The position numbers and the translations under genes were made by a program. From the IMG/VR virus record IMGVR_UViG_3300028840_003967, positions 55,834-75,833 of that record: 20,000 nt of DNA; one strand, written 5' to 3'. Positions within the stretch are counted from its first letter, which is position 1, and the number at the start of each line of letters is the position of its first letter. Shown here piece by piece: positions 1-20,000 of the stretch. The notes below the pieces were generated by a model, which was not told the origin of the DNA, ran no database searches, and saw nothing but the letters and a program-made list of their open reading frames with translations. Source of the stretch: an uncultured virus (IMG/VR IMGVR_UViG_3300028840_003967) (lineage: Duplodnaviria; Heunggongvirae; Uroviricota; Caudoviricetes).

Positions 1-721
1 TCGCGGATAGACTATGGAAAGTCGGATCGGACGGAGTTCCGGCATTATAGAGTTCGCGGACTTCTTCAGCCGTCAACTCAGCGTTCCAGATTGTCGCGCT
101 CGTTGAGAATCCATCGAAGAATCTGCTAAATCCGTCACGGGAACTTATGGCAAGATTCGCCGCCGCTTCGACTATGGTGGCCGTCAAGTTGTCTCCCGTG
201 ATGTTGTTCCGCGTTAGTTCCTTGCCGTCCAAATACAGCTTCACACCTGAAGCCGCGCTGCTTCCGTCATAGGTCACGCACACATGATGCCACAGGCCGT
301 TGTTGACTTCTCTGTAGCCTATGGGAAAATCCACTTCGATCCCGTTCAAGGTATCCGTACTCGTTATGCCAACGACAAAATCGGGATTAGACGGACGGTA
401 AACAAGCGACCAACCTCTCCTTGTTCCTCCGTCCAGCCGCTTGCTCAAAAGAGCGCCGACAGTGGAAAGTTCAAGAGTGCAAAACCAAATGCCGAAAGAA
501 AACGAGTCCAGCCGGTCGAACTGAATCTCTGCCGGATTCCCGATGTCAATCCAGTCGTTGACTCCATCGAATTCAAGAGTCTCTGTCAATGCCAGGGCGG
601 AAGCAACAGGTATGCCCGCGATCAACTTTTCCTGGTCCGTAAGACCACCAGGAAGAGTATCCCCGATAGGAAGTTCCTGCTTCTGTCCAGCAATGACAAC
701 AACCGGCCTTCGAACGGCCAT
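1..721 (-). CDS. LamG/concanavalin-A-like jelly-roll domain virion protein (C-terminus runs off the window start)
   Basis: Not in the ORF track. Manual translation from ATG at 721 (AAGGA RBS upstream) gives MAVRRPVVVIAGQKQELPIGDTL...LEFDGVNDWIDIGN...SFSFGIWF...NNGLWHHVCVTYDGSSAASGVKLYLDG...IWNAELTAEEVRELYN, which are classic LamG_3 motifs. The frame is open to position 1. Confidence 0.88.
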   Translation of the reverse strand, partial: MAVRRPVVVIAGQKQELPIGDTLPGGLTDQEKLIAGIPVASALALTETLEFDGVNDWIDIGNPAEIQFDRLDSFSFGIWFCTLELSTVGALLSKRLDGGTRRGWSLVYRPSNPDFVVGITSTDTLNGIEVDFPIGYREVNNGLWHHVCVTYDGSSAASGVKLYLDGKELTRNNITGDNLTATIVEAAANLAISSRDGFSRFFDGFSTSATIWNAELTAEEVRELYNAGTPSDPTFHSLSA

Positions 722-731
722 GATTCAGTCC

Positions 732-1187
732 TTATACCAGAAGAACGGTGTCGCTGATCTCGATTTCGATCTCGGTGGTGCTGATCGCCTTGCCGAGAAG
801 AATCACGACTTCGCCCGCTCCGGTCGGGGCGACTTCCGTTCGCAATCCCGCCGTCGCCGCCGAAAGACACTGCTTGGCCCCCGGCGTGAGTCCGGTGAAT
901 CCGTCCAGGACGCCATCATGCTGGATGTCTCCGATGGCGGCGGGGGCAATGGACGAACTTCGAACGAACCTGTAGGTCGGATTGGAGGTTCCAAGGGCAT
1001 CCGCCTTGGCCAGATCAACGGAGTTGGCTCCGTTGATGTAGACCACTTGGCCTTTGGAGATCGCTCCCGCGTTTCCATTCGTCATTTGGGAAACGCCGAC
1101 ACCGGTCACGGGTGCATCCAAGGTATCTCCTGCGGGAAGCTCCTGCTTTTGACCCTGAATGACGACAAGAGGTTTTCGCAGCGCCAT
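732..1187 (-). CDS. Putative virion decoration/cement-like protein (DUF2190-like beta fold)
   Basis: AAGGAG RBS. Pattern AISKGQVVYING...VDLAKADA...GLTPGA...LGKAISTTEIEIEI resembles phage DUF2190-like/head-fibre domains. Lies in a structural gene cluster. Confidence 0.6.
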   Translation of the reverse strand: MALRKPLVVIQGQKQELPAGDTLDAPVTGVGVSQMTNGNAGAISKGQVVYINGANSVDLAKADALGTSNPTYRFVRSSSIAPAAIGDIQHDGVLDGFTGLTPGAKQCLSAATAGLRTEVAPTGAGEVVILLGKAISTTEIEIEISDTVLLV

Positions 1188-1198
1188 CTCTCTTCTCC

Positions 1199-1606
1199 TT
1201 ATGCCAAAATGATCGAGGGTTCAATCTTGATCTCCAAAACCTGCGGACTCAAAGCTCTTCCAACTTTCTGAACGATTTGTCCTGTTCCTGTCGGTGGAAC
1301 GGTAGCCATTTTACCGCTCACAAGATCGAGATAGTAGATCGCCATTGCCGACAAAGAAACGGTTCCTGTTATTGGCGTCCAGTCACTCAACTCGAATCTT
1401 CCCGAAAACTGAACTTTCGCGACAAAAGTAGGAGCAGCCCCGGCGACAACAAGCCCTATGGCATTGCGCGTGTTGTTTGCCGATGTGGCCCGCAAAACTC
1501 CTATTCCTGAACTGTCCACGGCGACGACATGACCCTTGATTAGAGAGATAGCGTCCTTGTTCACTCCCTTCAAGAATTCCGTAGGAAGTACGGTCGCTAC
1601 AGCCAT
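1199..1606 (-). CDS. Putative virion decoration protein, paralogue of 732..1187
   Basis: IKGHVVAV...AIGLV...YYLDLVSGKMATVPPTGTGQIVQKVGRALSPQVLEIKIEPSIIL aligns by eye with the C-terminal half of 732..1187. Confidence 0.6.
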   Translation of the reverse strand: MAVATVLPTEFLKGVNKDAISLIKGHVVAVDSSGIGVLRATSANNTRNAIGLVVAGAAPTFVAKVQFSGRFELSDWTPITGTVSLSAMAIYYLDLVSGKMATVPPTGTGQIVQKVGRALSPQVLEIKIEPSIILA

Positions 1607-1617
1607 CGCTCAGTTCC

Positions 1618-1953
1618 TTAGGCCGGATAGTTCTCTTGAGTTCCGCCTAGAATCGCTCCGTCTGACACGAGATCGAGGTAAATCCGATCTTCCAGATCAG
1701 CAGGTGTGGATTCCCCTATCAACGTGTCGTAGTCACTGTCCTCGTACACCTTCAAGCCGCTGTGGCCGGGAGCCGTGGAAGGAACCCAATCGCTGCCGTC
1801 GGTCCTGCCGATCTCCCAAAAGGCTTCAAGCCTTCTGAGCGCCGGATAGTTGATGTATCTTGAAAGGCGCACATGATCGTAGGAAACAGGCGTTCCGCCT
1901 GCCGTGTCCACGCTTACGGCGTTCTCACCAAGATCATGCTGGCGTCTTGCCAT
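1618..1953 (-). CDS. Hypothetical acidic phage protein downstream of fibre genes
   Basis: AAGGAG-N7-ATG at 1953 (MARRQHDLGEN...) is preferred over the track start at 2004. Packs against the RBS of the next gene. Confidence 0.7.
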   Translation of the reverse strand: MARRQHDLGENAVSVDTAGGTPVSYDHVRLSRYINYPALRRLEAFWEIGRTDGSDWVPSTAPGHSGLKVYEDSDYDTLIGESTPADLEDRIYLDLVSDGAILGGTQENYPA

Positions 1954-2030
1954 GGTCCATCTCCTTGTTCTTCTTCGTGTCGGCCACGTGCATGGACTCG
2001 ACATCCTCGATCAGATCGTACAAGTCGCCC

Positions 2031-2054
2031 GCGGCCCCCAGAAAGGGGGACCGC
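2031..2054. other. GC-rich stem-loop at the edge of the GC-rich segment
   Basis: GCGGCCCCC-AGAAAG-GGGGACCGC inverted repeat just downstream of the 2062 stop. It lacks a U-tract, so a terminator function is uncertain. Confidence 0.4.
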
Positions 2055-2061
2055 CAAATCC

Positions 2062-2280
2062 TTACGCTTCCGTCCCGGCCGCCTCGCCCGGGGCCTTCCG
2101 GACGATCGCGCCGTCCCGCGTGACGCGGTCGCCTTCGCCCAGGCCGTACTTCGCGGCGATCAGTTCGCGCAAGAGTCCCACGCGTTCCGCCGCGTGCCGC
2201 GCGTCGCGTTCCGCGGCCCCTTGCGCGTCCAAGGCCGCCGCCAGCCGCGCCAGGTCCTTTTCCTCCACCCGCTCCGCCAT
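2062..2280 (-). CDS. Small helical phage protein, possible fibre-associated chaperone
   Basis: ATG at 2280 after AGGAG inside the 63-bp leader repeat. Coiled-coil-like N-half followed by KYGLGEGDRVTRDGAIVR. Confidence 0.7.
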   Translation of the reverse strand: MAERVEEKDLARLAAALDAQGAAERDARHAAERVGLLRELIAAKYGLGEGDRVTRDGAIVRKAPGEAAGTEA

Positions 2281-2282
2281 GG

Positions 2283-2345
2283 TTCGGCTCCTGGCTCTTG
2301 GCTCCTGGCTCTTAGTTGTGGCTGTCAATCCGCAATCCGCATTCC
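2283..2345. repeat. 63-bp direct repeat, copy 1 (heptamer-built intergenic leader)
   Basis: TTCGGCTCCTGGCTCTTGGCTCCTGGCTCTTAGTTGTGGCTGTCAATCCGCAATCCGCATTCC, identical to 2670..2732. Confidence 0.95.
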
Positions 2346-2356
2346 CCAGCGGGCCG

Positions 2357-2665
2357 CTACCGAACGGCGTCCAACGACGCGCCGATCTCCTCGTCGACCG
2401 CCGCCCGCGCCGCGTTCAGCGCTTCCAGGCGCGCGGTCAGTTCGGCTTGCTCGGCCACGGCGTCGGTCAACAGCGCTTCCCGCGCCCGCTCCAGCGCCCG
2501 GATCGCGTCGGAGAGAAGCATCTCATGCAGCCGCGCCTTGGCCTCGGCCTTGGAGACCGCGCCGCTCGCGATGTCCGCGGCCAGGTCCGCTTCGCGCCGC
2601 GCGGGGTCGATTCCCACGCTGACTTGCACCTTCCCGTCCGTCGCCGTCTTCACTTCCACGCTCAT
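2357..2665 (-). CDS. Ala-rich coiled-coil protein, possible fibre assembly factor
   Basis: ATG after AGGAG in the leader repeat. Heptad-rich sequence directly downstream of a fibre gene. Confidence 0.7.
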   Translation of the reverse strand: MSVEVKTATDGKVQVSVGIDPARREADLAADIASGAVSKAEAKARLHEMLLSDAIRALERAREALLTDAVAEQAELTARLEALNAARAAVDEEIGASLDAVR

Positions 2666-2669
2666 GGTC

Positions 2670-2732
2670 TTCGGCTCCTGGCTCTTGGCTCCTGGCTCTT
2701 AGTTGTGGCTGTCAATCCGCAATCCGCATTCC
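2670..2732. repeat. 63-bp direct repeat, copy 2
   Basis: Identical to 2283..2345, followed by one more CAATCCGCA unit. Confidence 0.95.
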
Positions 2733-2747
2733 TCAATCCGCAGTCGT

Positions 2748-4124
2748 TCAACTCACGACGGCGAGCTTCCGGCTGTTGCCCGCGGCATCCTTGACCGTGA
2801 TGTACCCCGTGACCGTTTCCGCGCCGATGGCCGCGTGCGTGCCGAACTTGACGGAGCCGGTGGGGTTGAGGAAGAGATCGCCGGCGAGGGTGTCGATTTC
2901 CCCGTCGGTCCCGTCGTGGCGGATGCGCAGATCGTCGGTGCCCGCCACGCCGCCGGGCTGGCGCACGACGAAGCGGCCGTCGGCGCCCGCGCCGCCATAC
3001 CCAAGCGCTCCAGGCTCGAAAACGAAGCTGCCGCCATCGGGGTTGGCGCCGCCGGATACCCCGCCGCTTTGGCCCTTAAAATAGGCATCCATTCCCGATA
3101 CGGTCGTGGCGGCACAGAAGTCTCCCGGTTCCGTGTCGGCGAAGCGCAGGAACGTATTCGTATCGCCGAGTAGCTGTCCGGGTTTCACAAGCGAGAAGAC
3201 TTGCCCCGTGCCGGTCCCCAAACCGCGGACATATGCGGTTCTCCAGTTGAACGTCACGTGCCCGAAATCGACGTTGCCATCGTTCCCGGGGAAGACATTC
3301 GTCGCCAACAGGTACAGCGACGACTGGTTGTTCTTGAACGAGATGACCGCGCCGCCCGGAGAAGAGATCTTGCCGAAGCTGCCGTCGTTATAGATGCTGA
3401 GATCGTCGCTTCCCGCCACGCCGCCGGGCTGGCGCACGACGAAGCGGCCGTCGGCGCCCGCGCCGCTCGCGCCCTTGGCGCCCGGTTCGAAGATAAAGGA
3501 CCCGCCGTCCGGGTTGGCGCCGCCGGATACCCCGCCGCTTTGGCCCTTAAAATAGGCATCCATTCCGTCCGTATCGACCGCGGCGGCGAAGTCGGAAGGC
3601 TCCGCGCTGCCCAGCTTGAGCAAAGCGTTGGCGTCCGAAGGGTCGTCCGGGTCCGTGCCCACCACCAGGTCGGTGCCGTCGTCGGTCAGCCGGGACGCGC
3701 CGAGCGTCTGGCCGCCCGCGTCGGTCCACCGGGGGATCGCGTACTGCGTGCCTTCGGCCTGGAGGCCGCCGCCGGACAAATCGTGATCCGTTCCGGCGTC
3801 GTCTGTAAACATGATGACATTCGGAGTATCGCTTTTCACCCACAAGATGCCTTTTCCGGGTGCCGGAGTTCCTGGGTGATCCGCGCGTTCCGTGAAAGCA
3901 ACGCCGCCACTCAGATCAACAGTCTTGTCCGTGTTGTTCCATTTGAAAGCGTTGTCCGTTCCAAAGGTCGAAGTGTCTACAACAAATAGAACTTGATTCG
4001 CGGCAGCGGTCGGTCCGTTCAAAGAATCCGGTTTCAATTTTTCGTGATCGACCACGCCGCCTCTTGTTACAAGAAGTTCGCCTGTACTTCCAGACGTGAG
4101 TTGTTTCACGGCTACCTGAGGCAT
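2748..4124 (-). CDS. Tail/head fibre-like protein with an internal duplication
   Basis: Gly-rich beta-repeat sequence, 458 aa, AGGAG RBS. A segment of about 60 aa (GMDAYFKGQSGG...VVRQPGGVAG) is duplicated. C-terminal GTHAAIGAETVTGYITVKDAAGNSRKLAVVS is fibre-tip-like. Confidence 0.75.
   Translation of the reverse strand: MPQVAVKQLTSGSTGELLVTRGGVVDHEKLKPDSLNGPTAAANQVLFVVDTSTFGTDNAFKWNNTDKTVDLSGGVAFTERADHPGTPAPGKGILWVKSDTPNVIMFTDDAGTDHDLSGGGLQAEGTQYAIPRWTDAGGQTLGASRLTDDGTDLVVGTDPDDPSDANALLKLGSAEPSDFAAAVDTDGMDAYFKGQSGGVSGGANPDGGSFIFEPGAKGASGAGADGRFVVRQPGGVAGSDDLSIYNDGSFGKISSPGGAVISFKNNQSSLYLLATNVFPGNDGNVDFGHVTFNWRTAYVRGLGTGTGQVFSLVKPGQLLGDTNTFLRFADTEPGDFCAATTVSGMDAYFKGQSGGVSGGANPDGGSFVFEPGALGYGGAGADGRFVVRQPGGVAGTDDLRIRHDGTDGEIDTLAGDLFLNPTGSVKFGTHAAIGAETVTGYITVKDAAGNSRKLAVVS
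2941..3566. repeat. Intragenic direct repeat with 471-bp period
   Basis: 2941..2995 equals 3412..3466 (55 bp identical) and 3040..3095 equals 3511..3566 (56 bp identical). A diverged 44-bp block separates them. Confidence 0.92.
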
Positions 4125-4147
4125 GGTAAGACTCCTAAACGAAGACT

Positions 4148-4180
4148 AGGGATGGGGGAGATAATCACTCCCCCATCCCT
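4148..4180 (-). terminator. Stem-loop, probable weak intrinsic terminator or processing site
   Basis: Perfect 13-bp stem AGGGATGGGGGAG / CTCCCCCATCCCT with a 7-nt loop between two fibre genes. The tail on the minus strand (AGTCTTCGTTT) is only partly U-rich. Confidence 0.6.
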
Positions 4181-4201
4181 TCCCATGCGGCGTCAAAAAG
4201 A

Positions 4202-5608
4202 TCAGACATGCGTATCCAGAACGATGTCGATCTTATCTGTCGCGGCCAACTCGTATCCGGCGACACTACCGTTCCAGCGCAGCGTATCGCCGTTGGCGAG
4301 ATTGGTCTTATCGCGGGCCGTGGTGGTGTCTCCCTGGCCGAAGTAGCATTCACCGGAATTGTCGTCGCTGACGTACATCTTCACACCGTTGACATACACA
4401 GCCACATCACAATCGCCCTTTGGCAGAGCCGCCGTGGCAATGGTGGTATCCGTGGCCTTGTCGCCATCCGAAGACGTGACGTTCGCAGTGAGATTCTTGT
4501 AGCTCTGAGTGGACACCGGAGCCTTGATCCCGCCAGCCGCCACGAGAACGGAAGTACCATCGTTCTTGACAGAGAGCGTAGCGCCTGCCCCGCCGTCAAT
4601 CCCGTTCCCTTGAGCAGCCAAACGCAGATTGGCCGAACCATCCGCTTCGATTCCAGTTCCGGCGATAGCCGCAATGTCAACGCCCACACCGTTTGACGTG
4701 ACATTCACGCCTTGGATGTTTCCGCCGGTTTCGGAATCGATGTCGATAGTGAGAAGATGTTCGTTTCCGCCGCCAGCCGTCTGCGCAAGGCCGTTGCCCG
4801 CAATTTCACTGGCATCGACCTGAACGTTGTCGGCGTTGACTTGAACACCCTTTCCGGCATCGCCCACATCGAGATCGCTTCCATTTTCGACAAGGCCCGC
4901 ACCAGCGCCCGCCGACGTAATAGCGGTGAACTGCGTCCATGATCCCGTCGGCACAGTGCCGTCGAAAACGTAGCCGTAGTTCTCGAACACGCAGGCTTCA
5001 CCACGAACCAACGCAGCTTCGCCATCCGTTACCGTGATGAAAGAGGGAGTAAGACTCGTCCCATCCCACTCCGCAATCTTGCCGTCATCCGTGCCGTCCG
5101 TGGCAGGACTGTACAAGGTTTCGCTTTCCGAAACGATAGCACGAGTGCCGTCAGGCGGATAGTTGCTGGAATGCCCGACAATGATCTTCCAGGAAGTCCC
5201 GTCGAACTCCGCAATGTCGCCTTCATCCAGTTCGTCCGACGTTCCGGCAGTCGGTGTCCCGGTGGCTCCCGTCGCAACAACGGCCCAACCCGCGCTCGGC
5301 GAAAGAGCATTGATTTCCGCGACGGTCCTGTTCCCTATGTACGTGCGAACATGCACGGGTTCAAGCCAACTCAATCCCGCGACAGCGGCATCAAGTTGGC
5401 CCTTGTTCACGGCATCGGTTGAATCGGTGCCGTTCGCAAGATTGGTCAGCTTGTTGCTGCCCATACTCTGAGCAGCAGTGAACGCTTGACCACCGTCAGC
5501 CTGAATCACGGCTTCGGCCAATTTCGAAAGCGCGATGGCGGCAGAAGCCGAGATTTGAGAGTTGGTGATCGTCAGCGCCTTGATCTGTTTGCCGTTGATC
5601 TGAGGCAT
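4202..5608 (-). CDS. Fibre-like virion protein with a YadA-stalk/neck-like motif
   Basis: MGSNKLTNLANGTDSTDAVNKGQLD neck-like motif and GxG(I/L) shaft repeats. Its C-terminal domain is shared with 5623..6342. Confidence 0.78.
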   Translation of the reverse strand: MPQINGKQIKALTITNSQISASAAIALSKLAEAVIQADGGQAFTAAQSMGSNKLTNLANGTDSTDAVNKGQLDAAVAGLSWLEPVHVRTYIGNRTVAEINALSPSAGWAVVATGATGTPTAGTSDELDEGDIAEFDGTSWKIIVGHSSNYPPDGTRAIVSESETLYSPATDGTDDGKIAEWDGTSLTPSFITVTDGEAALVRGEACVFENYGYVFDGTVPTGSWTQFTAITSAGAGAGLVENGSDLDVGDAGKGVQVNADNVQVDASEIAGNGLAQTAGGGNEHLLTIDIDSETGGNIQGVNVTSNGVGVDIAAIAGTGIEADGSANLRLAAQGNGIDGGAGATLSVKNDGTSVLVAAGGIKAPVSTQSYKNLTANVTSSDGDKATDTTIATAALPKGDCDVAVYVNGVKMYVSDDNSGECYFGQGDTTTARDKTNLANGDTLRWNGSVAGYELAATDKIDIVLDTHV

Positions 5609-5622
5609 TTTCTTTTTCTCCC

Positions 5623-6342
5623 TTAAACCACGTAGACTAGATCGATCTTGTCCGTTGGGGCTAGTTCATAGGTCGCTACGCTCCCCATCCAACGCAAACT
5701 ATCGCCAGCTTGAATGTTGGCGATTGCCCTTGGCACACTGGGTGTAGCTGGATCGGCGAAATAGCACTCTTTCGTCTTAACACCGTCTCCAACTTCAACA
5801 CCAAGCCCGTTGACAAAGACAAGGACCATTCCATTTGCTACAGGCGTGATTGAAATGCCGCCAGCCATGGCAGCATCTTCGTCGCTGGTAGTTGCATTGG
5901 CAGTAATGCCTTTGTCTGCGATGGCCAGCGCATCCGTTGTTCCTCCCCCACCGGCCAAGGGAAAAACTTTCATAAACGTGAGTGTGGTAACGCCGACAGT
6001 AATAGGATCGTCAGTTACAAGTATCCATCCCGTATCGCCGTTCGTCGTTCCTTCTGTGACGACTACCACAAGTCCGGCAGTAACATCTTGATCCTGGTTC
6101 GCGTCCGTCGCGCGGACGGGGGGACCAGCAGATTGAATTACCCAAATTCCGTTCTCGAAGTTCCCATTGTCCTTCACGAGAACACGGTCGCCACCAACAA
6201 GAACTTCACCGTCGAGATTGAATCCGGGTATCAGATTGGTAAGAACAACAGGTGCCGTCGTAGCGGCACGAACACTGGCTTTGAAGTCCAGTGCATCTAT
6301 GACGGCTTGACTTACTCCACTAGCTGCACTAAGGCGACTCAT
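5623..6342 (-). CDS. Fibre/decoration-type virion protein
   Basis: LDFKASVRAATTA...LDG...GDRVLVKD...ENGIWV...RATDA...VTEGTTNGDTGW...ITVGVTTLTF is a widespread phage fibre-associated domain. C-terminal domain is paralogous to 4202..5608. Confidence 0.8.
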   Translation of the reverse strand: MSRLSAASGVSQAVIDALDFKASVRAATTAPVVLTNLIPGFNLDGEVLVGGDRVLVKDNGNFENGIWVIQSAGPPVRATDANQDQDVTAGLVVVVTEGTTNGDTGWILVTDDPITVGVTTLTFMKVFPLAGGGGTTDALAIADKGITANATTSDEDAAMAGGISITPVANGMVLVFVNGLGVEVGDGVKTKECYFADPATPSVPRAIANIQAGDSLRWMGSVATYELAPTDKIDLVYVV

Positions 6343-6763
6343 CTAAGACACCCTCCGCACACGTCACGGCCAAAGGATACGTGGTCGTCTTCGGAGTCCA
6401 GGCGTAATCTCGTTTCAACCAAAGATTGCGCCAAACGAAGACACCATTCCCATGTTCGTTGATTCTGTTGACCAAGGCCGTAACTTGCGGAGATTGCCGG
6501 TAGTCGGGATTTGGTCCCTTGTAGTTTGCTCTGTCACTAACGTAAGGACAACCATTGGGAAGTTGTCTTTGCTTAACTGCCTCGCGAACAGTGAGACAGA
6601 AATGAATCCTTGTGAACCTACTCTGATAGCACGAACAAAGTTTGGACGCCAACTTGCAGCAATAGAAAGGCGTGAAAAACAAAACGCCCTTCTCATCAGG
6701 AAGTGCCACGTAGCAGCAAATCCCGCATTTCGTGCACAGAGTCGGATCGTCCAAGTTCACCAT
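6329..6763 (-). CDS. CxxCxxCC (YkgJ/YcgN-like) cysteine-cluster metal-binding protein
   Basis: CTKCGICC...C...LCSCY..RF...CL......LPNGCPY. The start at 6763 overlaps the upstream stop (TGATG). Confidence 0.8.
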   Translation of the reverse strand: MVNLDDPTLCTKCGICCYVALPDEKGVLFFTPFYCCKLASKLCSCYQSRFTRIHFCLTVREAVKQRQLPNGCPYVSDRANYKGPNPDYRQSPQVTALVNRINEHGNGVFVWRNLWLKRDYAWTPKTTTYPLAVTCAEGVLDESP

Positions 6764-7098
6764 CAGACTTTCATCACCCTGATTGCCGTTACAGCTTTTG
6801 TGTTCCCACAAAGAAGTTCAAGCGTCTCAGGTTGTCGATTCGGTTCCTCGAATTCCAGGTCTTCGCCCGGAATGAGGAAAGGGTACGAAGCATCAAGAAC
6901 AGCTTCGGTCTTCGGCAACGTTCCACCAAGCATTCCAGCTTTCCCAAGCGTATAGTAAACCTTGTCCGAGTTAGTGAGGGGATTCTTGATGATGAAACGA
7001 CGCATGGGACGGCCAAATACAACGATTGATCCATCGTCGTGATTGACATCCACGATGCCACCTTGTTTGTCCGTCAAGTCAAGAGTTGTGACAGCCAT
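6763..7098 (-). CDS. Hypothetical beta-rich phage protein
   Basis: AAGGAG RBS, 111 aa, coupled to the downstream gene. Confidence 0.75.
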   Translation of the reverse strand: MAVTTLDLTDKQGGIVDVNHDDGSIVVFGRPMRRFIIKNPLTNSDKVYYTLGKAGMLGGTLPKTEAVLDASYPFLIPGEDLEFEEPNRQPETLELLCGNTKAVTAIRVMKV

Positions 7099-7110
7099 CT
7101 TTCACACTCC

Positions 7111-7359
7111 TTACAATGGGCTTTGACGGCCACGTTGAATCCGAAACTTCTTGTTGCTGCGTTCGGTGGAGGGACGCGCAGAAAGCGTGTTGTCTCTTCC
7201 GCCTCTCGGCAAAGCGCCTGCCTCTCTTTTGAAAGCACTCTTGGCGCTACCCATGTTGATTGTCACATCGGGAGTATATTTCGCCGAAGACTGCTTTCTC
7301 GTCCGCTTCGCGGTATTCCGTTTCGGTTCACGAGGGCCTTGATTGACTTTCTTCCCCAT
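7111..7359 (-). CDS. Small basic (K/R-rich) hypothetical protein
   Basis: AGGAG RBS. Fits the gap between its neighbours exactly. Confidence 0.7.
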   Translation of the reverse strand: MGKKVNQGPREPKRNTAKRTRKQSSAKYTPDVTINMGSAKSAFKREAGALPRGGRDNTLSARPSTERSNKKFRIQRGRQSPL

Positions 7360-7362
7360 GAT

Positions 7363-7833
7363 TCACACTCTCCTATTCCGAACGCTCCTCGCAAGTCTTT
7401 CATTCAGATTCCCGTGCCGACTTCCCCTTCTTGTGTCACGAGGACGAGCGATCTTTTTTCTGAATGCCTCTTTCTTACGCTCTACCTCGCGGTTTGTTTT
7501 GGCCTGTTCTTCGAGGAATTTCTGACGGCGCTCCAACTCGGAATCCCTTGCGTTTGAGACTGGACTCGGTTGAAGGCTTGAGTTTTGTCTTGCCAAACTT
7601 TCCCCGCCTTGTGCTGATTGCCCGGATTGAACTTGCGATTGCATTTCGCGGAGCCTTAGCGCCTCTTCGATCCGGTACTTTACTCTTTCCTTGCGGTGCT
7701 TTTCCCTTACCAGCCTGTCCTTTGATGGGCTGCTTCTGCCGGGATTGATCCACGCCATCGGCACGGGCTTGTGTTGTGGCGGAAGCGGACTCGGGGAACT
7801 CTTCAGGGGGTCTTCCACGAGGAACCCTTTCAC
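7363..7833 (-). CDS. Possible overlapping-frame basic/coiled-coil protein
   Basis: AAGGA-N5-GTG start inside 7475..7966. Its stop lies 3 nt before the next ATG, so it fills the otherwise empty 7363-7474 gap. Confidence 0.45.
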   Translation of the reverse strand: MKGFLVEDPLKSSPSPLPPQHKPVPMAWINPGRSSPSKDRLVREKHRKERVKYRIEEALRLREMQSQVQSGQSAQGGESLARQNSSLQPSPVSNARDSELERRQKFLEEQAKTNREVERKKEAFRKKIARPRDTRRGSRHGNLNERLARSVRNRRV

Positions 7834-7966
7834 TCAATTCCTTCGCCCGTTTGTAGAACTTCTTGCCGCCAGAAACAAAAGAAGCCCCCAATGCGTCTAG
7901 GGGGATTCCCTGTGGCGCTCTTTCAGCGTTTTGCAGAGCAATGGCATAGTTGATCTTCTTTGCCAT
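7475..7966 (-). CDS. Basic low-complexity hypothetical protein
   Basis: ATG 2 nt after the upstream stop. K/R/G/S-rich and predicted disordered by composition. Confidence 0.6.
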   Translation of the reverse strand: MAKKINYAIALQNAERAPQGIPLDALGASFVSGGKKFYKRAKELSERVPRGRPPEEFPESASATTQARADGVDQSRQKQPIKGQAGKGKAPQGKSKVPDRRGAKAPRNAIASSIRAISTRRGKFGKTKLKPSTESSLKRKGFRVGAPSEIPRRTGQNKPRGRA

Positions 7967-7968
7967 TG

Positions 7969-8259
7969 CTATTTGCTCAAGCGATCAACTCGCGCAGTCT
8001 TGCTCGCGCGGTTCCCACCCTTGCCGCTGTACGGACCACCAATGGCCTTCTGCATAGAAGAGCCTGCACTTCCGCCGTAAGCAGCATTCCGCCGAGCAGT
8101 CACTTTTCTTCCGGTTGGAGACTTCGAATCGCCAGAGCCTGGAACAATGGACTTGCTCTTTCCAGGGCGATCCGTCCCATCTCTCCGGGCACCCTTATGT
8201 ACATCCGCTTGCAGCCCCGAAGAACTCTTCTTGAAGCCCTTGATCCCGCTTCTGGTCAT
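7969..8259 (-). CDS. Small basic G/S/K/R-rich hypothetical protein
   Basis: GGAGGAG-N5-ATG at 8259 (MTRSGIKGFKK...) is preferred over the track start at 8364. Confidence 0.72.
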   Translation of the reverse strand: MTRSGIKGFKKSSSGLQADVHKGARRDGTDRPGKSKSIVPGSGDSKSPTGRKVTARRNAAYGGSAGSSMQKAIGGPYSGKGGNRASKTARVDRLSK

Positions 8260-8261
8260 GG

Positions 8262-8759
8262 CTACTCCTCCTTCTTCTTTTTCTCTGCGCGCATCTCGTG
8301 TGCGCGTTTCTGTATGATCGGGTCTTTCAAAAGCGTTTGAAGCAACGCCGTGTTCTTCACCCATGCGGCCACATCCTGTTCGTGGTTAATGATGTAGCCT
8401 GTGGCGTCGATCTTCTTGCGTTCCTCAAGGATGACTTCAACGAGGAACTTATCGCTGGCGTGTTCGTTGAGGAACTTCCTGTACTTCGGATCGTCAAACA
8501 TACGGCCCATAGTTTGAAGCAGCGTAGAGCCTTTCGAACTCCTCGCTTCCATCTCGAACGGGCCGACTTCTTTTTGTCCGACCATGTTGACGATGAGTTG
8601 ATCCTTCTTCACTCCGACGATTCGGAGCATCCCGTTCACTTCCTTAGGTAACTTCGTAGCGCGAGCGATGTGATGTACTTCTGTTCTCTCAGCCCTCAAG
8701 CAACTCGTACAGAACAGGATCAACACCACCATCGTCAAGGCCGGGATCAAGCGTCTCAA
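8262..8759 (-). CDS. Putative lipoprotein (o-spanin-like position)
   Basis: A TTG at 8759 gives MRRLIPALTMVVLILFCTSC, a basic N-region, hydrophobic core and lipobox-like Cys. It overlaps the 3' end of 8689..8886. The exact start is uncertain. Confidence 0.6.
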   Translation of the reverse strand: MRRLIPALTMVVLILFCTSCLRAERTEVHHIARATKLPKEVNGMLRIVGVKKDQLIVNMVGQKEVGPFEMEARSSKGSTLLQTMGRMFDDPKYRKFLNEHASDKFLVEVILEERKKIDATGYIINHEQDVAAWVKNTALLQTLLKDPIIQKRAHEMRAEKKKKEE

Positions 8760-8886
8760 GGACAGGTTCGGGATCGGGAGACATCTCTGCTTTGTCCGGC
8801 TCAGTGATGACTTTGAAGAAGGCATTAGCGATTACCTCAAAAATGGGCCGAAGGAGACTCAAGAGGATCGTAACAACAGCGGACAT
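8689..8886 (-). CDS. Small membrane-associated protein (i-spanin-like position)
   Basis: GGAGGA RBS. Hydrophobic/amphipathic N-terminus with an acidic, Pro-rich tail. Confidence 0.6.
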   Translation of the reverse strand: MSAVVTILLSLLRPIFEVIANAFFKVITEPDKAEMSPDPEPVLETLDPGLDDGGVDPVLYELLEG

Positions 8887-8888
8887 GT

Positions 8889-9425
8889 TTAATCCTCCTC
8901 CTTCTCCTTTTTCTCCTTCATCTTCTTCACGATCTTCGAAACGATTGCCTCAAGCCGTTGGGTTCCCCACTTCAGCAACAGCTTCTTTGCATCGCCCGTG
9001 GCAATCTCCTTGGCAAAGAGAATCGCCTTCTCTCGGGCCATCTTCCGTTCGTCCTTCGACAACTTGCCGTCAGCAGCCGCCTTCTTCGCTTCCCACACGA
9101 ACTCTTCGTATGCCTTGTGAACACCCGCTTCCAGCGCGGCCAAGGCTTCCTTCCCGGCTCCATCACCAAAGCCCAACTTGTGCCACAGGTCCAAGCCGAA
9201 AATCCATGTGAGGGCAGCGCCACCAAGACTTGCCAAGCCTTTCCACACGAACTCAAACGTGAGCACGAACTGAAGCCAGGACGGCATCTCCCACGTTCCT
9301 TCAGCCGGAACAGGAGCGGGCGCTTCCCCGGCAAGAACAGCAAGACAAGACAGCGACGTGAGAACAACGAGTGAACCAACAACAACAGACCGACGAGATG
9401 GAGTAGGCTGTAGCCGATCCTTCAT
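8889..9425 (-). CDS. Membrane protein, holin-like
   Basis: AAGGAG RBS. Signal/TM segment plus a second hydrophobic segment. The helical C-domain ALEAGVHKAYEEFV...DGKLSKDERKMAREKAI...LEAIVSKIVKKMK recalls LL-H-type holin C-termini. Confidence 0.55.
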   Translation of the reverse strand: MKDRLQPTPSRRSVVVGSLVVLTSLSCLAVLAGEAPAPVPAEGTWEMPSWLQFVLTFEFVWKGLASLGGAALTWIFGLDLWHKLGFGDGAGKEALAALEAGVHKAYEEFVWEAKKAAADGKLSKDERKMAREKAILFAKEIATGDAKKLLLKWGTQRLEAIVSKIVKKMKEKKEKEED

Positions 9426-9437
9426 GGTCTTCTCCTT

Positions 9438-9506
9438 TCATATCAGGCAGTAAAAGCCAATGACCGTTGCCGCGATTCCCAGGATCAGCAACAGCCAATC
9501 CCACAC
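9438..9506 (-). CDS. Candidate 22-aa single-TM micropeptide
   Basis: GTG...TGA encodes MWDWLLLILGIAATVIGFYCLI. The stop abuts the RBS of the holin-like gene. No clear RBS of its own. Confidence 0.35.
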   Translation of the reverse strand: MWDWLLLILGIAATVIGFYCLI

Positions 9507-9526
9507 GTCTTGTAATGGCGAGGGGA

Positions 9527-9802
9527 CTATGGGCGGGTTCCTTTGCGAGCGGCAGCTTTGGAGGGAGATCGCGCCATACGCTTCAAGTCGCCAACCGTTG
9601 CGCCCTTGAAGGTCACTGGCGGATTGAGGAGCGGTGGGACTGCGTTCTTGTTCCGACGACCCTGCTCCTCGGATCGCGCGGGAAGGTCTTGTGACGAGAA
9701 AGACGGGCGAAGCCCCTTGGTGGACAACGCCCCTCGTCTCTTCGTTTCGCGGACGGTTTGCCGTACCGTTCGCTCAGGTATGCGCCTACGTCCCTTTGCC
9801 AT
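9527..9802 (-). CDS. Small Arg-rich hypothetical protein
   Basis: 91-aa ORF directly downstream of a promoter-like region. No SD sequence. Confidence 0.6.
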   Translation of the reverse strand: MAKGRRRIPERTVRQTVRETKRRGALSTKGLRPSFSSQDLPARSEEQGRRNKNAVPPLLNPPVTFKGATVGDLKRMARSPSKAAARKGTRP

Positions 9803-9809
9803 GAGGACA

Positions 9810-9893
9810 ATCTTATCCAGGACAGGGCACCCCTTGTCAAGAGAAAAATTTCAGGGGTTTGGAAGGGTGCCCCACGGCGGGTTCCTTTGTCAA
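9810..9893 (-). promoter_or_regulatory. Sigma70-like promoter region for the lysis/structural block
   Basis: Two TTGACA hexamers on the minus strand (9835-9840 and 9888-9893). The proximal one is followed after 19 nt by TAAGAT, 7 nt before the ATG. Inverted repeat GGGCACCC...GGGTGCCC. Confidence 0.5.
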
Positions 9894-9907
9894 GACTTTT
9901 GGAAAGA

Positions 9908-10612
9908 TTATCCGTGCTCAAAAGCCCTCGTCTTAAGCGTATTCCAGAGCGTTTGAAGCGCCGGGGGAAGACCCTCAGTGGTCGGCGGGTGCATGTCATG
10001 GAAGCGATTGACGAGCGCCACCACGCCTTCAAACGCCGTGGGTGAAGGCTGGATTCCAAAGAAGTCTCCGCTTGGCTCTTTCGCCTTGAAGAACGCCGGG
10101 ACAAGGGCAGGGTCTTTCCAAAGCCGCTCGAAGTCGAAGATCACGAACTTGTTTGACTGAAGAAAATGATCCACCCTCCCCCGGTGGTAGTTGAACCACG
10201 CTTCGTTGCCCGATCCGGTGGGTACGCCGAAGTTCGCCTTCATCGCCGGGGCAACGCTTGTGGGATGCCGGATAACGAGCATGAAACGAGCATCGGGAAA
10301 GAGCATGTGCCACGCATCGATGTAGAGCAGCGTTCGTGGATCATAGAAGCACCAAGGCCGTTCCCTCTCCATGAGGCTCTTCCACTTGTTGATCTTCCCG
10401 TAAGGGAAGAACGTCTTTGCATCCTGTGGAGCAGGTACAGAGAGAATCCCGGTCTTGTCGCACCCGGATACCATCTGCGCGTCTTTGTGCACTTTATCGA
10501 CAATGCCCTTATCGACGTGCTCGACTCCACAGACTTCGAGAATGTCCTCAAGCAGAGTAGCGCCACTACAAGGCATCCCGAGAACGATGATGGGCGCGTT
10601 AGTGTAGCTCAT
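9908..10612 (-). CDS. Sulfotransferase-family (P-loop-like) protein with degenerate motifs
   Basis: PIIVLGMPCSGATLLEDIL (cf. GxxRSGT), PWCFYDPRT (cf. WGxKDPR), FPDARFMLVIRHPTSVA and W..Y. The start at 10612 is ATGA-coupled to the upstream stop. Confidence 0.8.
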   Translation of the reverse strand: MSYTNAPIIVLGMPCSGATLLEDILEVCGVEHVDKGIVDKVHKDAQMVSGCDKTGILSVPAPQDAKTFFPYGKINKWKSLMERERPWCFYDPRTLLYIDAWHMLFPDARFMLVIRHPTSVAPAMKANFGVPTGSGNEAWFNYHRGRVDHFLQSNKFVIFDFERLWKDPALVPAFFKAKEPSGDFFGIQPSPTAFEGVVALVNRFHDMHPPTTEGLPPALQTLWNTLKTRAFEHG

Positions 10613-10842
10613 CTTGCTTTTCTCCTTTTTGGTGGTCTTCCTGGCCGTTTGTTCAACTTCTTCGCTTTCTCGACAGCCTTGAGAATGCGCTTGAACGACT
10701 TGGGACTGTGTTTTGCCAGCGCGGACCAAGCCCCCATATAGAAAACGTCCGTCATAGTCACTTTTCCCTTTTCAACAAGCCGTTTTAGCTCATCGAAAAG
10801 GCACTTCTCTACTCGAATATTGACTTGTACGGATTTTTTCAT
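10609..10842 (-). CDS. Ribbon-helix-helix-type DNA-binding protein
   Basis: KKSVQVNIRVEKCLFDELKRLVEKGKVTMTDVF shows the beta-alpha-alpha pattern. ATGA-coupled start and basic tail. Confidence 0.7.
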   Translation of the reverse strand: MKKSVQVNIRVEKCLFDELKRLVEKGKVTMTDVFYMGAWSALAKHSPKSFKRILKAVEKAKKLNKRPGRPPKRRKAR

Positions 10843-11158
10843 TGGCTTTTTCGTTGTCTGTCCCACTCTTCACGTGCTTTGGTGCCGAGAGGGGGCGGCA
10901 AGGCTTCGTCAACCGCTTCGATTGGCTCTTTTTCCGCTGTTTTTCCTTTCTGGATGACTTTCACGACAGGTGGCGGCGTTCGAACATCGTTTTTCACGAC
11001 CACATCCGGCACTTTCACGACTTCGCGGACAACTTCACGCTCAACTTCGCGGATTTGGACAGGCGGCACGTTGTTTTGAATCTGAATCGAGCCTTCCGGG
11101 AGCGTTGCACTCCAAAGAAGATCACAAGAGGTTCCTTCCCCTCCATCTCCAATTTCAT
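10839..11158 (-). pseudogene. Gene apparently split by a 1-nt frameshift near 11100-11110
   Basis: A strong AAGGAG + ATG at 11158 gives MKLEMEGKEPLVIFFGV. A second frame continues TLPEGSIQIQNNVPPVQIREVEREVV... to the stop at 10839, which is coupled to the next ATG. Confidence 0.5.
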
Positions 11159-11511
11159 GGCGTTTTCTCCTTTCTTCGTCCTGTAGGACGCATTGTTACC
11201 CCCCATCTAACAAGAAAACTTCCCACAGCTTGTCCCGACAAGCTGAAAGTCTTTCCAATTTCCCGAAGAGTCATCCCTTTCGCGTACATGCGGCGCATTC
11301 GCTTCAATCTTTCAGGATGCTGACAGTTACCTTTGTTTCTAACATTCTCTCGGAGTTCCACATTCCGTTTATGGAGATTCACACGCACGCCAGCGCACGA
11401 CATTTTGAAGCGTTCGGCGAGTTTCTTGACAGTTTTTCCTTCGCCGTACAACTTAGCGATCAAATCTCCGCGCTTTTCGCACTTCGCTCTAGTGAATCTT
11501 TTCGTTTTCAT
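11155..11511 (-). CDS. Tandem helix-turn-helix DNA-binding protein
   Basis: Two HTH units: LYGEGKTVKKLAERFKMSCAGVRVNL and MYAKGMTLREIGKTFSLSGQAVGSFL. ATGA-coupled start at 11511. Confidence 0.8.
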   Translation of the reverse strand: MKTKRFTRAKCEKRGDLIAKLYGEGKTVKKLAERFKMSCAGVRVNLHKRNVELRENVRNKGNCQHPERLKRMRRMYAKGMTLREIGKTFSLSGQAVGSFLVRWGVTMRPTGRRKEKTP

Positions 11512-11906
11512 TCCGGTTTCCTCAACACGATCTGACTGACGATCAGCAACGTGGACTTCAAGACTTCTCCACCACCCCAAAGCTGAACTTCGTATGTATC
11601 AGGCCCGTCAAACTTCACTTCCACTCCGGCAGTAATCGTCGCCAAGGCTGTTCTGTCTTTTATGTGAAGCGTCAATTCAAGATTCGCTAAAATTTCTCCC
11701 GTGCTGACTTTCACAATGCGCAAACTCGTTTTACAATCACCACCCCCGCCTGAAAAAGAGATAAACACATTCTTTCTCATCACTGCGGGAAAACTGAATG
11801 CGTTGAAGTTCTTGAATATACCGATGATGCTCATCTTGCCGGTGCCTTGCTCAAGGATGGTTTGGTCACAAAGAGTGAGAATATGTACAACAGGCATCAT
11901 TTCCAT
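11508..11906 (-). CDS. DUF6941-like beta-sandwich protein
   Basis: LTLCDQTILEQGTGKMSIIGIF..FNA.SFPA...F.GP.TYEVQLW.GGEVL pattern. Confidence 0.7.
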   Translation of the reverse strand: MEMMPVVHILTLCDQTILEQGTGKMSIIGIFKNFNAFSFPAVMRKNVFISFSGGGGDCKTSLRIVKVSTGEILANLELTLHIKDRTALATITAGVEVKFDGPDTYEVQLWGGGEVLKSTLLIVSQIVLRKPE

Positions 11907-11918
11907 GGAGTTGTCTCC

Positions 11919-11938
11919 AATCCTGTATATACAGGATT
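11919..11938. promoter_or_regulatory. Perfect 20-bp palindrome, candidate operator
   Basis: AATCCTGTATATACAGGATT is its own reverse complement and is intergenic. 16 bp of it recur at 12905..12920. Confidence 0.65.
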
Positions 11939-12318
11939 TAGTAGTACGGTCTGCCTTCCTCGAAAGCTATGTCGTCGCCTTCCAACACATCTCCGTCTCC
12001 CAATTCTTCAAATTCGTTATCTCCGGCACTTAACTCTTTCTGAATACTTTTATCGCTGAGGTAATTCTCCAAGTGTTCCTTCACCGAATTGCGACACCAT
12101 TCCTGCCCGACGAGCCAATCAAGATACTCCAGCCCTTCTTTCGTACACGCGATCATGTCAAGAGTTTGTCCTTTGTACTTGCCAAAAGAAATCACGAAGA
12201 CCTTCGCTTTTTCAAACTCCTTCTCCTTTTTCTTCTTCACTTCCTTTTCTTTCACCGCCGTCTTTTCCGGCAAGCGTTTCTTTGTTGACTTCGAACGCTT
12301 GCTTTTTGTTTTTCCCAT
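11938..12318 (-). CDS. DUF3820/ExoX-C-terminal-like (FGKYKG) protein
   Basis: ISFGKYKGQTLDMI....GLEYLDWL motif, with a Lys-rich N-terminus and an acidic C-terminus. AAGGAG RBS. Confidence 0.75.
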   Translation of the reverse strand: MGKTKSKRSKSTKKRLPEKTAVKEKEVKKKKEKEFEKAKVFVISFGKYKGQTLDMIACTKEGLEYLDWLVGQEWCRNSVKEHLENYLSDKSIQKELSAGDNEFEELGDGDVLEGDDIAFEEGRPYY

Positions 12319-12538
12319 TTTCCATCTCCTTCAACATCTCCACAGCGACACTTCGCATGATTCTGTCGTACAACTCAAATAGAGGGTCTTTGTACTTATT
12401 GACTTTCATAAAGTTCAGATTATGCCTCGCGTCTTTGAACATAAGAACACAACCATTGGGAAACATCTTACTCAACTCTACGGTTACTTCTTCCAGATGC
12501 AACCTCTCTTCTTCACGCATTTTAGCCATGGTCATCAT
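12212..12538 (-). CDS. Hypothetical protein
   Basis: AAGGA RBS with ATGA coupling. Its tail overlaps the next gene by 107 nt. Confidence 0.65.
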   Translation of the reverse strand: MMTMAKMREEERLHLEEVTVELSKMFPNGCVLMFKDARHNLNFMKVNKYKDPLFELYDRIMRSVAVEMLKEMENGKNKKQAFEVNKETLAGKDGGERKGSEEEKGEGV

Positions 12539-12831
12539 TCCTTATGCCGCCAAACGGCGTCGTCGTTCCAACTGTACGCCTCTCCGAGCTTCATATCTTG
12601 AGGAGCCACATCCAACAGTCCCTTGTAGAAATCGGTGTGGTCAAACAAATCTGTCCTATGCACGAGAATATTCTCGTACCCCACTGTGTTGAACATTAGA
12701 TTCTGAGGCGCTTGTCCGATCACGTCATTCTTCCCAAGGCCCTCCAGAACAGCTTGGAGTGCGTCGGGGTCTTCCTTGGCAACGGCCTTCAGAAAGGCCC
12801 TTGTCGCCTTCCCGTCCTTCATCATAAGCAT
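12535..12831 (-). CDS. Hypothetical protein, first gene of the leftward operon
   Basis: GAAAGGAG-N7-ATG, 98 aa. Confidence 0.75.
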   Translation of the reverse strand: MLMMKDGKATRAFLKAVAKEDPDALQAVLEGLGKNDVIGQAPQNLMFNTVGYENILVHRTDLFDHTDFYKGLLDVAPQDMKLGEAYSWNDDAVWRHKE

Positions 12832-12879
12832 GTGCTAACTCCTTTCATGGCCAGGATTTACATCCTTCCAACATATTCC

Positions 12880-12940
12880 TTGACATTCCTGTGGAATCGG
12901 TCATAATCCTGTATATACAGCGTTTTCGAGGGAACGTCAA
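12880..12940. promoter_or_regulatory. Divergent control region with overlapping promoters and palindromic site
   Basis: Plus strand: TTGACA(12880)-16 nt-CATAAT(12902). Minus strand: TTGACG(12940)-17 nt-TATATA(12917), which is weaker. The palindrome CTGTATATACAG at 12909..12920 lies between them. Confidence 0.6.
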
Positions 12941-13050
12941 TGGAGAAAACACGAAAAAAAATCAGGAGCCGACCTACGACTTGCGATTGGAGCGACTGAG
13001 CGATGGAGGACGCAGAAGACACAGCGGAAAGGATTCTAAATGATGAATGA
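12940..13050 (+). pseudogene. Gene remnant ending in the shared W-helix motif
   Basis: Ends ...EDAEDTAERILNDE-TGA. Restoring one G after CGATGG (about 13006) gives ADLRLAIGATERWEDAEDTAERILNDE. The stop overlaps the ATG at 13047. Confidence 0.4.
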
Positions 13051-13265
13051 ACTGCGGCAAGAAAGACACCGAATAGTCAAACGAATTCCTTGCGAAGACG
13101 GAATACTCACACCATACAAACTTCAAAGGTTACCGATTAGTTTTGTGCGACTCTATTTGAGGAGAACGTATCTTCCCATACGATCTAGCTGCCGAATACT
13201 ACGGAATTAGTGAGTGGAACAAAGCCGTAGAAGCCCTAGAAAGGTTGGACGAAGATGAATCCTAA
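13047..13265 (+). pseudogene. Decayed member of the W-helix gene array
   Basis: The frame reads MNCGKKDTE*SNEFLAKTEYSHHTNFKGYRLVLCDSI*GERIFPYDLAAEYYGISEWNKAVEALERLDEDES*. In-frame stops lie at 13074 (TAG) and 13158 (TGA). Confidence 0.55.
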
Positions 13266-13758
13266 AGACATCAAGATAGGCGACACGCTCACTGCCGGTG
13301 TTCGCGCATTCAAGGTCTTGTTCTTTCTCCCGGATGCCGAAAACGGAATCTTCTTTGTAGCCGCTAAAGTAGGCAAGGATGCTGTTGTAGATGAGAGAGA
13401 AGTATTCCACCGCAATGGACACCATGTAGGCCAATACGATCCGAAAGACTCTTTTGAAACACTCATGGAAGCATACGCCAGGAATTACGGAGAGTACAAA
13501 GCTCTAAACATGGATTACTACAAGCCGGATAAATTCAGCGACACAATGCTTCTATTAGAACAACTCGAAAAAGAAATGTCGAAGGAAGACACGGAAGAAG
13601 AACAGAAGAAAGAATATGACGCCACTTGGATGATACGAAGGCTCATCCTACTCCATGACCAAAAAGAACGGGCGTTCAAAAACGGATTGTTCTACGGTTT
13701 CGCTTTGTGCATTCTCATTTTAGCTTGGCACATCTTTAAGGAGATGATGAATCGATGA
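13255..13758 (+). CDS. Hypothetical protein, SH3-like N-terminus and C-terminal TM helix
   Basis: IKIGDTLTAG.R.F.V...FHRNG N-domain and C-terminal GLFYGFALCILILAWHIF. GAAAGG RBS. Confidence 0.8.
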   Translation: MNPKDIKIGDTLTAGVRAFKVLFFLPDAENGIFFVAAKVGKDAVVDEREVFHRNGHHVGQYDPKDSFETLMEAYARNYGEYKALNMDYYKPDKFSDTMLLLEQLEKEMSKEDTEEEQKKEYDATWMIRRLILLHDQKERAFKNGLFYGFALCILILAWHIFKEMMNR

Positions 13759-14138
13759 ACATTCAACCAACACAGATAAACATCGCGCCAGATGGAGGAC
13801 TCGACGCCGAACCAGATTTTTCTAAACCATCACAATACCAGTTTATGAAATACGGCACTAACAACAACATCAACGATGAACACGGTCTGAGAATTTCAGG
13901 CGAATACACTAAACGAGTGATAGAAGAAACCGTGAGAGAAGTTCTCTTACGACTTAAACCACAAATAGCAGAACTCGTTAAAGAACAAGTGATGGAAGAT
14001 GCACAAATAATTAAGGAAGGTATATCCGAGAAGTTGTTTGAAAAGATGAAGAACTACATCGAAGAATCGAGGGCGGATTGGGAAGAAGGATTACGGGCGG
14101 CTGAAAGAGTTCTGAACGGAGGGGATTCTGGTGAATAG
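13755..14138 (+). CDS. Hypothetical helical protein ending in W-helix motif
   Basis: ATGA-coupled with AAGGAG RBS. C-terminus FEKMKNYIEESRADWEEGLRAAERVL. Confidence 0.82.
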   Translation: MNIQPTQINIAPDGGLDAEPDFSKPSQYQFMKYGTNNNINDEHGLRISGEYTKRVIEETVREVLLRLKPQIAELVKEQVMEDAQIIKEGISEKLFEKMKNYIEESRADWEEGLRAAERVLNGGDSGE

Positions 14139-14481
14139 TACAGATAAAGGAATAAGCGCGTGTGTACAAATCAATCCTGAGTGGAAAGAAGAGTTCAAGA
14201 GAGAAATCCTGAAGGAACTCTTGAATAGTGATCTAAAACTATACGCCGCAATCCGCACGATCCAAGAATATGTTGTAGACGACCTACAAAGAAGAATTCT
14301 TCCACTCATATTCGATAAGAGAATCGAAGAAATCGTGAATCAGTTTTCGGGCGAAATCGCTGAAGAAGCGTTCAAACGGATGAAGAAGTACATAGAGGAA
14401 ACCAGAGCCGATTGGGAAGAGGGTCTTAGAGCCGCCGAAAAAATTCTACGGGAGGAGAACGAAGATGAAAAGACAGATTGA
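14131..14481 (+). CDS. Paralogue of 13755..14138
   Basis: GTG start after GGAGGGG. C-terminus FKRMKKYIEETRADWEEGLRAAEKIL. Confidence 0.82.
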   Translation: MNSTDKGISACVQINPEWKEEFKREILKELLNSDLKLYAAIRTIQEYVVDDLQRRILPLIFDKRIEEIVNQFSGEIAEEAFKRMKKYIEETRADWEEGLRAAEKILREENEDEKTD

Positions 14482-14725
14482 AGCCGATTGGACAACATAC
14501 CTGTTGGATGTCGTTCCAAAAACTGCGGGAAAGACACAAAAAACTGCGGGAAAGACACAAATCCAAGAAACGAAGCGAGCGTTCTTTGCTGGCGCGTTGG
14601 CACATCACGAGTTCATCTTACGCGCCGTGGAAAACAAAAAAGACGAAGAAGTGCAAAAAAAGCTCGATGGCATATTTGAAGAACTGCTAGACTTTCGACA
14701 AGCTGTTTTGGAGGGAAGGCAATGA
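14465..14725 (+). CDS. Conserved-looking small phage protein (W..Y...V.P...Q..ETKRAFFAGA)
   Basis: GGAGGAG RBS. The motif is familiar from uncharacterised phage proteins. Confidence 0.8.
   Translation: MKRQIEADWTTYLLDVVPKTAGKTQKTAGKTQIQETKRAFFAGALAHHEFILRAVENKKDEEVQKKLDGIFEELLDFRQAVLEGRQ
14519..14560 (+). repeat. Perfect 21-bp tandem duplication (KTAGKTQ x2)
   Basis: AAAACTGCGGGAAAGACACAA is repeated twice, in frame. Confidence 0.95.
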
Positions 14726-14913
14726 GGTACAAGGACAGCACCGGACTCGACATCAAAGAAGGCGACTTGGTTCGCTTTCAGGGAAAGTTCTACACGATCA
14801 AGAGGTTCTTTCCAGGAAAGGGAAACATGAATACGGCAGCAATCGAGTTTGAAGAGAAGGAAGTCCACACCACAGAACTACCCGACGAGATGAACGTGGA
14901 CTTGGCAATCTAG
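14722..14913 (+). CDS. Small YopX/SH3-like beta protein
   Basis: KDSTGLDIKEGDLVRF motif (cf. D.NG.EIYEGDIV). ATGA-coupled. Confidence 0.75.
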   Translation: MRYKDSTGLDIKEGDLVRFQGKFYTIKRFFPGKGNMNTAAIEFEEKEVHTTELPDEMNVDLAI

Positions 14914-14923
14914 GAGAAGAACG

Positions 14924-15379
14924 ATGGCAGACGCATCCTTTGCCCAATGGGCGAGAAAGAACACGCCTATCCACGTAGGAGGATTGTATCTTGTCCAACA
15001 AAAGCCTAAGTCAATCGGATGCAAGTATTACCCCGAAAACACAAAGGTAGACGTGTGGATTGCCAAGTCACAACTCCTTGCGGCTGACTACGAAGAAGAA
15101 GGGATAGCCTCAACAGGTGAATCACTGATATACGAATTAGAACACGATCCGAGCGCAGTAATGTTGGACGAGTACATTTGGGTATCCCTTAGCGCATGGT
15201 TGATTCAAAGATTCACATGGCTGGACAAAGACAAAACACCAATGGAAAAGTACAAAGGAGCATTGAGAGTCATTCCCAAAGATCGAAAAAATCCACAGAA
15301 GAAAACATCATGGGAAGACGCAATAGCTTCCCTTGATCGAATCGATAAATTGGACAAGACGCGAAGAAAGGCGAGATGA
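14924..15379 (+). CDS. Hypothetical protein ending in W-helix motif
   Basis: AGGAG RBS. VWIAKSQL...AWLI core and C-terminal SWEDAIASLDRID. Confidence 0.82.
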   Translation: MADASFAQWARKNTPIHVGGLYLVQQKPKSIGCKYYPENTKVDVWIAKSQLLAADYEEEGIASTGESLIYELEHDPSAVMLDEYIWVSLSAWLIQRFTWLDKDKTPMEKYKGALRVIPKDRKNPQKKTSWEDAIASLDRIDKLDKTRRKAR

Positions 15380-15380
15380 A

Positions 15381-15698
15381 ATGCCTCTCGAACTAGGCAA
15401 TGTGTACAAAGCAAAGAACGGGAAAGAGTTTCATGTCTTCAAAAAAGTAAGAGCAGACATCGCCGCTAATGCTTGCGACATCTTTTTCGCGCACGAGTAT
15501 GTCACCTTAAATGGCTTCAATTTCGAAATGTATACGGAAATCACATACAAGTTCAACGAAGAGGGGAAATTTTATGGTGCGTTTGTGAAGGCAACAAACA
15601 AAGGCTTTTGTGTACGACAACCTTATAAGGATTGGGATTTGATTCACCCTCCTCTTTGGGAAGACGCCGTGAAAGCCATAGAAAGGTTAGACCAATGA
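15381..15698 (+). CDS. SH3-like phage protein ending in W-helix motif
   Basis: ATG at 15381 after GAAAGG. LELGNVYKAKNGKEF...FNEEGKFY...DWDLI, then LWEDAVKAIERLDQ. Confidence 0.82.
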   Translation: MPLELGNVYKAKNGKEFHVFKKVRADIAANACDIFFAHEYVTLNGFNFEMYTEITYKFNEEGKFYGAFVKATNKGFCVRQPYKDWDLIHPPLWEDAVKAIERLDQ

Positions 15699-16060
15699 TG
15701 ATCGTAGGTGACATCTACGTCACGAATTGTGGAAGAGTCTTCAGGATGGTCAAAAAGTCTTCAGCATGGTTTCCCTTTAAGGGACGCCACAGAAAGTATT
15801 ATGTCTACGACGCATTTGAACTATACAGGAATAACACAACCGGAGTGTTTGGACAAATAGACCAAGTTACGTTTCGATTCAACGCAGACGGAGTTTTCAT
15901 GGATGCGTTTTCGACAGGCCATTCTCATCGCAGTCTTCATCAAAGCGATTCTGTTGGAGGAGGATTGGACATAGTGACTTACGAAAACGAGTGGTCACGT
16001 GTTGTGGCCGCGTTCAAAAGATTGGAGAAAGCCGATGAAGAAAAAACTAAAGCCGTTTAA
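15695..16060 (+). CDS. Paralogue of 15381..15698 ending in W-helix motif
   Basis: ATGA-coupled. IVGDIYVTNCGRVF...FNADGVFM...LDIV, then EWSRVVAAFKRLE. Confidence 0.82.
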   Translation: MMIVGDIYVTNCGRVFRMVKKSSAWFPFKGRHRKYYVYDAFELYRNNTTGVFGQIDQVTFRFNADGVFMDAFSTGHSHRSLHQSDSVGGGLDIVTYENEWSRVVAAFKRLEKADEEKTKAV

Positions 16061-16283
16061 GTCCCACATGCTGTTGTTTGTCCGGGATGAAGACAAGCAA
16101 GAGGAAAACGTTTGGCTCGGAACGGAACGAATGGACATCAAAACAGCAAGAGTGAGAAGAAAACATTATCAGGAAAAGATCTTCCTTGACACGAACATCA
16201 AAGTGCGAATCCTCAAAGTGGAAATCCATCCTAAAGGCACGGTACAAAAAGGAAAGAAAGGAGAAAAAACGGATGCTTCCTGA
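16035..16283 (+). CDS. Hypothetical basic protein
   Basis: GGAG-N7-ATG at 16035. Overlaps both neighbours. Confidence 0.7.
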   Translation: MKKKLKPFKSHMLLFVRDEDKQEENVWLGTERMDIKTARVRRKHYQEKIFLDTNIKVRILKVEIHPKGTVQKGKKGEKTDAS

Positions 16284-16773
16284 AATAACCTACAGATCAG
16301 CCGTCATATCCGACGACAAAAAATATAGGTACACACTTCAACGCGCGTGGAAAAAAGGTAAAAAAGGAAGCGTGCTTTTCATTCTTCTCAACCCATCCAC
16401 GGCGGATGAAGAAAAAGACGATCCCACTATTCGGAGAGGCATTGGCTTTGCCTACAGATGGGGATATTCAAGAGTATGTTTTTGCAATCTCTTCGCGCGC
16501 CGAACCAAAGACCCTAATGTCCTGAAAAGAACAAGAAAGCCTGTCGGACGCCATAATGACGAATGGATAATAAACAGGGCTTTGATTTCGAGCCGAATTG
16601 TGGTGGCATGGGGTGCTAATGGAGGACACCAAAACAGGGATTCAGAAGTTCTGTGCATGTTGGAGCAACACAGATACGATTTCAAGTTGTACTGTTTCGG
16701 GAAAACGATGATGGGCTACCCAAAGCACATTCTCTATCTCCCGAATGACGCGAAGTTGGTTCGGTACATGTAA
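16273..16773 (+). CDS. DUF1643 family protein
   Basis: SAVISDDKKYRYTLQRAW...FILLNPSTAD...DDPTIRR...NLFA...IVVAWGANG...G.PKH.LY. AAGGAG RBS, ATG at 16273. Confidence 0.93.
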   Translation: MLPEITYRSAVISDDKKYRYTLQRAWKKGKKGSVLFILLNPSTADEEKDDPTIRRGIGFAYRWGYSRVCFCNLFARRTKDPNVLKRTRKPVGRHNDEWIINRALISSRIVVAWGANGGHQNRDSEVLCMLEQHRYDFKLYCFGKTMMGYPKHILYLPNDAKLVRYM

Positions 16774-16785
16774 AGGAAAGAAGAA

Positions 16786-16989
16786 ATGAAAGCAAACGAA
16801 TGGAAGATGCAGCTTTCCCGCGTGTGTGAATCTTGCGACGGAATAGGCATGAAAGGACATGTCTTGTGCCCTGTCTGCCGTGGAGACGGAAAGGAGATCA
16901 TCAGCATGTCGCTAAAGGATTTTATGGAAAGAATGCTTGTAGAAGACGACAACGGGACTTTGAAAATCTCCTTCGACGAAAGGGAATAA
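16786..16989 (+). CDS. Small protein with DnaJ-type CxxCxGxG zinc-finger pair
   Basis: CESCDGIG...CPVCRGDG. Confidence 0.8.
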   Translation: MKANEWKMQLSRVCESCDGIGMKGHVLCPVCRGDGKEIISMSLKDFMERMLVEDDNGTLKISFDERE

Positions 16990-16992
16990 ACC

Positions 16993-17328
16993 ATGGACAT
17001 GTTCACCATCATAGAGACATCCCGGTTCGTGAAGTGTCCGTACCACTTCGTGGAAACACTCATTCGGGCCAAAAAAGTGTTTCCGAGAAAGGTAAACGGA
17101 AAATGGTTCTTCACAAAAAAGCAAGTGGAGGAAATAAAAGTCCTCCACAAAACCCGGCTTGACCACGACAAACGAAGAAGAGCCGAATGCAGATTCATCG
17201 GAGCACACGTTACGGTCGAGATGAACGCCGCATTAGATAAACTGATGCGGAAAAAGAATCTGTCCAAATCGAAAATCCTTCGCACGGCGCTCAAGAACTA
17301 CGTCGAAAGCCAAGGAGAGAAAATATGA
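16993..17328 (+). CDS. DNA-binding protein, excisionase/MerR-like HTH fused to RHH
   Basis: N-half FTIIETSRFV...TLIRAKKVFPRKVNGKWFFTKKQVE. C-half IGAHVTVEMNAALDKLMRKKNLSKSKILRTALKNYV. Confidence 0.72.
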   Translation: MDMFTIIETSRFVKCPYHFVETLIRAKKVFPRKVNGKWFFTKKQVEEIKVLHKTRLDHDKRRRAECRFIGAHVTVEMNAALDKLMRKKNLSKSKILRTALKNYVESQGEKI

Positions 17329-17456
17329 GTAAACGGCACGAAGAAGCATTGCGCTTGCTGCGTCTGCAACGAAATGGCTATGACAAAAGAAATGAAAAAC
17401 GAAGACGCCGAAAGAGCGGCACACCAAGCAACGGAAAAAGGACAACGAAAAAATGA
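17325..17456 (+). CDS. 43-aa basic peptide
   Basis: AAGGAG RBS with ATGA overlaps at both ends. MSKRHEEALRLLRLQRNGYDKRNEKRRRRKSGTPSNGKRTTKK, below the track cutoff. Confidence 0.7.
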   Translation: MSKRHEEALRLLRLQRNGYDKRNEKRRRRKSGTPSNGKRTTKK

Positions 17457-17704
17457 CTGCTAACGAACAGCTAGTGAAATGGGTCAATGGCGATCCTGTG
17501 CATGACAAGAAACGAGACATATGTTGTCCCGATTTCTCTTGTTGCCGTCCCGAACTTCTCGCGCCCGAAGAAAGGAGGATCGAATTCCTGGGAGCCACCG
17601 AAGAGAAACGAAACGAAATGCTTTTCAAGTTTCTTGCCAAGGCCCTCCAAACAGGGACGGACAAGAAAGTCTACGTGACAGGAAAGGAGAACAGCGATGG
17701 ATAA
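17453..17704 (+). CDS. Small phage protein with CCPDFSCC motif
   Basis: QL.KWVNG.PVH....DICCPDFSCC.PEL. Coupled start. Confidence 0.8.
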   Translation: MTANEQLVKWVNGDPVHDKKRDICCPDFSCCRPELLAPEERRIEFLGATEEKRNEMLFKFLAKALQTGTDKKVYVTGKENSDG

Positions 17705-18011
17705 ACAAATGCCGGAAGTCGTTTGGGAAAACAATTTCTACCGGGCGATCCGCGCGAAGAACCGTGAGCTTCTGTTCGAAAGAAAAAGCAAAGACGCGAT
17801 GGAGATGTTGATATGGATACCTCTCGAAGAAAAATCCCTGCGCTTGTTGGTTGCCGCGATACTCCGCGATCTCGCGAAATACAAACAAGTCGCCGACGCC
17901 GCCCGAGGAATATTCGGCGCGAAACCCGAATGGGGTGAAGCACTCGCGGAACTCGGCGCTGCATTGAAGGCACTCGATTCGGAAAGAAAGGAGGAAGGCC
18001 ATGATGACTGA
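17697..18011 (+). CDS. Hypothetical helical protein
   Basis: AAAGGAG RBS. Overlaps both neighbours. Confidence 0.75.
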   Translation: MDKQMPEVVWENNFYRAIRAKNRELLFERKSKDAMEMLIWIPLEEKSLRLLVAAILRDLAKYKQVADAARGIFGAKPEWGEALAELGAALKALDSERKEEGHDD

Positions 18012-18321
18012 AGACGATGGAGTCCATCCTTGTGCGGGGCATGTACATGATGACATTGGCATCGGTTTCCATCGCTGCTCTCGCAACGGAAGCTACCACG
18101 AAGAAGGAAAATGGTGGTGCAAATCACACGCGCCGTCTGAAGTGAAAAAGAGGGATGACGCACGCGAGAAGGCATGGGAAAAAGAGCGAAAGGAAGACAA
18201 AGCCAAATGGAAACGACACGATGCCGCGCTTGAGTTGTGCGAAGGCGTTGAAACGAAAACGTTGAAGAAGCTGGGCAGGGGTTGGCTCTCGAAGCACTTG
18301 AAGAGAAAGGGGAAACGATGA
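18001..18321 (+). CDS. Hypothetical protein with C-C-C-H putative zinc finger
   Basis: PCAG...RCSRNG...WWCKSHAP followed by a charged helix. AAGGAGG RBS. Confidence 0.75.
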   Translation: MMTEDDGVHPCAGHVHDDIGIGFHRCSRNGSYHEEGKWWCKSHAPSEVKKRDDAREKAWEKERKEDKAKWKRHDAALELCEGVETKTLKKLGRGWLSKHLKRKGKR

Positions 18322-18932
18322 ACATACAACGGTACGAAGTTGCCAAAGGCTATTTATTATTTAAATGCAACGGTACTTACGTGCTCTATAAAGACTATGA
18401 AGCCAAGCACGAAGCGCGGGGCTGAACCTTCCGTCCCGGCTTCAAAGGATACGAGGTTTCAAACACAGGGAAAGTAAGAAGTTATCACTTTTCTTCTAAA
18501 ACAGCAGGAAAAAAGAAACCAGTCATACTAAAGCATAAATACGACGCATTGGGGTACGATCAGGCGATGTTATACCCCGAGCCTCAAAAACCAATTTACA
18601 GAAAGATACACCACTTAGTTCTCGACACTTTTGTCCGGCCAAGAAGAAAAGGAGAGCAATGCAGGCATCTGGACGGCAATCCAGCAAACAACAACACCAA
18701 AAACTTGAGATGGGGGACACCTAAAGAAAACGTGGCGGACAAAAGAGGACACGGGAACATGCAGAGAGGAGAGAACCATCACCAATCAAAACTAAGCGAC
18801 AAAAAGGTTCTTGAGATAAGAAGGCTTCTCAGGCAAGAATCCGCGACAAAGGGCATGTTGGCAAAGAGATTCAAAGTCAGTTTTGACGTGATACACAAGA
18901 TAGCCAAGAGAGTCACTTGGAAGCACGTCTGA
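18318..18932 (+). pseudogene. NUMOD4-HNH endonuclease with C-terminal HTH, interrupted by an in-frame TGA at 18423
   Basis: Single frame: MNIQRY...EARG*TFRPGFKGYEVSNTGKVRS (NUMOD4)...IHHLVLDTF...CRHLDGNPANNNTKNLRWGTPKEN (HNH)...SKLSDKKVLEIR...LAKRFKVS...I.KI.K..TWKHV. Confidence 0.82.
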
Positions 18933-19183
18933 ATCCCCCCGAGATAACTCCCTTCTCATAATGATGTGCCGAATCGTCGGTACACTAATATACTCTAAAA
19001 CAAATTGTTTTTGAAGAGAACCTATACTATTCTGAGCGGGGTGTCTCACTAGTCAAAGTGTTTTTGAAAACAAAAAAATTTAATGCCACGGTACAGTCTT
19101 CGTTTTTCTTTTTGGGAGAAGACGATCTTACCCGGATAAAGATGCAAGTTTCAAAACAACATGGCCGGAAAAGAAACGCCAAA

Positions 19184-19223
19184 AAAAAACGCCTCCAAGC
19201 GATTAAGCTTGAAGGCGTTTTTT
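19184..19223. terminator. Bidirectional intrinsic terminator
   Basis: A-run, then CGCCTCCAAGC-GATTAA-GCTTGAAGGCG, then T6, lying between convergent transcription units. Confidence 0.85.
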
Positions 19224-19237
19224 ATGCGCCGAAACTT

Positions 19238-19732
19238 CTAGCGCGCGGCCTTGCGCTTTGCCTTTTTCTTGCTCGTCTTCTTGCTCGTCTTCTTGCTCGT
19301 CTTCTTCTTGGCCTTTTTCTTGCTCGTCTTCTTGCTCGTCTTCTTCTTGGCCTTTTTCTTGCTCATCTTTTCCTTTTCCTCATCTCTCTTGTACTTCGCT
19401 TCGGATACGATGGTGTATTTTGCGAGGGGGGAAAGATCGTAAATCGTTTTCGGACGTAGGTCCGCGACCGCATCGACAAGCGCGGCCTTGCAATCCTTCG
19501 GTCGGGCCTTTTCCCCCGCCGGAAGGAAAAGAGGAACACAAGTAAGATGGAACGACCCATCTTTCGATACCACTCCGAGGATTCGCATATACTTCCGCTT
19601 TTGAACGTACCGGACGCAACGGGGCAACTCCTCCTGAAGCCTTTTGACGCCTTTTACGTCGCCGATTGCGTTCGCATGATCCGCCAGCTTTTTTGAAAAA
19701 CCTTTGACAGTCCACTTGATTAGCGCACTCAT
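19238..19732 (-). CDS. Hypothetical protein with histone-H1-like Lys-rich C-terminal tail
   Basis: GGAGGAAAG upstream. The tail SKKKAKKKTSKKTSKKKAKKKTSKKTSKKTSKKKAKRKAAR is encoded by 12-bp and 39-bp repeats. Confidence 0.8.
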   Translation of the reverse strand: MSALIKWTVKGFSKKLADHANAIGDVKGVKRLQEELPRCVRYVQKRKYMRILGVVSKDGSFHLTCVPLFLPAGEKARPKDCKAALVDAVADLRPKTIYDLSPLAKYTIVSEAKYKRDEEKEKMSKKKAKKKTSKKTSKKKAKKKTSKKTSKKTSKKKAKRKAAR

Positions 19733-19793
19733 CTTTTCTTTCCTCCATGCTGAAAACGGGATTGGAAACGAAGCCTAGCCTACAAAGGCTAGA

Positions 19794-20000
19794 CTAAAAA
19801 TGCAGCCTAAAAAGAAAGGCTGCATTGCCTTGCAGAATCGGGCGAGTCGGAAAATTTTGGTCGACCCTTTCGCCAGACTCAACGGAGTAGCTTAATCTTG
19901 ATTTTATCTCGTCGAGGTCTGGCCATTGATCGCGCGGCAGGTACCGCAATCTCCACAAGGGCATGTTTTCCAAATCATCCAACAGATCGTGAGCCGTTGT
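19794..20000 (-). CDS. 3' part of a hypothetical gene starting beyond the window
   Basis: The frame is open from position 20000 (TTAHDLLDDLENMPLWRLRYLPRDQW...) to the TAG at 19794. Confidence 0.55.
   Translation of the reverse strand, partial: TTAHDLLDDLENMPLWRLRYLPRDQWPDLDEIKSRLSYSVESGERVDQNFPTRPILQGNAAFLFRLHF

Follow-up and report, generated by a model that had tools for sequence, protein, structure and literature searches.

Why should a run of small phage genes, whose products do not resemble each other, end in the same Trp-led helix? This question is raised by a 20,000-nucleotide stretch of DNA from an uncultured phage (the window, taken at its full length), in which the original prediction had placed six Trp-led C-terminal motifs behind a promoter and had proposed that they represent a portable tag. 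A six-frame regular-expression search of the whole 75,833-bp contig recovered exactly these six 12-mers, with Trp codons at 13215, 14079, 14413, 15311, 15657, and 15992, all on the + strand and 13-22 codons before a stop, which confirms their positions.

Genome Context

The window is the end of a siphovirus-like phage genome of ~95 kb, for which a composite genome of 95,493 bp and a further 19.7 kb of the same phage (L039) were used in addition to the contig. All assemblies and runs of this phage are near-identical, and hence offer no population variation for measuring selection. An HK97-type capsid is indicated by the major head protein (phrog_1357). The + strand block that holds the tagged genes is headed by a putative sigma-70-like promoter at 12880..12907 (+ strand; TTGACA, a 16-nt spacer, and CATAAT), which is located inside a divergent intergenic region and is, as a consensus match, the best of the whole window (11 of 12 positions).

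Tagged and Untagged Genes of the Array

At 13003..13050 (+ strand) there is a possible degenerate remnant of the tag (MEDAEDTAERIL), reading MEDAEDTAERILNDE followed by a stop, whose E-R codons (GAAAGG) are found just 5' of an ATG at 13040. With a hidden Markov model (HMM) of all nine tags described below, it reaches a weak 7.0 bits and ranks 11 of 3,388 segments, so the frameshifted remnant that had been noticed near position 13004 is suggestive only. The highest-scoring tag (31.0 bits) is WNKAVEALERLD (13215-13250), followed by EDES and a stop, at the end of a frame of 34 codons (psi, 13161..13265, + strand) that is devoid of ATG, GTG, or TTG. In-frame stops are located upstream of this tag at 13044, 13074, and 13158, where the TGA opens frame 0. 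The locus is identical in assemblies L001, L051, and L082, and L100 is 99.97% identical; psi is either a pseudogene or a sequence reached by recoding. The region upstream of psi bears no similarity to gene D (see below), as 265 of 500 shuffles score as high.

The next gene, g13255 (13255..13758, + strand, 167 aa), is an untagged member of the array, called as an open reading frame with a Shine-Dalgarno site and ending in a hydrophobic C-terminal segment. It has no Pfam or PHROG match and no tag match, and the internal tag variant FSDTMLLLEQLE that had been suggested in it was detected by no model. It is followed by the paralogues B1 (13755..14138, + strand, 127 aa, predicted to be all-helical), with tag WEEGLRAAERVL at 14079-14114 and tail NGGDSGE, and B2 (14131..14481, + strand, 116 aa), with tag WEEGLRAAEKIL at 14413-14448 and tail REENEDEKTD. 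These proteins match at 33% over 120 aa (blastp, E 4.9e-16), with 10/12 identical residues in the tag and 31/89 in the body. An AlphaFold2 (AF2) model of B1, of low confidence (pLDDT 43), predicts helices at residues 27-36, 42-66, 69-89, and 92-120, so that the tag would form the terminal part of a single long helix instead of a tethered peptide. Two further untagged open reading frames come next, g14465 (14465..14725, + strand, 86 aa) and g14722 (14722..14913, + strand, 63 aa), neither of which matches a Pfam or PHROG family.

Gene C (14924..15379, + strand, 151 aa) holds tag WEDAIASLDRID at 15311-15346 and tail KLDKTRRKAR; its Atlas model has a pLDDT of 0.45, and a homologue search returned C alone. 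D (15381..15698, + strand, 105 aa) consists of a beta-rich body and a terminal helix that carries tag WEDAVKAIERLD at 15657-15692 and a single-residue tail, Q. Its AF2 model (five strands and a helix at 93-104) is of low confidence, with a pLDDT of 42, while the Atlas model, with a pLDDT of 0.68, has small beta-barrel neighbours at TM 0.43-0.58, among which DUF1653 (TM 0.47) and the CarD RID (TM 0.43-0.44) are leads only. Its full-length paralogue E (15695..16060, + strand, 121 aa) ends in tag WSRVVAAFKRLE at 15992-16027 and tail KADEEKTKAV. In the comparison with SH3-like small beta-barrels and DUF1653, no Pfam match was obtained for D or E, and a HMMER search against 1.84 billion representatives returned only D, E, and one junk repeat.

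Tags Outside the Window

Trained on the six tags of the window and scanned over the rest of the genome, an unseen 19.7 kb, an HMM yielded three new C-terminal tags. They belong to three adjacent open reading frames, F1-F3 (L039 2190..3162, minus strand), which occupy ranks 1-3 of 442 segments (15.0, 14.9, and 10.5 bits; next 3.7) and in which the match is located 0-2 residues from the end of the frame. As this trio is encoded ~7 kb from the window carriers, the tags are not confined to the first 3.2 kb after the promoter, as had been thought. The F proteins are Cys-rich and putatively RING-like, with five invariant Cys columns (C12, C29, C35, C38, and C62 of F1) that fit a CxxC..C..CxxC..CxxC layout. 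Their Pfam matches are all below the cut-offs (Zn_ribbon_TOP3B, 20.6 bits versus 27; zf-C3HC4_2, 14 versus 27), and the match to the RNF4 RING in the PDB has an E value of 0.18. The F trio is found among DNA-modification genes, while the window carriers follow the putative sigma-70-like promoter and are encoded on the opposite strand from the structural genes. Altogether, the carriers form two translationally coupled, converging gene runs within ~10 kb of one phage genome.

Sequence Pattern of the Tag

The tag follows the consensus W-[EDNS]-[EDKR]-[AGV]-[VLI]-x-[AS]-[LAIF]-[EKDG]-[RKQ]-[LIV]-[DEL]. Position 1 is Trp, position 4 small, and position 5 aliphatic in all nine tags, A7 is present in eight, and R10 in seven (with a Lys in one more). 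With a hydrophobic moment of 0.50-0.78, the 12-mer corresponds to a terminal amphipathic helix whose hydrophobic face comprises W1, the small residue at 4, the aliphatic residue at 5, A7, position 8, and L11. R10 is placed at 180 degrees from W1, and this residue and the acidic residues at 2, 3, 9, and 12, all off the hydrophobic face, are also kept across unrelated bodies. The net charge of the tag is negative in six of the nine, zero in two, and positive in one.

Every carrier holds one such helix and shares a layout of small body, linker, 12-residue amphipathic helix, and variable charged tail. The linker is short and polar or contains proline in C, D, F2, and F3 (4/9), with the proline at most nine residues upstream of the helix. 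The residue that precedes the Trp is acidic or hydroxylated in 7/9 carriers, as befits a helix N-cap. All nine tags end 1-10 residues short of the stop codon, and the tails, with charges from -4 to +5, are unrelated in sequence.

One Helix on Unrelated Bodies

This helix alone is common to the nine carriers, whose bodies are of four or more types: the helical B1/B2, C, the beta-rich D/E, and the Cys-rich, RING-like F1-F3. When D/E, F, B, and C were compared by hhalign, just 14-24 tag columns aligned (A4 versus A6, 14 columns, P 2.8e-4; A3 versus A6, 24 columns, P 1.7e-3), and the likeness of C to D/E (A4 versus C) is restricted to the last 23 columns (P 4.8e-4). Matches between families by blastp were limited to 11-24 residues and had E values of 0.008 or more. 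The structural part of the claim of a portable C-terminal tag on dissimilar bodies is therefore upheld by tag-only alignment and differing body types, and has gained a fourth body type. Moreover, in four of five paralogue pairs conservation is higher in the tag than in the body (0.83 v 0.35, 0.42 v 0.25, 0.58 v 0.14, and 0.42 v 0.23), and in the fifth the two are equal (0.25 v 0.27), while the D and F2 tags, from different families, share 7/12 residues, as many as tags within a family.

Two statistical approaches address this resemblance. In a model-free comparison of the C-terminal 24-mers of 148 genes, with all but the carrier-carrier pairs among 10,878 as background, 15 of the 23 cross-family carrier pairs exceeded the 99th percentile and 21 the 95th (Mann-Whitney p = 3e-16, for carriers partly chosen for their resemblance). 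In the second, HMMs built with one body family left out were scanned over the 2,119 stop-to-stop segments of the composite genome (95,493 bp). The F trio was recovered at ranks 1-3 (15.2, 15.0, and 10.6 bits; next 6.4), as were D, E, and psi (21.1, 14.7, and 10.8 bits; next 8.4), and C ranked first marginally (7.7 versus 7.5 bits). The B pair, at ranks 3 and 8 (6.1 and 4.0 bits), was not separated from noise, but it is supported by the tail-pair test, in which B1-F2 scores 35 and B1-D 34 versus a background 99th percentile of 23. Nothing else in the genome exceeds 7.3 bits with the nine-tag HMM.

The tag is conserved at the level of the protein and not of the DNA, since its codons differ synonymously or conservatively, with only 15-28 of 36 nt identical between tags and exact shared runs of 11 nt or less.

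Occurrence Beyond This Phage

The search of related viral contigs extended to five phage contigs, in which 0 of 4,433 segments scored above 6.1 bits, and the libraries searched yielded neither a relative for any carrier nor any relative with the tag. In metagenomes, the tag pattern gave 84 matches in 80 fetched loci, of which eight rows came from this same phage; the majority of the remainder lie deep inside long proteins, about two dozen of them in a single LapB-like TPR setting. The 12-mer sequence itself is of a generic, TPR-like helical type that is frequent within long TPR proteins, while its C-terminal placement on small non-TPR proteins was observed in this phage only. The statement that this was not recognised as a described system has to be qualified as regards the sequence of the 12-mer. 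In the PDB, the tag profile has non-significant matches to LapB (E 0.049; another LapB chain, 0.87) and to the C-terminal helix of the Akt PH domain (E 0.049).

A Putative Docking Label

Because both the hydrophobic face and the off-face residues are kept across unrelated bodies, the constraint on the tag would come from something that the carriers have in common, the simplest common factor being one partner protein. We give a probability of roughly 45% to the tag being a modular docking helix, an address label for one such partner. The helix would be received in a groove of this protein, either of the phage or of the host, and the phage would thereby gather small effector domains of several unrelated kinds at a single site. 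Among the predicted proteins of the phage, neither Pfam nor PHROG profiles revealed a TPR or another obvious receptor. Part of the conservation at positions 9-12 could have another origin, as at five junctions the E-R-L-[DE] codons double as the Shine-Dalgarno site of the gene that follows (GAAAGG and TTGGAG).

If the tag is a docking label, its reader would be a hub that organises the otherwise unannotatable ORFan proteins of this phage, its identification would assign a function to all nine uncharacterised carriers together, and the helix, a natural and very short peptide, would serve to recruit cargo of any kind, in the way that the T4 CTS and encapsulin peptides have been employed. A more tentative extension is that of a phage-encoded recruitment system, in which one reader, phage or host, might collect at least four unrelated effector classes, as one case of a wider habit of uncultured phages of using genome-specific C-terminal helix labels. 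In the literature searched, no described principle of C-terminal helix labels organising the small-protein repertoires of phages was found.

The convergence of unrelated proteins on a single hub through one C-terminal motif is known from the clamp-binding ends of the T4 and RB69 polymerases, T4 gp33 and gp55, and the acidic tip of SSB. Those replication docking tails are extended peptides at the extreme C-terminus, whereas the tag is a helix followed by a variable tail, and none of the genes of this phage was recognised as encoding a clamp. A further parallel is offered by the bacterial FxSxx-COOH precursors, which are described as small, fast-diverging proteins with a conserved C-terminal peptide, linked to vWA-MoxR systems, in which a zincin peptidase releases the peptide and TPR-bearing proteins are encoded alongside the processing system (PMC7159879). 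They resemble the carriers in joining a variable body to a conserved C-terminal peptide; we infer a TPR-peptide contact in these systems. No zincin peptidase, MoxR, or radical-SAM gene was found in the phage, and one vWA match is sub-threshold (E 0.0036).

Alternative Explanations

Rather than docking on a separate reader, the tags might bind each other in homo- or hetero-oligomeric bundles, so that heads which are small and bind weakly (Zn finger, beta-barrel, or helical) would be joined in multivalent or mixed complexes. The amphipathic moment, small residues at 4 and 7 that permit close packing, the co-transcription and translational coupling of the carriers in runs, and a D-F2 tag identity at the within-family level are all in keeping with this proposal. 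We regard it as unlikely, given that 12 residues are short for a stable coiled coil and that R10 and the acidic residues are conserved off the hydrophobic face.

It is likewise improbable that the helix caps its own protein, W-x-x-A-phi-x-A-phi-x-R-L covering a hydrophobic surface of each body with no common partner and being kept in each family through convergence or old domain accretion, as do the helices of TPRs and the Trp helix at the C-terminus of PH domains. The TPR helix consensus is aromatic-x-x-A-phi-x-x-phi-x-x-[AL], a signature to which the tag conforms, and the form W-E-x-A-phi-x-A-phi-E-R-L, seen in TPR/LapB/YciM proteins, makes up most of the metagenome matches. As most of these matches are internal to long proteins, similar helices can arise without a shared reader, and the weak LapB and Akt matches and the continuation of a long predicted helix by the B tag agree with a capping role. 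Nevertheless, TPRs are tandem 34-residue hairpins, whereas the tag is a single C-terminal helix on small proteins, and no TPR family was detected for the window carriers (E <= 0.01) or F1-F3 (E <= 0.1). Capping is also at odds with the retention of R10 (7/9) and of the acidic residues on both Cys-rich finger and beta-barrel bodies, with the Pro or polar linkers ahead of the helix in C, D, F2, and F3, and with the clustering of nine helices within ~10 kb, all close to the C-terminus, in a genome with no other match above 7.3 bits and with none above 6.1 bits in five related contigs.

The T4 capsid-targeting sequence (CTS), of ~10 residues, is removed by the prohead protease. Bacterial microcompartment (BMC) encapsulation peptides and encapsulin cargo-loading peptides are joined to unrelated cargo by a poorly conserved linker. 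By analogy, the helix might be a C-terminal counterpart of these signals that binds the scaffold or the inner capsid surface, the carriers being packaged and injected with the DNA, although we consider this very improbable. The T-even internal proteins are likewise diverse bodies with one tag, described as fast-evolving small phage proteins that share one terminal peptide addressing one place (PMC3012670), and the phage has an HK97-type capsid. As in T4, only the tag is shared among diverse small proteins (the 14-24 hhalign columns here), but the CTS is N-terminal and directs to the scaffolding core, while the present tag, a helix of 12 residues, is C-terminal and is followed by a variable tail. 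Encapsulation peptides are similarly terminal amphipathic helices or peptides, unrelated in sequence to the tag, and among the predicted proteins, Pfam and PHROG profiles identified the major head protein of the phage but no BMC shell or encapsulin family. Against packaging are also the positions of the carriers, opposite the structural genes or among DNA-modification genes, the acidic character of the tag, and the absence from it of any feature resembling a protease site.

Slighter still are the chances of a degron recognised by a protease or adaptor of host or phage origin, through which a set of early proteins would be removed together. A C-terminal tag common to otherwise unrelated short proteins would suit this role, but the residues after the helix vary in length and charge; consequently, the free C-terminus is not conserved, unlike in ssrA-type tags, and an ssrA/SspB-type degron or tether fits poorly. 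A membrane-targeting amphipathic helix of the MinD/FtsA type, which carries a net positive charge, was also considered, and fits poorly because the tags are mostly acidic.

Finally, chance or a DNA-level artefact of repeated Shine-Dalgarno regions or a recombination boundary, to which the five junctions with overlapping ribosome-binding sites might point, is hardly credible, as W1-A7 are upstream of any Shine-Dalgarno site, the site of the next gene lies downstream of the tag, within the tail in B1, B2, and C and beyond the stop codon in F3, E is uncoupled from what follows by a 125-nt gap, and the short exact DNA runs and the leave-out and tail-pair statistics argue against it.

A C-terminal helix shared by unrelated small proteins

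Small phage proteins with at least four body types end in one and the same Trp-led amphipathic helix of 12 residues (the tag), which is conserved at the protein level, usually more strongly than the bodies that bear it, and is placed strictly at the C-terminus. The original prediction had listed six tags in the window, and a regular-expression search of all six contig frames returned exactly six matches, at the same sites and on the + strand. Five belong to the ORFs B1 (13755..14138), B2 (14131..14481), C (14924..15379), D (15381..15698) and E (15695..16060), and the sixth, at 13215, to a start-less frame designated psi (13161..13265). All of them lie 13-22 codons before a stop. Codon differences among them are synonymous or conservative, the DNA identity between tags is 15-28 of 36 nt, and the longest exact run shared by two tags, 30 nt on either side included, does not exceed 11 nt. 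Because of this low identity and these short runs, the tag is a protein motif and not a DNA repeat.

The psi tag is the most consensus-like (31 bits). It is carried by a frame of 34 codons without a start codon, with in-frame stops upstream at 13044, 13074 and 13158, and four other assemblies have the identical sequence. The pseudogene first proposed is kept together with a second reading: psi may be either a recent pseudogene or a sequence that is translated through recoding from ORF 13040..13210, which overlaps it. This ORF encodes 56 aa, has a good Shine-Dalgarno site and overlaps the psi tag frame (window 13040-13262); speculatively, a +1 shift near TTG AGG AGA (about 13155-13163) would fuse the two. 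A decayed D-like gene was rejected as the origin of psi, since the upstream frame has no similarity to D. A frameshifted remnant, proposed at 13,003, gave a weak match (7.0 bits), and an internal variant of the tag, FSDTMLLLEQLE, was not supported. Among the untagged members of the array, g14465 (window 14465-14725) contains a tandem PKTAGKTQ repeat in two copies, and its N-terminal IEADW is similar to RADW, which comes before the tags in B1 and B2.

Anatomy of the tag

Nine tags were compared, the six of the window and those of three ORFs, F1-F3, encoded elsewhere in the same phage. Counting from the Trp, they share W at position 1 (9/9), a small residue (A/G/V) at position 4 (9/9), an aliphatic one at position 5 (9/9), A at position 7 (8/9, with S in one), L/A/F/I at position 8 (9/9), R at position 10 (7/9, with K in one and Q in one), L/I/V at position 11 (9/9) and D/E at position 12 (7/9), and positions 2, 3 and 9 are acidic in most carriers. 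On a helical wheel, W1 and positions 4, 5, 7, 8 and 11 share one face, and R10 lies opposite W1. The residue preceding the Trp is E, D, S or T in seven of the nine, which fits a helix N-cap according to established helix-capping rules, and a proline is found at most nine residues upstream of the tag in C, D, F2 and F3. Past the 12-mer, the tails comprise 1-10 residues with no common sequence and a charge of -4 to +5. Conservation of the tag exceeds that of the body in four of five paralogue pairs.

At five junctions (window 13240-13254, 15680-15694 and 13027-13039; L039, a locus of the same phage, 2846-2860 and 2523-2540), the codons for the E-R-L-[DE] part of the tag (GAAAGG, TTGGAG) also constitute the Shine-Dalgarno site of the next overlapping gene. 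This overlap is a remaining confounder, as it may help to conserve positions 9-12; W1-A7 are left unexplained by it, as are the carriers in which the downstream Shine-Dalgarno site lies past the tag.

Bodies of the carriers

B1 and B2 are paralogues (33% identity over 120 aa, E 5e-16), and so are D and E from end to end (26-27%). Comparison by blastp across families yields only short matches of 11-24 residues, the best of them between C and D (E 0.008), and C resembles D and E through the tag alone. The same result was obtained by profile-profile comparison, in which the tag alone was aligned between D/E and F (14 columns, P 2.8e-4), B and F (24 columns, P 1.7e-3) and D/E and C (23 columns, P 4.8e-4). 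By eye, C and D also share a KG..P..KD stretch ahead of the Trp; this likeness was discarded, as hhalign did not return that alignment.

The AF2 models of the D/E and B alignments are poor (pLDDT 42 and 43, respectively), and their secondary structure alone was used: D shows five strands followed by a helix (93-104), and B1 four helices, the final one (92-120) including the tag. The neighbours of an ESM Atlas model of D (pLDDT 0.68) are small beta-barrel phage proteins, DUF1653 and CarD RID, at TM 0.43-0.58, and are leads only. C has no usable structure model. The accepted body types number at least four, namely helical, beta-rich, Cys-rich finger and one of undefined fold. With cross-family alignment confined to the tag, and with different secondary structures in D and B1, the carriers are not full-length homologues of one family, and the portable tag on dissimilar bodies that had been proposed is supported.

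The phage genome and the tags outside the window

The viral contig is 75,833 bp long, with the window as its final 20 kb, and family scans assign it to a siphovirus-like phage with a 2,011-aa tape measure protein, a major head protein (phrog_1357), a portal and a large terminase; a family A DNA polymerase, a primase, a DnaB-like helicase and a RecA/UvsX-like recombinase; and a 7-deazaguanine module of QueC, QueD/PTPS, GTP cyclohydrolase I and a QueF-like protein. Nearly all large genes lie on the minus strand. Transcription diverges at window 12,832-12,940, and a sigma-70-like promoter match at 12,880-12,907 (TTGACA, 16 nt, CATAAT; 11/12), the best in the whole window, heads a + strand block of small, tightly packed genes with good Shine-Dalgarno sites and ATGA-type overlaps, which extends to about 19.3-19.5 kb. 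The same phage has another IMG/VR record, G006 (76,077 bp), which overlaps the contig at a 19,660-base offset and contributes a further 19.66 kb. Its position 1 corresponds to window-equivalent 20,310, as mapped through a 92.7-kb metagenome contig, and this placement gives a genome of about 95 kb; homologue searches also found carriers on contigs of up to 96 kb. One further IMG/VR contig (L001) has 107 extra bases at window ~11107 (L001 1077-1183) and is otherwise 99.97-100% identical. Amid the replication genes, an 81-aa ORF (L003 9320..9562, minus strand) has a sub-threshold match to a HicA toxin (E 3.5e-5, 24.3 bits; cut-off 27).

When the six-tag profile was used to search other records, weaker matches appeared in G006, in three adjacent minus-strand ORFs: F1 (L039 2842..3162), F2 (L039 2519..2845) and F3 (L039 2190..2567), whose C-terminal ends are KWNEALNALKRLESL, TWDEAVDAAERLEDLE and EWDKVVRAFGQLDTI, respectively. 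Among the 442 segments of the unseen 19.66 kb, these carriers occupy ranks 1-3 (15.0, 14.9 and 10.5 bits; next 3.7), and the matches stop 0-2 residues short of the frame end. F1-F3 are translationally coupled paralogues with five invariant Cys columns, fitting a CxxC..C..CxxC..CxxC layout, and their zinc-ribbon, FYVE and RING matches are all below thresholds (RNF4 RING in the PDB, E 0.18). Together with an SNase-like nuclease (L039 1740..2177) and a 69-aa ORF, they form the five genes that separate two minus-strand ORFs of a DpdA/queuine-tRNA-ribosyltransferase-like gene (phrog_887; L039 3159..4442 and 446..1516, covering profile positions 8-297 and 353-479). Terminator-like hairpins at 19240-19257 (+) and 19826-19799 (-) face each other where the + block and the F1-F3 unit converge.

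Statistical support

The six-tag HMM gives its own tags 27-33 bits, whereas the next best of the 1,677 stop-to-stop segments has 6.3. This self-scoring is circular, and leave-out tests were therefore run; with six tags they are low in power, as they missed even E, a full-length paralogue of D. With nine tags, whole body families were left out and searched for in a 95,493-bp composite genome (2,119 segments). The F trio was recovered at ranks 1, 2 and 3 (15.2, 15.0 and 10.6 bits; next best 6.4), as were D, E and psi (21.1, 14.7 and 10.8 bits; next best 8.4). C ranked first by a marginal difference (7.7 against 7.5 bits), and B1 and B2, at ranks 3 and 8 (6.1 and 4.0 bits), were inseparable from noise. 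Two further candidates, L039 4911..5393 (WETVLNSLYNLA) and g17697 (WGEALAELGAAL), were dropped because they are not among the best 22 rows of the nine-tag HMM (lowest 3.6 bits).

In a model-free test, the C-terminal 24-mers of 148 predicted genes were compared with one another (10,878 pairs), each pair being scored by its best ungapped BLOSUM62 10-mer match; the background pairs had a mean of 9.2, an sd of 4.8 and a 99th percentile of 23. Cross-family carrier pairs exceeded the 99th percentile in 15 of 23 cases and the 95th in 21 of 23 (Mann-Whitney p = 3e-16, for carriers partly picked by resemblance). The B pair was brought in by its scores of 35 (B1-F2) and 34 (B1-D).

Occurrence elsewhere

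Full-text searches of the literature found no description of such a tag, and none of the carriers reaches the threshold of a Pfam or PHROG family. In 5.8 billion clusters, word-indexed searches with C, B1/B2 and D/E returned only the queries themselves, HMMER over 1.84 billion representatives found D, E and one junk repeat, and tblastn against cultured phages gave no match for F2 and a best E of 0.6 for D. The B-pair profile matched no genome contig, and a related-locus search with a further alignment (A2) recovered the same phage only. The region shows no or almost no differences between all the assemblies and runs in which it occurs, and three sequencing runs (X8-X10) yielded low-depth identical fragments with no variants.

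Five related phages found through the major head protein (59%, 46% and 43% identity among them) share replication and structural genes with this phage and lack both the window genes and the tag; no segment of the 4,433 in their contigs exceeded 6.1 bits. A separate negative scan of these relatives is uninformative by itself, but its positive control was detected later. A Candidatus Saccharibacteria MAG includes, by binning, a 7.2-kb contig that encodes a head protein 82% identical to that of this phage; neither the tag nor a DUF1643 gene was seen in this MAG. As binning of short phage contigs is unreliable, this host is a weak lead at best.

A degenerate DNA pattern of the tag found, in IMG/VR, the same phage and one internal match in an ESFKE-repeat protein, which was rejected as chance; two further patterns matched C-termini of the same phage only. 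That protein (>770 aa), from a 70,145-bp viral contig with direct terminal repeats (L045/L059), carries an ESFKE/ESLKE-type linker ~11 times between short segments and looks like a string of small modules. Among metagenome contigs, 107 stretches match the pattern, and the 80 examined hold 84 matches. Eight of these are the same phage, on two contigs, and most others lie deep within long proteins, about two dozen in a single context (...YEQE..WEKAI.AG.RLE...), taken to be LapB/YciM-type TPR repeats; LapB chains also appear among the weak PDB matches of the tag profile. In these 80 stretches, just one other match (L066) comes within 10 residues of the frame end in a closed frame of at least 100 aa; it is the tag-like end of a 172-codon open frame (166-aa ORF), on a 1.4-kb contig, and was set aside as chance. 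On these matches, the tag sequence is that of a generic TPR-like helix. Its peculiarity is its placement: within about 10 kb it occurs nine times, each time as the only copy in a small non-TPR protein and at the C-terminus.

Possible function of the tag

Since residues on either face of the helix are conserved between unrelated bodies, often with a linker upstream, one external partner that reads the helix is the simplest common constraint on the carriers. The tag would then be a docking label, a tentative reading to which we assign a probability of about 0.45. Family scans found no TPR or other receptor candidate among the phage proteins, and a vWA-MoxR system was rejected as the reader, with a sub-threshold vWA match and no MoxR. 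The resemblance to a generic TPR-like helix could also be read as that of an intramolecular capping helix with no shared reader, which is unlikely, and association of the tags with one another, as an oligomerisation helix, is equally doubtful. A packaging signal is very improbable, and a degron just as much so. The variable tails make an ssrA-type degron a poor fit, and the mostly acidic tags do the same for a membrane-binding helix.

A second C-terminal motif

A second C-terminal motif occurs in the same phage: a Lys/Arg-rich stretch and then, as the last residues of the protein, [GSP]-F-[AS]-F (in one case with GD after it). It ends 6-7 ORFs, all without a family match and all on the minus strand outside the window: L039 5311..5766, 6918..7274, 7584..8387 and the frame 8197..8736, and G006 13604..14032, 14616..15440 and the frame 16364..16693. 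The motif is absent from the five related phages, and no hub for it was identified. Replication proteins are known to carry aromatic C-terminal docking tails, which this motif recalls.
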